Source of the DNA: Candidatus Micrarchaeota archaeon
GTDB lineage: Archaea > Micrarchaeota > Micrarchaeia > CABMEP01
Assembly (NCBI GenBank): GCA_026413625.1
Contig: JAOAKO010000004.1
Coordinates: forward strand, 1-52,253
Reading direction: 5' to 3'
DNA: 52,253 bases
The notes beneath the pieces were generated by a model. That model ran no database searches. It was not told the origin of the DNA and saw nothing but the letters and a program-made list of their open reading frames with translations. A program made the translations under genes and the position numbers. Shown here one piece after another: positions 1-52,253 of this stretch. How positions within the stretch are numbered: the stretch's first letter is position 1; the number at the start of each line of letters is the position of its first letter.

Positions 1-163
1 TTGCAGGATTAGCGCCTTTACTTGCATCGGCTTTTACTCCAGGCTCTGCACTAATAAGAGGAGGGAGCATTAGCAATGAGAGGGCTACGAGTCTAGCTGC
101 TTTGCCTGCTCTTTCCACTCTGGACTTGGGTTTACTCTGCCTTGGTTCCGGCCTTTCTGCCAT
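1..163 (-). CDS. hypothetical protein, N-terminal fragment running off the window start
   Basis: ATG at 163-161 (minus) opens a frame MAERPEPRQSKPKSRVERAGKAARLVALSLLMLPPLISAEPG... that stays open to nt 1. The basic N-terminus followed by a hydrophobic stretch looks like a signal or anchor. No family recognised. Confidence 0.3.
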   Translation of the reverse strand, partial: MAERPEPRQSKPKSRVERAGKAARLVALSLLMLPPLISAEPGVKADASKGANPA

Positions 164-256
164 ATTATATTAATAAAGCAGAGCTATAAAAACATAACGA
201 TTCAAATCACATCATATATCCATATAGTTTATATTTTTTAGCATGCAACTTAATCT

Positions 257-1000
257 ATGGCAAAGCAAAATATTCAATCTGTAAATTGGACAACAATCGC
301 GATTGTTGCAGTGTTGGTTATAGGTTTCTTATTCGCGATTTTTTATCTTTATCCGAGAGAGACTTCGGATAAAACCGTGTCTGTAACTGGAAATGCGGTA
401 ATGCAGGTTCTTCCAGATAGAGTAGTTGTATATGCGCAAGTATTGACAAGATCAAAGGATTCTGCTGAAGAAGCAAAGAACCTTAATGCCCAGCTATCCG
501 ATGCGATTCTAACTGCTTTGATAAAGGCAGGAGTGAATAGAAGCGACATTGAAACTAGCGGATTTAGCGTTTATCCAGAATACGACTGGATACAGGACAA
601 AGGACAAGTGCTTAAGGGATACGCTGCAAGCAACTCAATGAAGATAACAATAGCTGACTTTGAAAATGCAGGGAAGATAGTGGATGCAGTTGTTAACAAC
701 GGGGGTCTAATCAGTTACATTAATTATGAATTGTCTGCACAAAAAATGAACGAATACAAAGCTCAAGCTCTCGCTCACGCGTCCCAAGATGCTAAAGTTA
801 AAGCAGAATCAATTGTCAAAGGATTAGGCAGAACCCTTGGCGATGTAGTTTCAGTGAGCGCGTCTGACTACAACTACATTCCATATCCAATATACAGGGC
901 TGAAGGCGCAACAGCAGATCTTAAAGAGATATCCACCAACCTTCCTTCTGCAAAATTAGAAGTAACTGCAACAGTCTCTGTAACTTATAAAATAAATTAA
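257..1000 (+). CDS. SIMPL/DUF541-family protein (26-kDa periplasmic immunogenic protein-like), N-terminal membrane anchor
   Basis: N-terminal TM (WTTIAIVAVLVIGFLFAIF), then the pattern typical of DUF541: V.GNA...PD..V.Y..V.....A.EA...N......I...L...GV...DI.T..FSV.P.Y. A TATA-like 'gtttatatttttt' at 227-239 puts the TSS at about the ATG (leaderless). Confidence 0.75.
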   Translation: MAKQNIQSVNWTTIAIVAVLVIGFLFAIFYLYPRETSDKTVSVTGNAVMQVLPDRVVVYAQVLTRSKDSAEEAKNLNAQLSDAILTALIKAGVNRSDIETSGFSVYPEYDWIQDKGQVLKGYAASNSMKITIADFENAGKIVDAVVNNGGLISYINYELSAQKMNEYKAQALAHASQDAKVKAESIVKGLGRTLGDVVSVSASDYNYIPYPIYRAEGATADLKEISTNLPSAKLEVTATVSVTYKIN

Positions 1001-1047
1001 TTTTTTATTTTAATTTTCTATTTTTTCTATATTTCGATAAATATCAG

Positions 1048-1172
1048 CGCTGGGGGCGAGATTCGAACTCGCGCAGGCCTTTTGGGCCTAACAGCTTTCC
1101 GCTTTTCTCTTTAAACTCTTTTTAAAAGAGCTTATTAGCAGGCTGCCGCCATAGCCACTAGGCGACCCCAGC
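1048..1172 (-). tRNA. tRNA-Ser(GCU) with a 39-nt intron at position 37/38
   Basis: Hand-folded on the minus strand: acceptor GCTGGGG/CCCCAGC, D arm GCC..GGC, anticodon stem GCAGC/GCTGT, loop CTGCTAA (anticodon GCT), long variable arm TAGGCCCAAAAGGCCTG, T arm GCGAG-TTCGAAT-CTCGC, discriminator G. No encoded CCA. Confidence 0.85.
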
Positions 1173-1185
1173 ATGTTAGGATTTG

Positions 1186-1200
1186 CAATATATAATTAAC
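1186..1200 (-). promoter_or_regulatory. TATA-like box about 26 nt upstream of the tRNA-Ser 5' end
   Basis: 'aatatataattaac' lies at the spacing expected for an archaeal TATA box relative to tRNA position 1 (1172). It sits in the 64-nt divergent spacer shared with amrS. Confidence 0.3.
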
Positions 1201-1236
1201 AAGTAACGTTTTTAATTTATACCTATAAACCATATT

Positions 1237-2298
1237 ATGAAATCTAAAAATGACAAAGTGGATTTTAAAGAGTGTTATGTCTACGAAAAGAGGCCAAATA
1301 ATACTGTAAGATGCCACACATGTTCGAGAAGATGCCTTATAGGAGAAGGACACACTGGATTTTGTCTTGTCAGAAAAAACATTAAGGGAAAACTTTACGC
1401 ATTAAATTATTCTAAGATTGCGACAATGAATATAGATCCAATAGGCAAAAAGCCGCTTGCTCACTTTCATCCAAATTCAAACGTTCTTTCAATTGCGACA
1501 ATGGGCTGCAATTTCAGATGTCAGTATTGCTGCAATTGGATGATAAGTCAACCTGAAAAAATGGAAGGGGAAGACACCCCTCCAGAAAAAATAATCAAGA
1601 TCGCAGAGGAATCGATGGCAGACGGGATCTCATACACTTATACAGAACCAACAATATTTTTTGAGACCTGCTACGATGTAGGAAAACTAGCAAAAGAGAA
1701 GGGCATGTTTAACACATGGGTTACAAATGGATATTTTACAAAGGAGACAATAGATAAAGGATATGGATATATAGATGCGATGACCGTGGATTTTAAGGCA
1801 TCCGGAAATTCTCAGTTTTATAAGAAGTTTGTTTCGATAAACGATGTTGAGCCGATATATGAGAATTTGAAATACATAAAGAAGAAAGGGATATATTTTG
1901 AAATTACCGATTTGATTGTGCCTAAAGTCGGAGACAATCTAGATGAAGTGAGGGCGCTTGCGCAATGGATAAGAGAAAATTTAGGGAAAGACATAACATT
2001 TCATTTGCTTAGGTTTTATCCTTCATATAAGATGATGGATTATCCAGATACACCAATTGAAACGCTTGAGAAAGCGTACAAAATAGCAAGCGAATATCTG
2101 GATTATGTTCTTTTAGGCAATGTTCCTGGGCATCCGGGTGAAAACACCTACTGTCCGAATTGCCATTCTCTTGTGATAGGAAGATACGGATTTTTAGTCA
2201 TGAAATGGATGCTTGACAAAGATAATAAATGCACAAACTGCGGATATAAAATTCCAATTGTTGGTAAATTGAAATATCCGTTGTCTTCTTTCGGATAG
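1237..2298 (+). CDS. amrS: AmmeMemoRadiSam system radical SAM enzyme
   Basis: Radical-SAM cluster motif CNFRCQYCCNW, an N-terminal Cys-rich stretch (CHTCSRRC...C) and a C-terminal CPNC...CTNC zinc-ribbon-like pair. Directly followed by AMMECR1 and Memo genes. Confidence 0.88.
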   Translation: MKSKNDKVDFKECYVYEKRPNNTVRCHTCSRRCLIGEGHTGFCLVRKNIKGKLYALNYSKIATMNIDPIGKKPLAHFHPNSNVLSIATMGCNFRCQYCCNWMISQPEKMEGEDTPPEKIIKIAEESMADGISYTYTEPTIFFETCYDVGKLAKEKGMFNTWVTNGYFTKETIDKGYGYIDAMTVDFKASGNSQFYKKFVSINDVEPIYENLKYIKKKGIYFEITDLIVPKVGDNLDEVRALAQWIRENLGKDITFHLLRFYPSYKMMDYPDTPIETLEKAYKIASEYLDYVLLGNVPGHPGENTYCPNCHSLVIGRYGFLVMKWMLDKDNKCTNCGYKIPIVGKLKYPLSSFG

Positions 2299-2308
2299 CG
2301 GTGATAGC

Positions 2309-2923
2309 ATGTTTGAATATTCATTAAAGGATGGCGAGATTCTGGTGGAGATCGCCCATAAGGCAATAAAAGAATATGTGCTTCATGGAGAGATAATTGA
2401 CATTAAAAGAGAATTTCCAGCTCTGCCTCAGCATCTTTTGGAAAAGAGAGGGGCATTTGTAACTCTAACAATTAATGATGAACTGAGGGGTTGCATAGGC
2501 ATTCCTCTTCCAATTCAACCATTGGTCGAGGCAGTCCGGGATATGGCGATAAGCGCCGCAACCGAAGACTATAGATTCATTCCGGTAAGCGAAAGCGAAG
2601 TCGATGAAATTCAAATCGAGATAAGCATTCTAACTCTTCCAAGGGAATTAAAATTAGAAAACAAGGAAGAAGCACCTAGAAAAATTAAAGTCGGGAGAGA
2701 CGGGTTGATAATTGAGTCGGATTGGCAAAGGGGACTGCTGCTGCCGCAAGTAGCTGTAGAAGAAAATTGGAATGAAGAGGAGTTTTTAGATCATGCATGT
2801 ATAAAGGCAGGTTTACATGAGGGGTGCTGGAAAAAAAAGGAAACAAAAATTTTAACATTCCAAGCAATAATATTTTCAGAAGATAAAAAGGGAAAAGTTA
2901 AGATGATATTACCTGAAGAGTGA
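2309..2923 (+). CDS. amrA: AMMECR1-domain protein
   Basis: Hallmark motifs RGAFVTL and LRGCIG. SD-like 'ggtga' lies 4 nt before the ATG and the gene starts 10 nt after the amrS stop. Confidence 0.9.
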   Translation: MFEYSLKDGEILVEIAHKAIKEYVLHGEIIDIKREFPALPQHLLEKRGAFVTLTINDELRGCIGIPLPIQPLVEAVRDMAISAATEDYRFIPVSESEVDEIQIEISILTLPRELKLENKEEAPRKIKVGRDGLIIESDWQRGLLLPQVAVEENWNEEEFLDHACIKAGLHEGCWKKKETKILTFQAIIFSEDKKGKVKMILPEE

Positions 2924-2927
2924 TCTT

Positions 2928-3776
2928 ATGAATCTTAGAAAAGCGGCTGTTGCAGGTTCATTTTATCCATCTTCAAAAAAGGAAGTAGAGGATATTATTG
3001 GGAGATTATTTTCATCTCCATCGGTCTCAGGTCTAGAGCCAGCCGAGGGCATGATCGGGTTCGTGTCTCCACATGCAGGTTACATTTATTCCGGCAAAAC
3101 TGCTGCGTATGGATATTCGAGAATAAAAAAGATTGGTAAGGATTCAACGTTTGTTATTCTAGGACCAAATCACTATGGCTTCGGTGCAGAGGTTTCAATC
3201 TATCCTAAAGGAGAATGGGAAACTCCGCTTGGAAGGGCGGTTATAGATGAGGACTTTATAAATGAATTATGCAAGGTATGCAATGGAGACATACTGATGG
3301 ATGCAAGCGCGCATCTTTATGAGCACTCCATTGAAGTTCAACTACCATTTCTTCAGTATTTGTTTGGAAAGAATTTCAAATTTGTTCCCATATGCATGCT
3401 TAATCAAAGCATAAGCATTGCGAAGGAGATATCAGAAATTCTTTATGCAACATATCTAAAAATGCATAAGAAGGGTGAAAAAGTATTTTTTATATCATCA
3501 AGCGATTTTAGTCATTATGTCCCTAAGAAAAAAGCAGAACAAGACGACTCTTTCGCAATAGAGAAAATAAAATCATTGGATGTAAAATCATTTTATGAAA
3601 CAATTGGAAAAAGGCAAATTTCCATTTGCGGATACGGTCCTATCTCTACATTAATGTTCATTTCAAAGAAGTTGGAAGTGAGAGAAATTAATCTCTTGAA
3701 CTACTCTACAAGTGCAGACGCTACCATGGATGAGAATGCGGTAGTTGGATATGCGTCTATTGAATTTTTGAAATAA
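2928..3776 (+). CDS. amrB: Memo-family protein
   Basis: AGSFYP, SPHAGYIYSG, GPNHYG, EHSIEVQLPFLQ, SSSDFSHY and ICGYGP match the conserved Memo metal-site and core motifs. Starts 4 nt after amrA. Confidence 0.9.
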   Translation: MNLRKAAVAGSFYPSSKKEVEDIIGRLFSSPSVSGLEPAEGMIGFVSPHAGYIYSGKTAAYGYSRIKKIGKDSTFVILGPNHYGFGAEVSIYPKGEWETPLGRAVIDEDFINELCKVCNGDILMDASAHLYEHSIEVQLPFLQYLFGKNFKFVPICMLNQSISIAKEISEILYATYLKMHKKGEKVFFISSSDFSHYVPKKKAEQDDSFAIEKIKSLDVKSFYETIGKRQISICGYGPISTLMFISKKLEVREINLLNYSTSADATMDENAVVGYASIEFLK

Positions 3777-3800
3777 GCGCTTAATTATACAAATTATATT

Positions 3801-4070
3801 GGTGTGGCTGGACTGGCTTAAGTTGGTTTCCAAACCAGTTAGCTTATCCATTCTTAACCTCCACTCCGCAACCCCATAGACAAGGCGTCTTGCACTTAAG
3901 GTTGCTCCTTCCGGCCTGGCCTGGTTCATGCAAGTAACCTTCCTATAGGACAGAGCTTCGACGGTTTCAGAATGGGGCTCACTGACATGGTGTCCGCCCT
4001 AAGCCTTGAGACCCCACTATAGAGGATTTGTGGTTTAGGAGACCCCTAGCCTCCCAGTCCGCCAGCCACA
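3801..4070 (-). ncRNA. Signal recognition particle RNA (archaeal 7S/SRP RNA)
   Basis: The minus strand reads ...CCAGGCCAGGCCGGAAGGAGCAACCUUAAG..., matching the universally conserved helix-8 motif (compare E. coli 4.5S CAGGUCCGGAAGGAAGCAGC). The termini GUGGCUGGCGGACUGG / CCAGUCCAGCCACAC pair to close the molecule. The region is non-coding and about 270 nt, slightly short for archaea. Confidence 0.8.
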
Positions 4071-4131
4071 TAGATATTTAATGCTTAGAGTTTAAAATAA
4101 TTTACTCTTTATCATCCAGGTAGGTGAATTT

Positions 4132-4851
4132 ATGAAACTAAGGGTAATTCTAGTGGAACCGGAGTATGAGCAAAATTTAGGTTATTGTGCGCGCGTTATG
4201 AAGAATTTTGATTTTTATGATCTTGTATTAGTGAATCCGAAAGTCCAGATAGGTGAAGAGGCGAAAATGTATTCTAAGCATGCCCTTGATGTTCTTTCAT
4301 CTGCGAAAATTGTTTCAAGCCTTGAAGAGGCTATAGATGGATGTTCGATAGTGATAGGAAGCACTGCGGTTAAAAGCGGAGGAAGGGAAGTATTAAGGGT
4401 GCCAATAGCTCCAAGAGAAGCCGCAGAGGAATTTTCAAAAACAGATATGGAGGTCGGATTGCTAATAGGGCGAGAAGGAACAGGTTTGTCTAAGGAAGAA
4501 CTTGAACAGTGCGATGCAGTAATTAGAATTCCCTCTTCCGAAAACTATGGTACCCTAAACATATCTCATGCATTAGGCATAATGCTATATGAATTTAGTA
4601 TTGCGAGCAAACGCGGCATAAGTGCTCCTTCCATAAGTAGTGAGGAAAGAAAAATAATAGACAATACAACAATACGTTTGGTTAAAAGCTTAAAAGGAAT
4701 TAGAGGGGAAAGAACCACAATTCTCTCACTTAAGCGTATTTTTGGGCGTGGAATTCGCTCTGCCACAGAAGGAAAAGCGTTAATCAATTTCCTTAAAAAA
4801 CTGGAAAATGCAATAGTCAAACCAAAGAAAAATAAATATAAAAACAAGTGA
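4132..4851 (+). CDS. trmJ: SPOUT-class RNA 2'-O-methyltransferase, TrmJ-like
   Basis: The N-terminus LRVILVEPEYEQNLGYCARVMKNFDF..LVLVNP and the C-terminal knot region LNISHALGIMLYEF are typical of the TrmJ/TrmH group. SD 'aggtga' lies 4 nt upstream. Confidence 0.72.
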   Translation: MKLRVILVEPEYEQNLGYCARVMKNFDFYDLVLVNPKVQIGEEAKMYSKHALDVLSSAKIVSSLEEAIDGCSIVIGSTAVKSGGREVLRVPIAPREAAEEFSKTDMEVGLLIGREGTGLSKEELEQCDAVIRIPSSENYGTLNISHALGIMLYEFSIASKRGISAPSISSEERKIIDNTTIRLVKSLKGIRGERTTILSLKRIFGRGIRSATEGKALINFLKKLENAIVKPKKNKYKNK

Positions 4852-4872
4852 AAATCAAAATATTAAATAAAA

Positions 4873-5235
4873 TTATCTCTTTCTCTTGACGATCTTTATT
4901 CCCTCTGGTGTGAGAATTAAAGTGTCGTCCTTTATTCTAGCGACGTCTCCGTTGATCTTTGTAACGTATCCCTTGAGCTCGCCGATAACATTTCTAAGTC
5001 TTGTCTGCTGCTTTGAGAGCGGTCCGAAGTTAAGAAGAACAATGTTTCCTCTTGATAATTCGTGCTCTACGACGCTAACGTCTGCCTCGCTCTCGAGCGC
5101 AATCGGCTTGACGAACCTGTCTGCTCCCTCGTGAAGAACATCAACGTTCTCAAGCTCTGCGGTGTCTAGATATTCCTCTAGGTCCATTTCCTTGCTCAGA
5201 CCTAATAAGCCTGATAGTCTTTGGAGTATTCCCAT
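4873..5235 (-). CDS. sepF: SepF-like cell division protein
   Basis: A small protein with a conserved SepF/DUF552 C-terminal core (VKPIALESEADVSVVEHELSRGNIVLLNF...LKGYV..INGDVARI). I prefer the ATG at 5235 (MGILQRL) over the listed GTG at 5244, because 'gaggtga' sits just upstream of the ATG. Confidence 0.78.
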   Translation of the reverse strand: MGILQRLSGLLGLSKEMDLEEYLDTAELENVDVLHEGADRFVKPIALESEADVSVVEHELSRGNIVLLNFGPLSKQQTRLRNVIGELKGYVTKINGDVARIKDDTLILTPEGIKIVKRKR

Positions 5236-5351
5236 TAATGTCACCTCTATTTCTATTTATATAGTGTAATATTAAAAAAGGTTATCTTTTTTGTTTTTTA
5301 CAGAAAGTACAAAGAATTTTTATCTAACGTCGATGATCATTAACCTTCATT

Positions 5352-5930
5352 TTGGCACAAACATTCATACAAACAATCAAAGATTGGTTTAAAATCTTTC
5401 ATTATAATTATTTTATTGATACTATGCGCAAATGTAAAGTAAGGTTTAGATTAAACAAAAAATTGAGGGGGACGTTAGCCAGACCTTTAGGTAACGTATT
5501 TTCAGAAGAAGAGACGCTTTCATTCTTGAGAGACAAACGCAGAAATAAAAAATACAAATTGATTGCAGTTGGAGATGCAACCGGTCTTTTTCTTTCGAAA
5601 AACGGTTTTATTCCAGATCTGTGGATATACGACGGCAAGATTATGAGAAAGAAAATAAGTTGGAAATTACCATTTCCTACATATGTGGTGACAAATCCAC
5701 GCTCCCTTATCAGTAGTGAACTTTGCGATGCAATAGATGATGCACTTAGATCAAATAAAACAGAACGAATATTGGTAATCGGAGAAGAGGACCTGGCGAC
5801 TATTTATGTTCTTTACAGGGCAAAAAGAGCATTTATCTTATATGGACAGCCTGGAAAGGGAATAGTCATAATAAAGTCAGATCGCAAAACAAGGAATATG
5901 GCAGAGTCATTTTTAAGACAAATGGAATAA
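5352..5930 (+). CDS. GTP-dependent dephospho-CoA kinase (DUF359/COG1909 family)
   Basis: LIAVGDATG...PDLWIYDGKIMRK and VIGEEDLATIYV...ILYGQPGKGIVII follow the DUF359 pattern. The start is uncertain: the listed TTG at 5352 or the internal ATG at 5424 (MRKCKV). Confidence 0.7.
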   Translation: MAQTFIQTIKDWFKIFHYNYFIDTMRKCKVRFRLNKKLRGTLARPLGNVFSEEETLSFLRDKRRNKKYKLIAVGDATGLFLSKNGFIPDLWIYDGKIMRKKISWKLPFPTYVVTNPRSLISSELCDAIDDALRSNKTERILVIGEEDLATIYVLYRAKRAFILYGQPGKGIVIIKSDRKTRNMAESFLRQME

Positions 5931-6128
5931 CTAGCCTTTTCCTTTTGCCAAAACTTGAAGAAGAACAAAGCAAAGTATTCCGGCAAATATTCCAAGTAAC
6001 CATGGCGTAACATTGTCTTTGTAAAAGTAGCGGTTTGCTTTAAGGGCTGCCCCTATTGTTACTGCTATAATTATCGCTAATATGATCCTTCCTCCAGTTA
6101 TAAAAACTTCACTCCATTTTGTTGCCAT
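5931..6128 (-). CDS. small membrane protein (2 TM), hypothetical
   Basis: 65 aa with two clear hydrophobic helices. Convergent with the preceding gene with zero spacing. No family recognised. Confidence 0.4.
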   Translation of the reverse strand: MATKWSEVFITGGRIILAIIIAVTIGAALKANRYFYKDNVTPWLLGIFAGILCFVLLQVLAKGKG

Positions 6129-6275
6129 ATTACTTTTATGTTCAATAAACTATAAAAACTTTAATTTTTCGCTGATTGCCGTATTTACATAAACCATAGA
6201 TAAGGTTTTTAAATTCAACCTTTAGTTAATAATATTTGTTTGTTACAGCTTTGCTGTAATAAAAGGTGATAAAAA

Positions 6276-6638
6276 ATGGCAAAGGAGACTATGGAATCAT
6301 TTGGTGCATGGGCATTTTACCTAGGTTTGATCGTAGCCCTTGTGCTTGCAGTTATGCCAACAGTATTAAGTGCAGGATGGACAATTCTCATCCTTGGATT
6401 TCTAGGTATTATAGTTGGTTTGCTGAACATCGGAGACAAGGAATTGCAACTATATATGATAGCAAACATTGCTTTCTTAGTGGCTGCCAATGGATTCACC
6501 GGAGTTCTAACAGCATTACCTGTGGGAACCGGAGGAATAACCTTCCTTGCAAGCTTTGTCCACAACATAATTTTGTTTGTGGCTCCAGGTGTAGCAGTAG
6601 TTGCTTTGAAAGCTCTTTATGAAGTTGCAAAGGAATAA
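6276..6638 (+). CDS. integral membrane protein (about 4 TM), hypothetical
   Basis: Strong SD 'aaggtgat' 6 nt before the ATG, hydrophobic throughout, and followed by a hairpin plus T-tract. Confidence 0.6.
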   Translation: MAKETMESFGAWAFYLGLIVALVLAVMPTVLSAGWTILILGFLGIIVGLLNIGDKELQLYMIANIAFLVAANGFTGVLTALPVGTGGITFLASFVHNIILFVAPGVAVVALKALYEVAKE

Positions 6639-6641
6639 ATT

Positions 6642-6675
6642 AAAAAAGTCGGCTCTGCCGACCTTTTTCTTTTTA
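6642..6675 (+). terminator. A-tract / GTCGGC-tct-GCCGAC hairpin / T-tract terminator-like element
   Basis: A perfect 6-bp GC-rich hairpin (6648-6662) flanked by AAAAAA and CTTTTTCTTTTT, immediately after the stop at 6638. Confidence 0.5.
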
Positions 6676-6709
6676 ATTTTCACATATTTTTCTTTTTAAT
6701 TTTCACATA
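6664..6709. repeat. perfect 23-bp tandem duplication (tttttctttttaattttcacata x2)
   Basis: Units 6664-6686 and 6687-6709 are identical base for base. Confidence 0.95.
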
Positions 6710-6746
6710 AGATAATCTTTATATATCTCTATGTCATAAACTTATT

Positions 6747-7208
6747 ATGGAAGAGATGAAATTTAAGGGAGACGAAGGCAAAGAAAAAAACAATGAAATA
6801 GCAAAGAAGGGAAGGATCGATCCATTAGATGATATAATCCACCATAAAAATCAGAAAAAAAACATTGTTTTAATTCTTGAAGACAACCAAACCGTGCTTA
6901 AATTATACGATAAGGCATTTAAAGGCCTGAACTGCAGATTTCTTACTACTCTTAAGGAAGGGGAGGAAGAGCTGAAAAGATTGGACGCTGAAAAACTAGA
7001 GCCTGCAGTCATAGTTGCAGATTTCCATCTTCCAGATGGAGAAAGTACAGAATTTATAAATAGAATAAAAGAAAGATACCCTAAAATAAAGGTAATTCTT
7101 TCTTCTTCCGATGACTCGGCAGAATTTAAAGTTAAGCACGATGTCGTATATGGAAAGGGCCAGATCCTTTCTATTTTGTTTAAAATAAAAGAATACCTTT
7201 CAGAATAA
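6747..7208 (+). CDS. stand-alone response-regulator receiver (CheY-like) domain protein
   Basis: IVLILEDN (acidic pocket), VIVADFHLPDG (phospho-acceptor Asp context) and KVILSSSD. An N-terminal extension of about 45 aa is Lys/Glu-rich. No output domain. Confidence 0.75.
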   Translation: MEEMKFKGDEGKEKNNEIAKKGRIDPLDDIIHHKNQKKNIVLILEDNQTVLKLYDKAFKGLNCRFLTTLKEGEEELKRLDAEKLEPAVIVADFHLPDGESTEFINRIKERYPKIKVILSSSDDSAEFKVKHDVVYGKGQILSILFKIKEYLSE

Positions 7209-7247
7209 GCAAAAGGTTTTATTTTTTTATTCATATTTAATTTTTGA

Positions 7248-7344
7248 GCCCCCGTAGTATAACCTGGATAGTACGCGAGCTTGCGGACATCTCGTTTCAT
7301 TTGGCAAAAAGCTTGTAATGCGGGTTCGAATCCCGTCGGGGGCG
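7248..7344 (+). tRNA. tRNA-Arg(GCG) with an intron of about 23 nt at 37/38
   Basis: Acceptor GCCCCCG/CGGGGGC, D arm GTAT..GTAC, anticodon stem CGAGC/GCTTG, loop TTGCGGA (anticodon GCG), T arm GCGGG-TTCGAAT-CCCGT, discriminator G. Confidence 0.8.
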
Positions 7345-7471
7345 TTAAGTAAATAACAAAAATTAAACTAACTAGAGAATTTAAAAATATTAACTATATA
7401 TTATATTTACTATTCTGATTAATTCAATCAGATCTAATCTTTTTGCAAAATCTAAACTAAAACGTGATATT

Positions 7472-7621
7472 ATGGGTAAGTTTCCAATAGCGGACGCAAA
7501 GCTTAAAAAACAAGTCGTATGCAGAAAATGCAAAACAAAAAACAAAGCAGGAGTAGAAAAGTGCAGAAAATGCAACTACAAATTCCTTAGGCCAAAGAAG
7601 ACTACAGTAGTCAAGAAATAA
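7472..7621 (+). CDS. rpl40e: 50S ribosomal protein L40e
   Basis: Not in the ORF track (49 aa). My translation is MGKFPIADAKLKKQVVCRKCKTKNKAGVEKCRKCNYKFLRPKKTTVVKK, which has the C-x2-C...C-x2-C zinc ribbon and the 'CRKCGYK.LRPK' signature of archaeal L40e. SD-like 'gtgat' lies 3 nt upstream. Confidence 0.85.
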   Translation: MGKFPIADAKLKKQVVCRKCKTKNKAGVEKCRKCNYKFLRPKKTTVVKK

Positions 7622-7632
7622 CTTTTTTTCTT

Positions 7633-7704
7633 GCCCTAGTAGCTCAACGGCAGAGCGACTGACTTGTAATCAGTAGGTTGGGAGTTCAAATCTCCCCTAG
7701 GGCT
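7633..7704 (+). tRNA. tRNA-Thr(UGU), no intron
   Basis: GCCCTAG/CTAGGGC acceptor, GCTC..GAGC D arm, ACTGA-CTTGTAA-TCAGT anticodon arm, GGGAG-TTCAAAT-CTCCC T arm, discriminator T. Starts 11 nt after the rpl40e stop. Confidence 0.9.
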
Positions 7705-7821
7705 CTGCAAATTCTCTTTTTATATATTCAATTGTAACGAAGTCGGCAAGAGCGATAAGTATTTAAATATGGACAATGTGCTATATGTATATTATTGCTT
7801 AATCATTAGATCAGTGAGCAT

Positions 7822-9837
7822 ATGGATGATGAAATAGTTTCTCTTGCGGATAACATAATCGCCATATTAAAGCAAAGGAAAATAATCGAGTTGTCGGAAT
7901 TAGTAAAGGAAACAGGCGCAAATGAACAAGATATAAAGCTGATTATAAACCTATTAGAAAAAGAGGAGATGGTGGATGTCGGATACAGCCTAACAAAAGT
8001 TCTTATATCTTGGAACGATGAAGCCGACAGAATTTTAATGAAAATGAAGAAAAATCAAAAAATCATTTCTTTAAATTCTGAAGATTTATCAAAAGCTTCG
8101 AGGCTAGGAAATAAAAGTTCGGTTCAAGCGAAGAGCTCTGAAAAGTCAGTCCCCACTGATTTTACCGAATCCAAATTTAGCATATTAAGAGAGAAACAAG
8201 AAGAAAAACAAGTGGAAACCAACGCTCAAGAGAGTCAACAACAACCTAAGTACAAAAAAGAAGGAAAGTCAAAAGAGGTTAAGCGAGAAAGTTCATATAA
8301 GATTGGTGGAATGGCAGTAAAAGACAGGGAAATAAATGAAAACGAGAAAGAAGATCTGGAAAGTGAGGATTTTACAGTTTTAACCTCCAAAGCCGAAACC
8401 ATATTAAAGAAAAAAGCTGATTCTTTAGAAGATCAGCCAGACAAAAAGCAGAAATTAAAATCAAGAAAAGATCAAGAAATAGAAAAAGAAATAAAAGAAA
8501 TAGAGAGAAACATTCTTTTGAGGATATCTGGAGAGTCCGATAATGGCGATTCTGCACATATAATCTCATTAAAAGATAGCGATATAGTAAAAGAGGCAGT
8601 AAAATCTAATTCAAAAGCTCGTACGAAAGAATACGCTAAGCAGCGTCTACTTGGAAAATACAAGTCTGATCAGAAAAGTACAGAAGAAACAGAGACTTAT
8701 GAGGAACTCGAACAGAAATTAAATCAGATTGTAAACAAAAGAGCAGAAATCGCTGACTTAAATAAGCAAAAGACAGTTTTATTCGACTCCACATATCCGG
8801 AAATAAAGAGTAAACTTTCAGCTCAAATTCAGGCCATGGAATTATTGATGAACGAAAAAGAAGAAAAGTTGAAGGAATTAAGAAATAGAATCGATTCATT
8901 ACCGACAAGCTTAGAGGAAACAGAGCAAATTCTTAAATCACTTAAAGAAAAGCAAGAGAAGCTGAACTCGTCTTTTAATTCCATTATTCAGGAGATAAAG
9001 GAAGCGCAAATAAGCATTTCAGAAATGAAATCGGATTATTTGGAAGAATTCAACTTAATAAGGAACCAGATAATTGAACATGAGAAGGAACTAATTAGAA
9101 TAAATAATATCTACTCTTCTTTGCGCGAAAAGGAAGAGAGACTTAAGAATTCGATAACGTTTGTGAGGGAGACAGTATCCAAATCTCAGGAAGAATTGCT
9201 GAATCTTGAGGGCCAATTAGAAAAGTTGAATTCATTGTCAAGATCTATCGAAATGAAAATTGAAGACACCAATAAAGTTTTGAAATCCCTTAATCACAAA
9301 TTCGAAGGTTATGCTAATAGGATGCGTGACCTTGATATATTTGATGCCGAAATAAGAGAGATCGAAGAAGAGTATTCTGATAAGAAGAGAAAAATTGACG
9401 AAAAGATAAAGGGGTACGCAGATGAAGTTTTTTCATTATCTAAATCAATTGAGCTGGAAGCTAGCAGCAGATACTTGAAGGAACTTGAAAAGATGTTGGC
9501 TGTAAATGAGGAATCGTTCAATTCTCTGCTGTTAAACGAGAAAGAAATAAATAAAAAAATAGATGAGAAAAAGACCGAGTTGAAGGCTCTGCTAGAGCAG
9601 GCAAAACAACTTCAAAGCTCCGTATCAAGACAAAACCAGTATGCGTTCTCTCAGGTGGATCCTGAACAGCAAGCAAGCCCATCTCTTGCCGAGTATGGAA
9701 TAAGTAAAGAGTTTGAGGAAAAAAGAGTCGATTCTTCTTTGCTTTCCACAAGCGCAGGTTCGAATGTATTAAGTTCCAACATTTCAAAGGCAAAAGAAAC
9801 GCTTTCTAAATTTTTAAGCAGATTCAGTAAAAAGTAA
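7822..9837 (+). CDS. large coiled-coil protein with an N-terminal winged-helix-like domain, function unknown
   Basis: 671 aa. The first 65 aa or so (LADNIIAILKQRKIIELSELVKETGANEQDIKLIINLLEKEEMVDV) look like a wHTH. This is followed by a Lys/Glu/Ser-rich, probably disordered region, then about 350 aa of heptad-like Glu/Lys/Leu repeats. Confidence 0.6.
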   Translation: MDDEIVSLADNIIAILKQRKIIELSELVKETGANEQDIKLIINLLEKEEMVDVGYSLTKVLISWNDEADRILMKMKKNQKIISLNSEDLSKASRLGNKSSVQAKSSEKSVPTDFTESKFSILREKQEEKQVETNAQESQQQPKYKKEGKSKEVKRESSYKIGGMAVKDREINENEKEDLESEDFTVLTSKAETILKKKADSLEDQPDKKQKLKSRKDQEIEKEIKEIERNILLRISGESDNGDSAHIISLKDSDIVKEAVKSNSKARTKEYAKQRLLGKYKSDQKSTEETETYEELEQKLNQIVNKRAEIADLNKQKTVLFDSTYPEIKSKLSAQIQAMELLMNEKEEKLKELRNRIDSLPTSLEETEQILKSLKEKQEKLNSSFNSIIQEIKEAQISISEMKSDYLEEFNLIRNQIIEHEKELIRINNIYSSLREKEERLKNSITFVRETVSKSQEELLNLEGQLEKLNSLSRSIEMKIEDTNKVLKSLNHKFEGYANRMRDLDIFDAEIREIEEEYSDKKRKIDEKIKGYADEVFSLSKSIELEASSRYLKELEKMLAVNEESFNSLLLNEKEINKKIDEKKTELKALLEQAKQLQSSVSRQNQYAFSQVDPEQQASPSLAEYGISKEFEEKRVDSSLLSTSAGSNVLSSNISKAKETLSKFLSRFSKK

Positions 9838-9839
9838 AC

Positions 9840-11333
9840 TTAAGCGACTTCTTGTTGCGTAGCTCTATTTTTTTTCGTATCAATCGCAGCGAAAATGTAA
9901 GATATAATGAATACTATAGATATCGCAATTACAAATGAAGGATTGTATGAGGCAACTATCGCCCTGTATCCCCCAATGTTTACAATATCTAAATACGCAG
10001 TTATATTAAATATCAGATGCAGCAATATCGCAACAAACAATCCTGGGATCAATCCGAAATGGTAATACGGCCTGTAATTTTCTCTGGATTTGAGGTAACC
10101 GAGTAACATTCCTGCGAATGCAACGAAACATCCGTGTGCCAGAGTATTAAAGAATGATCTATAAACAATTATTGAGATCCAGCTGTCAATCCCACTTGTA
10201 AGGGGATCTAAGTTTCCTACGAAATAGAACCAGTTCTCATACATTGCAAATCCAATTCCTATTGCAAATCCATAAAGAAGTCCGTCAAGTGCATCGTCGA
10301 ATTCGTGATGTCTTGAAAAAAGCGCAAGTCCGAATAGCTTCAAAAATTCTTCGATTATAGGACTTGCAACTATACTTATAATCGCAGTCATCAAGGCAAG
10401 CGGAATCATTTCCGGCCCCTTTCCTGCCAAATACATTATTAGGTTATTTAGGAAGAACGCTATCAATGCAGCAAATATCCCATATACGAACATTCCAACT
10501 ACAAACCTTAAGGGCTCTCTTTCGTATATGTCTGCGTACCATGTAAATATCATAAGTATAATTGGTATGACCAACGCTGCAACAAACGATATTACTATTA
10601 TTTCCATTTTGGTTATTATATCATAATTCTGATAAGTTGAGAATGTAACAAGACACACCAGTAAGACTGCAAAAAAGAGTATCAATGACCAAATTATTGG
10701 ATTTGTCATTGCATTTGCAATTTGCTCTCCAGGGGTTTTTCCATATGGGAATTCGAATAATGTCTTATCTGTATATTCATCTTTTTTGCCATAGCGCCTC
10801 ATTTCCGCATTCCTTACTACTAGAGACAGTATGAATAAAAGTACCAGAGCTATTATCGGGGAGATAACATATGCGCCTATATCCAATGCATCATAAGCTG
10901 TTTTTTCGTATTTGTTCCATGATTCTGCTATTGTAAATTCTTTGACCAGATAATTGTCTGTAATAAGCATATATCGTCCAACGTACGTTGTCACTCCATT
11001 GTAATTATATTTAATAGGTATTTGAAATTCTGCAGTTTCGTAGCCGCTCAAATTTCCAAGAACCGCCATTAGATTATATTTATTGTCATCTTTCCTATAC
11101 AGTGCTACACTAACAGTTTTATTTTCTTCATTTGAAATTGTTACGTTGTGAGTTATTAAGCACGGATTCTCAGTGCATACTATTCCAATAGGATTTATTT
11201 CAGCATTCAATTGTCCTTTCACTATACTTTTATTTTCATGTATAATCAGCTGATTTGGAAATGCTAGGACTGTTGAAATTAAAATGAATTGAATGATAAG
11301 GCTTGTTGAAATGGAATTACTCTTTAGATGCAT
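9840..11333 (-). CDS. PrsW-family intramembrane protease with an N-terminal extracytoplasmic domain
   Basis: Signal/anchor plus an ectodomain of about 150 aa, then a polytopic region carrying PIIEEFLKLFG and ...HHEFDDALDGLLYGFAIGIGFAMYEN... plus a later LAHG, as in PrsW (EExxK / HxxxD-type motifs). Confidence 0.72.
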   Translation of the reverse strand: MHLKSNSISTSLIIQFILISTVLAFPNQLIIHENKSIVKGQLNAEINPIGIVCTENPCLITHNVTISNEENKTVSVALYRKDDNKYNLMAVLGNLSGYETAEFQIPIKYNYNGVTTYVGRYMLITDNYLVKEFTIAESWNKYEKTAYDALDIGAYVISPIIALVLLFILSLVVRNAEMRRYGKKDEYTDKTLFEFPYGKTPGEQIANAMTNPIIWSLILFFAVLLVCLVTFSTYQNYDIITKMEIIVISFVAALVIPIILMIFTWYADIYEREPLRFVVGMFVYGIFAALIAFFLNNLIMYLAGKGPEMIPLALMTAIISIVASPIIEEFLKLFGLALFSRHHEFDDALDGLLYGFAIGIGFAMYENWFYFVGNLDPLTSGIDSWISIIVYRSFFNTLAHGCFVAFAGMLLGYLKSRENYRPYYHFGLIPGLFVAILLHLIFNITAYLDIVNIGGYRAIVASYNPSFVIAISIVFIISYIFAAIDTKKNRATQQEVA

Positions 11334-11426
11334 TTTTACACCCTTTTATCTGCTTTCTAATTTTGCGAGTTTATCAATAGGTATATAGACCAAAAAATAT
11401 AAATATAATGTCACTATATTATTATT

Positions 11427-11906
11427 ATGGCGCACAGGCATGTACAGCAAAATAATCCGGAAAATGTCAAAAAAACCGAAATAAGCATAGAGCTAATGAA
11501 AGAAGAGAAAGTGTTAACTGTAAGTTCAAGTATAAACTATAATGATATGGACGAATTCTTAAGCAACACAGAGAAATTCATCAATCTTCTTTTGCATCAC
11601 AAAGGAGATCTCAGCAAAATGGAAAAAGAATTTCCAGTCGCTTCATTTGGAATTGAATTTGTAGAGCGCGCCAAATCCATCTGCAAACGAAAAGGCCTCG
11701 TATTTCATGAAAAAATTTTAAACACAGTAAAGGATGCAATTCACAAATCTCAAAAAATGAATATTCTTCAAGCTTCCGTCATATATTTCATGAGCGATCT
11801 TCTTTCCACATCAGAGAGCATGGACGAGTCAGATTACGATGATCTGCATAAACACTTCTATAGAGTTAAAAATTTAATATCAAAAGAGTATGGCAAAGAA
11901 TGGTAG
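11427..11906 (+). CDS. hypothetical protein
   Basis: 159-aa ORF with an AT-rich TATA-like upstream region. No family recognised. Confidence 0.45.
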   Translation: MAHRHVQQNNPENVKKTEISIELMKEEKVLTVSSSINYNDMDEFLSNTEKFINLLLHHKGDLSKMEKEFPVASFGIEFVERAKSICKRKGLVFHEKILNTVKDAIHKSQKMNILQASVIYFMSDLLSTSESMDESDYDDLHKHFYRVKNLISKEYGKEW

Positions 11907-11957
11907 CATAGATAATTAATTTGCGTTATCTTATTCTAAATTTCGTAGTATGGCTGA

Positions 11958-12536
11958 TTGTTTATGGACATTTATATTTTGACAGGTACTCCCGGAACCG
12001 GGAAGACAACGATTGCAAAACATCTTTTAAAATATGGATTTCAAGTTATCGATTTGAACTCTTTAGTCATAAAAAAAAGGCTATGGCGCGCGAAAGAGAG
12101 AGGATGCAAAGTAGTAAATATTCCAGCTTTACAAAAAGAAGTTAAAAGCGAGATATTAAGGATGGGGAAACAATCCGACAAAGCAATCGTTATAGAAGGA
12201 CATCTTGCATGCGAGTTAAAAATTCCTGCAGATATGGCCATCATACTTAGAACAAGACCAGACATCCTTATAAAGAGATTGAAATCAAGGAAATATCCCA
12301 ATTATAAAATAAGTGAAAATGTAGAGGCTGAATTAGTGGATTACTGTACAATTAGGACGAAAGAGAATTATAACTGCAAAATCTATGAAATCGATTCTTC
12401 CAGGTCATTATCTAGCACTCTTAAAGAAGTTGTATCCATAATATCAAATAAAAAAATACCCGATAAGCGATGGGACAAAATAAATTGGCTAAAATATTTT
12501 GAACATCCAAAAGTTTCAAAATATCTATATAAGTAA
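11958..12536 (+). CDS. Fap7/adenylate kinase 6-like nucleoside-triphosphatase
   Basis: P-loop ILTGTPGTGKTT at the extreme N-terminus, and ILRTRPDILIKRLKSRKYPNYKISENVEAE resembling the AK6/Fap7 LID region. Size about 190 aa. Confidence 0.7.
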   Translation: MFMDIYILTGTPGTGKTTIAKHLLKYGFQVIDLNSLVIKKRLWRAKERGCKVVNIPALQKEVKSEILRMGKQSDKAIVIEGHLACELKIPADMAIILRTRPDILIKRLKSRKYPNYKISENVEAELVDYCTIRTKENYNCKIYEIDSSRSLSSTLKEVVSIISNKKIPDKRWDKINWLKYFEHPKVSKYLYK

Positions 12537-13046
12537 TTGGAAATGGTAAGTTTTAAAATTTCACTTTCAATTATTACTTGGGATATGATGCTAAAAAACG
12601 ATCAAGCGTTTCGATTTAAAAAAGGACAGGTGGCATTTGAGACTATACTAATAGTTGGATTCATATTTCTGCTTCTTATCCCGCTTCTATTTATTTTGTT
12701 CAGTCGAGCAGTATCTATTCAGGATGAATTAGCTACCATAGAGACCTCTCGATCACTGTTTACCCTATCTTCTGCAGTAGATTCTGTAGGTGTTCTTGGA
12801 CCAAACAATAGCATAACTGTGGAAGTAAGCTTTCCTAGCAACATAAAAAACGTTTCGATAGGGAGAGACAGCAACAGGGAGATTTCTGCAGTATTGTCAA
12901 CTTCTTTGGGGGATATTCATATAGTTAAAATGACGCAATTCAATATCTCTGCAGAAGGGTTGCCTGAACAGTTTAAATCCGGCAGATATACATTTAAGAT
13001 AATTTATTCTGAAATGGAAAAACAGATAAAAATAAGCCTAAACTAA
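12537..13046 (+). CDS. class-III signal peptide (archaeal type-IV-pilin-like) protein
   Basis: FRFKKG|QVAFETILIVGFIFLLLIPLLFILF has a basic leader, a G|Q cleavage context, Glu at +5 and a hydrophobic helix. The true start is probably an internal ATG (12543 or 12585) rather than the listed TTG. Confidence 0.62.
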   Translation: MEMVSFKISLSIITWDMMLKNDQAFRFKKGQVAFETILIVGFIFLLLIPLLFILFSRAVSIQDELATIETSRSLFTLSSAVDSVGVLGPNNSITVEVSFPSNIKNVSIGRDSNREISAVLSTSLGDIHIVKMTQFNISAEGLPEQFKSGRYTFKIIYSEMEKQIKISLN

Positions 13047-13076
13047 AAAGATAGCAATGCATGCTTTATATCGGCA

Positions 13077-14255
13077 TTACTCATTTTCCGGCTTTCCGGG
13101 ATACAGATCTCCCTCTTGAATCTGTATGGAAATACTTCTCAATTTTCCAAATCCGCTTTTCTTACCTTTAAGCTTTTCTTTTTCTTGCTTGATTTTTCTA
13201 TCCGCTTCCCTTAAGACTTCTTTGAGGGCAGCAAAAAGCTTCCAATCGTAAGAACTAACATCGAAAGTTTTCCTTCCTGCAACTAACATTTTCATCGTGT
13301 ACTTGTGTCTTCTACCTGTTGTAGAATGTTTCTTTATGTTTAATCTTATGAATTCAATCGGCATTATTTGTTCGCAGGATTTTGCAAATTCATTCACTTC
13401 CTTATAGATATCGTCTTTGTAAGCCTTGTCTTCTTCATCTAATCCTATAATCTCGATAGCGGTTTCATGCTTTGGTATGGCTGCCTTAATTATATCTACT
13501 GCAGTTATGATTCCGAATTTGCCATCGCCTTCTGCAAGCAAAGACGTTATATCATTTTTCTTCATAAGTTTAGCAGCCTCTCTTAGCGAAGAAGAGGGCG
13601 ATATTTTGATCAATCTTGGAGACGATCCTACGACAGTTTGCAGTAGTATAGAGCTCGTTTTGGCCTTTTCCCTCCCCATCGGTACCTTAGTTTTAACTTT
13701 CTGAACAAGAGGAGTTATGTCTATACTGCTTACAATCGCAACAGGTTTATTATTTTCAGTTATAAGTAGGTGATGCTTTCCCTCTTTTCTCATTTTTGCA
13801 GCTGCTTTTGATACGCTTTCCTTTATATCCATCTTTTCAATTGGCACGCTCATTATTTCCTCAACCTTCATTGGAGGAATCTTATCCTCTCCGATTAGTT
13901 CTTCTAATACATCTATATTCTTAATTAGCCCTATTATTGAATCCCCATCAACCAATGGCAATTCCCTGTATCCTTCTACAAACATTGACATTTTCTTTTC
14001 AAGCGAATCGTCTTGTCTTAGCAATGGGGCCTTCCATGCATATTTTTCAACCTTTGCATCAGGAACGTATTGAATCGTCTTTAAAGTCCTATCGGAGAGA
14101 ATCCCTATGTACTTGCCGTTTTTTTGAATTATTATAGTGGTAACACCCTGTTCCATTAGTTTCGCAGCCTTAGACATCAGCTCATTCGCATCAAGTATCA
14201 CAGCAGGTCTTATTATCATATTTTTCACCTTATTTATTTCGATAAGAAACATCAT
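13077..14255 (-). CDS. four-CBS (two Bateman modules) protein with a C-terminal HPF/RaiA (S30AE)-like domain
   Basis: Four CBS-like repeats by eye. The C-terminal stretch of about 100 aa, IEIIGLD..YKEVNEFAK..IEFIRLNIKKH..KYTMKMLVAGRKTFDVSSYDWKLFAALKEVLREADRKIKQEKEKLK, mirrors the beta-alpha-beta-beta-beta-alpha layout and terminal helix of HPF (E. coli ...QDMYAAIDGLIDKLARQLTKHKDKLK). Start set at the internal ATG to avoid a 58-nt overlap with the upstream gene; the listed ORF extends to 14309. Confidence 0.65.
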   Translation of the reverse strand: MMFLIEINKVKNMIIRPAVILDANELMSKAAKLMEQGVTTIIIQKNGKYIGILSDRTLKTIQYVPDAKVEKYAWKAPLLRQDDSLEKKMSMFVEGYRELPLVDGDSIIGLIKNIDVLEELIGEDKIPPMKVEEIMSVPIEKMDIKESVSKAAAKMRKEGKHHLLITENNKPVAIVSSIDITPLVQKVKTKVPMGREKAKTSSILLQTVVGSSPRLIKISPSSSLREAAKLMKKNDITSLLAEGDGKFGIITAVDIIKAAIPKHETAIEIIGLDEEDKAYKDDIYKEVNEFAKSCEQIMPIEFIRLNIKKHSTTGRRHKYTMKMLVAGRKTFDVSSYDWKLFAALKEVLREADRKIKQEKEKLKGKKSGFGKLRSISIQIQEGDLYPGKPENE

Positions 14256-14524
14256 TGTCTTTTTATGAAGGATCTTAGCAAGAAGAAATTGCTGTCTGAC
14301 ATTATGCATTCGATTTCATTCTTAATTCCTACTGTATCGTATATAATGATTTTTGCCCTGATCTTTCCAAGTTCTTTTCTCTCAACTATAATTGCGTCAT
14401 AGAGATAGCCAATCGGAACTGTGAGTTTTAGATCCCGGTGCCTAACCGAGATATTGTCATTATCTATGCTGATTTCTCCAGCAGGAGTTCCAAACACATC
14501 TGAAAAAATAGGTATTTTTACCAT
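14252..14524 (-). CDS. hypothetical small protein (90 aa)
   Basis: ORF immediately upstream of, and apparently co-transcribed with, the CBS gene. Mostly beta-like sequence. No family recognised. Confidence 0.4.
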   Translation of the reverse strand: MVKIPIFSDVFGTPAGEISIDNDNISVRHRDLKLTVPIGYLYDAIIVERKELGKIRAKIIIYDTVGIKNEIECIMSDSNFFLLRSFIKRQ

Positions 14525-14575
14525 ATTTATTTTTTGTTGCGAACCATTTAAAAATTATACTATCAACATATTTTT

Positions 14576-15088
14576 ATGGTACGCAATCGTAATTCTTTAA
14601 CTATAAAAGGACAAGCTGCAACCGAGTTTTTAGTGACATACGGCTGGGCGATTCTATTGGTGCTAGTGATAATGGCAATTCTTTATTCATCTATATTTAA
14701 GCCAGAATTTTATGTTGCCGAAAGATGCGACATAGGGCCTGGAATTACATGCGATAACTTTTATCTTAATAAGACCAGCGCAGGACTCAATTTTACTCTT
14801 TATGCGCACAATTCAATGGGTTTCGACATAAATATAACAAGTATTAATTTTACACTTGAAGACAGAATCAACAATAAAAAATATTCAAAGCAAATCGGAC
14901 CTTTTACTAAAGTAATCCAAGATAGAGACTCTTTCAATACAAGCTTAATTTTTGAGGTGGACAACCTTCAAAGTGTTGCCCCCGGAACGCTCTATTCAAT
15001 ATTTTTCACAATAAAATTTAAGAACAATGAAATCTCCTCCCCCCCAGAACATGTGACCGCAGGGGTAATAAACATAAGAGTCGCCTAA
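14576..15088 (+). CDS. class-III signal peptide (archaeal type-IV-pilin-like) protein
   Basis: MVRNRNSLTIKG|QAATEFLVTYGWAILLVLVIMAILY is a canonical basic leader with KG|Q, Glu +5 and a hydrophobic helix. TATA-like 'tttaaaaattatac' lies about 25 nt upstream (leaderless). Confidence 0.7.
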   Translation: MVRNRNSLTIKGQAATEFLVTYGWAILLVLVIMAILYSSIFKPEFYVAERCDIGPGITCDNFYLNKTSAGLNFTLYAHNSMGFDINITSINFTLEDRINNKKYSKQIGPFTKVIQDRDSFNTSLIFEVDNLQSVAPGTLYSIFFTIKFKNNEISSPPEHVTAGVINIRVA

Positions 15089-15118
15089 TGATTTGTCATT
15101 GGCTTAAAGAGGTTTAAA

Positions 15119-15931
15119 ATGAGAGCCCCCATTGCCGCAGGCACATTATATCCTAGCAATAAATCAGAATTAAAAAACATATACAAAGAGATCTCAAATC
15201 AAAAAACCGAAAGTTTCAATTCAATATCCGCGCTTTATTTAGCAAACGGAAGTTTTAATGAGTTTAAAGAATTATACTTTAATGCGTACGCTTATCTTTT
15301 AAATATACCTGAAGAGACGACCTTTATCTTTATTTCAAACAACAAGTCAAAAAAAGGAAAGCCTGTCGCAATATCGAATGAGGATTGGTTAACTCCTTTA
15401 GGCAAAGTTTCATACGACAGGGAGCTCGGCGAAGAAATCAAGAAGCATTCTTCATTTGCTGAATTTGACAATTCCGCCCACTGCTTTGAGAGCTCAATAG
15501 AACTGCATCTGCCATTCGTGCAATCAATAGTCTCTAACCCAAAACTGGTCGCCATTACAATTTCTATTGTTGATGATTCGATTGTAAGGGATCTTGTTAA
15601 TGCCATAGAATCATCTATATCTCTGTTAAACCGAAACGCGGTGATCATTGGCGTTTCCGAACTTTTTCATTGCGAAAATCTAGAAGCTGCAAACTTAAAA
15701 CTTACTTATTTTTTAAATTACTTGGAATCATTCGATCCGCAGCAAAACATTGACCCGATATTCAAATTACTCATACAAGAGAGCTGTGCGACGAATCCAG
15801 TTGTTTTTTTGATACCTTTTGTATATTCTATAAAAAACGGATTCAGACCTAAAATCCTATCAAAAAAAATCAGTAAGACAGGAGTTAAGGAGGAAACTGA
15901 TGTATTTTTGTCAGTCGCTTATACCAAATAG
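15119..15931 (+). CDS. divergent Memo-like protein (metal-site motifs partly lost)
   Basis: N-terminal APIAAGTLYPSNKSEL (compare AGSFYP), AHCFESSIELHLPFVQ (compare EHSIEVQLPFLQ) and SELFHCEN (compare SDFSHY). The SPHAGY and GPNH motifs are replaced by ALYLANGSF and FISNNKS. Confidence 0.55.
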   Translation: MRAPIAAGTLYPSNKSELKNIYKEISNQKTESFNSISALYLANGSFNEFKELYFNAYAYLLNIPEETTFIFISNNKSKKGKPVAISNEDWLTPLGKVSYDRELGEEIKKHSSFAEFDNSAHCFESSIELHLPFVQSIVSNPKLVAITISIVDDSIVRDLVNAIESSISLLNRNAVIIGVSELFHCENLEAANLKLTYFLNYLESFDPQQNIDPIFKLLIQESCATNPVVFLIPFVYSIKNGFRPKILSKKISKTGVKEETDVFLSVAYTK

Positions 15932-15944
15932 TTATGGTGATTAA

Positions 15945-16976
15945 ATGTCAATAGAAGCCAGGAAGCACACTCATATATCAGTTGCCATTGAAAATTCGGT
16001 TTCATTTGAAACTATATCCGCCGGTTTTGAAGATGTTTTAGTTTATCATGATTCGATTCCGGATTTGAACTTATCAGATATAAAAACAGATTTGAAATTC
16101 TTAAAGAAAGACATATCCGCTCCAATTATGATAGATTCGATAACTGGCGGATTCACAGGCGCTGAGAAAATAAACAAAAAACTAGCAGGTGCGGCAGAAA
16201 AGGAGAATATACCTTTTTCCCTGGGCTCTCAAAGGGCGATGATTGAAAAACCAGCCCTGTCTTACACTTATAAAGTGAGAGACGTGGCTCCGAGCATACC
16301 TATTGTAGGAAACATAGGGATTGCGAATCTGTCTAATGAATTGATAGGGAAGTTGGAGTCGGCATTGAAAGAAATAGATGCGGATGCATTGGCAATACAT
16401 CTAAATCCAATTCAAGAGGCAATTCAAAAGGAAGGAGATACTTACTTTAAGCACAAATTTGACCTTATAGATGAGGTCTGCGAAAAAATCGATGTGCCAG
16501 TCATAATAAAAGAAGTTGGACACGGGATGTCCATAGAAACTTTGAAAAAATTAGAAAAAACAAAAGCGCAGTTCATAAATATAGCAGGCGCAGGCGGAAC
16601 ATCTTGGGCTAAAATTGAAAGATTGCGAAATAATAGTTTGAGCTCAGCTTTTGATGAGGATGGCATTCCAACGGTCGTCTCTCTTGTTTTTGCAAAGAAA
16701 TATACTAGCAAAAAATTAATAGCCTCGGGAGGCGTAAGAAATGGCATTGAAATCGCAAAATCAATCTGCCTTGGTGCAGAATTGGGTGCTGCCGCCATTC
16801 CGTTTTTGAGGGCATATTATTCAAACAGTGTGACATCACTTATCAGGCAGTGGAAGTCTGAGCTTAAGAATTTCATGTTTACAAGAAACATAAACGACAT
16901 AAAGTCCCTGAGAAAACTTAAGCCTAAATTAGTTGGAAATACAAAAGAGCTGGTTGATGCACATATTAGATTATGA
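15945..16976 (+). CDS. fni: type 2 isopentenyl-diphosphate delta-isomerase (FMN-dependent IDI-2)
   Basis: RK..HI start, TIM-barrel FMN motifs (IKEVGHGMS, NIAGAGGTSWAKIE, ASGGVRNG). SD 'ggtgat' lies 4 nt upstream. Confidence 0.88.
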   Translation: MSIEARKHTHISVAIENSVSFETISAGFEDVLVYHDSIPDLNLSDIKTDLKFLKKDISAPIMIDSITGGFTGAEKINKKLAGAAEKENIPFSLGSQRAMIEKPALSYTYKVRDVAPSIPIVGNIGIANLSNELIGKLESALKEIDADALAIHLNPIQEAIQKEGDTYFKHKFDLIDEVCEKIDVPVIIKEVGHGMSIETLKKLEKTKAQFINIAGAGGTSWAKIERLRNNSLSSAFDEDGIPTVVSLVFAKKYTSKKLIASGGVRNGIEIAKSICLGAELGAAAIPFLRAYYSNSVTSLIRQWKSELKNFMFTRNINDIKSLRKLKPKLVGNTKELVDAHIRL

Positions 16977-17051
16977 ATCGCATAAGCATAAGAGTTATAT
17001 TCCTATTTAAAGAATAATTAACTATCATATTTTGCGCTTTAAAGTGATTTT

Positions 17052-18749
17052 ATGGATATAAGAGAAATCGCATTGAAATGGGCCTTAAAAAATGCTTTTG
17101 ACTATGGAAAGGCAGATGTAGGCGCAGTTGTAGGTAAGGTAATTGCAGAATATCCCGATATTAAGAAAGATATGAAATCAGCGATGCAAATAATAAATTC
17201 GGTTATCCAATTCGTAAATTCAATGCCAAGAGAAGAAATAGAACAGCATATTTCAAAATATAGTTTTGGGGAGAAGAAAAAAGAGGAGAAAAAAGGAGTT
17301 AATCTTCCTCCACATATAGAAGGAAAGGTAGTCACACGCTTTGCGCCAGAGCCTTCTGGTTATTTGCACATAGGACACGCAAAGGCATGCCTTATAAGTT
17401 GGCAGGGTGCTAGAGAGCAAAATGGCAAATTTATACTTAGGATAGATGATACCAATCCGTCTTTGGCAAAACAAGAATTTGTAAATGCGCTCAAAGAGGA
17501 TTTGAAATGGCTCGGTGTAGATTGGGATGTGGAATGCTTTACTTCAGATTTCATGGATATGTTTTACAAATACGCTTTTGATCTAATAAAAATGGACAAG
17601 GCATACGTCTGCGAATGCAACGGAGATACAATAAAAATAAATCGAGAAGAAAGAAGAGAATGCCCTTGTAGAAATAAGCCAATCATAAAAAACATTAAAG
17701 ATTTAGAAAAAATGATAAACGGGGGCTTTAATGAAGGAGAAGCAGTTTTAAGATATAAGGGAAGCATGTCTGCTCTAAATACAGTTATGAGAGATCCAAC
17801 TCTTATTAGAATAGTCAATGAGCCGCATTTCAGGCAGGAAGACAAATATGTTGCATGGCCTTCATATGATTTTGTCACTCCAATTCTTGATTCGATTCAA
17901 GGAGTCACTCATGCGGTCAGGTCAAAAGAGTACGAACTAAGGGATGAACTTTACTATTCTTTGATAAAAGACTTTGGACTGAGGCAGCCGCTTATCATAT
18001 CAATTTCAAGGCTTGTTATAAAGAACAATACTACTCAAAAAAGAGTTATAAGAAAGTTGGTGCAGGAAGGAGTTATAAGTGGCTGGGATGACCCAAGGCT
18101 TCTCACTATGAAGGCAATAAGGCGAAGGGGAATAAGGCCTGAAGCCCTTCGAGAATTTGCCCTATCCTTTGGAGTTAGCAAATCGGAATCAAAAGACGCA
18201 ACGCTCGAACAGCTGCTTCACAAAAATAAGCAGATACTCGATCCAGTTTCAAAAAGGCTGCACTTTGTAAGCCAGCCGGCGATCGTATGGATTAAAGGAT
18301 TTAAATCGCAGACAAATCTTCCATTTCACCAAGAAAAAGATCTGGGTGCAAGACAACTTTTTGTAAACGAGAAGATTTATCTTGAAAAAAGCGACATTGT
18401 AATAGGGGAAGAGATTAGGCTGAAAGACCTGTGCAATATAAAAATAATATCAAAAATTAGTGAAGGGGAGATTGAGATGTATGAGGCGATCAAAACCGAA
18501 TCCGATCGAATACCTGAGAAAAAGATACAATGGGTTCCGGTAGATTCCGCAGTCAAAGTTAGGGTTGAAAAACCATTAGACCTTCTTGATGGAGAAGTTC
18601 CGGCTAAGGTAAGTATGCAAATTGATGAGGGTTTTGCAGAATCGTATGTTAAAGAATTGCAGAAGGGAGAGGTAGTGCAATTTATTAGATACGGTTACGT
18701 AATAAAAGACAGGGAAGAAAATATGCCGGTATTTATATTCACTTCCTGA
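17052..18749 (+). CDS. gltX: glutamyl-tRNA synthetase (archaeal type)
   Basis: Class-I HIGH motif in RFAPEPSGYLHIGHAKA and an archaeal-type N-terminal helical extension (ALKNAFDYGKADVGAVVGKV). Length 565 aa. Confidence 0.9.
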   Translation: MDIREIALKWALKNAFDYGKADVGAVVGKVIAEYPDIKKDMKSAMQIINSVIQFVNSMPREEIEQHISKYSFGEKKKEEKKGVNLPPHIEGKVVTRFAPEPSGYLHIGHAKACLISWQGAREQNGKFILRIDDTNPSLAKQEFVNALKEDLKWLGVDWDVECFTSDFMDMFYKYAFDLIKMDKAYVCECNGDTIKINREERRECPCRNKPIIKNIKDLEKMINGGFNEGEAVLRYKGSMSALNTVMRDPTLIRIVNEPHFRQEDKYVAWPSYDFVTPILDSIQGVTHAVRSKEYELRDELYYSLIKDFGLRQPLIISISRLVIKNNTTQKRVIRKLVQEGVISGWDDPRLLTMKAIRRRGIRPEALREFALSFGVSKSESKDATLEQLLHKNKQILDPVSKRLHFVSQPAIVWIKGFKSQTNLPFHQEKDLGARQLFVNEKIYLEKSDIVIGEEIRLKDLCNIKIISKISEGEIEMYEAIKTESDRIPEKKIQWVPVDSAVKVRVEKPLDLLDGEVPAKVSMQIDEGFAESYVKELQKGEVVQFIRYGYVIKDREENMPVFIFTS

Positions 18750-18760
18750 TTGCTAATGCA

Positions 18761-19660
18761 GTGATGCTAATGATGCGCTTAGTTGTTTTAGGTTCTGGCG
18801 CGGCGGTTCCGTCTCCAGAAAGGAATCTTACATCAATAGCTTTAAGGTACGAAGGAGACGTATTCCTTTTCGATTGTGGCGAAGGTACACAACGCCAGAT
18901 GATGAAATATAAAATAAGCTATTCAAAGGTAAGAATGATACTAATTTCCCATTTGCACGGGGACCACATTTTCGGTATACCTGGGTTGCTGTATACTCTT
19001 TCGATAGAAGAAAATAAAAGAAAGGAGCCATTGCTTATAGCCGGCCCAAAGGGAACAGAAAAAAGAATAAGAGAATTGGTATCAAAGGATATTCCATTTC
19101 TTAAAATTGAAGAAATAGATGAAGGGTGGAACATAGATCTTGGCAGTGCGGTTATCTATGCATTTAGAACAAATCATTCAAACAATGGAGTGTCATTGGG
19201 TTATGTATTCGAAGAGAAAGAAACACTGAGATTTGACAAAGAGAAATGCGAAAAATTAGGTATTAAAGGAAAAATGTTCAAAATTATTGAGAGCGAAGGA
19301 TACATAAAATTAGGTAAGAAAACGGTGAAGATGGAAGAAATTACATACAAGAAAAAAGGTAAAAAAATCGTTATAACTGGAGATACTGCCTATTCTGAAA
19401 ATACTATTAAACATGCAAGTGGTTCCGACATTCTTTTCCACGAAGCAACTTTTATGGAAGACATGAGAGATAAGGCTGACGAAGATTTTCATTCGACAGT
19501 GATGGATGCGGCCACAGTTGCTAATAAAGCAAGAGTCAAAAAACTTGTTTTGTATCACATCGGCAACAGATATAAAGACGACAAAGAAATAGAAGACGAG
19601 GCAAAGAAAATATTTGAAAATACGGTAGTGGCAAAAGACGGACTTGAGATTCACTTATAA
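18761..19660 (+). CDS. rnz: ribonuclease Z (tRNA 3' endonuclease)
   Basis: VLGSGAAVPSPERNLTSIAL...FLFDCGEGTQRQM and the metallo-beta-lactamase motif SHLHGDHIFG. The likely true start is the ATG at 18770, since 'gtgat' lies 4 nt upstream. Confidence 0.9.
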   Translation: MMLMMRLVVLGSGAAVPSPERNLTSIALRYEGDVFLFDCGEGTQRQMMKYKISYSKVRMILISHLHGDHIFGIPGLLYTLSIEENKRKEPLLIAGPKGTEKRIRELVSKDIPFLKIEEIDEGWNIDLGSAVIYAFRTNHSNNGVSLGYVFEEKETLRFDKEKCEKLGIKGKMFKIIESEGYIKLGKKTVKMEEITYKKKGKKIVITGDTAYSENTIKHASGSDILFHEATFMEDMRDKADEDFHSTVMDAATVANKARVKKLVLYHIGNRYKDDKEIEDEAKKIFENTVVAKDGLEIHL

Positions 19661-19685
19661 TAAAAAATAAAAAAGATAAAATAAC

Positions 19686-20069
19686 TTATGCTGCAGGCTT
19701 TGTCGGTTCTTTTACAATCTCTATTTTTGCCCGCAATGCTCGCAAAACACCAGCTGCCCTCACTCTGTTAAAGTTTGCTATCTCATTCAAAACATCGTCG
19801 CTTACGTCATCAGGAAGTTTTTTTTCCTTTTTCCACAATTGCTGCCCTTTCTTCGCATCAGCAGTGTCCGCAAGAATGGTTCCCTTGATTGTCATGCTCC
19901 CGGATTTTTGTTTGTATTCCACATAAAACGTATACTTTATTTCAAGCTGGTTGTTTTTTGCCTTGACGCTATTGAGCTTTATAGTTATATTTCCTCCTTC
20001 TTCGAGCTTTTCCTTATCCTGTCTGAATTCAAAGTAATCAATCTGGTGTTCGCTGATCATCGCAATCAC
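19686..20069 (-). CDS. hypothetical protein
   Basis: 127-aa ORF; no family recognised. Confidence 0.45.
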   Translation of the reverse strand: MIAMISEHQIDYFEFRQDKEKLEEGGNITIKLNSVKAKNNQLEIKYTFYVEYKQKSGSMTIKGTILADTADAKKGQQLWKKEKKLPDDVSDDVLNEIANFNRVRAAGVLRALRAKIEIVKEPTKPAA

Positions 20070-20085
20070 ACATTTTTAATTCGAT

Positions 20086-20241
20086 TTATGCCTTAACAAA
20101 TTTGAATACTTTTCCACCGCATGATGGGCAAGTTCCTACAAGCTGTGCTCTCTCGCCAGTCTTTGTCTTTAATGTCTTCTTTTCAAATTTATCCACTTGA
20201 ACCTTTTTTCTGCATTTCATACAGTAAAATTCTTCTGCCAT
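20086..20241 (-). CDS. small zinc-ribbon protein (DUF5679-like)
   Basis: Not in the ORF track (51 aa). My translation is MAEEFYCMKCRKKVQVDKFEKKTLKTKTGERAQLVGTCPSCGGKVFKFVKA, with C-x2-C...C-x2-C and the 'GTCPxCG.K.F' pattern I associate with DUF5679. Confidence 0.6.
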   Translation of the reverse strand: MAEEFYCMKCRKKVQVDKFEKKTLKTKTGERAQLVGTCPSCGGKVFKFVKA

Positions 20242-20309
20242 ATCGATCCCTCCTTTCGTCTTTGCTAGATTGAAAGCATTAGACGTTAATATAATTAAAA
20301 ACCAATCGT

Positions 20310-20975
20310 TTAGATTCTTATAGAGTCATCAGGTTTCATGATAATTACTTTTCCGCGCGTTACTCTTCTTGCAAAGTCATTTACATCTTGAGTTATACGC
20401 TCAAACGTATTGTAATGAATGGGAATTATGTATTTGGCTCTAAATAATTTTGTGGCGTTTGCAGCATCGAGCACATCCATCGTATAGCTCCCGCCTATCG
20501 GAATCAATGCATAGTCGATATCCAATTGCATCATTTCATTGAATTGATACGTGTCTCCAGCATGATATATTTTGACCTTATCGTTGATTATGTATCCTAC
20601 GGGATATCTCGATTGCGGATGTGAGGCTTTGACTACAGTTATGTCAATCCCTCTTATTTGAAAATTGTCGCCTATTTCGACAGCGATTTTTTGCCTTTCG
20701 TTTATTTCTATCGCACTTACTGCCGGCTTAGGTCCGATTACTATTGCATTGGTTCTTTCTGCTAGTTCTTTAATGATTATCGGATCGCAATGGTCTCTAT
20801 GTTCATGCGTGATTAGAATCAAGTCCGCCTTCTTTATAAGATGCGGTTTTAATACAGGTATTTTTATGTTTTCAGGTATTCCGCTTCCGAAAAATGGATC
20901 TATAAGAATTGCAGTATCGTGCAGCAGTATTTCAAAACCAGAATGTCCAAGATATCTTATGTAATCCATTCGCAT
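20310..20975 (-). CDS. metallo-beta-lactamase-fold hydrolase (UPF0173-like)
   Basis: YLGHSGFEI......ILIDPFF and ITHEHRDHCD (HxHxDH). Size 221 aa. Confidence 0.8.
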   Translation of the reverse strand: MRMDYIRYLGHSGFEILLHDTAILIDPFFGSGIPENIKIPVLKPHLIKKADLILITHEHRDHCDPIIIKELAERTNAIVIGPKPAVSAIEINERQKIAVEIGDNFQIRGIDITVVKASHPQSRYPVGYIINDKVKIYHAGDTYQFNEMMQLDIDYALIPIGGSYTMDVLDAANATKLFRAKYIIPIHYNTFERITQDVNDFARRVTRGKVIIMKPDDSIRI

Positions 20976-21062
20976 CCCCTAAATAATTTACTGCCTTTGG
21001 TTTATCATACTAGATACATATGTAACGTTTGTATTTAAAATCCTACGTTATAATATACATTT

Positions 21063-21878
21063 ATGGGAAAGATTAATAGATATTTATATATTTTACTTTT
21101 TTCATTCCTTTTGCTTCCGCCAGCGTATGCTGGATTTACAAGAACTTTCATGACGATGCAGATAGTGGTTAATGAAGATGGAAGCGCCACTATACGAAAT
21201 GACATAAGATTTTACATGGATTCGCCCGATTCAATAGACCTATATAAGCTTTCACTTAAGACAACTAACGACATAGCAGGATGGAGACAAAGACTAGGGC
21301 TGAATGACATAAGATATTATGTAGATACAGCGAAGGTTCAGATAGAAAAGGTAACAATTCAGGCGTATTCGCCAGACACATGTAATTTTGACCAGACCGC
21401 ATGCTACGGAACTCTTTCTTACGAATATAAAATTAAACCCCCGACAAATGCAACAGGATTGGTCAAGATAGAAAAATACATCAAACCTAGAGTTATACGT
21501 TACAGTCTAAATACAGACTATCTATCATTTGAGACATCGGCTGTTGGGGAGAAATTCATTCCTGAAAGAACATCTGTTGAGATAGTCATTCCCCAGGATT
21601 CGATAAATGTAAAAATGTCTCCAATGCCTGTTGAATATATAGAGACCATTCCACGCGGAGCAAATAAGTTCACTTGGCAGGGAAGACTTGTTTTGACAAA
21701 TTCTGAATTAATCTTTGAGAGAAAAGTTTCCCTAATGACTGAATTAGTGGAGTTCTTCAATGCTCTATTCTCGACAGTTGTAACGTGGGTATTTTCATTA
21801 CAAGGAATTATCATTTTAGTCTCCATAGTGATGATCTGGGTTGGGTATTATCTTTTGAAGCAGCAGTCAAAAAAGTAA
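21063..21878 (+). CDS. secreted, C-terminally membrane-anchored protein, hypothetical
   Basis: Signal peptide (LYILLFSFLLLPPAYAG) and a C-terminal TM followed by KQQSKK. No family recognised. Confidence 0.5.
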   Translation: MGKINRYLYILLFSFLLLPPAYAGFTRTFMTMQIVVNEDGSATIRNDIRFYMDSPDSIDLYKLSLKTTNDIAGWRQRLGLNDIRYYVDTAKVQIEKVTIQAYSPDTCNFDQTACYGTLSYEYKIKPPTNATGLVKIEKYIKPRVIRYSLNTDYLSFETSAVGEKFIPERTSVEIVIPQDSINVKMSPMPVEYIETIPRGANKFTWQGRLVLTNSELIFERKVSLMTELVEFFNALFSTVVTWVFSLQGIIILVSIVMIWVGYYLLKQQSKK

Positions 21879-21887
21879 GGTGACAAG

Positions 21888-23333
21888 ATGAAAAAAGAAA
21901 CAATAGACTTAGATTCCCTTCATCAACACGACATTAAGCTTCTTACTGCACTTAGGAAAGAGAAAGAGGATATCGAATCAATAGCTAAACGATTAGGCCT
22001 AAGCAAGGATGCCCTAATAAGGTCTGCATTTGTGCTTAAGGATCTGGGTTTAGTTGATATAGTTGAGGAGGCAAAAGTAAGGTATGTTATTACGGGCGAA
22101 GGAAACAAAAATCTCAGAGAAGGATTTCCAGAGGAGAGGCTTCTCAGCAAAGACGGAACTCCAGTTTCTTCGCTTAGCGAAGAGGAAAGAAGGATAGGCT
22201 TGCAATGGGCGATGAAGAACGGATGGGTTAGGATTGCGGAAGGAAAAATAAAAATACTCTCAAGGCCGGAAAAATACGATCTGAGGGAAAAATTGAAGGC
22301 AATCGAAGAAGGAAGGGACGTAGACAAGGAAACAGTCAAACTTCTCCTTCAAAGAAAGAACATAGAGGAGACAGCTACAAAGAAATTCTTCGTTAGAATT
22401 ACCGATTTAGGAATGGAAACAGCTCCATCAGTGATGGACAGGTTGGACAAAGAGGAAATAAATGAGCTAACCCATTCTTTGATTACTTCTGGAAAATGGA
22501 GAAACGCAACATTCAGAAAATACAATTTAAGACTTAAGATTGAAAGGGCGAGAAAAGGAGCATACCACCCTGTAAACGAGTATATCAGACAAATAAGAGA
22601 GGTATTTGTAAGCATGGGCTTCGAAGAAATGACTGGCCCTGAAGTGGATTCCGCATTTTGGGACTTTGATGCCTTATTCACCCCGCAGGATCATCCAGCA
22701 AGAGAGCTTCAAGACACTTTTTATCTAGAAAATCCTGAGAAATTTGAGTATCCTGAAGATGTTGCGGAGAGGGTAAAGGAGATTCAGGAAAAGGCATGGA
22801 AATATAAGTGGGACCCAGAGATTCCAAGGCAGGCAGTTCTCAGAACACATACAACCACCCTCTCGGCGCATACGCTCGTTTCATTAAGGAAAGGGAAGAG
22901 AAGCAAGCCAGGAAAGTTTTTTGCGATCGGAAGGGTTTACAGAAATGAGGCAACAGACTTTAAGCATCTTGCAGAATTCTATCAAATAGAGGGAATTGTC
23001 GCATGGAAGAAGGCAACATTTAGGGACCTGCTCGGAGTCTTAAGCGCTTTCTATGAGAAGCAGGGGATAAAGATAAGATTCAGACCGCATTACTTCCCAT
23101 ACACAGAACCTTCTGTAGAGATTGACAGGTGGGATGAAAAAAGAAACCAATGGATAGAATTGGCGGGCGCAGGCATACTAAGGCCAGAGGTTTCATTGCC
23201 TCTGTGGGGTTCTTATCCTGTTCTTGCGTGGGGCATGTCTTTGGAAAGGCCTCTCATGAACCGCCTAAACCTTAAAGACATTAGAATACCATATCAAAAT
23301 GACATATATTGGATAGCTGATTCACAGATATGA
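21888..23333 (+). CDS. pheS: phenylalanyl-tRNA synthetase alpha subunit (archaeal/eukaryotic type)
   Basis: N-terminal wHTH repeats and a class-II core (HPARELQDTFY, LRTHTT, GRVYRNE, FRPHYFPYTEPS, AGAGILRPEV). SD 'aggtga' lies 4 nt upstream. Confidence 0.92.
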   Translation: MKKETIDLDSLHQHDIKLLTALRKEKEDIESIAKRLGLSKDALIRSAFVLKDLGLVDIVEEAKVRYVITGEGNKNLREGFPEERLLSKDGTPVSSLSEEERRIGLQWAMKNGWVRIAEGKIKILSRPEKYDLREKLKAIEEGRDVDKETVKLLLQRKNIEETATKKFFVRITDLGMETAPSVMDRLDKEEINELTHSLITSGKWRNATFRKYNLRLKIERARKGAYHPVNEYIRQIREVFVSMGFEEMTGPEVDSAFWDFDALFTPQDHPARELQDTFYLENPEKFEYPEDVAERVKEIQEKAWKYKWDPEIPRQAVLRTHTTTLSAHTLVSLRKGKRSKPGKFFAIGRVYRNEATDFKHLAEFYQIEGIVAWKKATFRDLLGVLSAFYEKQGIKIRFRPHYFPYTEPSVEIDRWDEKRNQWIELAGAGILRPEVSLPLWGSYPVLAWGMSLERPLMNRLNLKDIRIPYQNDIYWIADSQI

Positions 23334-23342
23334 CGTGGTCTT

Positions 23343-25025
23343 ATGGCAACAATTTCATTCAAGAAAAAAGAAATTGAAAAATTCATAGGAAAGGAAGTGC
23401 CTGCAGAACAGATAGCGCATGCATTTGAAATGCTAGGCATGCCTGTCGATAAGTGTGACGAGGATGAGATTGTGGCAGACATAACCAACGACAGGGTCGA
23501 TATGTTTACTGTGGAAGGCGCTGGAAGGGCGATAGGCCAGTTCCTAGAAATTATTAAGCCAAGGGACTACGCCCTTTCTAAATCAAACCTAGTATTGCAT
23601 GTAGAGAATGTAGAGGTCAGGCCTTATATAGTTGCATTCGTAGCTAAAAACGTTAAGCTTGACGATGAGATGATACGCTCGTTGATAATGGCCCAGGAAA
23701 AGATACACGAGACTTTTGGCAGAAAAAGAAGGAAAATTGCAATAGGAATCCATGATGCAGACAAGGTTCAGGGCCATCTTTACTACAAACAAGTCAAAGA
23801 CATCAGTTTCATTCCCCTGGATTCAGACAAAGAAATGAACATACGGGAAATATTAGACAAACATCCAAAAGGGCAGGAATATAGGCACATTTTTGAAGGA
23901 ACAAGCAACTATCCGATGTTTATGGACAGCAAAGGAGTTTTGTCTTTTCCGCCGATAATAAATTCAGAAAGAACAAGGCTAACCGGAGATACAAAGAATC
24001 TTCTTTTTGACATCACCGGCACTTCCGAGCATGCGATAAGAATAGTGGCAAACATCTTTGCGACATCACTTGCAGACAGAGGCGCGGTTATTGAGAATGT
24101 TGAACTAATGCTTCCAAATAAAGAAAAGAGAGAAAGTTTGGAGTATGGCAGGAGAGAGACGCTTTCTTTAAAATTCGCAAATAAAATTTTAGGCATAAGG
24201 CTAAAGCCTGATGAGGCTAAGCATCTCCTTGCGAGGACAGGATACAAGGCGGAGCTTACGGAGAAGAAAGACGAATTGTCTATTCACGTCCCACCTTACA
24301 GAGCCGACATCATGCACCAGGTCGATTTCGTTGAGGATATCGCGGTAGCATATGGATACGACAGATTTAAACCAAGGCTCCCGAATCTTGCAACCAACGG
24401 CTCACTATCGTCTCAATCAAAAATAGATCAAAAAATAAGAGAACTAATGGTAGCATTGGGATTCATTGAAACAAATTCATGGACTCTTACAAACGAGGAA
24501 ATGAATAAGAAGGCCCTCATAGATAAAAAGGCAGTGAAGATAAAGAATCCAAGAACTCAAGACTTTACAATGTTTAGGACAGACATTGCACCTTCACTCC
24601 TAAACATTCTTTTCGAAAACAAGACCAAAGGCCTTCCTATCCAAATTTTCGAGGTTGGAAGGGTCGCTGACGGCGAAGGAAGATGTTTTACAAATCTCTG
24701 TTGCGCGATTATGGGGGAAAAAGCAGATTTCAGCCAAATCGCAACAGTTCTATTTGAAACTAAAAGGTTTGCGAACGTTTCCGAAGTCTATCCTGACGAG
24801 TTAGAAAAGGCTAAAAAGTCGAAAAAGGAGGCAGGCTTCAGGCACTTGATAGATGGCAGGTATATCCTTATAAAAGACAACAATGACGACAGGATTTGCG
24901 GTTGGGCAGGTGAGATTCATCCTCAGGTGCTTGAAAACTTCAAGCTTGAATATCCGGTTGTTATGATGGAATTCAGGCTTCAGGCTAAAGAAGAGAAAAA
25001 AGCTAGAAAAAGAAAAGCAAATTGA
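23343..25025 (+). CDS. pheT: phenylalanyl-tRNA synthetase beta subunit (archaeal type)
   Basis: Starts 9 nt after pheS, and has B3/4 and B5-like regions (VPPYRADIMHQVDFVEDIAVAYGYD). Length 560 aa, ending in a Lys-rich tail. Confidence 0.9.
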   Translation: MATISFKKKEIEKFIGKEVPAEQIAHAFEMLGMPVDKCDEDEIVADITNDRVDMFTVEGAGRAIGQFLEIIKPRDYALSKSNLVLHVENVEVRPYIVAFVAKNVKLDDEMIRSLIMAQEKIHETFGRKRRKIAIGIHDADKVQGHLYYKQVKDISFIPLDSDKEMNIREILDKHPKGQEYRHIFEGTSNYPMFMDSKGVLSFPPIINSERTRLTGDTKNLLFDITGTSEHAIRIVANIFATSLADRGAVIENVELMLPNKEKRESLEYGRRETLSLKFANKILGIRLKPDEAKHLLARTGYKAELTEKKDELSIHVPPYRADIMHQVDFVEDIAVAYGYDRFKPRLPNLATNGSLSSQSKIDQKIRELMVALGFIETNSWTLTNEEMNKKALIDKKAVKIKNPRTQDFTMFRTDIAPSLLNILFENKTKGLPIQIFEVGRVADGEGRCFTNLCCAIMGEKADFSQIATVLFETKRFANVSEVYPDELEKAKKSKKEAGFRHLIDGRYILIKDNNDDRICGWAGEIHPQVLENFKLEYPVVMMEFRLQAKEEKKARKRKAN

Positions 25026-25052
25026 TCAATCGTTTCTCTTTTTAATTCTTTC

Positions 25053-25550
25053 ATGCAAGGAAGATATTTTTTAAAATATTATTGTTTAAATCATTCCATG
25101 CACAAGGCAAGGAAGTTTATAATCTTACCATTGAAGAAAGAGAACGCAAAGAAAGAAATAGCGGAGATGTTAAAAGAAGCGAAGCTTCCATACCAGAAAA
25201 TAGAGGAGGAGCTTATAGGAAATTCACCAATCATATGGATAACGTCTCCAGAAGAGAAGAAAATAATATCCTTCTTCAAGAAAAAGAACATGAAAGCATT
25301 TCCTTCAAATACTTCTATTGTAAAGCTTAAGGACAAGCCTGGCGAAGTGGCAAAGATAGCAAGAATTCTTATGTCGTCAGGCCTTGAAGTTGAGGATGCA
25401 CATCTAATACTTAAAAGCAAGTCCACTGCTCTTTATGGCATAATAACAAACAAGCCTGCGGAGGCGGACAGGCTCATTCAAAAAATAGTGGCTTCCCTAC
25501 AGGAATCAGAGGATGAAGAGGAAGAACAGCCAAGATACGAGGAGTACTGA
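25053..25550 (+). CDS. hypothetical protein with a possible ACT-like domain and acidic C-terminal tail
   Basis: IVKLKDKPGEVAKIARILMSSGLEVEDAHLI resembles an ACT beta-alpha-beta unit. The tail is ESEDEEEEQPRYEEY. The start may be the ATG at 25098 (MHKARKF). Confidence 0.4.
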   Translation: MQGRYFLKYYCLNHSMHKARKFIILPLKKENAKKEIAEMLKEAKLPYQKIEEELIGNSPIIWITSPEEKKIISFFKKKNMKAFPSNTSIVKLKDKPGEVAKIARILMSSGLEVEDAHLILKSKSTALYGIITNKPAEADRLIQKIVASLQESEDEEEEQPRYEEY

Positions 25551-25586
25551 AAGATCTAATGCAGACAGGTTTTAATCTGCTTTAGG

Positions 25587-26687
25587 TTACTGCTTAGCTG
25601 TTTTGATTTTTATTCCATCTTTAGTCAGTTCAAGATTATTTTTCTTAAGGAATTCTTCCATTTCTTGCTTGTTTCCTTTTTTCCTTATCTCTTTATATTG
25701 CTCTATGATCTTTGTCACTTCATGTCCGTGCTGGATTATCCATTCACCTTTCCTTTTTTCTTCTTCTATCTGGGATTCGAGATTCTTCATTCTCTCTTCC
25801 TGATGCTTTAATCTGTCAAGAAGCTTTTCCATTCGTTTTCCTTTTTCCTTTTCTTTCGCTAGATTCTCTTTCTTAGTGTAGGATTGCAAAAGTTCATTAG
25901 ACATGCTTGTTTCTTTCCATCCCGAAAGCCTCCTAAGCATCTGTTCGTCAGCCAAAAAAACTTCATTTTGATAGGAAATCGGCTTTGCGTTTGATTCTGT
26001 TACATCTTTATAAAATCCATCTATTCTCTTAGCAATCTCTTTTCTTTTGTCATCTTTGAGTTCGCTAACTTTTTTCTTTGGATCCAATCCTTCGGATTCA
26101 AATATCTTATTTACATAGAATGCAGGGAAAGACACTCTTTTTGTTATCGCAACCACTATCTTTTCATTTTGCATTTCCTTATCGTTTAAAGCCTCCAATA
26201 TGGTTTCAAATTTAACTCCTTTTTTCTCATTTTTTGGAGGAGCATAGACGGCGCCTATTTCAAGAGCGCGGTCCCTTTCGGCTATCCTGCTCTTAAGGTT
26301 CTTTATTTTTCCCTCTGAAATCAAAATAACATTTCCCTTTTTTGTGCATTCCAATATCAATGAAGCGGAATCAAATTCCAGTTCTATTATCCTATCGTTG
26401 TTAAGCTGCTTCACTGACTTTAAAAGCCTATTCAAAAGCAGATTTTTTACTGAGCTCGCAAAGGGGGTATTCTCCGCTTCAGTCTTTTCGCTTTCCCGTA
26501 AAAAGAGATATTCTGGAGGAAAGAATACAACGTCCTTTTTACCGATCTTTGTCTTAAATTTAATTATTATTCTTTCCCCTAAATCATAGAATTGATCAAG
26601 CCTTGCCTGATTCTGAACGAGCTCTCTTTCCATATCTTTGGCAATCCAAAGAATGTCAAGATTAGTGAGCTCCCTCTGGCTTTCCAT
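25587..26687 (-). CDS. NFACT-N domain protein (short Rqc2/FbpA-like)
   Basis: The N-terminus LTNLDILWIAKDMERELVQNQARLDQFYDLGERIIIKFK follows the NFACT-N pattern, and the C-terminal third is coiled coil. I cannot find the DUF814/NFACT-R motif. Confidence 0.55.
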   Translation of the reverse strand: MESQRELTNLDILWIAKDMERELVQNQARLDQFYDLGERIIIKFKTKIGKKDVVFFPPEYLFLRESEKTEAENTPFASSVKNLLLNRLLKSVKQLNNDRIIELEFDSASLILECTKKGNVILISEGKIKNLKSRIAERDRALEIGAVYAPPKNEKKGVKFETILEALNDKEMQNEKIVVAITKRVSFPAFYVNKIFESEGLDPKKKVSELKDDKRKEIAKRIDGFYKDVTESNAKPISYQNEVFLADEQMLRRLSGWKETSMSNELLQSYTKKENLAKEKEKGKRMEKLLDRLKHQEERMKNLESQIEEEKRKGEWIIQHGHEVTKIIEQYKEIRKKGNKQEMEEFLKKNNLELTKDGIKIKTAKQ

Positions 26688-26713
26688 TTTCTCTCCTTGA
26701 ATATAAAGAACAC

Positions 26714-27892
26714 TCAGTGCAGGAGCATTCCCTCAACAGTTTTTCTTATCCAGTCTTTTGAATATAGAAGCCTTATCAAGGTAGAGTGCCCTCTTATTCC
26801 CTTTCCGGAACTGATAGTCTCAACCAATCCTAATGCCTCAAGTTCTTTGATGTATTCCTTGCACCATCTTGAAGACCTTACCTCGCGTTTCAGCTCCTTG
26901 CAAGTTTTCTGATATGCTTCGTATAGCTCTCCCATCATAAAATACTCGTCATTTTCTTCGTTTAGCTTCTGATACTTGCTGCCCCTTATGGAAAGCAGTG
27001 CGAGGGAGTATAAGACTAGCTGCTGATGCTCCGGAAGTGTGGCAACCGCTTCCATTACTAAATCCTTCTCCACGCTCTTCCTTGCCTCTTCCACATGCCT
27101 GTATGTAACAACATCATCCTTTCTTTCGTCCGCTATTTCTCCAGCGTACATTAAAAGCTTTAATGCGTATCTGGCGTCTCCAGTTTCTCTTGCCGCAATC
27201 GCAGCCGCAAGATTTATTGCGGATGTGTCGCATGAATTCTCATTGAATCCAAGATTAGCCCTATATGTGAGAATTTCCTTAAGCTGTTCTGAGTTGTAAG
27301 GGGGGAACACAACTTCAGATTCGAGCAGTGCGCTTTTGCTTCTGTTGTCAAGCTGATTCTTAAACGATATCTTGTTAGAGATCCCTATTATAGATATTCC
27401 GCCTGCCTTGAGCTCGTCGTTTGCCCTTGTAATAGTATAAATCAGCTCATTAAGATCTTTTATAACGTCAATTTCATCGAGAACTATGATTAGAAATCTA
27501 TTTCCGTTGTTAATCCAACTCATGATTCTTTCATAAAAATGAGAGGGGGGAAACCCGTTCTTTGAAAATCCAACTATGTCATTAGCAAGCTTTTGAAGTA
27601 TCTTATATCTTGTGTTGTACATTCTGCAGTTAATATAATTTATAATCCCATTAGAAGGAAGCTCTTTGAATTGTTTCATTATGTATTTAACGGATGAGGT
27701 TTTTCCGGTTCCGGTCTTTCCATATATAAAAACATTGTTTGGTCGTTTATTCTTAAAAACAGGTGCCATCACCCTCATGATTTTTTCAATTTCCTTTTCC
27801 CTGTGTATTATCTTTTCAGGAAGGTAATGCGGTGAAAGCGCATCTTTGTTTATGAAAACCGATTTTTCTGCAAGGATATCTTTGAAATTCAA
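26714..27892 (-). CDS. cdc6: Orc1/Cdc6 replication initiator
   Basis: Walker A VFIYGKTGTGKTS, Walker B IIVLDEID, sensor regions and a C-terminal winged helix. TTG start is supported by 'ggggtga' 4 nt upstream. Confidence 0.92.
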   Translation of the reverse strand: MNFKDILAEKSVFINKDALSPHYLPEKIIHREKEIEKIMRVMAPVFKNKRPNNVFIYGKTGTGKTSSVKYIMKQFKELPSNGIINYINCRMYNTRYKILQKLANDIVGFSKNGFPPSHFYERIMSWINNGNRFLIIVLDEIDVIKDLNELIYTITRANDELKAGGISIIGISNKISFKNQLDNRSKSALLESEVVFPPYNSEQLKEILTYRANLGFNENSCDTSAINLAAAIAARETGDARYALKLLMYAGEIADERKDDVVTYRHVEEARKSVEKDLVMEAVATLPEHQQLVLYSLALLSIRGSKYQKLNEENDEYFMMGELYEAYQKTCKELKREVRSSRWCKEYIKELEALGLVETISSGKGIRGHSTLIRLLYSKDWIRKTVEGMLLH

Positions 27893-28283
27893 GTGCTCAC
27901 CCCGATCAAAACCGTGTGAAGAGTGGTTTAATTTGAAGTTTATGCAGTTTATGAAGCTGTTCCACTTCCACTATTCGTATTTTAGCACCTTCCCATGGTC
28001 TCCCACAACCAACAGAAAGGATACGACGATAATTTTCAGCTCTTTTATAGTTTTAATTCCGAATTTTTTCCCACACGTTTTTGACAAAAAAATTTTGCTG
28101 TTTCTTGTTTTGAAAAGAAATATATAAAAAGCTATTTGTGGAAAAAAGTTTGTAAGAAGTAAATTTTTTCAAAATTTTTTTGCTTTTGCGCAAAAATTGT
28201 GAACAGTTGTTGAACCCATCTTGGGTTAAGCATTTAAATTTTACTTCTATAATCATCACTAGGCTTAAAACAAATGTTAATTT
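27893..28283. other. candidate replication origin (oriC) between cdc6 and pcn
   Basis: 391-nt non-coding spacer. ORB-like 'TTCCAC/TCCCACA' elements occur at 27961-27971, 28001-28007 and 28064-28075, with an inverted copy TGTGGAAAAAA at 28137-28147. The last two bracket a very AT-rich stretch of about 60 nt (28077-28136), a possible DUE. Also present are the 12-nt palindrome TTTTGCGCAAAA (28181-28192) and the hairpin AACCCAtctTGGGTT. Confidence 0.5.
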
Positions 28284-29069
28284 TTGATGTTTGTTCGAAT
28301 AGGTGATTTTATCTTCGAAATTACTCTTGACGACGCGAAATTGTGGAAGAAAAGCATGGATGCAATAGTGAATCTTGTAAAGGAAGGTTCGTTTGAGTTT
28401 GACAAAGACGGAATAAGGCTAATGGCCATGGATCCTTCCCAGATATCTATGTTGATATTTAACCTTCCAAGCTCAGCCTTTTCCAGCTATAATGTGTCTG
28501 AAAAGGCAAAATTGGGAATAAACATAGAGGAGTTCAGCAAGATAATGGGAAGAATGAGGACAAAAGAGAAAATGGTTCTCAAATATGACGGATCAAACAA
28601 GCTAGACGTTACATTTATCGCTGAAAAGAGCAGAAGGTCATTTAAGATTCCTATAATAGATGTTACGCCAGGTCCTTCCAAGGCACTACAGATAGAATAC
28701 AACACGCACGTAAAGATGAAGGCCGTGATATTTAAAGAGATATTAAAGGATGTCGCATTAATAAGTCCGCATGTGCTACTTGTTGCAGATGTAAAGAGAT
28801 TTAAGGTTGAAGCAACTGGAGACAATTCTGGAGTAGAAATTGATTATGAGGGAGACGTAGAGGTAAAGGCGGACGGAGTGACGCACGGATTGTTCTCAAG
28901 GGATTACTTAGATGATATGACTAAGGGAAGCGAAGACGATGCAGAATTGACAATTTATTTAGGATCCCCAACGCAAACAGACAAAAGGCCAAAGCCTTTG
29001 AAACTTGAATATAAAATCGGGCCTGCGTCTTTCATATACTTCTTAGCTCCAAGAATCGAGACTGACTAA
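28284..29069 (+). CDS. pcn: DNA polymerase sliding clamp PCNA
   Basis: FEITLDDAKLWKKSMDAIVNLVKEGSFEFDKDGIRLMAMDPSQISMLIFNL is the typical PCNA N-terminal fold pattern. Length about 260 aa. The likely start is the ATG at 28287. Confidence 0.9.
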   Translation: MMFVRIGDFIFEITLDDAKLWKKSMDAIVNLVKEGSFEFDKDGIRLMAMDPSQISMLIFNLPSSAFSSYNVSEKAKLGINIEEFSKIMGRMRTKEKMVLKYDGSNKLDVTFIAEKSRRSFKIPIIDVTPGPSKALQIEYNTHVKMKAVIFKEILKDVALISPHVLLVADVKRFKVEATGDNSGVEIDYEGDVEVKADGVTHGLFSRDYLDDMTKGSEDDAELTIYLGSPTQTDKRPKPLKLEYKIGPASFIYFLAPRIETD

Positions 29070-29116
29070 GGTTAATTTTTCGAAACCTTTAAATTCCCTG
29101 ACTGACATATTTTATT

Positions 29117-29959
29117 ATGCCTGAAAAGGAAAAAGAAGGTAAAAAGAGAATAGAGAGAGGAGAAGAAACAAAACAGAACAAACCATCACTCTGGAGCAGA
29201 ATAAAGAAGCCGTTGCTTACAGGAGTAATGGCAGCCGGGCTTTTAATTGCTCCAATGAAGAAGGCGGAAGGAGTAGGTTTCAAAGATATAAGAGGTCCGC
29301 CAATTTATATGGAGAGCGTAATCGAGAAGGATAAAGATTTAAGAACAGGATGGAAATTAATAAGAAAGGTATACGACGATCTAACAGGAAAAGAGATGGT
29401 AGACGATAATGTTGCCAAGTCATATCTGAAGTATGCAATAAACCATTATAAGAAAGTTTATGAAAAAACAGGTAAAGTTGGGGCTTTTTATTTATCTGCT
29501 TACGGAGAATATTTGAATTCACAATACGATCCAACTTTAGAGGGAACCGAAAAGATCTGCCTCGAAGTAGTAAAAGAAATGGATAAAATATTGGAAAAAA
29601 ACCCAAATGATTTTCATGCGTTAGATCTAAAGATATTTACTTATTTTAATCTCGCAAAGATGTATTACGATGCCCATAATTTAGATCCTCTTTATGTTAG
29701 AGAAAGGTGGATTGATTATGGAAAATTAGAAGAGGGTATCTATAAGAAAAAAGTTCGGGAATACGCCGATAAATTTTTCGAAATGTACAAAAAATTAGAT
29801 TTCAGCAAGATTGGGTTCAAATCATTCGATTTGGAAAAAGTCTATTCCGAGGAGGAAATCGCAAATGCGCTGAGGGATTATAAGTCTGGGCTTGCAGATT
29901 GCAATAAACTTATTTTGGAGATGTTGGATAAACTTAAGATGTTGGATAACCTTAAATAG
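29117..29959 (+). CDS. membrane-anchored hypothetical protein with a helical (TPR-like?) ectodomain
   Basis: Lys/Glu-rich N-terminus, one TM (LLTGVMAAGLLIAPM), then a helical Tyr/Lys-rich domain. No family recognised. Confidence 0.45.
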   Translation: MPEKEKEGKKRIERGEETKQNKPSLWSRIKKPLLTGVMAAGLLIAPMKKAEGVGFKDIRGPPIYMESVIEKDKDLRTGWKLIRKVYDDLTGKEMVDDNVAKSYLKYAINHYKKVYEKTGKVGAFYLSAYGEYLNSQYDPTLEGTEKICLEVVKEMDKILEKNPNDFHALDLKIFTYFNLAKMYYDAHNLDPLYVRERWIDYGKLEEGIYKKKVREYADKFFEMYKKLDFSKIGFKSFDLEKVYSEEEIANALRDYKSGLADCNKLILEMLDKLKMLDNLK

Positions 29960-29979
29960 TTTTATGGTAAATTTGATGC

Positions 29980-31827
29980 ATGTTGATACTGTTTCACTTA
30001 AATTCAAAGGAACCATATAATAATCAAAAATTTTCAATGCCAAATCTCTCTTCTTTTTCTAATCAAATTCCAGTTATTGTAAACACCACATCCGATGAAA
30101 TCCAGCATGTATTAGAAATGCTTAAGAAGGAAAATATCAAGATAGAGCTGGATGACATCTTTGAGAGGTTTATTGAAAGCAGGGAATTGGGAGAAGAGAA
30201 AGAAAGCGAAGAAGAGGAGGAGAAAGAGGAAGAGAAGTTAAAAGAAAAGGAATGGGGGGTGGAGGAAGAGGTTAAGGAGAAAGTTAAGGAGGCTGAAGAG
30301 AGGATAATCAAGATATTAGAAGAGTCATCCGAAAGGATAGCAGAGTTAATAGAGCAGGATATGCTGTCTACTGAAAATATTAAGGAAAATATAGAGATTT
30401 TATCCTCAGTATCGGAGTACATTGGGCTTAAAGAGGCTGTAGAAGAGATAGAGGAGAAGCTGAAAGAAGAAAAAGTAGAAGAGGCGATGGAAATAATAAG
30501 AGAGCAAAATGAAAGAATAAGGGAAGAGGCAGATAACTTAAAGGAAGCAATAGATAAAATTGAGGATCTGGAAAAGGAAAAGGCAGGAATAGGGAAGATA
30601 TCTGAGGAATTGAGCAAGCTTACTGAAAAGTCGCACCCATTGGATGAAGAGATAGAAAATATATCCGATGCCCTTAAGCACTTAAAAGAAGGCGGAGTGC
30701 TTTCAAAAGAAATAGCTGATTCGCTACTACAAGAGCTGAAGGCAAAACAGAAAATTCATGAAAATATAATCAAAAAGATAAGGGAAGCAGTAACAAGCAT
30801 AGAAAAAACTCCCGAGGAAAAGAGAGAGGCCGAGATAAAAGGCTTAATCAAAGAAATACGTCATGGAATAACTGAAATAGAGGCGTTGTCAAGAAGAATA
30901 GAGAGAATAACCTCAGAGGTAGTAAAAAACATAGAAAAGGAAATAGACAATTTTGTTCCAAAATTCTTCAGAAAGGAAGATCTTCACGAGGTAATCAAAA
31001 AAATATGGATAAATTCCACTATAGATTTCATAAGAGACAAAATAATGCGGGCGAGCATGAGAAAGGAGAGCGAAGAGAGAACTGAGAAAAGAGCGAAAAT
31101 CGAAGCCGAGGAAAAGTATTGGAGCGAAAAGCTCGCTTCTTTAATTCCAGAGTTAAATTCTCCGCTCCATATATTTGACAGAAAGCTGAAGTCCATATTA
31201 AAGCCAGCCGAATATAAAGAGGCTGTTTTACACTCCCACAGGGCATTGATTTCCTATCTGGACAAGTTCTCATACGAATTGGAGGAGATATACGTAAACT
31301 CGTTTGTCTTCGGCAAGAAGCAGCTTAGAGTGGAGCAGATTGTTGAGAATTTGGAAAAGAAGGCAGAAGCATTGAGTATATCTCAAAAAGACATTGCAAA
31401 GATCGAAAACCTGCTTGAAAAAAATGATTTGAAAGCACTTTCAGAATATATCGATGAATTAAAATTCAGCAAGATGCGTTCGAGAATATTAGTCAAAAAT
31501 AGAAGGAGGCATAGTAACAGTACAAGCAGAATGCTGATTAAGGATCTCTTGCAGCAGCTCTATGCCGCTAACTATCCTATATATTTAGCAAAGTCTCTCT
31601 CGAGTGCAGTGAAAGACGGGAAAAAAGCCGGCAAGAAAAATTCAGTCTCTGACCGCAGAAAAATAGAAATTTTAGTTAAGAATATACATAGCCAAATAAT
31701 GGAGATCGAAAAGGCAAAGTCACATGCCGCTTCCGACTCATTGAACAGATCGCATATTCATAATCTTGCCAAATGCCTTTCAAAAAGTTATATCTGTTTA
31801 GGATGCTGCGATAAACTTTCTTCCTAA
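29980..31827 (+). CDS. Glu/Lys-rich coiled-coil protein with a Cys-rich C-terminus, function unknown
   Basis: 615 aa with long EEKxKE-type heptads. The C-terminus is ...NLAKCLSKSYICLGCCDKLSS. The alternative start at 30037 (MPNLSS) cannot be excluded. Confidence 0.55.
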   Translation: MLILFHLNSKEPYNNQKFSMPNLSSFSNQIPVIVNTTSDEIQHVLEMLKKENIKIELDDIFERFIESRELGEEKESEEEEEKEEEKLKEKEWGVEEEVKEKVKEAEERIIKILEESSERIAELIEQDMLSTENIKENIEILSSVSEYIGLKEAVEEIEEKLKEEKVEEAMEIIREQNERIREEADNLKEAIDKIEDLEKEKAGIGKISEELSKLTEKSHPLDEEIENISDALKHLKEGGVLSKEIADSLLQELKAKQKIHENIIKKIREAVTSIEKTPEEKREAEIKGLIKEIRHGITEIEALSRRIERITSEVVKNIEKEIDNFVPKFFRKEDLHEVIKKIWINSTIDFIRDKIMRASMRKESEERTEKRAKIEAEEKYWSEKLASLIPELNSPLHIFDRKLKSILKPAEYKEAVLHSHRALISYLDKFSYELEEIYVNSFVFGKKQLRVEQIVENLEKKAEALSISQKDIAKIENLLEKNDLKALSEYIDELKFSKMRSRILVKNRRRHSNSTSRMLIKDLLQQLYAANYPIYLAKSLSSAVKDGKKAGKKNSVSDRRKIEILVKNIHSQIMEIEKAKSHAASDSLNRSHIHNLAKCLSKSYICLGCCDKLSS

Positions 31828-31858
31828 ATAGTGAAGAGAAATCTTTATATTTCTCATC

Positions 31859-33106
31859 ATGTTCTCTTATATTGCTGATATCATGGAATCTAAACTGTCT
31901 TCTTATGCCATAATCGGGGCTGGAGGTAAAGGGGAAAGAATGGGCTGCAACAAGCAGCTCCTGGAGCTAAAGGGAAAGCCGATAGTGATCAGAACATTGG
32001 AGGCATTCGACCAGCATCCTTTAGTTGACGGAATAATCCTTGTAAGGCCAGCAGAGCTTGAAAATGAATTCAGAAATCTAATCAAAAAATACGAAATCAA
32101 AAAGATTGCGGACATAGCAGATGCTGGCCCTGAGCGTCAGTATTCCATGTACAACGGCCTTCAGAAAGTCAAGAACTGCAGTGTTGTCTTGTTTCACAAT
32201 GGGGCAAATCCGCTTGTAACAGAAAGAGAAATAACCGAGTGCATAAAAGAGGCCTACAACCATGGGGCCGCAGTAGTTGCGTCTCCAGTCAAAGACACAA
32301 TAAAGAGAGTCAAAGATATGCTTGTAAAAGAAACGCTAAGGAGGTCTGAACTTTGGGCGATGCAGACGCCCCAAGCCATAAGATATGAAATCGCAGTAAA
32401 GGCATACGAACATGTGATAAAAGGAAATATTCAGTGTACGGACGATGTGCAAGCCGTAGAGCTCTTTGATAGTTCAGTCACAATTAAGATAGTCCAGGCG
32501 TCTCCGCAAAATATCAAACTCACCACCCCTGCGGACGTTTTGATTGCAGAGAGGTTTCTTGACCCAAGCGAGTCTAGGTCTTATTGCGAAACAGTATTTG
32601 GAATAGGGGAAGATTCGCATGAGTTTATGAAAGAAGCTGAAAAAATAGCAGAAGACAATGAAAAACAAATAAACAAGTGCCTTGTGCTTGGTGGAGTAGT
32701 AATCTCAAGCGAAATGGCATTCAAAGCAAACAGCGATGGAGATGCAGTTCTGCATGCGATCTCTAGGGCAATTCTTTCCGCAATAAACGGCCCATCCATA
32801 GATTTCTTTGCGGACGATCTCGCAAAGAAAGGGCAGATAGACAGCAGAATATATCTCAAATCTATTTTGGCATACTCAAAGGAAAAGGGCTTTGTTCCAA
32901 ACGAGGCAAGAATTATAATTGAGGCAGGAAAACCAAAATTAACATACCACTTGGAAAAGATAAAGGAAAACATAGCTTTTCTCCTTGGGATAGATAAAGA
33001 AAAGGTAGGTTTGGCAGTTCATTCAGGGGAGAAACTATCTCTTTTTGGTCATGGGAAGGGAGTAAGGGCATTCGCCTTTGTCTCAATGAAGAAGATAGGT
33101 AATTAA
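31859..33106 (+). CDS. ispDF: bifunctional IspD-like cytidylyltransferase / IspF-like cyclodiphosphate synthase fusion (divergent)
   Basis: N-terminal half: IIGAGGKGERMG..KQLL.L.GKPI, GPERQYS..NGL, WAMQTPQAI, TDD, NIKLTTPADVLIAE (IspD pattern). C-terminal half: GIGEDSHEF, SDGDAVLHAI, HSGEKLSLFGHGKGV (IspF pattern). The likely leaderless start is the ATG at 31883, with TATA 'ctttatatttc' at 31842-31852. Confidence 0.78.
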   Translation: MFSYIADIMESKLSSYAIIGAGGKGERMGCNKQLLELKGKPIVIRTLEAFDQHPLVDGIILVRPAELENEFRNLIKKYEIKKIADIADAGPERQYSMYNGLQKVKNCSVVLFHNGANPLVTEREITECIKEAYNHGAAVVASPVKDTIKRVKDMLVKETLRRSELWAMQTPQAIRYEIAVKAYEHVIKGNIQCTDDVQAVELFDSSVTIKIVQASPQNIKLTTPADVLIAERFLDPSESRSYCETVFGIGEDSHEFMKEAEKIAEDNEKQINKCLVLGGVVISSEMAFKANSDGDAVLHAISRAILSAINGPSIDFFADDLAKKGQIDSRIYLKSILAYSKEKGFVPNEARIIIEAGKPKLTYHLEKIKENIAFLLGIDKEKVGLAVHSGEKLSLFGHGKGVRAFAFVSMKKIGN

Positions 33107-33184
33107 ACCAACAGAATACGAATATAGAAATATTTAATAAATTTAATTTCCATATTTAATAGCTATTTATAAGATAGTGAGCGC

Positions 33185-36100
33185 ATGGCGACCATTCAGG
33201 AGATTACCTTACGAAATTTCAAGTCATTTAAGGCAGTGAAGATTCCTTTATCCAAAGGTTTCAATGCCATAATAGGTCCAAATGGAAGCGGGAAAAGCAA
33301 TATCTGCGATGCAATCCGTTTTCTATTCGGTGAAACAAGCCTTTCAGCATTAAGGGCGAGGTCTGTGAATGATCTAATCTACGGCGGCGGGGAAAGAGCA
33401 ACTATTTCTATGAAATTGACGGACATTTCAAATAAGGACATTCTAAATGAACAGAGCGGAAACGGGACGATAGAAATAGTAAGAAAATTAAAGAAGGACG
33501 GAGGAACAGCATACTGGCTTAATGGAAAGAGAACCACAAAGAGCGTTGTGATGGATTTCCTCGCTTCTGAGGGTTTGGAAGTGAGCTCTCACAATGTGAT
33601 CGCCCAGGGAGAAGTTGATAAGATAGTGAGATTCACGGCTAAGCAAAGGAGAGAGGTAATAGATGAGATTGCGGGAGTCGCAGAGTACGAGGAGAAGAAA
33701 AAGGAAGCGCTAAGCGAGCTTAGCAAGGTCGACCAAAGGCTTAACGAAGCAGCAGTGGTAATGAATGAGCGAGAAGGAATCCTTCAAGAACTTGAAAAGG
33801 AAAAGGATGCGGCACTTAAATATATGGCCTTGAAGGACGAGCAAAGGCGACTGAAAGGAACGATTATACTTAATCAGTACTTGAGGCATGAGAAGGAATT
33901 TGAGGGGTTGGTGAAAAAGCTTACGGAAATTGAAAAGCAGTTTGCTGAGATCGAGCAGCAAATGCAGGAATTCCAAAAGAAACTTCAGATGCTGGATGCG
34001 AATAAAAACGAAATAGCGAATAAAATCGCATCAAAGGACCAAAGAAACATTTATGCAGAGGTAGAGGATTTAAGAAACAAAAAAATGCTTAACGAATCTT
34101 TAATAATAGAGAAAGATACGTCTTTACAGAGATTAGATGCTGAAATTGCAAAGCTAACCCAGGAAATGGGCGACATCGATTCAAAGCTTTCAACGTTTAC
34201 AGGTTCGAAGAGGGCAGCCGCAACGAGGGCGGTCGAGCTGAAGAAGCTTATCGAAAGCTTGAATGAGCAGAAAAAGAAGGTTGCGAAAGAATGGGAGGAA
34301 AAGAGAAAGAATTTCGGCCTTTTCGATACCAAATTTGACGAGCTAAGGAAGAGGGAAATAAAGCTCAAGGAGGAAATAGCGAAATTAAACGCAAAGCTTG
34401 ATGTTTCTTCCGGAAACAAAGATGAGAAGAAGTTAGTTAATGAGTTAAGAGAAATTAAGTCTGCGATAGAAAGGAACAACGCAGAGCTCGAGAGGCTCTT
34501 CAAGAAAGAAAAGGATCTAAATTCTCTGATAAGGGAGCTTGATTCTAAGATACTTGAACTTAAGGAGGATCTCGCGACAGCAAGAGGTTCCGGAAACGCG
34601 ATTCCTCAATCAATCTCATTCATTTTAAGCTTAAAAGATGAGATACCTGGAATATATGGAACTGTTGCAGAGCTTTATGATGTCGACAAGAAGTTCTCGA
34701 TAGCAACAGAATCTGCGGCAGGACAGAGGCTTTTCCATATCGTTGTCCAAGACATGGAGACTGCGACAAAGATAATCAAGAGAATGAAGCAAAGCAATGT
34801 TGGAAGAGCAACTTTCATACCTCTGGATGTTAAAACCCCTGAGAAGGGATCTGAACAAAAGGGAACATACGGATCCATACTCAACCTGATAAAATTCGAC
34901 AAGAAATTTGCAAACGTATTTCTCTATGTATTCGGAAACACTCATGTTGTAAACTCTGTAGATGATTTCAAGTCCCATCCAGGACTAAGAATGGTGACTC
35001 TTGACGGAGACCTTGCCGAGACTTCAGGAGTCGTCTCTGGTGGAACTTCTATAAAGAGGTCTTTAAGGGACTCTTTGAAGTCAAATCAGATTGAGAAGGA
35101 GCTTAGCGAACTTAAGGCAACTAGAGAGGGCCACATTTCACAGCTATATAATCTTAATGAGCAGATGGCAATACTTAGAAAGCAAATAGCAAAGGATGAA
35201 ATCAGAAAGAAAGAATTGGAATTAGAGATGGGGGCGGTTTCCAATGAAGACCTTTCAGAGGTAAGGAGGCTGCTCTCCGAAAAAGAGCTCGATCTTCAAG
35301 ACCTTGAAAGAGAAATGCTAAATTTAGAGGGAGAGAAGGCAAGGATAAGAATTGCAATAGAGCAGGGAGAGGGAGAAAAGGAGATAGCAAGACTAGACAA
35401 TGAGATAATGCAGTATTCAACCGAGCTTTCCGCTCTCGAAGAAAAGCTAAAGAGCCAGGATTCTATAATTCTCGAGGAGAGGCTGTCCGCAATCAAATCT
35501 TCTCTGGAGAAGTTAACTTCTGAAAGGGAGGAAATCAAGAAAGCAATAAGTGATCTGAATTCCAAGTTGAAACAAATAACCAAGCAGCTCGAGGCCAAGG
35601 AAGAAAAAATAAGGGACGCAAGCAAGGAATTGGAAAAGCTTTATGCGGAGAGCAAGGCGATTCAAGACGAAATGGACTTGATTAACCAGGAGAGAGGAAA
35701 ATTAATAAGGCGACAGGAAAGGCTTAAGGAGGACAAGATAAGGTTCACTGTTTCAAAAGAAACAATACAAACAAGACTTGCCGACTTGAAAATTGAGGCA
35801 GACCAGTATAAAGACATTCAACCTTTAGAGATGAAGAAAGAAGAGTTGGAAAAGAGGCTTGGAGAGGTCGAATTGGAAATAAACGGAATGGGTTCTGTCA
35901 ACCTTAAGGCTCCAGAGACATACAAGGAGAAATATGAGGAATTTAAGGTAATAAAAGAGAAAGTCGACATACTTTCAAATGAAAAGAACTCAATACTAAG
36001 CATGATAGAGGAGATAGAGAAAAGGAAGAAAGAGATATTTATGTCAACATTTATAGAAGTGAACAAGCATTTCCAAAAGATGGCGCTTTCTCTATTTGGA

Positions 36101-36562
36101 AACGAGGCTACGCTGGCATTGGAGAATGAGGCCAATCCGTTCGAAGGCGGTCTGCACATAATAATGAAAGTAGGGAAGAGGCAGCGCCATATAGAGGGCA
36201 TGTCCGGAGGGGAGAAGTCACTTTTGACTATTGCGTTTGTATTCGCAATTCATATGTATAAACCATCAAAATTCTACATTCTTGACGAGGTCGAAGCTGC
36301 GCTTGACAAGGAAAACAGCAAGAGGTTTGCGCAGCTTGTAAGCTCATTGTCAAAAGATACCCAGTTTATAGTAGTTTCGCATAACGATGTGGTTATAACC
36401 TCGGCCGATGCCGCATTAGGTGTTGCAAAGACGAGACTGGGTTCAAAGATACTCAGCATCAAGCTTTTGCCTGATTCAAGTTCCGATTCGCCTAAGATTG
36501 TATCCGAAGAAATAGAACCTATGGACGAAGAGGAGCGAGATGAAAAAGATGACGAATACTGA
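33185..36562 (+). CDS. smc: SMC chromosome segregation ATPase
   Basis: Walker A GPNGSGKSN, long coiled coils flanking a hinge (about aa 500-620), signature MSGGEKSL and Walker B FYILDEVEAALD. 1125 aa with an acidic tail. Confidence 0.93.
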   Translation: MATIQEITLRNFKSFKAVKIPLSKGFNAIIGPNGSGKSNICDAIRFLFGETSLSALRARSVNDLIYGGGERATISMKLTDISNKDILNEQSGNGTIEIVRKLKKDGGTAYWLNGKRTTKSVVMDFLASEGLEVSSHNVIAQGEVDKIVRFTAKQRREVIDEIAGVAEYEEKKKEALSELSKVDQRLNEAAVVMNEREGILQELEKEKDAALKYMALKDEQRRLKGTIILNQYLRHEKEFEGLVKKLTEIEKQFAEIEQQMQEFQKKLQMLDANKNEIANKIASKDQRNIYAEVEDLRNKKMLNESLIIEKDTSLQRLDAEIAKLTQEMGDIDSKLSTFTGSKRAAATRAVELKKLIESLNEQKKKVAKEWEEKRKNFGLFDTKFDELRKREIKLKEEIAKLNAKLDVSSGNKDEKKLVNELREIKSAIERNNAELERLFKKEKDLNSLIRELDSKILELKEDLATARGSGNAIPQSISFILSLKDEIPGIYGTVAELYDVDKKFSIATESAAGQRLFHIVVQDMETATKIIKRMKQSNVGRATFIPLDVKTPEKGSEQKGTYGSILNLIKFDKKFANVFLYVFGNTHVVNSVDDFKSHPGLRMVTLDGDLAETSGVVSGGTSIKRSLRDSLKSNQIEKELSELKATREGHISQLYNLNEQMAILRKQIAKDEIRKKELELEMGAVSNEDLSEVRRLLSEKELDLQDLEREMLNLEGEKARIRIAIEQGEGEKEIARLDNEIMQYSTELSALEEKLKSQDSIILEERLSAIKSSLEKLTSEREEIKKAISDLNSKLKQITKQLEAKEEKIRDASKELEKLYAESKAIQDEMDLINQERGKLIRRQERLKEDKIRFTVSKETIQTRLADLKIEADQYKDIQPLEMKKEELEKRLGEVELEINGMGSVNLKAPETYKEKYEEFKVIKEKVDILSNEKNSILSMIEEIEKRKKEIFMSTFIEVNKHFQKMALSLFGNEATLALENEANPFEGGLHIIMKVGKRQRHIEGMSGGEKSLLTIAFVFAIHMYKPSKFYILDEVEAALDKENSKRFAQLVSSLSKDTQFIVVSHNDVVITSADAALGVAKTRLGSKILSIKLLPDSSSDSPKIVSEEIEPMDEEERDEKDDEY

Positions 36563-36618
36563 TCTAATTCATCTAGGCATAGATTAAAATTTATTTTTGT
36601 ATAATTATTCTTGATTAG

Positions 36619-37563
36619 ATGAAGCCAATAATTGTGGGAGTGGACCCGGGAACGTACATAGGAATTGCAATATTTGACTTAAACGGAAACTTGATGTACA
36701 GCTCAACAATTATGGACAAGGGTAAGGAAGAGGCAGTCACTCAAATTTCAAACCATGGAAATCCCATAGTCGTAGCTTCTGACGTAAATCCGCCTCCCCA
36801 GTTTGTTACACAGATTGCATCATATTTTAACGCAAGGCTTTTTTATCCGAAGTCAACGATAAGCGATCTGTCTAAGACGGTCGAAACTTCTAAATATAAG
36901 TTCAGTTCTGTTCATGAGAGGGACGCAATAATCGCAGTTTTAGCATTTTTTAAAGAAAATTCCAACAAGCTCAGATGGATAGAAAGAACATTGAGAGATA
37001 AGGGTCTGTCCAAAATTGAGGAGGACGTTAAGAGATATGCGCTTAGCGGAATGAGGGTTGATGATGCGATTAAGGCGCTTGTCCCGGTTGATGACGAATA
37101 CAAGAAAATCATGGAATATGCGAAATCGCTTCCGGAAGCACCGCCAATTGCAAAGGCTGCAGAAAGAAGGGAGAGCGACAGAGACACCATAATAGGACTT
37201 TTGGAATCAAACATCAGGCTGAAGGCAAGGCTTTCAGTTCTCGAGGAGGAGCTCAGAATCCTCAAGTCTGAGAGAGGGAGCGAATCCAATAGAAATCTTA
37301 ATTCTATCTTGTTTTCAAGAGATATGAAGATAAGAAGATTGAAGAGAATAATCAAGATGAAAAACAATAAAATAAAGCATCTTTACAGAATTATAGATTC
37401 AATGAAAGAAAAGAGCAAAGAGGCCGGGAAAGAGCAAATTCCGGATAAAACAGATAAAAAAGATACTGGAGCTGCAAAAGAGAAAGATTTAAAAAATGAA
37501 GATACAACTTTATCTATAGAAAAAATAGTCAAGGAATACAGGCAATCCCGTTTTAAGGATTAG
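36619..37563 (+). CDS. DUF460-family protein (RNase-H-like fold) with a C-terminal coiled coil
   Basis: IIVGVDPGTYIGIAIFDLNGNL....GNPIVVASDVNPPPQFV..IASYFNARLFYP....SVHERDAIIA follows the DUF460 pattern. Confidence 0.72.
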   Translation: MKPIIVGVDPGTYIGIAIFDLNGNLMYSSTIMDKGKEEAVTQISNHGNPIVVASDVNPPPQFVTQIASYFNARLFYPKSTISDLSKTVETSKYKFSSVHERDAIIAVLAFFKENSNKLRWIERTLRDKGLSKIEEDVKRYALSGMRVDDAIKALVPVDDEYKKIMEYAKSLPEAPPIAKAAERRESDRDTIIGLLESNIRLKARLSVLEEELRILKSERGSESNRNLNSILFSRDMKIRRLKRIIKMKNNKIKHLYRIIDSMKEKSKEAGKEQIPDKTDKKDTGAAKEKDLKNEDTTLSIEKIVKEYRQSRFKD

Positions 37564-37569
37564 GTTTCC

Positions 37570-37983
37570 TTGGCAAATCTAAAAACTACAAAGAGTGATA
37601 GTATGGTAGAAGAAAGTGCAGAATTTGAAGAAACAGAGGAAATGACTGCTGAACAGAGAGCTTCTTCTGGCCAGCCAGCGCAGCCAGCAGGCAACATTGT
37701 ATACGTAAGCAAGAAAGGAGTGATGGCTTACGTGCTTGCAGTTGTAACCCAATTCAATGCAGGCGCGAAGGAAGTCACACTAAAAGCAAGAGGAAAAGTG
37801 ATTTCAAGAGCAGTGGATGCTGCAGAGATTGTAAAGAACAAATTCCTCCAGGATGTTTCAATCAAGAGCATTAAAACGTCCACAGAGGACATGAAAACAG
37901 CATCCGGCGCGCCAACTAAGGTTTCTACAATAGAGATCGTGTTGGCAAGAAATCCAGGCAGCAGCGCTGAATTAAAGCTTTAA
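37570..37983 (+). CDS. albA: Alba DNA/RNA-binding protein with an acidic N-terminal extension
   Basis: Alba core [51 protein letters not shown]....STIEIVL. The listed start is TTG; the ATG at 37603 is preceded by 'gtgat'. Confidence 0.85.
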
Positions 37984-38077
37984 TTTTTTTATTTTAATTT
38001 TCAGCATTTTATGGATTTTCATATTCGCTTGTTTAGCCATAGACTTGCTAGGATCTAAATCTCTATAGAGTGATTTC

Positions 38078-39367
38078 ATGAGGATATACACTTCCCAGGT
38101 AAAGCCAGAAATGAACGATTCAGAGGTGGAGCTTGCAGGATGGGTCCACGAAACAAGAGATCACGGAAAGATAAGATTTCTTATATTAAGGGACAAAAAA
38201 GGTTTGGTTCAAGTCATCGGAAAGAAGGGAATCGTTGGCGACGATGTATTTAATCTGCTTTCCCTTCCAAAGGAAACAGTCATTTCGCTTAGAGGGAAAG
38301 TTAAGTCGTCTCCACAGGCGCCAAGGGGAGTGGAAATAATCCCTTCCGAGATAAAGATACTTAACAGGGTCACAATACAGCTTCCAGTCGATCCAACTTC
38401 TCACGTTGAGGCTGATCTGGACGTAAGGCTAGATAACAGGCACATTGACCTGAGAACAAAGAGGGTCCAGGCCATATTTCAAATACAGTCAACAATCCTT
38501 AGGGCGTTCAGGGAGAAACTTACTTCTCTTGACTTTGAGGAGATAATCCCTCCTTCCCTTATTGCCGCCGCAAGTGAAGGAGGCGCAGACGTTTTTCCGG
38601 TAATTTATTTCGATAAGGAAGCATTTTTGTCGCAGTCTCCCCAGCTGTATAAGCAGCTTGCAGTAATCGGAGGAATGGAAAGAGTGTTTATGACGCCTCA
38701 GTACTTCAGGGCTGAGAAACACAACACAACCGCGCATCTTAATGAAATTACAGGAATGGACGCAGAGATCGGATTTGCAGACCACCATCTCGCAATGAGC
38801 ATCTTGTCGGAAACATTTTTGCACATTCTTTCTTCAGTAAAGGAGAGAAACGCAGATGATCTTGCAGAGCTTAAGGTAGAGCTAAACGTTCCAAAGAAGC
38901 TTAACATTTACACCTATACAGAGGCAGTCGACATGCTGAATAAACACGGAATGAAGTTTGAATGGGGCACAGACTTCGGAAGGGATGAGGAAAGAAAATT
39001 GTTCGAGATAATCGGCGAGGAGGCGTATATAATATCAGAATATCCGACTGCAGTCAGGGCGTTCTATTCCATGCCTAATGAAAACGATCCTAAGATTTCA
39101 AATTCATATGACCTTATGTATCAGGGAGTTGAGATGTCATCCGGAGCGCAGCGTATCCATATTCCAGAACTCCTTGAAAAGCAGATAAGGGCAAAGGGAA
39201 TGAACCCTGCTAACTTCGGATTCTACCTAAACGCATTCAAATCCGGAGCTCCTCCCCATGCCGGATTCGGAATGGGATTGCAGAGAGTTACTATGGCTAT
39301 AACAAGGCAAAAGAACATAAGGGAGTGCACACTTTTCCCGAGGGACATGCACAGACTAACTCCTTAA
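38078..39367 (+). CDS. aspS: aspartyl-tRNA synthetase (archaeal type)
   Basis: N-terminal OB (VELAGWVHETRDHGKIRFLILRD), class-II motif 2 FRAE and motif 3 GAPPHAGFGMGLQR. 429 aa. Confidence 0.92.
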   Translation: MRIYTSQVKPEMNDSEVELAGWVHETRDHGKIRFLILRDKKGLVQVIGKKGIVGDDVFNLLSLPKETVISLRGKVKSSPQAPRGVEIIPSEIKILNRVTIQLPVDPTSHVEADLDVRLDNRHIDLRTKRVQAIFQIQSTILRAFREKLTSLDFEEIIPPSLIAAASEGGADVFPVIYFDKEAFLSQSPQLYKQLAVIGGMERVFMTPQYFRAEKHNTTAHLNEITGMDAEIGFADHHLAMSILSETFLHILSSVKERNADDLAELKVELNVPKKLNIYTYTEAVDMLNKHGMKFEWGTDFGRDEERKLFEIIGEEAYIISEYPTAVRAFYSMPNENDPKISNSYDLMYQGVEMSSGAQRIHIPELLEKQIRAKGMNPANFGFYLNAFKSGAPPHAGFGMGLQRVTMAITRQKNIRECTLFPRDMHRLTP

Positions 39368-39394
39368 GAATGATGCGTATAAAAGTCACAGCTT

Positions 39395-39790
39395 TTATTC
39401 TTTTTTCATCTGTTTTTTCTTTTCAAGCTCGCATAAAAGGTTTTTGCATCCGAATGAAATTGTGTCGCTGCCGTTTTCAAGGAATCTTGTTAATACGTCT
39501 TTTGCTTTAATATATACTTTATCGTCCAGCTCGGGCTGCTTGATTACACTTTCAATGAGCTTGAGGGCCTCTCTTTTCTGCCACCTAAATCTGCACCTTT
39601 GAAGCCTTTTTTCTGCTTCGCGAAGCCTAGACATGGACTTTTCAACATCTATTTTTTTGCTAAAGTTTATTTCATTTTTGATTTTAATTCGTTCTACATT
39701 CGGCATATCGCGAAAGTGCGCTGAATGTACATGCCCTTTAAAAACAGGCGGTTTATTTTGAAAACCGTCCTTTTTTTGGAAATATGTCAC
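39395..39790 (-). CDS. hypothetical protein
   Basis: 131-aa basic ORF; no family recognised. Confidence 0.4.
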   Translation of the reverse strand: MTYFQKKDGFQNKPPVFKGHVHSAHFRDMPNVERIKIKNEINFSKKIDVEKSMSRLREAEKRLQRCRFRWQKREALKLIESVIKQPELDDKVYIKAKDVLTRFLENGSDTISFGCKNLLCELEKKKQMKKE

Positions 39791-39835
39791 AAAACCACTA
39801 TTCTTTTACTCAATTACTATTTTTATTCTTTGCTG

Positions 39836-41194
39836 TCAATGGCTAACGGGCTTTGTTACATTTATATCTCTTACTAGTGCTGGAGGTGCGATTACAGATC
39901 CATGAACCTCCCATGAATGTATCTTTTCTGCTTTCTTCCCGATCAATTCTGCGTTTTTCATGATCTCCTGCAGAGATGAGTTTATTCTCACGTTTCTTAT
40001 CGGCGCCTCTATTTTTCCGTTTTTGATCAAAAACGTTGCGTCTCTTGGCAGTATAGAAAATTCTCCTGTGAAATAGTTTTGGAATCTCATATACCATGCA
40101 TTTGTCACATAAATCCCGTAATCCACATTTTCAATAAGCTTCTCAAGGGAACAGCTTCCTTTTTGCAAAACCACATTCCAAGGATGCGGATTTATCAGGC
40201 CGGCATTGGCTGTTGTCTCTGTTTTGTATCGTTTGGCAGTGGAAGTGTTATGAAGATATGTTTTCAGCACCCCTCTTTCAATTATCGCCTTTCTTTTTGT
40301 CGGAACTCCTTCGCTGTCATACGGGGAGCATATGAATGCGTCTTCGTAGATCGGATCGTCTATTAAAGTAAAGCACTCGCTACCGACTTGCTTCCCGAGC
40401 TTGTTGACCAAAAACGAGTTTCCAGTTTCCACTTCAAATGCAGATGCAGAGTCAGCGATATGCTCCAGGATTATCGCTAATGGAAGAGGCTCGAACAAGA
40501 CGTCCATTTTTCCTTCGACTTCTTTCTTTTCGCCTTTGGATTCCATTGCAAATCTCGCAGCTTCCTTAGCAATTGCGGAAGGATTTAAGTTTTTGACACT
40601 CCTTGCCGAGTAAACCTTGTGCCCCGAAGACTCTTTGTCATATATGGATCTGAATGAAAAATAAACGCTGCTGTCTCTGCTTTTTGCCTCGCATTTTTCA
40701 GATGTCAACAGATAATCAACAGAATAGCTAGTTTCAAAAACCCCCCCGTTTCTGACTTTGCCCACTTCTTCAGCCGAATTTACGGCCTCCTCAATTGTCT
40801 CCGCGTGCATATTATAGCATTCCTCAATTCTTTTGTCATATTTTGTAGTTTTGTATTTGAACGGACCTTCGGCAATTCCTTCAAACTTCTCATTCACAGG
40901 AATGTGCGACGCGTATCTATTTATTTTTTCGATTGCGCTCTTTATTCCTTTTTCGCTAGTGTCTTTGATCGTTGTTTCGACTATCCTTCCCTTCCAATTG
41001 CAAAATACATAGATCGACTTTGATATCGAAGAGTCAGACTTTACTATTCTATTGTTTGCGAATTTAGTTTGCTGGTAGTTTCCGATGCCAGCATGCAAAA
41101 CAACGTCATTGGCTCCCTCTGATTTAAGCTTCTTCATTATTTTCTCTGTTTTTTCTGCAAGAATTTCAATTTCTTTTTCCATATCAAAGTTCAT
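39836..41194 (-). CDS. pmbA: TldD/PmbA-family protein (PmbA-like partner)
   Basis: Family-typical length and C-terminal pattern (GIYVTNAWYMRF....G.FS...RDATFLIKNGKI..P.RN.R). Lacks HExxxH. Lies immediately downstream of tldD. Confidence 0.82.
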   Translation of the reverse strand: MNFDMEKEIEILAEKTEKIMKKLKSEGANDVVLHAGIGNYQQTKFANNRIVKSDSSISKSIYVFCNWKGRIVETTIKDTSEKGIKSAIEKINRYASHIPVNEKFEGIAEGPFKYKTTKYDKRIEECYNMHAETIEEAVNSAEEVGKVRNGGVFETSYSVDYLLTSEKCEAKSRDSSVYFSFRSIYDKESSGHKVYSARSVKNLNPSAIAKEAARFAMESKGEKKEVEGKMDVLFEPLPLAIILEHIADSASAFEVETGNSFLVNKLGKQVGSECFTLIDDPIYEDAFICSPYDSEGVPTKRKAIIERGVLKTYLHNTSTAKRYKTETTANAGLINPHPWNVVLQKGSCSLEKLIENVDYGIYVTNAWYMRFQNYFTGEFSILPRDATFLIKNGKIEAPIRNVRINSSLQEIMKNAELIGKKAEKIHSWEVHGSVIAPPALVRDINVTKPVSH

Positions 41195-41207
41195 TCTCCC
41201 ACTTCTC

Positions 41208-42647
41208 CTATCTCATCCTTATTTTCATTCTCATTGACGCTCCTCCCATAGATACAGGTATTCCCTGCATAGGTTCTCCCTTTCCGCAGGTTGCAGCATG
41301 CAGCTCAAAGTTGTCTGCGATCGCATTGACAGAATTCCATAGTATTGGAGTGGTTATTTCTATGGAAGGCTGCTTCAAAGGTTTAGTTATTTTTCCGTTT
41401 TCTATAAGATAGGCCTCATTGGCCTTGTATTTCTGGTTTAATCTTTTGTCGTCAATATTCCATTCCATAAAGTTCTTTATGTATATTCCGTATTTTGTAT
41501 CTCTTATGATTTCGTCCTCTTTCCAATCGCCAGGGAGAACAACTGTATTTGACATTCTTATTATCGGTTCCACGTCAAATTCAGAAGCGCGGGCAGAGCC
41601 GTTGCTTCTTATTTTGAATTTTGCGGCCGTCTGCCTGTTGTGCAAGAATTCGTTTATAATCCCGCTTTTGATCAGCATCTTCTTTCTGGCCCTCACTCCT
41701 TCATCATCATACAAATAATATCCGAATGAGTCTGGAATGGTAGGGTCATCTGCAACATTGACCATATCAGAGCCGATTTTTGTTCCGATCATATCTGGAT
41801 TTACGAAAGATTCGCCAGCCTGGGCGCTCTCTCTTCCAAGGATTCTATCTGCTTCATACGGATGACCAACGCTCTCATGAGCCATTATTCCAGAGATCTC
41901 AGGAGAGACAACGACTTCAATTTCGCCTTTTGGAGGAGAAATTCCGTTTGTTATCGTATTTTTCATTGCCTTTGCTTCCTCGCTTATCTTTTCTTCTATA
42001 TTCATTCTTTCTATCTTTTCAAAACCACCGACTATTCCATATTGCCAATGTCTTTGCATGTTTTGTCCGTTTTCTCTCACTATAAAATTGTAAAATAAAT
42101 CCACTCTCGGTATCCTGCTTTCAATCGCACTCCCGTTTGAGTTAACATAGTATTTTTCAGTCATTCCATCTACATAATAAAAAGTTCTTGTGAATACGTT
42201 TGCCCCAGCTTCCAGGAGACTTTTTTCTATTCCCTTGACATATTCAAGCTTGGCTTCTATTCCGAAATTCTCGATTTTCTTCTTCTGCCTGATTTCATAT
42301 TTGTGTTTCTCCGCCTTTTCCTCTGAGAACTCAATCTCTTCTCCGATTCTTACGGATTTTCTTGTCATTTTAATTGACTGATTGATTATTTTTTCAATTT
42401 CTTCTTTTCCGAATGAGTTTATGCTAAAAAATCCAAGGCATCCGTTAAGCAGATATCTTACTCCAATCCCTTCCTCACTTCCAAATGACGCTGCCTCAAG
42501 GTTTCCGTTGCTTATGTAGAAGCTTTCTCCACTAGTTCTTTCCAGTCTAACTTCTACGTATTCGACATTTTGTTTTTTAAGTTTCGATAAAATAAGATCA
42601 GCTGTGTGCCTTAGGTCATCCCAATCCCAGCTTTTTGTTTTTTTCAT
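41208..42647 (-). CDS. tldD: TldD-family metalloprotease
   Basis: HESVGHPYEADR (HExxxH metal site), GYYLYDDEGV, and a C-terminal GxC motif (ATCGKGEP). Confidence 0.88.
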   Translation of the reverse strand: MKKTKSWDWDDLRHTADLILSKLKKQNVEYVEVRLERTSGESFYISNGNLEAASFGSEEGIGVRYLLNGCLGFFSINSFGKEEIEKIINQSIKMTRKSVRIGEEIEFSEEKAEKHKYEIRQKKKIENFGIEAKLEYVKGIEKSLLEAGANVFTRTFYYVDGMTEKYYVNSNGSAIESRIPRVDLFYNFIVRENGQNMQRHWQYGIVGGFEKIERMNIEEKISEEAKAMKNTITNGISPPKGEIEVVVSPEISGIMAHESVGHPYEADRILGRESAQAGESFVNPDMIGTKIGSDMVNVADDPTIPDSFGYYLYDDEGVRARKKMLIKSGIINEFLHNRQTAAKFKIRSNGSARASEFDVEPIIRMSNTVVLPGDWKEDEIIRDTKYGIYIKNFMEWNIDDKRLNQKYKANEAYLIENGKITKPLKQPSIEITTPILWNSVNAIADNFELHAATCGKGEPMQGIPVSMGGASMRMKIRMR

Positions 42648-42741
42648 CAGATCACTCCAATCGCATGAACCATTTAAACATTAAACGCTTTAAAATAGTT
42701 TTATTGTAATCGCTTATAAAAGTTTATGCTCAAATTAAAAC

Positions 42742-43713
42742 ATGCAAAGCAAGAGATATTCGTTTCTTTCAAAAGAGATTCAGGAAGCGGCGTTGGAATT
42801 GCTTAGAAGAAACGTTAATCTAAAAGAAGGAGAATCTGTTCTTTTGATAACCGACAGGAAGGCATGCCCTGTATTCACTTCGTTGTCTGCTGCAATAAAT
42901 CAACTAGGCGGAAGGCTGGCTGAAGCGTTCATCACTCCAGACCGCCAGCACAGCTCTCCGATTCCTTCCCTAAAAGAGGCCTGTCTGAATTCCGACATCA
43001 TACTGGGAGTTACAGACAAGAGCATTTCTCACTCTCCAGAAGTTTTTGAGGCGAGAAAGTCCGGTTCAAGGGTTGTTTCAATGCCGGGGATAACTCCAGA
43101 GCTTTTTGTAAAGGGAGTATCATCAGATCCGTCGCTAATTAAAAGAATAAATCTAAGGCTTGAGAAGAGGTTAGTTTCAGCTAAGGAGATAAAGGTATTC
43201 TCCCCCTCAGGAACGAACGCATACATCAGGATTGAAGATTCAAAATTTGATTTTAGCGACAATGGGGACGCATCCCAACCGGGTTCTTTAATCAATGTGC
43301 CTTACGGAGAGGTTTACTCATTTATATCTAAATGCAGTGGGAAAATAGTTATTGACAGATGGCAGAATTCAATCAAACCAAATGACAACGCCATAATTGA
43401 ATTAGAGGACGGTAAGATAGTTAGATGGAATAATGCAGCAAGCAAATATGTGATGAACCAGCTTAATGCTGGAGAATGCGGCCTTTCTGTTTCTGAATTT
43501 GGAATCGGAACGAATCCCTTCATAACAAAGCCGATAGGAATAACATTAAGCGATGAGAAGATTTTCGGAAGCGTTCATTTTGCGTTTGGCGGGGGAGGAA
43601 AAAGAAAGTGCGGAATTCATGAGGACTTTGTTGTTTTGACGCCTACCGTGCTTGTTGACGGAGAGGAATTGATCAAAAGAGGAAGATTTCTCTTTAACAT
43701 AGGCAGATATTAA
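42742..43713 (+). CDS. aminopeptidase, M29 (AmpS/PepS)-like
   Basis: GESVLLITD, NVPYGEV and GSVHFAFGGGG resemble the M29 thermophilic aminopeptidase pattern. At 323 aa it is shorter than typical. Confidence 0.55.
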   Translation: MQSKRYSFLSKEIQEAALELLRRNVNLKEGESVLLITDRKACPVFTSLSAAINQLGGRLAEAFITPDRQHSSPIPSLKEACLNSDIILGVTDKSISHSPEVFEARKSGSRVVSMPGITPELFVKGVSSDPSLIKRINLRLEKRLVSAKEIKVFSPSGTNAYIRIEDSKFDFSDNGDASQPGSLINVPYGEVYSFISKCSGKIVIDRWQNSIKPNDNAIIELEDGKIVRWNNAASKYVMNQLNAGECGLSVSEFGIGTNPFITKPIGITLSDEKIFGSVHFAFGGGGKRKCGIHEDFVVLTPTVLVDGEELIKRGRFLFNIGRY

Positions 43714-43754
43714 TTATCAAGAATCCATACTCTGTGCCTCATTCAGATGTTGAG

Positions 43755-43768
43755 TTTTTAAACTTTTA
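43755..43768 (+). promoter_or_regulatory. TATA-like box for leaderless lig transcript
   Basis: 'tttttaaactttta' is centred about 25 nt upstream of the lig ATG. There is no SD between it and the ATG. Confidence 0.3.
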
Positions 43769-43783
43769 TTTCAAACTACTCTT

Positions 43784-45532
43784 ATGGAATTCTCTGTGTT
43801 TGCTGAAACCGCCTATGAGCTTGAGAAGACTTCAAGCAGATTGGCGATGATTGAAATTCTTTCAAAACTTTTTAAACAAGCTGACAAGGACAACATCCAG
43901 AAATTAATCTATCTTTTGCAGGGAAGGGTTGCTCCACCGTTTGAGGGCATAGAGGTAGGAATGGGAGAGAAATTTGTAGAAAAGGCAATCTCAATATCGA
44001 CAGGATACACAATCGCTCAAGTGGAAGCCGCGTTCAGGAAGAAGGGAGATCTTGGGAGCGCAGCGGAGCAGTTGGTTGAGAAGAAAAAGCAGACAGCTCT
44101 CTCTTCAGAGCCTTTGACCGTTGAGGGCGTATTCGATTCCTTGCTTAAAATCGCAAAAACATCAGGAGAGGGAAGCCAGGATAAAAAGATAAAGCTTCTT
44201 TCAGACCTCCTAAATAGGGCAAGCCCGTTGGAGGCAAAATATCTAGTCAGAATTCCGCTTGCAAATCTTCAGCTGGGTGTTGGAGATCCAACCATGATGG
44301 ACGCATTGTCTGTAGCAGTGAAAGGAGACAATAGCTTGAGGGAGGAAATTGAAAGGGCTTACAACCTGTCTTCAGATTTGGGAACGGTTGCAAAAAATCT
44401 TTACGAAGGCAAAAGGAAGCTCGGGGAAATAAAGTTGTTCAATCCGATAAGGCCGGCATTGGCTGAGAGAGAAAACGATCCTGCAGCAATACTTAAACGG
44501 CACAAGACAACCATAGCAGATCTGAAGCTCGATGGATTCAGACTACAGATTCACAAGAAAGGGGACAGAGTTATGCTGTTCTCAAGAAGGTTAGAGGATA
44601 TGACGCATTCGTTTCCAGATGTTGTTGAAATCGTGAAGAAAAATGTTAAGGCGGATGAGGCGATAATAGACAGCGAGGCCTTGGCATACAATGAAGCAAC
44701 AGGAGAGATATATCCATTCCAATACACCATACAGAGGAAAAGAAAGCACGGAGTTGCTGAAAAGGCGGAAGAGCTGCCGCTCCACATATTTGCCTTTGAC
44801 ATAATGTATCTGGATGGGGAGAGCCTGATAGACCTTCCTTACAAAGAAAGAAGAAAGAAATTAGAAAAGATAATAAAGAAAGACGGAATTTCAGTTATGG
44901 AGAGCATAATAACTTCCGACCTTAAGGAGCTAGAAAGATTTTTCAAAAAGTCCATTGAGGTTGGTGCAGAGGGAGTTGTTTGCAAAGATCCAGAATCAAT
45001 TTATAAGGCAGGAATGAGGGGATTTAACTGGATAAAGCTTAAGCGCTCTTACAAAGGAGAGCTTGCAGACACTATAGATGTTGTAATCGTAGGATATTTT
45101 TATGGAAAAGGCGCCAGAGCAGAATTCAAATTCGGGGGCTTTTTAGGAGCGGTTTATGACGAAGACGAGGACGTTTTCAGAACCGTGACAAGGGTTGGAA
45201 GCGGTTTCAGCGAGGAAATGATGGTGAAGTTGAGAGAAATGCTTGAAAAAATAAAGACAAAAGACAAACCGGCAAGGGTGGATTCATTGATCGAGCCGGA
45301 TGTATGGGTAAAGCCGATGTATGTCGTCACCATAAAAGCCGATGAAATAACAGAATCACCCATGCATACAGCAGGAAGAAAAGGAGAGACAGGTTATGCG
45401 CTTCGCTTCCCGAGAATGGTTGGAGATATAAGGGATGACAAGAGGCCAGAGGATGCTACTACCGTTTCAGAGATAATAAGAATGTTCAAGCTTCAAAAGC
45501 ATACAGCAGTTCAGTCAAGTACAGAGGCTTGA
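43784..45532 (+). CDS. lig: ATP-dependent DNA ligase
   Basis: Adenylation motif I KLDGFRLQIH, plus EGVVCK, WIKLKRSY and an OB-domain tail. 582 aa. Confidence 0.92.
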   Translation: MEFSVFAETAYELEKTSSRLAMIEILSKLFKQADKDNIQKLIYLLQGRVAPPFEGIEVGMGEKFVEKAISISTGYTIAQVEAAFRKKGDLGSAAEQLVEKKKQTALSSEPLTVEGVFDSLLKIAKTSGEGSQDKKIKLLSDLLNRASPLEAKYLVRIPLANLQLGVGDPTMMDALSVAVKGDNSLREEIERAYNLSSDLGTVAKNLYEGKRKLGEIKLFNPIRPALAERENDPAAILKRHKTTIADLKLDGFRLQIHKKGDRVMLFSRRLEDMTHSFPDVVEIVKKNVKADEAIIDSEALAYNEATGEIYPFQYTIQRKRKHGVAEKAEELPLHIFAFDIMYLDGESLIDLPYKERRKKLEKIIKKDGISVMESIITSDLKELERFFKKSIEVGAEGVVCKDPESIYKAGMRGFNWIKLKRSYKGELADTIDVVIVGYFYGKGARAEFKFGGFLGAVYDEDEDVFRTVTRVGSGFSEEMMVKLREMLEKIKTKDKPARVDSLIEPDVWVKPMYVVTIKADEITESPMHTAGRKGETGYALRFPRMVGDIRDDKRPEDATTVSEIIRMFKLQKHTAVQSSTEA

Positions 45533-45553
45533 GTTTCAAATAAGGTGAAATCT

Positions 45554-46183
45554 ATGCGCACTCCAGCTAAAACTGGCAAATTCATAGTGCTGGAAGGAAT
45601 CGATGCATGCGGAAAAAGCAGCCAGATAAAGAAGCTTGCGGCATATCTTTTTAGCAAGGATAAAAGGAACCATATTCTGATCACGAGAGAGCCGACCATG
45701 CTTTCAGAATACGGAGTGAAAGTAAGGGAACTTTTAACAAGGCAGAAAGATCCGATGAAGCATCATGAATTGTTTACAAATCTGTATGTAAAGGACAGAA
45801 AGTTTCACTTGAATAAAATAGTGTCGCCTGCATTAAAACAGGGCTGCATTGTGCTCTGCGACAGATACAAATACTCAACTTTTGCCTATCAGCTTGCACA
45901 GGGAGAAGAGTTAGAAAGACTGATTAAGATGCATAATAGTCTTTTAGTCCCGGACCTGGTGATCGTGATAGACATTCCTGAAGAAGAGGCAATCAAGAGG
46001 CTGAGTGAATCAAATCAGAAGAAAGATGCGTTTGAAATACTGGATTTTCTTAGGAAAGTAAGAAAGAATTATCTTAAAATGAAAGAGATGTTTCCAAAAG
46101 AAAGAATATTATTTGTCAACGGCAACAGATCAAAGGAAGAGGTTTTCGAAGAGATAAAGGAAAAAATAGACCCGTATCTTTAG
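45554..46183 (+). CDS. tmk: thymidylate kinase
   Basis: P-loop FIVLEGIDACGKSSQ and the DRY motif (LCDRYKYST). Start moved from the listed GTG at 45545 to the ATG at 45554, because 45545 lies inside the SD 'aaggtga'. Confidence 0.87.
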   Translation: MRTPAKTGKFIVLEGIDACGKSSQIKKLAAYLFSKDKRNHILITREPTMLSEYGVKVRELLTRQKDPMKHHELFTNLYVKDRKFHLNKIVSPALKQGCIVLCDRYKYSTFAYQLAQGEELERLIKMHNSLLVPDLVIVIDIPEEEAIKRLSESNQKKDAFEILDFLRKVRKNYLKMKEMFPKERILFVNGNRSKEEVFEEIKEKIDPYL

Positions 46184-46232
46184 ATGTAAGATTAAAACGG
46201 TGTAAATATTAAAAAGTAGAGGAAACAAAAAA

Positions 46233-46457
46233 TTAGAAATACAAAAAGAGACCCATTATTGCGTGAAGCAGCACAAATATAAAAGTTATAATTGCGCTTG
46301 TTTTGTGCCATTTGATATCTATACTTTTTCCTTTCGAGATTAAAATGCCTATGGAAAGGGTTGCCAAGAAGAAAAGAAAGCCAAGCAAACCCACATAGAA
46401 TATCAAAGGCTTTCCGAAAAACATTGTATATGCTATTTCCTTTATCACGCTTTTCAC
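46233..46457 (-). CDS. small membrane protein (2 TM), hypothetical
   Basis: 74 aa with two hydrophobic helices. Lies downstream of the cupredoxin gene on the same strand. Confidence 0.45.
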   Translation of the reverse strand: MKSVIKEIAYTMFFGKPLIFYVGLLGFLFFLATLSIGILISKGKSIDIKWHKTSAIITFIFVLLHAIMGLFLYF

Positions 46458-46472
46458 CTTTTAGTTTTATAC

Positions 46473-46901
46473 TCATTCTACAATTATCTTCCCTCTCATG
46501 CTGGGATGAATTCCGCAATGGTATTCATAAGTTCCTTTGATTTCAAATTTATATTCGAAAACATCACCATTTCTCAGTGTTTGTGATTCTGTGACGTTTA
46601 TTATAACTATGTTGTGAGGAACAGATTCCTCATTTGTCCATTTAACTATGGTGTTCGGCCTTATCGTAATTACTGAGGGCAAAAATTGGAAATTCTTTAT
46701 TTTTATCTCAATTGTTTCGATTGATTCTGCACCTGATGAGGTTTTATTGCCATATGTTAAAGATTCATTGTCCTGAGGCAAATTTTGTGGCGTAACGCTT
46801 TGTGCCTTTTGTGTTTCTTTCCCGATACATCCTAAGATCAGAATTCCAAATAAGATCAATGAAGCAAGAATAACAACGTTAGCCTTTTTATTTATATTCA
46901 T
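46473..46901 (-). CDS. type-1 copper (cupredoxin, amicyanin/plastocyanin-like) protein with lipobox-like signal
   Basis: Copper ligands VPHN...YHCGIHPSM (C-x2-H-x2-M as in amicyanin). Signal peptide ends ILILGC. Start set at the ATG at 46901, which overlaps the ndk stop as ATGA; the listed ORF extends to 46931. Confidence 0.8.
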   Translation of the reverse strand: MNINKKANVVILASLILFGILILGCIGKETQKAQSVTPQNLPQDNESLTYGNKTSSGAESIETIEIKIKNFQFLPSVITIRPNTIVKWTNEESVPHNIVIINVTESQTLRNGDVFEYKFEIKGTYEYHCGIHPSMRGKIIVE

Positions 46902-47350
46902 TCCACCCATATCTCTCCTTCTTTGAACCAAAGTGCGATTTCCTGTTTTGCCTCTTCAGACGTGCCAGACGCATGGACTACGTTCTCAATTTCTCCGTCA
47001 GTGGTTCTTCTCCCGTACTTTCCTCTTATTGTCCACGGCTCAGCCTTTTCAGGATCTGTTGCCCCAACTATTTCCCTTGCTCTCTTCACTGCGTTTTCTC
47101 CCTCATAAACAAGCGCAAGTATCCTGTTTTCTCCGTGTTTCTTTCCTTGTATGAAACTGATCAGCCCCTCATAAAAAGGCTTTCCTTCGTGCATGGCATA
47201 ATGCTTTCTTGCCAGCTTTTCGTCAACTTTTACGACCTTTGCACCAACCAGTTTTAGTTTTGCATTTTCAAACATCATAATGACTTCTCCGCTCAATCCT
47301 CTTTTCATTCCATCCGGTTTTATCAGAATTAATGTTCTTTCTTTTTTCAT
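46898..47350 (-). CDS. ndk: nucleoside-diphosphate kinase
   Basis: ERTLILIKPDG, YAMHEGKPFY, GATDP and NVVHAS (active-site His). 150 aa. Confidence 0.92.
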   Translation of the reverse strand: MKKERTLILIKPDGMKRGLSGEVIMMFENAKLKLVGAKVVKVDEKLARKHYAMHEGKPFYEGLISFIQGKKHGENRILALVYEGENAVKRAREIVGATDPEKAEPWTIRGKYGRRTTDGEIENVVHASGTSEEAKQEIALWFKEGEIWVE

Positions 47351-47489
47351 TTCCTCACCTGTCCTCAGTGAAAATAGTTTATTGCATAATTCTCACAAAA
47401 TATTTTTAAATACATCATGATAATTATATCTGCACATGATTTGTGCATGCAATTTTCATGTGTTCACTTTCACTGTGGGAGGAATTTAA

Positions 47490-47783
47490 ATGGATAGAAT
47501 AGCAGATCTAAGACCAGGAATGAATGCGTCGATAGAAGCAGAAGTTGTTTCAATAGAGCCTTCGAGAGAAGTAAGAACTAAATTCGGAAAATTAATAAGA
47601 GTTGCAAATGCAACCGTGGCAGACGATTCTGGCCAGATAATTGTCACACTTTGGGATAAAGACATAGACAGAGTTTCAATTGGCGACAAGATAAAAATAG
47701 AGAACGGATGGGTCTCAGACTTTAAGGGCAATCTTCAAATTACCGCAGGAAAGAACGGAAAGCTTGAGATAATACAGAAATAA
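47490..47783 (+). CDS. single OB-fold ssDNA-binding protein (short RPA/SSB-like)
   Basis: 97 aa. IADLRPGMN..IEAEVVSI.P.REV......G.LIRVANATVADDSGQIIVTLWD...D.V..GDKIKIENGWV is the pattern of short archaeal OB-fold SSBs. Confidence 0.68.
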   Translation: MDRIADLRPGMNASIEAEVVSIEPSREVRTKFGKLIRVANATVADDSGQIIVTLWDKDIDRVSIGDKIKIENGWVSDFKGNLQITAGKNGKLEIIQK

Positions 47784-47862
47784 TTTTCAAAAGTTTAATC
47801 ATTTTTAATCAGTTTCGGTTCTCATTTTTTACATTTTTAAACTTAACCCATAAATTATATTT

Positions 47863-48378
47863 ATGGGAATTTTGTCAAATATAGATATTAAAAAAGCAAT
47901 CAAAAATAAAGAGATTATAATAGATCCGATGCCGCCAGAGGAGTGCTTCGGGCCGGGTTCAGTTGATATAGCTTTAAGCAATGTATTCTACTTGCCTAAG
48001 AAGAAAAGACCAAAGCAATTAGATGCAGCCTGTGATTCTTTTGAGCTTCTGTATGACAAAACAGAGGCGAACGAGGTAATTCTTAATCCTGGCGATTGTA
48101 TTCTGGCGGTCACCGAAGAGAGGCTGATACTGGCTCCGAATATATGCGGTTGGATCCAGGGCAGAAGCAGATTTGCAAGAATGGGATTGACAGCACATGT
48201 TGCATCGAGCTTTATTCAGCCAGGTTCCCAGAATAGACAAGTCCTAGAAATAGCAAATTTATCAAAAGTTCCGATAAAGATTTCAAAAGGACTAAGATTG
48301 TGCCAGATCATATTTGAAAGAACAGACTCAAAACCAGAGGTTCCATACTCAAAAATAGGAAGGTTTGCTAAGCAATGA
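47863..48378 (+). CDS. dcd: dCTP deaminase/dUTPase-family protein
   Basis: IIIDP....C.GP.SVDI.L and GWIQGRSRFARMGL match the Dcd/Dut trimeric family. The downstream motif is atypical (QPGSQNRQVLEI instead of DPGF.G..TLE). Confidence 0.75.
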   Translation: MGILSNIDIKKAIKNKEIIIDPMPPEECFGPGSVDIALSNVFYLPKKKRPKQLDAACDSFELLYDKTEANEVILNPGDCILAVTEERLILAPNICGWIQGRSRFARMGLTAHVASSFIQPGSQNRQVLEIANLSKVPIKISKGLRLCQIIFERTDSKPEVPYSKIGRFAKQ

Positions 48379-48420
48379 AAAGCAATTACTAATGTTTGCT
48401 GTTAATAAGTGAATGAGAGC

Positions 48421-48605
48421 GCGGCAGTAGTCTAGCCTGGTAGGACTCGAGCTTCCCAGGAAACTCTTTTAAAAAAGAGTTTCATCAGAAGACAGATGAC
48501 GACTCTTTTAGACAAAGAGTTTCGTCATAAAAAGTGATGGAGCTTTCTTTAAAAAGGGAGTTTCGAAAAAAGCTCGCGACCCGGGTTCAAATCCCGGCTG
48601 CCGCA
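48421..48605 (+). tRNA. tRNA-Gly(CCC) interrupted by a 112-nt intron at 37/38
   Basis: Acceptor GCGGCAG/CTGCCGC, D arm GTCT..GGAC, anticodon stem CGAGC (48448-52) / GCTCG (48572-76), loop TTCCCA|..|A (anticodon CCC 48455-57), T arm CCGGG-TTCAAAT-CCCGG, discriminator A. Intron 48459-48570. Confidence 0.8.
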
Positions 48606-48634
48606 TTTTGAAATCTTTTGATTATTTTTCCTGC

Positions 48635-49894
48635 TTATTCATTGAATTCTGTTTTCTTTTTCTTTCTGAATCTCGGAAGAACGAATTTGTATACCAAATA
48701 CAGAAATACAAAGGCGGCTGCGATTAGAATTATCGGATCGGTTGCAGTAACTTTATCATATCCGTACTTAAGCGCATCCTCCTTGCTGAATACGTTGACT
48801 TCCACGCTTTCTTTCTGCTCATAGACATTGCCTATTGCATCCTTGTATACGATCTTTATAGGCAGATTTATTTTCTTATCAGTAGTGTTAATATAAAGTT
48901 CAAATTCAGCGACTTCTGAATCGTCTGAATTTATATCACCAATATAGTATACAGCAGGACTCAGAAGAGTGTATTCCGCGTTTCCATCTGTAAGGAAATA
49001 GACGGTTGTAAACGCAATCTTTGACTCCCCTCTGTTTATTATAGAAATAGGAATAGTACTCTTTGCGTTATTCCTTACTATTGTTGTCTGATCGTGCAGT
49101 GCAAGCAATGCTGGCTCTGTGTTGACATCGAGAGATATTATCGTGCTTTTTGAATAGGATTTTCCTAGCATGTCATAGTAGGTCATGGTGACAGGAATCT
49201 TGTAGGATTTTGCTGTTGCGTCAGCCATGCTCTTTATAGAGAAGCTTACAGCAGTCTTTTTTCCAGCCTCTATCAGAGGAATTCTCTTTTCAGTTGTTTC
49301 GTTAACAGGAACGAAAGGCACATCTTGCCCAGAGAGATCGAGCTTTACAGTTATGTCCTTCAGCGAAGCGCCTGCAATATTCTCTAATTCAAGCGTAACA
49401 TTTCCGATTTGGTTAGGCTTAAATTCGGCAGGAACACTTGAAACCTTGCTTATCATTATCACAGCATCTTGTGATTGAATGTAAATAGGCAATTCAGCTG
49501 TTTCTTCCAGATATCCAGATATCTTACATACTATTTTTAGTTTGTTTGTTCCAGTTACAGCGTTTTCGCTTATTCTAACTTTAAACTTCATTAGTGCAAT
49601 GTCGTTTTTCTTGAAGTTTCCTAGATTATATCTTCCGTCCTCTAAATTGTCAATTGAGAATGGGTATTTTGGATCTAGGTAACAGGTGAGATTAGTTATA
49701 GTGGTTTCAACCGCTGATTGGACCTTCACATACACATCTATGTATCTTCCAGGCTCCGCAGGATACGGATAGTAGTATGCGCCTTCACTTATTTTGACTC
49801 CTGCAATGTTTGCTACATTTGGAGTTATTGGAGCCTGAGCGCCCACAAATAAAATCATTTGCAAAATTAGGAAAGCTACAAGATTTTTGTTCAT
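48635..49894 (-). CDS. secreted, C-terminally anchored beta-rich surface protein (COG1361/S-layer-domain-like)
   Basis: Signal peptide, repeated beta-sandwich-like segments, and a C-terminal TM followed by PRFRKKKK. Lies downstream of an ABC ATPase and FtsX permeases, an arrangement I recall for archaeal COG1361 proteins. Confidence 0.55.
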   Translation of the reverse strand: MNKNLVAFLILQMILFVGAQAPITPNVANIAGVKISEGAYYYPYPAEPGRYIDVYVKVQSAVETTITNLTCYLDPKYPFSIDNLEDGRYNLGNFKKNDIALMKFKVRISENAVTGTNKLKIVCKISGYLEETAELPIYIQSQDAVIMISKVSSVPAEFKPNQIGNVTLELENIAGASLKDITVKLDLSGQDVPFVPVNETTEKRIPLIEAGKKTAVSFSIKSMADATAKSYKIPVTMTYYDMLGKSYSKSTIISLDVNTEPALLALHDQTTIVRNNAKSTIPISIINRGESKIAFTTVYFLTDGNAEYTLLSPAVYYIGDINSDDSEVAEFELYINTTDKKINLPIKIVYKDAIGNVYEQKESVEVNVFSKEDALKYGYDKVTATDPIILIAAAFVFLYLVYKFVLPRFRKKKKTEFNE

Positions 49895-50060
49895 ACAATC
49901 ACCCAGTCCATTCAGCGAACTTATAATTCTTTTATATTTTATGCTTTATTTTGCGTTATGTTTGTTTCTGCTATTATAATTAATGTGCTTTGAATTATAT
50001 TGTGCATGAATATTCTTAAATATTTCATAATCCTCTTTTTCCTCTTTTGCTATTTTTTAT

Positions 50061-50816
50061 TTACTTTCTTTTTATATTGTTGAAATCAAACTCATGGTTT
50101 TTCGAATCGCGTATTATTTTGCCATCTTGAAGTTCCACTATTCTGTCCGCATGTTCTGCAACGAATCTTTCATGCGTCACAACTATAACAGTTCTGCCAT
50201 CCTCCTTGTTCAATTTTGTGAGCAGTGCCATTATTTCAAGTCCGCTTTTATAGTCTATATTTCCTGTCGGTTCGTCTGCCAGTATAACTTCCGGCTCAAC
50301 AACAAGCGCTCTTGCGATAGCAACTCTTTGTTGTTCTCCTCCAGACAATTCTTTAGGGAGATGATTTATCCTATGTCCCATACCAACCCTTTCCAACATT
50401 TTTTTACTTCTCTCTCTCGCTTCCTCAGCTGTGATGTCCTTAAACATGAGTGGAAGCATCACATTCTCAATGGCAGTTAGTGTTGGGATAAGATTGAAAG
50501 ATTGAAAAACAAATCCGATTTTCTTTCCCCTCCATTGCGCAAGCTCGCTTTCGCTAAGAGTTGTAATATCAATGTCATCAAGTTTTATCTTGCCGGTTGT
50601 GGGTAGATCAAGGCTTCCAATCATATTCATTAATGTGCTTTTGCCGCTACCGGAATGGCCGATTATTGCAACAAATTCTCCCTTGTATATCTTAAGATCA
50701 ATTCCACACAATGCGTTAACCTTAACATCCCCCATCTGGTATGTTTTTCTGACGTTCTGCAATTCAATTATCGGTATTTTTTCCTTAGAAAAAACCTTTT
50801 CTTTGCCCGCTTTCAT
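50061..50816 (-). CDS. ABC transporter ATP-binding protein (MacB/LolD-type)
   Basis: Walker A GHSGSGKSTL, Q-loop, signature LSGGEQQR, Walker B ILADEPTGNID and H-loop VTHE. Confidence 0.92.
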   Translation of the reverse strand: MKAGKEKVFSKEKIPIIELQNVRKTYQMGDVKVNALCGIDLKIYKGEFVAIIGHSGSGKSTLMNMIGSLDLPTTGKIKLDDIDITTLSESELAQWRGKKIGFVFQSFNLIPTLTAIENVMLPLMFKDITAEEARERSKKMLERVGMGHRINHLPKELSGGEQQRVAIARALVVEPEVILADEPTGNIDYKSGLEIMALLTKLNKEDGRTVIVVTHERFVAEHADRIVELQDGKIIRDSKNHEFDFNNIKRK

Positions 50817-50830
50817 AACTTCACCTTATT

Positions 50831-52057
50831 CTATACCCTTAGGCTCTCCGCAGGCTTCATTCTTGCAGCCTGCATTGCAGGAAGCAGTCCGCTGACGCTT
50901 CCAACTATGAATGAAAATGCCAATGCACCTATTATTAACCATAATGGGGTGGAGGCTCCAAAAGGATACCCTGTTTGAAGAGTGATCGTTTCTATTCCCT
51001 TGCTTATCAATATGCCAGCTCCAATTCCAAGAGCACCTCCAACCAATCCAAGTATTCCGGATTCTATCAGAAATATAATCATTATGTCTCTGTTTCTCGC
51101 CCCTACTGCCTTCATTATTCCAATCTCCCTTGTTCTTTCCAATACAGAGGTATACATCGTATTCATTATTCCGATTCCTCCAACGACAAGAGAGATTGCG
51201 GCAATTCCGATCACAATTATCTGAACAATAGATATCACTGCGCCGTATGTTTCGTATAACTGTTGCGGAGTTTGTACTGTAAAATCTTCCTCTCCTTCTT
51301 TAAGCCCTCTGTCCTTTCTTAATGCAACTTTTACTCGTTCTGCAACCGTTTCTATGGGGTACGTTTCCTTTACTGTGGCCCAGATAGTCATATATCCGAT
51401 GTCTCCGTAGATCTCTTTCATCGTTGAGAGAGGGATGTAAACCTGTTTGTCGTCTTCTTCGCTTCCAACTCTCTCGGCAATTCCTACAATTGTGAACTTC
51501 TTTCCTTTTATTGTAATCTCGTCTCCTACAGTAAGTTTTTTCTTGAATACATCTCCGTTTGCATATAGCCAACCTACGACCGCTTTGTATCCATCGCTTG
51601 TTTGCAATTCTCTTCCCTTTTCGATCGATATTGAACTTATTTCCCTTAGGCTTATTTCGCTTGGTTCGTAGCCTATCAAAAACGCATATTTTATTTCACT
51701 TCCGCTTTCTATTCCTGCTAGGACTGCTGCAAACCCTGCCACCTTTTCAATTCCATTGACTTTTTGAATAACCTTTATGTCATGGTCTGTCATTTGGACA
51801 GATCCGACTGTTGCAGCAAGTATTCCATAAAATCCGCTTCCTGGAAATATATAGAGTGCATTTGGATTTAGCATTGAGAACTGTTTATCAATTGTTTCCT
51901 GAAGGCCTTGCCCAACAGAAATAAGAGCAATCAATGCAGTTATGCCTATAAATATGCCGATAACAGTAAGCCAAGAACGAGTTGGTTTGTGCCTAAAGGT
52001 TCGCAAAGCCAAATTCAAGTAATAAACAAATGATGCCATATTCCTACCATTTTGCAT
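50831..52057 (-). CDS. ABC transporter permease, FtsX/MacB family
   Basis: N-terminal TM, a MacB-like extracytoplasmic domain, and three C-terminal TMs with the FtsX pattern (REIGIMKAVGA...). The likely start is the ATG at 52039 (MASFVYY). Confidence 0.87.
   Translation of the reverse strand: MQNGRNMASFVYYLNLALRTFRHKPTRSWLTVIGIFIGITALIALISVGQGLQETIDKQFSMLNPNALYIFPGSGFYGILAATVGSVQMTDHDIKVIQKVNGIEKVAGFAAVLAGIESGSEIKYAFLIGYEPSEISLREISSISIEKGRELQTSDGYKAVVGWLYANGDVFKKKLTVGDEITIKGKKFTIVGIAERVGSEEDDKQVYIPLSTMKEIYGDIGYMTIWATVKETYPIETVAERVKVALRKDRGLKEGEEDFTVQTPQQLYETYGAVISIVQIIVIGIAAISLVVGGIGIMNTMYTSVLERTREIGIMKAVGARNRDIMIIFLIESGILGLVGGALGIGAGILISKGIETITLQTGYPFGASTPLWLIIGALAFSFIVGSVSGLLPAMQAARMKPAESLRV
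50843..50902. repeat. 60-nt segment with 58/60 identity to 52091-52150 (3' ends of two tandem permease genes)
   Basis: Direct base-by-base comparison gives 2 mismatches in 60 nt. Sequence diverges immediately on both sides. Confidence 0.9.
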
Positions 52058-52075
52058 TTAAATCTTTATTCGTAT

Positions 52076-52213
52076 CTCAAGCTCTCTGCAGGCTTCATCC
52101 TTGCAGCCTGCATTGCAGGAAGCAGTCCGCTGACGCTTCCGATAATAAATGAAAATGAAATCGCTCCGAAGATTAATATAAAGTCCAGAGTCATATACAG
52201 TCCGATATTATAT
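52076..52213 (-). CDS. second FtsX-family permease, C-terminal fragment (truncated by contig end/adapter)
   Basis: The minus-strand frame ends ...FSFIIGSVSGLLPAMQAARMKPAESLRYE* (stop 52078-52076), paralogous to the C-terminus of the adjacent permease. Confidence 0.6.
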
Positions 52214-52253
52214 CTGTCTCTTATACACATCTCCGAGCCCACGAGACCAGAGA
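52214..52253. other. Illumina Nextera transposase adapter read-through (non-biological)
   Basis: 52214-52247 is exactly CTGTCTCTTATACACATCTCCGAGCCCACGAGAC. The trailing 'cagaga' sits where the i7 index begins. Confidence 0.93.

Follow-up and report, generated by a model that had tools for sequence, protein, structure and literature searches.

The window analyzed here is a stretch of 52,253 nucleotides from a Candidatus Micrarchaeota archaeon. It possesses a minus-strand gene whose relatives carry in the databases the names 'CBS domain-containing protein', 'acetoin utilization protein AcuB' and 'dehydrogenase', the closest of them being labelled 'MAG: CBS domain-containing protein [Candidatus Micrarchaeia archaeon]'. 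The question raised by this locus is whether the product is a generic CBS-domain regulatory protein or a factor which hibernates ribosomes. A preliminary description, made from the letters alone, had read the product as a CBS tetrad fused to an HPF/RaiA-like domain, and this reading is supported by sequence, profile and model evidence. The gene is very probably the Candidatus Micrarchaeia orthologue of HibA, the ribosome hibernation factor which is also known as AHA and as the SriA-RaiA/HPF fusion. This family was published by three groups in 2025-2026 and is present in 42-47% of archaea (PMC13324472, PMC12934967, PMC13454478). The fusion of CBS and HPF domains, which the preliminary description had implied to be novel, was already in the literature of those years under these three names. 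The inference from raw sequence independently reproduced that discovery, in which a bacterial-type HPF joined to an AMPK-gamma-like CBS sensor hibernates archaeal ribosomes.

Extent of the gene

The minus-strand ORF spans 13077..14309 and encodes 410 aa when counted from its first ATG; all the features given below with coordinates lie on the same strand. The G+C content of the window is about 35-43%. Taking the ATG at 14255 as start, as was done in the preliminary description, gives a 392-aa product. The relatives pointed to another ATG further downstream. MIIRPA or a near variant of it (MMIRPA, MLIRPA) forms the N-terminus of 15 aligned relatives which are called from that point (identity 40-81%). 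The called protein of the window itself begins in the same way; this start corresponds to the ATG at 14219 and to residue 13 counted from ATG 14255. A Shine-Dalgarno-like AGGTGA was read in the sequence at 14225..14230, 5 nt upstream of ATG 14219, and a GGTG situated 4-7 nt before the hibA start is kept in 7/7 loci. At locus L001, the counterpart of ATG 14255 is closed off by an in-frame stop. Because of the MIIRPA start of the relatives, the conserved GGTG and the in-frame stop of L001, the coding sequence was set at 13077..14219, encoding 380 aa plus the stop and beginning 36 nt downstream of 14255. The starts at 14255 and 14309 were dismissed, since neither is conserved among the relatives or loci. 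The practical gain is one of annotation, in which a 'CBS domain-containing protein' becomes hibA with a corrected start.

Domain organization of the protein

The CBS module occupies residues 1-248 (13476..14219) and is composed of four tandem CBS motifs representing two Bateman modules, as recognized by PF00571, Foldseek and sequence motifs. Pfam PF00571 matched four CBS stretches with an E value of 1.1e-25. Four repeats had been placed earlier at residues of about 30-280, and this numbering is right when counted from the 410-aa ORF. The AlphaFold2 model of the full-length protein, built with 20 homologues and having a mean pLDDT of 80.6, contains four beta-alpha-beta-beta-alpha CBS units up to about residue 248. 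The best Foldseek matches of this model were CBS tetrads, namely SriA/B (9znf_4), 3ddj with AMP, Dri (9e6q_3) and AMPK gamma, and MJ1225 was also among the tetrads matched. Ribose-binding-type motifs of the pattern G-h-h-T/S-x-x-D are found in CBS3 (S164/D167) and CBS4 (G236/T239/D242) and are conserved across the family. The CBS3 and CBS4 motif sites are where ATP and AMP bind in HibA (PMC13324472). The CBS module is presumed to be the adenine-nucleotide-binding part of the protein and to contact the large subunit.

A long loop between CBS3 and CBS4 is a feature of the HibA family, and it is present here as a 20-residue basic insertion. It comprises residues of about 173-192 (QKVKTKVPMGREKAKTSSIL, 13644..13703) and is by alignment the counterpart of the 'PTC loop' of HibA. 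It aligns with residues of about 187-207 of P. abyssi HibA, in which the PTC loop is defined as residues 190-207 (PMC13324472). Within the Micrarchaeia clade the basic loop QKVKTKVPMGREK is unchanged, with K176, K178, P180, M181, R183, E184 and K185 invariant among 12 close relatives. The pLDDT of the AlphaFold2 model falls below 50 at residues 176-189, which is consistent with a flexible loop.

The HPF/RaiA (S30AE)-like domain is located at 13170..13460 on the basis of model topology and profile searches. The C-terminal part of the AlphaFold2 model consists of a strand (254-258), a helix (264-282), three strands (288-299, 305-315 and 318-325) and a last helix (328-350, all in the 380-aa numbering), and this order is the HPF order. 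The model boundaries are the same as those proposed earlier, where the domain was given as residues of about 284-380 in the numbering of the 410-aa ORF. The terminal amphipathic helix had also been aligned with that of E. coli HPF, and the HMMER alignment to 4v8h_AX gives an identical register. The C-terminal dimerization domain of long HPF was found neither by Pfam nor in the AlphaFold2 model. In the full-length Foldseek search against a PDB copy extending to 2026-04-08, the best 50 matches contained no HibA entry, and the HPF domain was swamped by the CBS tetrads.

Profile searches gave a graded picture of this domain. The preliminary description had proposed a check with the S30AE/RaiA profile, which gave significant matches with many relatives and a match below the cut-off with the single sequence. 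With the protein alone, PF02482 scored 15.6 bits (E 0.028; cut-off 23.7) and TIGR00741 scored 14.2 bits (E 0.046; cut-off 40.9); both matches are below the curated thresholds, and each spans nearly the whole profile. PF02482 matched nine of 15 close relatives, the best with an E value of 9.6e-6. Among the full-length relatives, all 72 contain CBS domains and 38 matched PF02482 individually. In an alignment of the window's domain with 50 stand-alone proteins, 34 of the 51 sequences did so.

A profile of 15 domain sequences, searched against the PDB sequences, matched the C-terminal domain of P. abyssi HibA (chain 9sr9_H) best, with an E value of 6.8e-6, and the bacterial HPFs 8rd8_D, 4v8h_AX and 2rql_A were three of the next four matches (E 0.1-0.4). 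A dynein chain ranked second among the PDB matches of this profile. The 51-sequence alignment (A6) was also used as a profile against the PDB sequences. It matched 9sr9_H with an E value of 2.5e-15 and 9l96_a, a second chain of the HibA type, with 2.8e-5. Bacterial HPFs were recovered by the same profile, with E values of 2.8e-5 for 8uu4_w, 5.4e-5 for E. coli HPF (4v8h_AX) and 1.2e-4 for 6qbz_A. Nine further bacterial chains were below about 2e-3, and about a dozen bacterial HPFs in all had E values of 3e-5 to 1e-3, with coverage of nearly the whole domain. Besides 8uu4_w and 4v8h_AX, 12 chains of the bacterial HPF/RaiA family, named as HPF, RaiA/protein Y or ribosomal subunit interface protein, were below 1e-2.

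The word-indexed homologue searches had returned only the close Micrarchaeia clade and two distant proteins. The bridge to the wider family was made by an exhaustive HMMER search, in which the 15-sequence profile was run against 1.84 billion representatives at E <= 1e-3. This search yielded 439 clusters carrying the domain. The best 150 of them include 68 long proteins (340-420 aa) in which the domain is C-terminal and 50 short, stand-alone ones (95-150 aa), and these two architectures are the two which the published papers describe.

In the 72-member alignment, 97% of the family have a tryptophan (W326) where the last helix begins. K306 and Y307 in the hairpin and the basic positions along the last helix are conserved family-wide, and the positions of K306 and R341 are occupied by lysine or arginine in 89% of the members. 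The insertion in the beta2-beta3 hairpin is present, with HSTTGRRHK here and KFRGVHL in P. abyssi, and gives an excess of five residues over E. coli HPF. The first archaeal insertion (SAL, residues 283-285 of HibA) is represented by a gap in the Micrarchaeia protein. Deletion of both archaeal insertions from HibA did not abolish its activity (PMC13324472).

Taken from the profiles and the model, the C-terminal domain is assigned as a divergent HPF/RaiA (S30AE) domain. Since the PF02482 and TIGR00741 scores are below their cut-offs, it represents a divergent archaeal branch of the superfamily situated outside the bacterial family as curated. Homology with HPF is supported by the profiles, with the HibA sequences as intermediates. 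The alternative is that the protein is a generic CBS-domain regulator, in which the C-terminal region is an unrelated oligomerization or effector domain with a superficial likeness to HPF. All database names of the relatives are of that kind, and the single-sequence PF02482 match is below threshold. A name of this sort is also carried by a proven member, however, as the P. abyssi orthologue is annotated 'Dehydrogenase' and was seen bound to the ribosome by cryo-EM (PMC13324472). Besides HibA, the profiles matched more than 12 different chains of bacterial HPF/RaiA along the entire domain, the model has the HPF order of strands and helices, and many relatives match PF02482 significantly by themselves. 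The domain-profile search and the full-length family-profile search described below effectively refute this alternative, which we regard as extremely unlikely. The match to HPF/RaiA, which the preliminary description had made the deciding point, is significant at the profile level and no rival fold appeared.

Relationship with HibA and other hibernation factors

When the whole protein was searched against the PDB sequences, it matched P. abyssi HibA, chain 9sr9_H (392 aa, deposited as 'Dehydrogenase'), best, with an E value of 7e-15 and a collinear alignment of query residues 20-360 with chain residues 16-373. The entries 9SR9-9SRF and 9T7H represent the structures of P. abyssi HibA and of its complex with the ribosome (PMC13324472). 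A full-length family profile of 72 members, which include the window's protein, matched 9sr9_H in one stretch (profile 2-370, chain 5-383 of 392) with an E value of 2.6e-86, and the other HibA-type chain, 9l96_a, with 4.3e-70. A literature search found no paper on PDB code 9L96. The CBS-only chains of Dri and Sri gave weaker matches with this profile, between 1e-46 and 1e-39, and over the CBS part only.

Madru et al. (bioRxiv 2025-10-11; Nat Commun 2026, PMC13324472) named HibA as a protein of four CBS domains and a C-terminal HPF/RaiA-like domain, found in 47% of archaeal genomes. [quoted passage not shown] HibA inhibits translation in vitro, and its deletion leads to late recovery from stationary phase (PMC13324472). 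The CBS module binds AMP (Kd 12 uM) with higher affinity than ADP, and ADP with higher affinity than ATP; AMP or ATP caused no marked change in the conformations of HibA on the ribosome (PMC13324472). The coupling of translation shutdown to energy charge, as suggested in the preliminary description, is a hypothesis even for the characterized HibA. Souza et al. (PMC12934967) named AHA in Haloferax volcanii, with two bound AMP molecules, and related its CBS tetrad to AMPK gamma and its C-domain to HPF. According to the paper on the Sri proteins (PMC13454478), 42% of archaeal species and some Patescibacteria possess the SriA-RaiA/HPF fusion. The orthologues which have been studied are HibA of P. 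abyssi and T. barophilus (PMC13324472) and AHA of H. volcanii (PMC12934967).

In comparison with P. abyssi HibA (Pab0961, Q9UYR4), the Micrarchaeia protein has the same architecture, a similar size (380 against 392 aa) and collinear homology over the full length. Both have the long basic CBS3-CBS4 loop at the position of the PTC loop and the insertion in the beta2-beta3 hairpin (STTGRRHK against KFRGVHL). The identity between the two is only about 20-25%, as judged by eye over the single-sequence alignment. The Micrarchaeia protein differs from HibA in the absence of the SAL insertion and in a tail which is about 20 aa longer and contains G[DE]LYPG. Its host belongs to the DPANN Micrarchaeia, whereas P. 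abyssi is a free-living hyperthermophile, and a conserved gene of PH-like fold is present immediately upstream here. AHA belongs to the same family, having an AMPK-gamma-related CBS tetrad and a C-terminal HPF domain with a terminal helix longer than that of E. coli HPF, and the Foldseek matches of the Micrarchaeia model to AMPK gamma mirror the observation made for AHA (PMC12934967). Unlike the Micrarchaeia protein, the haloarchaeal protein is acidic and its loop is much longer.

With the bacterial HPF/RaiA proteins (YfiA, protein Y and the N-terminal domain of long HPF), the likeness consists of profile homology over the whole domain and of the terminal basic helix. The bacterial proteins are stand-alone or carry a C-terminal dimerization domain, while here the domain is placed C-terminal to a CBS module of 250 aa; it also has the extra hairpin insertion, and the invariant tryptophan is a glutamine in E. 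coli HPF. The factors composed of CBS domains only are Dri (P. calidifontis, 9E6Q/9E7F), SriA-D (M. acetivorans, 9ZNF-9ZNI) and ARC-P/ARC-A (Methanolobus). They possess CBS tetrads related to the N-terminal module, to which these tetrads came closest in structure and, after the HibA chains, in sequence, and their CBS discs and loops occlude ribosome sites. They have no HPF/RaiA domain, and Sri and ARC are pairs of separate CBS proteins. Assignment of the window's protein to the Sri, Dri or ARC group was rejected, as it contains an HPF domain, has no CBS neighbour and finds its best matches in HibA chains. A dual-factor reading of the ARC type was dismissed as well, because an ARC pair consists of two CBS proteins lacking HPF, and the gene next to hibA encodes a PH-like protein.

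[quoted passage not shown] The N-terminal disc of four CBS domains would be placed on the 50S side, from where the basic CBS3-CBS4 loop could reach the peptidyl-transferase centre. Starved or stressed cells would thereby keep their 70S ribosomes inactive yet protected. For the CBS module, binding of AMP, ADP or ATP is probable in view of the published ITC and cryo-EM of the orthologues. The sequences themselves show the domain architecture, the homology with HibA and bacterial HPF and the conservation of the loop and of the nucleotide-site motifs. That the Micrarchaeia protein binds ribosomes and nucleotides and inhibits translation is inferred from its relatives only, and the role could differ in detail, as DPANN biology is reduced and unusual.

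C-terminal tail and the upstream PH-like gene

The C-terminal tail consists of residues 351-380 (KGKKSGFGKLRSISIQIQEGDLYPGKPENE, 13080..13169). It is basic at first and then contains the motif G[DE]LYPG, which 18/18 proteins of the Micrarchaeia clade have and which is absent from the other proteins fetched. With 55 aa from the conserved tryptophan to the C-terminus (family median 34), the tail is the longest in the sampled family, and columns 363-380 of the 72-member family alignment have more than 75% gaps. The tail has a pLDDT below 50, and residues 353-380 are disordered in the AlphaFold2 model. P. abyssi HibA has its C-terminal end at the channel through which the mRNA exits, close to the SD:anti-SD duplex (PMC13324472). 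As a speculation, the longer basic tail could reach further along this channel.

The 90-aa ORF directly upstream of hibA (14252..14524) encodes a small protein of PH-like fold, as predicted by AlphaFold2 and Foldseek. Its model, with a mean pLDDT of 94.6, has seven strands and a C-terminal helix, and its best Foldseek matches were PH domains, namely Sin1 (3voq_A, TMq 0.66, E 2e-3) and Rtt106, at TMq of about 0.65. Pfam and NCBIfam gave nothing significant for this ORF. Its relatives form 24 sequence clusters with 44-88% identity, and the few named ones are all from Micrarchaeia. In 7/7 loci examined the ORF immediately precedes hibA and has the same orientation, also where the flanks differ by Rce1-like, NUDIX or PRPP-synthase insertions.

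The preliminary description had proposed that the two genes are co-transcribed through an overlap of start and stop. The ATG at 14255 does overlap the stop codon (A|TGA) of the 90-aa ORF, but because hibA starts at ATG 14219 this ATGA overlap is not real, and the genes are separated by a spacer of 32 nt (14220-14251; 24-65 nt in the relatives), in which only the SD-like motif is found. Co-transcription across this short spacer is itself plausible and probable. The TATA-box-like element ATAATTTTTAAAT lies at 14546..14558, centred about 28 nt upstream of the ATG of the 90-aa ORF, and is conserved across the seven loci; it is a candidate promoter for the unit of the 90-aa ORF and hibA. A scan for bacterial sigma-70 promoters and terminators gave no more matches than shuffled sequence, and its consensus is a bacterial one which does not apply to an archaeon. 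The neighbouring genes encode the PH-like 90-aa protein and pilin-like ORFs, none of them with CBS domains. The surrounding syntenic block contains genes for an RNase Z-like protein, GluRS, an FMN-dependent dehydrogenase family protein, Memo, an AAA_18 kinase-like protein and PrsW. As the whole block is syntenic in closely related genomes, adjacency gives weak evidence of a functional link.

The tail and the PH-like neighbour, neither of which is reported for the characterized HibAs, could also hint that this HibA homologue has a main role other than stress hibernation, such as constitutive storage or stabilization of ribosomes or a function off the ribosome. Pull-downs of Thermococcales HibA (Pab0961/TK1186) contained proteins of DNA replication and recombination (PMC13324472). 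Against such a role, the elements which contact the ribosome are kept, namely the basic residues of the HPF domain, the invariant tryptophan and the basic PTC-type loop, and no data point to another role. A different main role is accordingly considered improbable, and a HibA-type ribosome hibernation factor remains the preferred reading. Within it, the Micrarchaeia HibA may act as a two-component module together with the PH-like 90-aa protein. This idea comes from the same-strand adjacency in 7/7 loci, the shared candidate promoter and the occurrence of both the tail and the partner, as far as sampled, in this clade only, and it is a tentative one which we hold to be rather unlikely.

The only leads which go beyond the literature are the tail peculiar to this clade and the PH-like gene in front of hibA. 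If the two-component idea is true, the pair of HibA and the PH-like protein would be a DPANN-specific regulatory layer, undescribed for HibA or AHA. The full-length factor with its PTC-type loop is kept in a DPANN lineage with reduced genomes, and its retention therefore suggests that ribosome preservation matters even in cells which are probably host-dependent.

Gene neighborhood of hibA

The hibA gene, coding for the archaeal ribosome hibernation factor HibA, lies in a syntenic block which extends from 9840-11333 (-) to 18761-19660 (+) in the window, as found by comparison with the Micrarchaeia loci L001-L006. The genes in this block are ordered as PrsW protease, AAA_18, pilin-like, hibA, PH-like, pilin-like, Memo, FMN-dependent dehydrogenase family, GluRS and RNase Z-like. 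The block is largely collinear among Micrarchaeia contigs at a HibA identity of only 41-81%, and the breaks in collinearity are small lineage-specific insertions. In all related loci, the AAA_18 gene (11958-12536, +; 192 aa; AAA_18 match, E 1e-20) keeps its place as the second gene downstream of hibA. Such P-loop proteins are frequently annotated as adenylate kinase-like or Fap7-like. Outside the block, ARAGORN identified tRNA-Thr(TGT) of normal length (7633-7705) and tRNA-Pro(CGG) (7248-7344, +), whose length of 97 nt implies an intron. Introns are common in archaeal tRNA genes.

PH-like and pilin-like ORFs adjoining hibA

The 90-aa ORF at 14252-14524 (-) adjoins hibA on its upstream side in all seven loci compared and was found only in Micrarchaeia-type contigs. 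Pfam and NCBIfam searches assigned no family to it. Its fold is confidently predicted to be PH-like (pLDDT 94.6), and the PH domains of Sin1 and Rtt106 were the top Foldseek matches of the model. The hibA/PH-like pair is flanked by two ORFs, 12537-13046 (+) and 14576-15088 (+), which are syntenic in related loci with lengths of 148-187 aa and had no match in the Pfam search. In both, the N-terminus has the pattern K-G-Q-(V/A)-A-x-E with a hydrophobic stretch behind it and, by eye, resembles a class III (type IV pilin-like) signal peptide of archaea.

C-terminal tail and a second solved HibA-type chain

The C-terminal tail of HibA (13080-13169, -; KGKKSGFGKLRSISIQIQEGDLYPGKPENE) is predicted to be disordered by the structure model and exceeds the median length in the family by about 20 aa. 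It carries the motif G[DE]LYPG, kept in 18/18 members of the Micrarchaeia clade and not found in the other HibA family members sampled.

PDB chain 9l96_a (406 aa), deposited as 'CBS domain-containing protein' and also present in entries 9l98, 9l9c and 9l9v, possesses the full HibA architecture and matched the family profile over its full length (E 4.3e-70). Its sequence is acidic and looks haloarchaeal. As a literature search by the code 9l96 found no citing paper, these entries may represent a fourth independent structural study of the HibA family.

What the first reader, a model, noticed from the sequence alone, without database searches (positions are those of the whole stretch)
31859..33106. 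Divergent IspD-IspF fusion in an archaeal contig that also encodes mevalonate-type IDI-2
The 415-aa ORF has an IspD-like N-terminal half and an IspF-like C-terminal half, both recognisable by motif. IspD and IspF belong to the MEP pathway, which is bacterial and plastidial; archaea make IPP through mevalonate routes. This window also carries the type-2 IPP isomerase (15945-16976) typical of that route. Several motifs are atypical. The usual IspD 'HDxxRP' reads HNGANP (about 32195-32212). The IspF half has an insertion of about 17 aa after the GIGxDxH metal motif, and the 'GDIGxxFP' segment is not recognisable (PSIDFFADD). Asp/His ligands (GEDSHEF, LHAI) are retained. The gene has the same AT-rich composition and leaderless TATA arrangement as its neighbours and is flanked by archaeal genes. 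A natively integrated horizontal acquisition, perhaps re-purposed to make another CDP-activated or cyclic-diphosphate compound, seems more likely than a binning artefact.
Basis: partly seen in the sequence, partly recalled or inferred. Interest (0 to 1): 0.7.

Follow-up and report, generated by a model that had tools for sequence, protein, structure and literature searches.

The report
Bacterial-type IspDF enzyme in a Micrarchaeota genome
The gene is a real, intact fusion of two bacterial-type isoprenoid-pathway enzymes (IspD and IspF) in a tiny hot-spring archaeon, but this fusion and its odd motifs are already documented in such archaea, so it is a known oddity, not a new one.

Summary
The ORF at 31859-33106 encodes IspD (Pfam 5e-50) fused to IspF (4e-30). 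It lies in an archaeal contig with SRP RNA, Cdc6, PCNA and SMC, plus a type-2 IPP isomerase. The likely start is ATG 31883 (407 aa).

The "atypical" motifs are not special to this gene. HNGxNP, ANSDGD and a degenerate GDIG segment occur in about 110 of 112 related fusions. This DPANN/CPR-type family sits beside other MEP genes in 99 of 100 loci of at least 8 kb. One example is a complete dxs-ispG-dxr-ispDF-ispE-ispH operon in a Nanoarchaeota (Woesearchaeales-type) contig.

The nearest relatives (77-78% identity) are MAGs of the Micrarchaeota order Zaosheniarchaeales (GTDB o__CABMEP01). PCNA-IspDF-SMC synteny is kept down to 50% identity, so the gene is native and not a chimeric join.

A 2025 paper states that this order has a complete MEP pathway. 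MEP genes and fused ispD/F in DPANN archaea have been reported since 2018.

One point remains open. In all 15 Micrarchaeota-clade loci of at least 8 kb the fusion stands alone, and I could not confirm dxr, ispE, ispG or ispH in the same genomes.

The best reading is a canonical bifunctional MEP enzyme. Re-purposing is unsupported but not excluded.

The parts
31883..33106 (+). Most likely CDS of the bifunctional IspD/IspF protein (407 aa plus stop)
   Evidence: The database gene call P0001 is 407 aa. N-termini of 13 clade homologues align to this ATG. Translation checked.
31859..31882 (+). Eight in-frame codons upstream (MFSYIADI) that give the 415-aa maximal ORF; probably not translated
   Evidence: No homologue has this extension. 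The TATA-like box lies only 7 nt upstream of it. This is an inference.
31844..31851 (.). TATA-like box TTTATATT, about 35 nt upstream of ATG 31883
   Evidence: Read directly from the sequence. A promoter role is inferred from typical archaeal spacing and was not tested.
31907..32560 (+). IspD (MEP cytidylyltransferase) domain
   Evidence: Pfam PF01128, E 5.1e-50. TIGR00453 scores 186.9, above the 181.3 cut-off. B. subtilis IspD 5ddt matches at 1.3e-52. Foldseek against 5hs2 gives TM 0.93 and rmsd 1.6 Å. The equivalents of R20, K27, T140, R157, T165, T189 and K213 are conserved.
32195..32212 (+). HNGANP motif, replacing the canonical HDxxRP (E. coli D106 and R109 both become N)
   Evidence: N/N is found in 110 of 112 family fusions, including the operon-encoded P0019.
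32597..33088 (+). IspF (MEcPP synthase, YgbB) domain
   Evidence: Pfam PF02542, E 4.2e-30. TIGR00151 scores 114.8 against a cut-off of 116.45.
32606..32620 (+). GEDSH: equivalents of the Zn ligands Asp8 and His10. The third ligand, His42, is at 32753-32755.
   Evidence: Invariant in all 112 fusions and in alignments A1 and A2. Coordinates checked.
32627..32680 (+). Clade-specific loop or helix insertion (MKEAEKIAEDNEKQINKC) after the metal motif
   Evidence: The AF2 model shows a helix at residues 251-261. The segment varies in length across the clade, from roughly 10 to more than 40 residues, and is not conserved in sequence. It is short in the Woesearchaeal fusions and in E. coli.
33020..33031 (+). 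HSGE: equivalents of E. coli T132-E135 (second-metal Glu135 retained; T132 becomes H, T133 becomes S)
   Evidence: His at position 132 occurs in 14 of 14 Micrarchaeota-clade sequences, against Thr in 96 of 98 others.
15945..16976 (+). Type-2 IPP isomerase (IDI-2). It acts downstream of either the mevalonate or the MEP pathway.
   Evidence: TIGR02151 scores 346.4, above the 281.3 cut-off. Pfam FMN_dh.

Best explanation
The gene encodes a functional bifunctional IspDF of the DPANN/CPR type, inherited vertically within the Micrarchaeota order Zaosheniarchaeales (GTDB o__CABMEP01) after one old transfer from bacteria.

The N-terminal domain would transfer CMP from CTP onto 2-C-methyl-D-erythritol 4-phosphate, giving CDP-ME. 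After phosphorylation by a separate IspE kinase, the C-terminal Zn-dependent domain would cyclise CDP-ME2P to MEcPP and release CMP. The product feeds IspG and IspH to give IPP and DMAPP, which IDI-2 interconverts.

Shown here: domain identity, conservation of the catalytic and metal residues, family membership, native location and lineage. Inferred: the substrates, and the presence of dxs, dxr, ispE, ispG and ispH elsewhere in the genome. The second point rests on a published statement for the order.
For: **Domain identity.**
- HMM and structural identification are strong.
- The AF2 model has pLDDT 93.1. Its best Foldseek hits are H. pylori and C. jejuni IspDF and B. subtilis IspD.

**Residue conservation.**
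- In IspD, R20, K27, K213, T140, R157, T165 and T189 are conserved.
- In IspF, D8, H10, H42, S35, D38, D63 and E135 are conserved. They hold across a clade that has diverged to 50% identity.

**Family context.**
- The substitutions that look odd are family-wide.
- The family lies in MEP clusters in 99 of 100 other loci of at least 8 kb. ispE is adjacent in 61 of 62 large loci and dxr in 57 of 62.
- One complete operon was verified at NCBIfam equivalog cut-offs.
- Both halves place the window in the same monophyletic clade inside this family.

**Lineage.**
- The closest genomes (77-78% identity) are listed as Zaosheniarchaeales in Dataset S1 of PMC12892359.
- That paper says this order has a complete bacterial MEP pathway.

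**Logic.** IspF needs a 2-phosphorylated CDP-alcohol. Purifying selection on both halves therefore implies a kinase step in these genomes. This is an inference.
Against: **No linked MEP genes.** No other MEP gene lies within 31 kb upstream or 19 kb downstream in the window, or within about 10 kb either side in any Micrarchaeota-clade locus. The count is 0 of 15 loci of at least 8 kb, over 302 kb in total. Profile HMMs run without filters found nothing either.

**Pathway not verified.** I could not confirm dxr, ispE, ispG or ispH in the same MAGs. The paper's per-genome table is not held.

**Genome biology.** These genomes are about 0.75 Mb and eroding. They are also reported to have an IPK-type mevalonate route, so a full second pathway would be redundant.

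**Scores and substitutions.**
- The IspF half falls just under the TIGR00151 cut-off.
- It carries clade-specific changes: T132H, D46R, G58D and the insertion.
- No member of this family has been assayed, as far as the papers read here show.
Confidence: 0.75

Rival explanations
1. Orphan, re-purposed enzyme. Zaosheniarchaeales kept only IspDF from an acquired MEP cluster. They now use it to activate another polyol phosphate with CTP, to form another cyclic diphosphate, or both.
For: - The fusion is solitary in all 15 Micrarchaeota-clade loci of at least 8 kb, against 1 of 100 in other lineages.
- No MEP remnants lie nearby.
- The lineage is undergoing gene loss and is reported to have an IPK-type mevalonate route.
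- The IspF half has clade-specific changes: T132H, D46R, G58D and a variable insertion.
- In one subclade the IspD half is degenerating (H105V, P110I) beside a truncated IspD-like duplicate.
Against: - PMC12892359 reports a complete MEP pathway for this order.
- Dispersed MEP genes are normal in many bacteria. In E. coli, for example, the ispD-ispF pair is flanked by ftsB and truD, not by other MEP genes.
- Most of the atypical residues are shared with operon-encoded relatives.
- Position 132 also varies among solved canonical IspFs. The alignments show Lys there in the Arabidopsis and Burkholderia proteins.
- IspF chemistry still needs a kinase, so a two-enzyme orphan is mechanistically awkward.
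- The ribitol-5-P cytidylyltransferase model scores below its cut-off (115.6 against 166).
Confidence: 0.17
2. Decaying relic. The gene is a leftover of an old transfer, no longer functional and on its way to loss.
For: The lineage shows reductive evolution and low coding density. A truncated IspD-like duplicate sits next to the fusion in one subclade.
Against: - The reading frame is intact and full-length in every assembly seen.
- 100 columns are invariant across 14 clade sequences down to 50% identity, including all catalytic and metal ligands.
- Position between PCNA and SMC is conserved.
- Codon usage is typical.
Confidence: 0.04
3. Assembly or binning artefact. A bacterial fragment was joined to an archaeal contig.
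For: None found beyond the bacterial ancestry of the gene.
Against: The same neighbours appear on both sides in independent assemblies from four data sources. The gene lies 31 kb and 19 kb from the contig ends. Its codon usage matches the window.
Confidence: 0.01

Closest known systems
IspDF of Zaosheniarchaeales MAGs (e.g. NCBI MEM3455684.1; contigs JAVZPM010000002.1, JAVZXS010000002.1, JAVZGM010000004.1; 'Candidatus Micrarchaeia archaeon')
   Same: They share 77-78% identity over the full length. They have the same HNGANP, ANSDGD, HSGE and S-(I/L)-D-F-F-A-D motifs and the same insertion site. The PCNA-IspDF-SMC neighbourhood is the same.
   Different: The window has two extra unknown ORFs between PCNA and IspDF, and an intein-free SMC. 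The window's GC is 38%, against about 33% for those MAGs, so it is probably a different genus or species.
Fused ispD/F of Woesearchaeales (Nanoarchaeota) inside the bacterial-type MEP operon (PMC8421398, PMC8204110; here L009/P0019)
   Same: The domain order is the same. The family signatures D106N, R109N and H34N are shared, as is the degenerate GDIG segment. Both halves fall in the same family in NJ trees. Both are horizontally acquired genes in DPANN archaea.
   Different: Identity is only 43%. The Woesearchaeal gene is flanked by dxr and ispE, and usually by dxs, ispG and ispH as well. The window's gene is solitary. The window's clade has T132H, D46R, G58D and a longer loop after the metal motif.
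Campylobacter jejuni and Helicobacter pylori IspDF (PDB 1w55/1w57, 8xhu/8xkf; NCBIfam NF006899)
   Same: Both are bifunctional IspD-IspF polypeptides. These are the top full-length Foldseek hits (1e-34 to 5e-32) and sequence matches.
   Different: Identity is 23-28%. The NF006899 score is 217 against a cut-off of 417. The epsilonproteobacterial enzymes keep the canonical H34 and GDIG motif. The window's protein belongs to a separate fusion lineage.
Bacillus subtilis IspD (PDB 5ddt/5hs2)
   Same: This is the best solved relative of the N-terminal half: E 1.3e-52, TM 0.93, rmsd 1.6 Å, 42-43% identity.
   Different: It is monofunctional, and it has the canonical HDGARP motif.

Membership tests
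IspD, MEP cytidylyltransferase (PF01128 / TIGR00453) | Profile score above the curated cut-offs | tested here: met
   PF01128 scores 170.7 against 27. TIGR00453 scores 186.9 against 181.3.
IspD, MEP cytidylyltransferase (PF01128 / TIGR00453) | Catalytic P-loop Arg/Lys and C-terminal Lys (E. coli R20, K27, K213) | tested here: met
   All are conserved in the window and in 112 of 112 fusions or nearly so. They are invariant in A2.
IspD, MEP cytidylyltransferase (PF01128 / TIGR00453) | Residues that contact MEP in E. coli IspD (D106, R109, T140, R157, T165, T189). The list is recalled from the structural literature. | tested here: inconclusive
   T140, R157, T165 and T189 are conserved. D106 and R109 are both Asn. 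The same holds in 110 of 112 family members, including the operon-encoded P0019.
IspD, MEP cytidylyltransferase (PF01128 / TIGR00453) | CTP + MEP gives CDP-ME activity | not testable with these tools
   Needs an enzyme assay.
IspF, MEcPP synthase (PF02542 / TIGR00151) | Profile score above the curated cut-offs | tested here: inconclusive
   PF02542 scores 105.6 against 26.7, which passes. The TIGR00151 equivalog scores 114.8 against 116.45, narrowly short. The operon-encoded P0019 scores 142.8.
IspF, MEcPP synthase (PF02542 / TIGR00151) | Zn ligands Asp8, His10 and His42, and Glu135 | tested here: met
   Invariant.
IspF, MEcPP synthase (PF02542 / TIGR00151) | Canonical nucleotide/substrate motifs H34-S-D-G-D and G-D56-I-G58 | tested here: not met
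   H34 is Asn and GDIG reads PSID. H34N and loss of D56 are family-wide. G58D is specific to the window's subclade.
Proteobacterial-type bifunctional IspDF (NF006899 / PRK09382) | Equivalog score of at least 417 | tested here: not met
   The score is 217.4. The domain order and fold do match.
DPANN/CPR-type IspDF family (defined here) | Signature residues HNGxNP and ANSDGD, with both halves nesting in the family | tested here: met
   Residue census and NJ trees of each half.
DPANN/CPR-type IspDF family (defined here) | Location inside a MEP gene cluster (dxr upstream, ispE downstream) | tested here: not met
   0 of 15 Micrarchaeota-clade loci, against 99 of 100 others.
Complete MEP pathway in the organism | dxs, dxr, ispE, ispG and ispH in the same genome | not testable with these tools
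   None is in the 52-kb window. PMC12892359 asserts completeness for the order, but its per-MAG table is not held.
Ribitol-5-phosphate cytidylyltransferase (TarI; NF001183) | Score of at least 166 | tested here: not met
   The score is 115.6.

The most novel reading that the evidence does not exclude
In Zaosheniarchaeales the IspDF fusion has been uncoupled from the MEP pathway and is kept under selection for another job. One possibility is making a CDP-activated polyol or a cyclic diphosphate in a host-dependent, thermophilic, genome-reduced archaeon. The published 'complete MEP pathway' would then be an order-level annotation artefact.
Probability: 0.13. Interest if true: 0.6.

Novelty: already known. 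Interest (0 to 1): 0.25.

Why it matters
Bacterial MEP genes in archaea bear on how DPANN symbionts obtain the isoprenoid precursors for their membranes, and on how freely core lipid pathways cross the domain boundary.

That story is already published for Woesearchaeota, and in 2025 for this Micrarchaeota order. The window adds one more member.

Two modest points remain worth attention:
- The whole DPANN/CPR IspDF family differs from every assayed IspD and IspF at substrate-contact positions (D106N, R109N, H34N, loss of GDIG), and it has never been characterised biochemically.
- In Zaosheniarchaeales alone the fusion is detached from all other MEP genes. A simple genome-wide check would show whether it is part of a dispersed pathway or an orphan.

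Tried and rejected
**Search for a Micrarchaeota IspG.**
- A database search with the Woesearchaeal IspG returned only Woesearchaeal proteins of at least 81% identity.
- An exhaustive representative search gave 150 representatives at 37-59% identity.
- Cluster look-ups of 20 of them showed no accession from the Micrarchaeia MAG series.
- Context look-ups of three of them (P0252, P0304, P0259) all showed bacterial neighbourhoods.
- The result is inconclusive. It is not evidence of absence.

**The paper's per-genome gene table.** Dataset S7 of PMC12892359 is not stored. KO numbers and gene names are absent from the stored text.

**Origin of the window's contig.** A look-up of the window's own protein found nothing on record.

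**Degraded MEP genes near IspDF.** I built profile HMMs from 43-121 DPANN/CPR sequences per gene and ran them without filters on all ORFs of at least 40 aa in 302 kb of clade sequence. Only noise came back (E at least 0.4).

**More contexts from metagenomes.** The JGI scan added six Micrarchaeota-clade loci: five short ones and L100, which duplicates L007. None has a MEP neighbour.

**Contig walking.** I considered walking along the 138-246 kb Zaosheniarchaeales contigs. I dropped it because the remaining look-ups would have exposed only about 15-20 kb of new sequence.

**Rejected readings.**
- Chimeric join, rejected on synteny.
- TarI-like ribitol-5-P enzyme, rejected because it scores below its cut-off.
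- Membership of the proteobacterial IspDF lineage, rejected because it scores below its cut-off.
Full report
**1. The observation**

The ORF 31859-33106 (+) is real. Its product matches Pfam IspD over residues 17-234 (E 5.1e-50) and Pfam YgbB/IspF over residues 247-410 (E 4.2e-30).

With NCBIfam, the ispD equivalog-domain model is passed (186.9 against 181.3). The ispF model is missed by under 2 bits (114.8 against 116.45). The proteobacterial bifunctional model NF006899 is far from met (217 against 417).

Against solved structures, the N-terminal half is closest to B. subtilis IspD (1.3e-52). The C-terminal half is closest to H. pylori IspDF and to many IspFs.

An AlphaFold model built on a 37-sequence alignment is confident (pLDDT 93.1). 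Its best Foldseek hits are H. pylori and C. jejuni IspDF over the full length. B. subtilis IspD matches the N-terminal domain with TM 0.93 and rmsd 1.6 Å.

Two corrections apply:
- The likely start is ATG 31883 (407 aa). Every homologue starts there, and a TATA-like TTTATATT box at 31844-31851 is too close to ATG 31859.
- The loop after the metal motif is 17-18 residues long. The net insertion is about 13 residues relative to E. coli and about 11 relative to Woesearchaeal relatives.

**2. The contig**

The window is archaeal throughout. It carries:
- an archaeal SRP RNA and intron-bearing tRNAs;
- SepF, GluRS, tRNase Z, PheRS alpha and beta, NFACT, Cdc6/Orc1, PCNA, SMC, Alba, AspRS, TldD/PmbA, an ATP-dependent DNA ligase, Tmk, NDK and dCTP deaminase.

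The gene at 15945-16976 is a type-2 IPP isomerase by the equivalog cut-off. No other MEP gene is in the window by Pfam, by tblastn or by profile HMM.

**3. Native, not chimeric**

The order PCNA-IspDF-SMC-DUF460-Alba-AspRS-TldD recurs around homologues of 50-78% identity. It appears in independent NCBI, ENA, JGI and Logan assemblies.

The gene's codon usage is among the most typical in the window (rank 9 of 47). Its GC is 1.3 SD above the gene mean.

**4. Which organism**

A scan of one genome per GTDB species gave these closest matches:
- MAGs DRTY-7_201601_bins_6, JZ-3_201705_bins_117, DRTY-6_201705_bins_89 and DRTY-7_201803_bins_59, at 77-78%;
- SulCav_AS07-7_42_18, at 63%;
- LFW-242_1, at 50%.

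Dataset S1 of PMC12892359 lists three of the four DRTY/JZ MAGs (JZ-3_201705_bins_117 was not found in the stored text). It places them in p__Micrarchaeota; o__CABMEP01; g__DTQF01, which the authors name Zaosheniarchaeales. LFW-242_1 is the namesake of o__CABMEP01.

These genomes are about 0.75 Mb and about 33% GC. They come from slightly acidic 60-80 °C springs, and the lineage is described as undergoing gene loss.

**5. The "atypical" motifs are family traits**

I aligned 112 full-length fusions recovered with E. coli IspD and IspF, taken from the MG1655 record.

In the IspD half:
- R20, K27, K213, T140, R157, T165 and T189 are conserved.
- D106 and R109 are both Asn in 110 of 112 sequences.

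In the IspF half:
- The Zn ligands D8, H10 and H42 are invariant, as are S35 and D38. D63 (110 of 112) and E135 (95 of 112; Asp or Asn in the rest) are largely conserved, and both are retained in all 14 Micrarchaeota-clade sequences.
- H34 is Asn in 110 of 112.
- D56 of the GDIG motif is lost family-wide.

The changes specific to Micrarchaeota are:
- T132H (14 of 14, against Thr in 96 of 98 others);
- D46R;
- G58D, in the window's subclade only;
- a loop of variable length and unconserved sequence after the metal motif. The model shows it as a helix.

Position 132 also varies among solved canonical IspFs (alignments).

NJ trees of each half give the same picture. A monophyletic Micrarchaeota clade sits inside one family, together with Woesearchaeota/Nanoarchaeota, Omnitrophota and Peregrinibacteria sequences. 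The fusion was therefore acquired as a unit.

**6. What the family does elsewhere**

In a 132-kb Nanoarchaeota contig (L009, 43% identity) the fusion lies in dxs-ispG-dxr-ispDF-ispE-ispH, flanked by archaeal ribosomal-protein genes. Five of the genes were scored against NCBIfam and pass the equivalog cut-offs. ispG is identified by its Pfam GcpE domains and its NCBI protein name.

Across 149 loci from other lineages, 99 of the 100 that hold at least 8 kb carry at least one more MEP gene beside the fusion. Among the 62 loci of at least 15 kb, ispE is adjacent in 61 and dxr in 57.

**7. What is different here**

In every Micrarchaeota-clade locus the fusion is alone. The count is 0 of 15 loci of at least 8 kb, over 302 kb in total. 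Unfiltered profile HMM searches found no degraded remnants.

This contrast is the one feature I did not find described in the papers read.

**8. Literature**

- MEP enzymes in DPANN were reported in 2018 (PMC6107057; Castelle and Banfield 2018, as cited in PMC8421398 and PMC8204110).
- A clade of 52 Woesearchaeota genomes with co-located MEP genes was reported in 2021 (PMC8204110).
- The fused ispD/F was described explicitly in Woesearchaeota subgroup J (PMC8421398).
[quoted passage not shown] It adds that most MEP genes, except dxs, were acquired horizontally. It also says Zaosheniarchaeales appear to make IPP from isopentenyl phosphate via IPK.
- NCBI already annotates the 77%-identical proteins as IspD or IspF.
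[quoted passage not shown] IDI-2 therefore does not mark a mevalonate-only organism.

**9. Interpretation**

The best-supported reading is a working bifunctional MEP-pathway enzyme (confidence 0.75). The grounds are:
- both catalytic centres are conserved over deep divergence;
- the odd residues are shared with operon-encoded relatives;
- the order is reported to have the whole pathway.

Solitary placement alone is weak evidence for re-purposing. In E. coli, for example, the ispD-ispF pair sits between ftsB and truD, not beside other MEP genes.

The re-purposed-orphan reading (about 0.17) is kept alive by four things:
- the complete loss of linkage;
- the erosion of these genomes;
- the reported parallel IPK route;
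- my inability to see the other genes.

My attempts to find them were limited by the tools and are inconclusive.

Pseudogenisation (about 0.04) and assembly artefact (about 0.01) are contradicted by conservation and synteny.

**10. Verdict**

The re-purposing suggestion is not supported.

The phenomenon is already known. The window adds a new member of the Zaosheniarchaeales clade. A single genome-wide HMM check on public assemblies would settle the open point.

Noticed in passing
window 29117-29959 and 29980-31827 (+): Two ORFs with no Pfam match sit between PCNA and IspDF only in this window. One is 280 aa with a hydrophobic N-terminal segment. The other is 615 aa, Glu/Lys-rich and looks coiled-coil. 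In all relatives PCNA is followed directly by IspDF, so this looks like a lineage-specific insertion.
   Followed up: partly
window 33185-36562; L002 7096-12108; L014 13743-18755: The window's SMC is 1125 aa and has no intein. The 77%-identity relatives have a 1670-aa SMC carrying an intein with a LAGLIDADG homing-endonuclease domain.
   Followed up: no
L007 1135-1869 and L008 9251-9985: In one subclade a 244-aa IspD-like ORF lies between PCNA and the fusion. It lacks the whole P-loop/K27 region and has K213R and T215A, so it is probably an inactive partial duplicate. In the same subclade the fusion's own IspD half is degenerating (H105V, P110I, KDT to KNT, MQTPQ to AETPQ).
   Followed up: partly
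window 1048-1172 (-) and 7248-7344 (+): A 125-nt tRNA match was found by Rfam but not by ARAGORN; it probably has a long intron. There is also a 97-nt tRNA-Pro(CGG). Both fit an archaeal origin.
   Followed up: no
window 1237-3776 and 15119-15931: A radical-SAM, AMMECR1 and Memo gene trio is present. A second, more divergent Memo-like gene lies immediately upstream of IDI-2.
   Followed up: no
L020, L029, L031, L040, L043 and others: GTDB representative records titled 'uncultured Methanosarcinales archaeon' (co-assembly MAGs) carry Woesearchaeal-type dxs-ispG-dxr-ispDF-ispE-ispH clusters at 60-85% identity to a Nanoarchaeota operon. The organism label looks wrong.
   Followed up: no
L023 (CAZPFO010000011.1): This is the only non-Micrarchaeota locus of at least 8 kb (1 of 100) where the fusion has no other MEP gene nearby. 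It may be a second case of uncoupling.
   Followed up: no
L093 and L175: The closest non-DPANN relatives of the Woesearchaeal IspG lie in bacterial uppS-cdsA-dxr-rseP-ispG contexts. L093 also carries CodY, which suggests Firmicutes. This fits the published Firmicutes affinity of Woesearchaeal dxr and ispG.
   Followed up: partly
L014 11269-13107 (-): A 613-aa ORF is inserted between IspDF and SMC in one Zaosheniarchaeales MAG. It is absent from the window and from L002.
   Followed up: no

Follow-up and report, generated by a model that had tools for sequence, protein, structure and literature searches.

A three-unit hairpin intron in a Micrarchaeota tRNA-Gly(CCC) gene and its copy-number series among related genomes

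Introduction

Archaeal tRNA introns have a reported length range of 11 to 129 nt with medians of 12 to 25 nt, the exception being the tRNA-Trp intron that bears a box C/D RNA (PMC4090602). In the Thermoproteales, sequence-related introns occur in different tRNAs and, as this work is described in two later papers, they have been attributed to transposition, its mechanism being unknown (Fujishima et al. 2010, Mol Biol Evol 27:2233, via PMC4090602 and PMC3239211). The tRNA genes of Micrarchaeota are heavily interrupted, and the epsilon-2 endonuclease of this group cuts both strict and relaxed bulge-helix-bulge (BHB) motifs (PMC3239211). The tRNA-Gly(CCC) gene described here bears on the unsettled question of how archaeal tRNA introns that contain no ORF originate, spread and come to differ in length: its intron of 112 nt lies near the top of the published range, is made of repeated hairpin units, and belongs to a series of related introns that differ by whole units between genomes with the same exons.

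The tRNA-Gly(CCC) gene

The window, namely the whole stretch of 52,253 nt that was analysed, comes from a hot-spring Micrarchaeota (DPANN) genome and contains an archaeal SRP RNA. With introns allowed, ARAGORN identifies a total of three interrupted tRNA genes in it: tRNA-Gly(ccc) at [48421,48605] with the intron given as (38,112), tRNA-Ser(gct) at 1047-1172 on the minus strand with a 39-nt intron, and tRNA-Arg(gcg) at 7248-7344 with a 23-nt intron. The tRNA-Gly(CCC) gene is missed both by ARAGORN in its default mode and by an Rfam search at the gathering thresholds. Its assignment is based on the ARAGORN call with introns, on the cloverleaf present in the predicted fold, and on exons that are the same in relatives.

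The gene lies on the plus strand and occupies 48421-48605, intron included. The 5' exon (48421-48458), read from the sequence, ends with the 5' strand of the anticodon stem (48448-48452), U32-U33 (48453-48454), the anticodon CCC (48455-48457), and A37 (48458). The 3' exon (48571-48605) begins with A38 and continues with the 3' strand of the anticodon stem (48572-48576), the T arm, the acceptor strand, and the discriminator A. Taken alone, the exons form a complete cloverleaf with all helices intact. The intron (48459-48570) sits at position 37/38, and its bounds are set by the intronless alleles of two relatives, L002 and L005: in L002, the sequence ...TTCCCA is joined straight to AGCTCG, which is the exact exon join. 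The initial annotation, made from the letters alone, had described clean tRNA-Gly exons interrupted at 37/38 by 112 nt, and introns of 23 and 39 nt in the two other interrupted tRNAs; ARAGORN and the intronless alleles bear out this description, and all coordinates agree. The intron contains no ORF. Its longest T run is 4, so premature archaeal termination would not be expected.

A repeated insert of this kind raises the concern, also voiced in the initial annotation, of an assembly artefact, since short-read assemblers may in principle go astray on repeats of ~40 nt. Such an origin can practically be discarded. The source-like sequencing run X1, in which every word of the 48421-48605 stretch is present, yields a 4,497-nt Logan contig, assembled independently and covered at an even depth of 24, that exhibits no difference over 48300-48750. 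Moreover, the units, being 71-79% identical, are too divergent for collapse or expansion, and at least five other samples gave independent assemblies of two-unit versions of the intron.

Repeat architecture of the intron

Repeat finding resolves the intron into three units of ~40 nt, with direct-repeat spacings of 40 and 41 nt. The second and third copies are 79% and 71% identical to the first, and three inverted repeats were also detected. Tandem Repeats Finder called no repeat in the intron because the copies are too divergent. From the 5' to the 3' end, and all on the plus strand, unit 1 (48459-48497) is composed of the first-type hairpin GAAACTCTTTT-AA-AAAAGAGTTTC (48460-48483) followed by the spacer ATCAGAAGACAGAT; unit 2 (48498-48538), the extra copy, comprises a hairpin at 48498-48526, whose extended arms span 48496-48528, and the spacer ATAAAAAGTGAT; unit 3 (48539-48570) assembles the last-type hairpin GGAGCTTTCTTT-AAAA-AGGGAGTTTC (48539-48565) and the tail GAAAAA. 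These three hairpins are the related modules that had been proposed at the outset, recovered here as direct and inverted repeats.

Across the family, the unit is a hairpin of the form GAAAC-(Y-rich arm)-loop-(R-rich arm)-GUUUC, with AUCA and a short spacer on its 3' side, and the two-unit intron is its commonest form. Positions 7 and 8 of the first-type stem covary in a compensatory manner, C-G being exchanged with U-A, which may be counted as support for selection on the hairpin structure. The sequences of the loops and spacers vary across the family (alignment A1).

Comparison of the units with each other, in a matrix of pairwise identities, indicates that the three have different affiliations. 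Unit 1 reaches 80-83% identity with the first units of relatives L078 and L001 and with the tRNA-Ser intron of L092. Unit 2 groups with first-type units, at 72-74% identity, and unit 3 resembles the second units of L078 and L046, with 73% identity. In alignment A1, the window intron lines up with two-unit introns of the L078/L059 type, apart from an insertion of 38-39 nt located at unit 2. Unit 2 alone looks like an added first-type copy, while unit 3 looks like the older, divergent second unit of the widespread two-unit intron. The initial proposal that a small structured element had been amplified internally is refined in this way. With 73% identity, unit 1 is no closer to unit 2 than the first units of other loci are (72-74%), so these identities do not discriminate between in-situ duplication, recombination between alleles, and a family copy inserted anew. 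The spacers offer a further hint: spacer 1 resembles that of L001, and spacer 2 together with unit 3 resembles the spacer and second unit of L161 and L078, which suggests an unequal exchange between two-unit alleles.

Copy number at the orthologous locus

The locus can be followed in relatives through a conserved neighbourhood: NDK (minus strand), an OB-fold protein, dCTP deaminase, the tRNA-Gly gene, a 420-aa membrane protein (minus strand), and an ABC transporter. The named relatives compared are all 'Candidatus Micrarchaeia/Micrarchaeota' MAGs. The tRNA-Gly exons are identical in the window, L001-L004, L046, L059, and L078, and the introns they flank fall into a graded series. The intron is absent from L002 (a Logan contig) and from the more distant L005, whose dCTP deaminase is 72% identical. 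It measures 32 nt in L003 and L004 (GCA_038886695.1), 72 nt in L046 (JAVZXS01), 74 nt in L059 (JAVZPM01), 75 nt in L078 (JAVZRC01), 76 nt in L001 (Logan contig, ERR14790940) and L052 (CAZJHL01), and 112 nt in the window. Logan contigs of three further hot-spring runs imply tRNA-Gly introns of about 40, 69, and 73 nt. The length classes of 0, 32, 72-76, and 112 nt are separated by steps of approximately one ~40-nt unit each. Every close relative that has an intron at this site has a related one with fewer units; an unrelated intron, which according to the initial annotation would weaken the idea of amplification, was found in none of them.

L003 has a single unit, which matches the second unit of L046 at 91% identity; removal of one 40-nt repeat from the 72-nt intron therefore yields the 32-nt one. 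In a nucleotide tree of the concatenated NDK, OB, and DCD genes, L003, L078, L059, and L046 form one tight clade with identities of 92-97%. As introns of 32, 72, 74, and 75 nt all occur inside this clade, the change between one and two units is recent. The branch that sets the intronless L002 apart has a support of 54%. A family intron is present at the same tRNA-Gly site in L040, a distant Micrarchaeota genome, and relatives without an intron are found at the Gly site (L002, L005) and at the Ser site (L093), pointing to gain or loss after divergence. Taken together, the series suggests that the locus expands and contracts by unequal recombination or slippage, in the manner of a minisatellite.

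Across DPANN archaea, the 37/38 introns of tRNA-Gly(CCC) are often long, from 11 to 136 nt, the longest cited being those of L056 (136 nt, beyond the published range), L087 (120 nt), and L018 (107 nt). To note, a second hairpin family, TSCGC(T)n…(A)nGCGSC-CAAAAA, accounts for many of these DPANN introns, and the tRNA-Gly(CCC) intron of L071 has a two-unit tandem repeat of its own.

Folding and predicted splice sites

The pre-tRNA is predicted to fold with -75.2 kcal/mol (z = -6.05 against shuffled sequences), and the intron alone with -38.8 kcal/mol (z = -5.7). The canonical archaeal rule was applied to the junctions: two bulges of 3 nt flank a helix of 4 bp, and each cut follows the second nucleotide of the bulge. 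An hBHBh' motif forms at the tRNA-Gly junctions, with strict geometry except for one mismatch. Helix h, the anticodon stem, has all of its 5 pairs (CGAGC/GCUCG, 5/5). The 5' half of the motif (48453-48459, plus strand) consists of the central strand UUCC (48453-48456) and the bulge C-A/G (48457-48459; the slash marks the cut, after 48458). The 3' half (48565-48571, plus strand) consists of the central strand GAAA (48565-48568) and the bulge A-A/A (48569-48571; cut after 48570). The central helix H has the pairs U-A, U-A, C·A, and C-G, i.e. 3/4, the C34·A mismatch being found in the window only; relatives display GGGA or GGAA and reach 4/4. The inner helix h' is formed by GAAACUCUUUU (48460-48470, plus strand), which is the 5' arm of unit 1, and AAGGGAGUUUC (48554-48564, plus strand), which is the 3' arm of unit 3. 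It counts 11 bp, lies flush with both bulges, and is the longest in the family. The motif is thus present, with its one mismatch, at the place where the initial annotation had suggested looking for it.

The same architecture is preserved in the other family members with several units: h at 5/5, H at 4/4, and two 3-nt bulges are kept in all of them, and the outermost arms provide a flush h' of 6-11 bp in all but L001 (2 bp). The minimum free energy (MFE) structure of the window's pre-tRNA is a nested rod with three pairings, a1 with a'3, a'1-AUCA with UGAU-a3, and unit 2 with itself; the alternative with three local hairpins is weaker by ~5.6 kcal/mol. In the MFE register, U32-U33 are stacked on the anticodon stem, slid onto the A-run, and the 3' bulge is not open. 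Forcing the BHB register costs ~8.6 kcal/mol in the model, a figure partly owed to an imprecise constraint on the T arm. From this modelled anatomy, the intron is predicted to be of the BHB type, with splicing at 48458/48459 and 48570/48571. The window's own locus turned up in no RNA run, and the metatranscriptome of a hot spring, from a related study, contains no contig on the Gly locus of relative L046.

The mismatch and the MFE register are also what a gene on its way to becoming a pseudogene might show, its splicing impaired by the expansion and by the C·A pair. The window is alone in its family in having 3/4 central-helix pairs, and GGG codons could be read by another tRNA-Gly, the UCC isoacceptor being able to decode GGG through wobble. 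We regard this scenario as very improbable. The exons are those of the relatives and retain every cloverleaf helix, and h', with its 11 bp, is the longest inner helix of the family. GGG represents 14% of the Gly codons in the window's long ORFs, which indicates that a GGG decoder is in use, and the gene is probably not dispensable. Finally, relaxed motifs are tolerated by the Micrarchaeota endonuclease (PMC3239211).

A strongly folded intron may also be retained for a role of the excised, probably circular, RNA or of its hairpins, be it as a regulatory RNA, a protein platform, or a modification guide. The low folding energy of the isolated intron and the conservation of GAAAC/GUUUC-AUCA across many hosts are in line with such a role, as is the circularisation of archaeal tRNA introns, one class of which nests a C/D guide RNA (PMC4090602). 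Against it, relatives that share the same exons have anything from 0 to 3 units, one allele lacking the intron altogether, the loops and spacers are not conserved, no Rfam family comes near its threshold, and neither a D box (CUGA) nor a C box (UGAUGA) occurs in the 112 nt. A function of its own is unlikely for this intron, which lacks C/D boxes, an ORF, and any Rfam match, and whose copy number is not conserved; retention for an RNA role is accordingly given little credence here. The platform for protein binding envisaged in the initial annotation likewise finds no support, given the 0-3 copies among near relatives.

Two specific identities were examined and rejected. A box C/D guide RNA was discarded on the lack of CTGA and TGATGA in the 112 nt, the sole snoRNA match lying on the opposite strand with E = 8.8. 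A self-splicing group I or group II intron was discarded on the lack of any such Rfam match even at E up to 10, on a length of 112 nt that is too short, and on the lack of an ORF. The Rfam search by E-value over 48300-48750 returned only miRNA and small-RNA matches at chance level.

The unit in other tRNA genes

The core CTCTTTT-N3-8-AAGAGTTT is found in the window only in the introns of tRNA-Gly and tRNA-Ser(GCU), with 0.00 occurrences expected in 52 kb. The 39-nt tRNA-Ser(GCU) intron (1097-1135, minus strand) harbours the hairpin core CTCTTTTAAAAAGAGTTT at 1113-1130. The syntenic tRNA-Ser(GCU) of L092 (GCA_038873075.1) contains a 37-nt intron, A-GAAACTCTTT-AGG-AAAGAGTTTC-ATCAGAT-GCAG-AA, which corresponds to a full first-type unit (GAAAC...GTTTC-ATCAGA) and the start of its spacer. 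The genome represented by L005 and L093 has neither the Ser nor the Gly intron, and the Ser(GCU) locus of L094 carries an unrelated intron of 15 nt.

Two arginine tRNA genes extend this distribution. In run X1, a contig of 17,835 nt with a depth of 23.9 holds the 5' half of a tRNA-Arg(UCU) gene (…GCAGCCTTCTA), followed directly by AGAAACTCTTTTAG-AAAAGAGTTTCATCAGAA. This copy was detected with a probe from L161, whereas the unit 1 probe matched only the window's own contig. The contig and the window probably derive from one organism, the match in depth (23.9 against 24.1) being the sole basis for this assignment. L161 is itself a metagenome contig on which a tRNA-Arg(UCG) gene carries a two-unit intron of 73 nt, ~80% identical to the Gly intron of L078. 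The tail of the L161 intron, GGGG-AG, pairs with the CUUC loop of its tRNA-Arg(UCG). The sharing of the unit between tRNA-Gly, Ser(GCU), Arg(UCU), and Arg(UCG) suggests that members of the family can move, or be copied, from one tRNA gene to another. This distribution, together with the many other tRNA introns described below, lends support to one possibility raised in the initial annotation, namely that the intron is or was mobile.

The hairpin family in metagenomes and viral contigs

A pattern scan of metagenome contigs, in which 7 stem pairs are imposed by the pattern itself, gave at least 123 matches. Among the matches listed, 100 of 123 are hairpins with 9-13 contiguous stem pairs, and ATCA(A/G)AAA typically follows the hairpin. 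Judging by their flanks, at least ~20 of the matches listed lie at intron positions of many different archaeal tRNAs. At position 37/38, the hosts among the matches listed are Arg, Glu, Tyr, Ile, Asn, Ala, Ser, and Val tRNAs; others are located in the D-loop (L210, L212, and the named Bilamarchaeum genome L067), in the T-loop (L201, L203), or in the variable arm (L097). Re-splicing was performed by scanning deletions around the matches and running ARAGORN on each, with noisy output. Clean canonical tRNAs were obtained only for L161 (Arg-TCG, 73 nt), L187 (Arg-TCT, 83 nt), and L200 (Val-TAC, 81 nt), and the tRNA contexts of all others are assigned by reading the flanks. The two-unit forms of L187 and L200 are near-palindromes, alike on both strands.

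Not all matches are in tRNA genes. L182 sits within an archaeal 16S rRNA gene, and other matches are parts of an intergenic composite element that recurs in DPANN-like contigs, beginning directly after stop codons. Another set of matches corresponds to an element in human-gut contigs. In the viral scan, two contigs labelled as giant virus, a 239-kb IMG/VR contig (UViG) and a GVMAG contig, have 6-7 hairpin copies per 11-15 kb. These are the only 2 contigs in which multi-copy hairpins are real; the remaining viral matches were rejected, being mostly a conserved coding stretch or chance.

Copies dispersed between genes and in rRNA, as found in these metagenome contigs, are what is expected of DNA repeats of the MITE or PATE kind. 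The three units of the Gly intron could accordingly be three independent insertions of a mobile hairpin repeat, mobilised in trans, that creates or colonises BHB introns. The stems of the listed matches exceed the 7 imposed pairs, their sites are varied (37/38, D-loop, T-loop, variable arm, 16S rRNA, intergenic), the near-palindromic L187 and L200 read alike in both directions, the giant-virus-labelled contigs are rich in hairpins, and units elsewhere are at least as close to unit 2 as unit 1 of the same locus is. This reading deserves to be taken seriously and is nonetheless unlikely. Independent insertions do not readily account for units arranged head-to-tail in a single orientation with a regular spacing of 40-41 nt, nor for length classes of 32, 72-76, and 112 nt separated by whole units, nor for an L003 intron that equals the L046 intron minus one repeat. 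In the 52-kb window, the unit is restricted to tRNA introns, and neither target-site duplications, nor a transposase, nor pairs of empty and filled non-intron sites were identified.

A proposed history of the intron

The reading that best accommodates these observations, to which we attach a probability of roughly 0.8, is that of a functional-looking tRNA-Gly(CCC) gene with a protein-spliced BHB intron at 37/38 that has grown to 112 nt by the addition of ~40-nt hairpin units. In the pre-tRNA, the 5' arm of the first unit would pair with the 3' arm of the last unit, setting the 11-bp helix flush against both 3-nt bulges. The archaeal splicing endonuclease, of the epsilon-2 type in Micrarchaeota, would then cut after A37 (48458) and after 48570, and an RtcB-type ligase would join the exons and probably circularise the intron. 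Both EndA and RtcB are expected to be encoded in the genome, as in Archaea at large. At the DNA level, whole units may be added or removed when the direct repeats recombine unequally or slip during replication. Since every unit is palindromic with the same arms, the gain or loss of a unit would never destroy the outer helix, so that such exchanges would be tolerated; this tolerance would explain the minisatellite-like series of 0, 32, 72-76, and 112 nt. The family may also have been copied or moved between tRNA genes, with a 3' tail matched to the anticodon loop of each host.

A bolder extension of this history is possible, although we consider it doubtful. The ~40-nt GAAAC-hairpin unit might be an active non-autonomous mobile element, the archaeal counterpart of 'introners', that colonises or creates BHB sites in DPANN tRNA and rRNA genes and also occupies intergenic positions. 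If so, the Gly locus with its 0-3 units would be a live snapshot of amplification, and the unit would offer a route to the movement of ORF-less introns, through reverse splicing by EndA/RtcB or through hairpin-directed DNA transposition.

Comparison with known systems

The closest described case is that of the transposed introns of Thermoproteales. As far as it is presented in the papers cited above, it shares with the present family introns that are ORF-less, protein-spliced, and bounded by BHB motifs, with similar sequences across the isoacceptors of one lineage. The Thermoproteales introns were gained after species divergence, and here related genomes exist without the intron at the same site, by gain or loss. 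Within the same limits of description, three features set the present family apart: the host is a Micrarchaeota (DPANN) rather than a crenarchaeote, the unit is a defined palindromic hairpin, GAAAC...GUUUC-AUCA, and the tandem copy number varies from 0 to 3 between close relatives.

Other systems resemble this locus in part. Candidatus Micrarchaeum acidiphilum ARMAN-2, from the same phylum, also has interrupted tRNA genes, along with an epsilon-2 splicing endonuclease; its tested introns are short (13 and 25 nt), and modular, repeated, or shared-sequence introns are not reported there (PMC3239211, PMC3488258, PMC12397907). The euryarchaeal tRNA-Trp intron with its nested box C/D RNA is likewise unusually long at a canonical position, with a median of 65 nt against 12-25 nt. 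Unlike it, the tRNA-Gly intron has no C/D boxes and no apparent guide function, and owes its length to repeated hairpins (PMC4090602). In a natural population of Caldiarchaeum subterraneum, the presence or absence of tRNA introns differs between close genomes, as it does here; unlike that case, the number of units varies too, and the genomes compared are species-level relatives, not members of one population (PMC3293823).

In the literature searched, tandem expansion of a unit within archaeal tRNA introns was not found described, nor was a defined palindromic unit common to introns of several DPANN tRNAs, nor a minisatellite-like series of such a unit at one orthologous intron. The locus provides a clean natural series, with identical exons, conserved synteny, and introns of 0, 32, 72-76, and 112 nt. 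It suggests a simple rule: palindromic units may come and go with the splicing motif unbroken, because the outermost arms always pair. The one-, two-, and three-unit introns are also ready-made substrates for studying endonuclease tolerance, as well as the circularisation and mobility of introns, in DPANN archaea. In kind, the intron belongs with the transposed archaeal BHB introns already known; what it adds to them is the shared palindromic unit and the copy-number series.

Interrupted tRNA genes of the window and of its relatives

The window carries an interrupted tRNA-Arg(gcg) gene at positions 7248-7344 of the + strand, which ARAGORN reads as Pro(cgg) by default and as Arg(gcg) once introns are allowed. 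The canonical intron (ACATCTCGTTTCATTTGGCAAAA) is 23 nt long and exhibits a clean bulge-helix-bulge (BHB) splicing motif, formed by a central helix UUGC/GCAA and the bulges GG|A and AA|A. It also contains the heptamer GTTTCAT, which may be a worn remnant of the family of the GAAAC unit, the ~40-nt GAAAC-stem-loop-GUUUC-AUCA hairpin of which three copies build the intron of tRNA-Gly(CCC).

Among the syntenic loci, a run of 12 N hides part of the tRNA-Gly T arm in the public record of L052 (CAZJHL010000009.1), a stretch that is readable in L001, a Logan contig of the same lineage. The unrelated 15-nt tRNA-Ser(GCU) intron at L094:1380-1400 (- strand; CCAAAATCGGCAGAC) contains CAAAATCGG, which also occurs where the Gly intron of L001 tails off (...GTTTCAAAATCGGAAAA), a resemblance that may be due to chance.

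Other introns in DPANN tRNA genes

A second family of hairpin introns, in which T(C/G)CGC(T)n-loop-(A)nGCG(G/C)C precedes CAAAAA...GGGTG, is found in tRNA genes of Micrarchaeota and Iainarchaeota. It occupies the canonical intron position 37/38 of tRNA-Gly in L009, L030, L083, L018, L056 and L087, occurs in tRNA-Glu in L210, and reaches 136 nt among the matches listed. Tandem growth of intron modules seems to be general, as other DPANN tRNA-Gly introns also repeat modules, in these cases unrelated to the GAAAC unit: the Gly intron of L071 (Iainarchaeum), where for example GAACCCAGAGGGTTCCGATACCCCCAAAAGGG adjoins GGACCCTAAAGGGTTCCGATACCTTCAAAAGGGG, and the T-loop intron of L033 (Aenigmatarchaeota).

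T-loop introns are present in many DPANN tRNA-Gly(CCC) genes, and in several of these genes the sequence located 5' of the D-arm matches no tRNA, implying that they would harbor D-loop introns or be split. Loci with one or the other feature are L006, L016, L023, L027, L033, L055, L085, L088 and L090, and also L040, L030, L044 and L083.

GAAAC hairpins and similar elements in other settings

In L182, a two-unit GAAAC-hairpin element (1781-1870) lies inside an archaeal SSU rRNA (1517-2646), flanked by GGTGAGGTAACG and GCTCACCAA of the 16S rRNA gene; a second break in the 16S match falls between 2646 and 3427.

The hairpin is also part of a recurrent intergenic composite element of DPANN-like contigs, which often starts at or just past a stop codon. 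It comprises, in this order, TAAAACAAC, a CCGCC-aGTTGAc-GGCGG hairpin, the GAAAC hairpin, ATCA-AAAA and a GC-rich hairpin, with additional hairpins inserted in some copies. Among the matches listed, it is found in L100, L117, L123, L124, L131, L145, L157, L168, L174, L185, L186, L189, L192, L195, L197, L206 and L209. Another conserved element, ...GGTCAAGGGCAAGGTC-GAAACTTTTTTGNAAAAAAGTTTCATCA-AAAAACTTTACGCTCGCTTCGCTCGG, is common to contigs from the human gut and from other metagenomes (among the matches listed, L101, L102, L112, L115, L116, L127, L135, L143, L166, L188 and L198). In L188, two such elements form an inverted pair ~1 kb apart, resembling the two termini of a small transposable element.

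Finally, contigs labelled as giant viruses, namely L218 and L229 (IMGVR_UViG_3300025141_000017, 239 kb) and L240 (a GVMAG contig), contain 6-7 copies per 11-15 kb of a GAAACTTTTT-NNN-AAAAAGTTTC hairpin, flanked by CTTTTTGCT and AGCAAAAAG. This hairpin is almost identical to that of the archaeal introns, a likeness that may reflect homology, convergence or mislabelled contigs.
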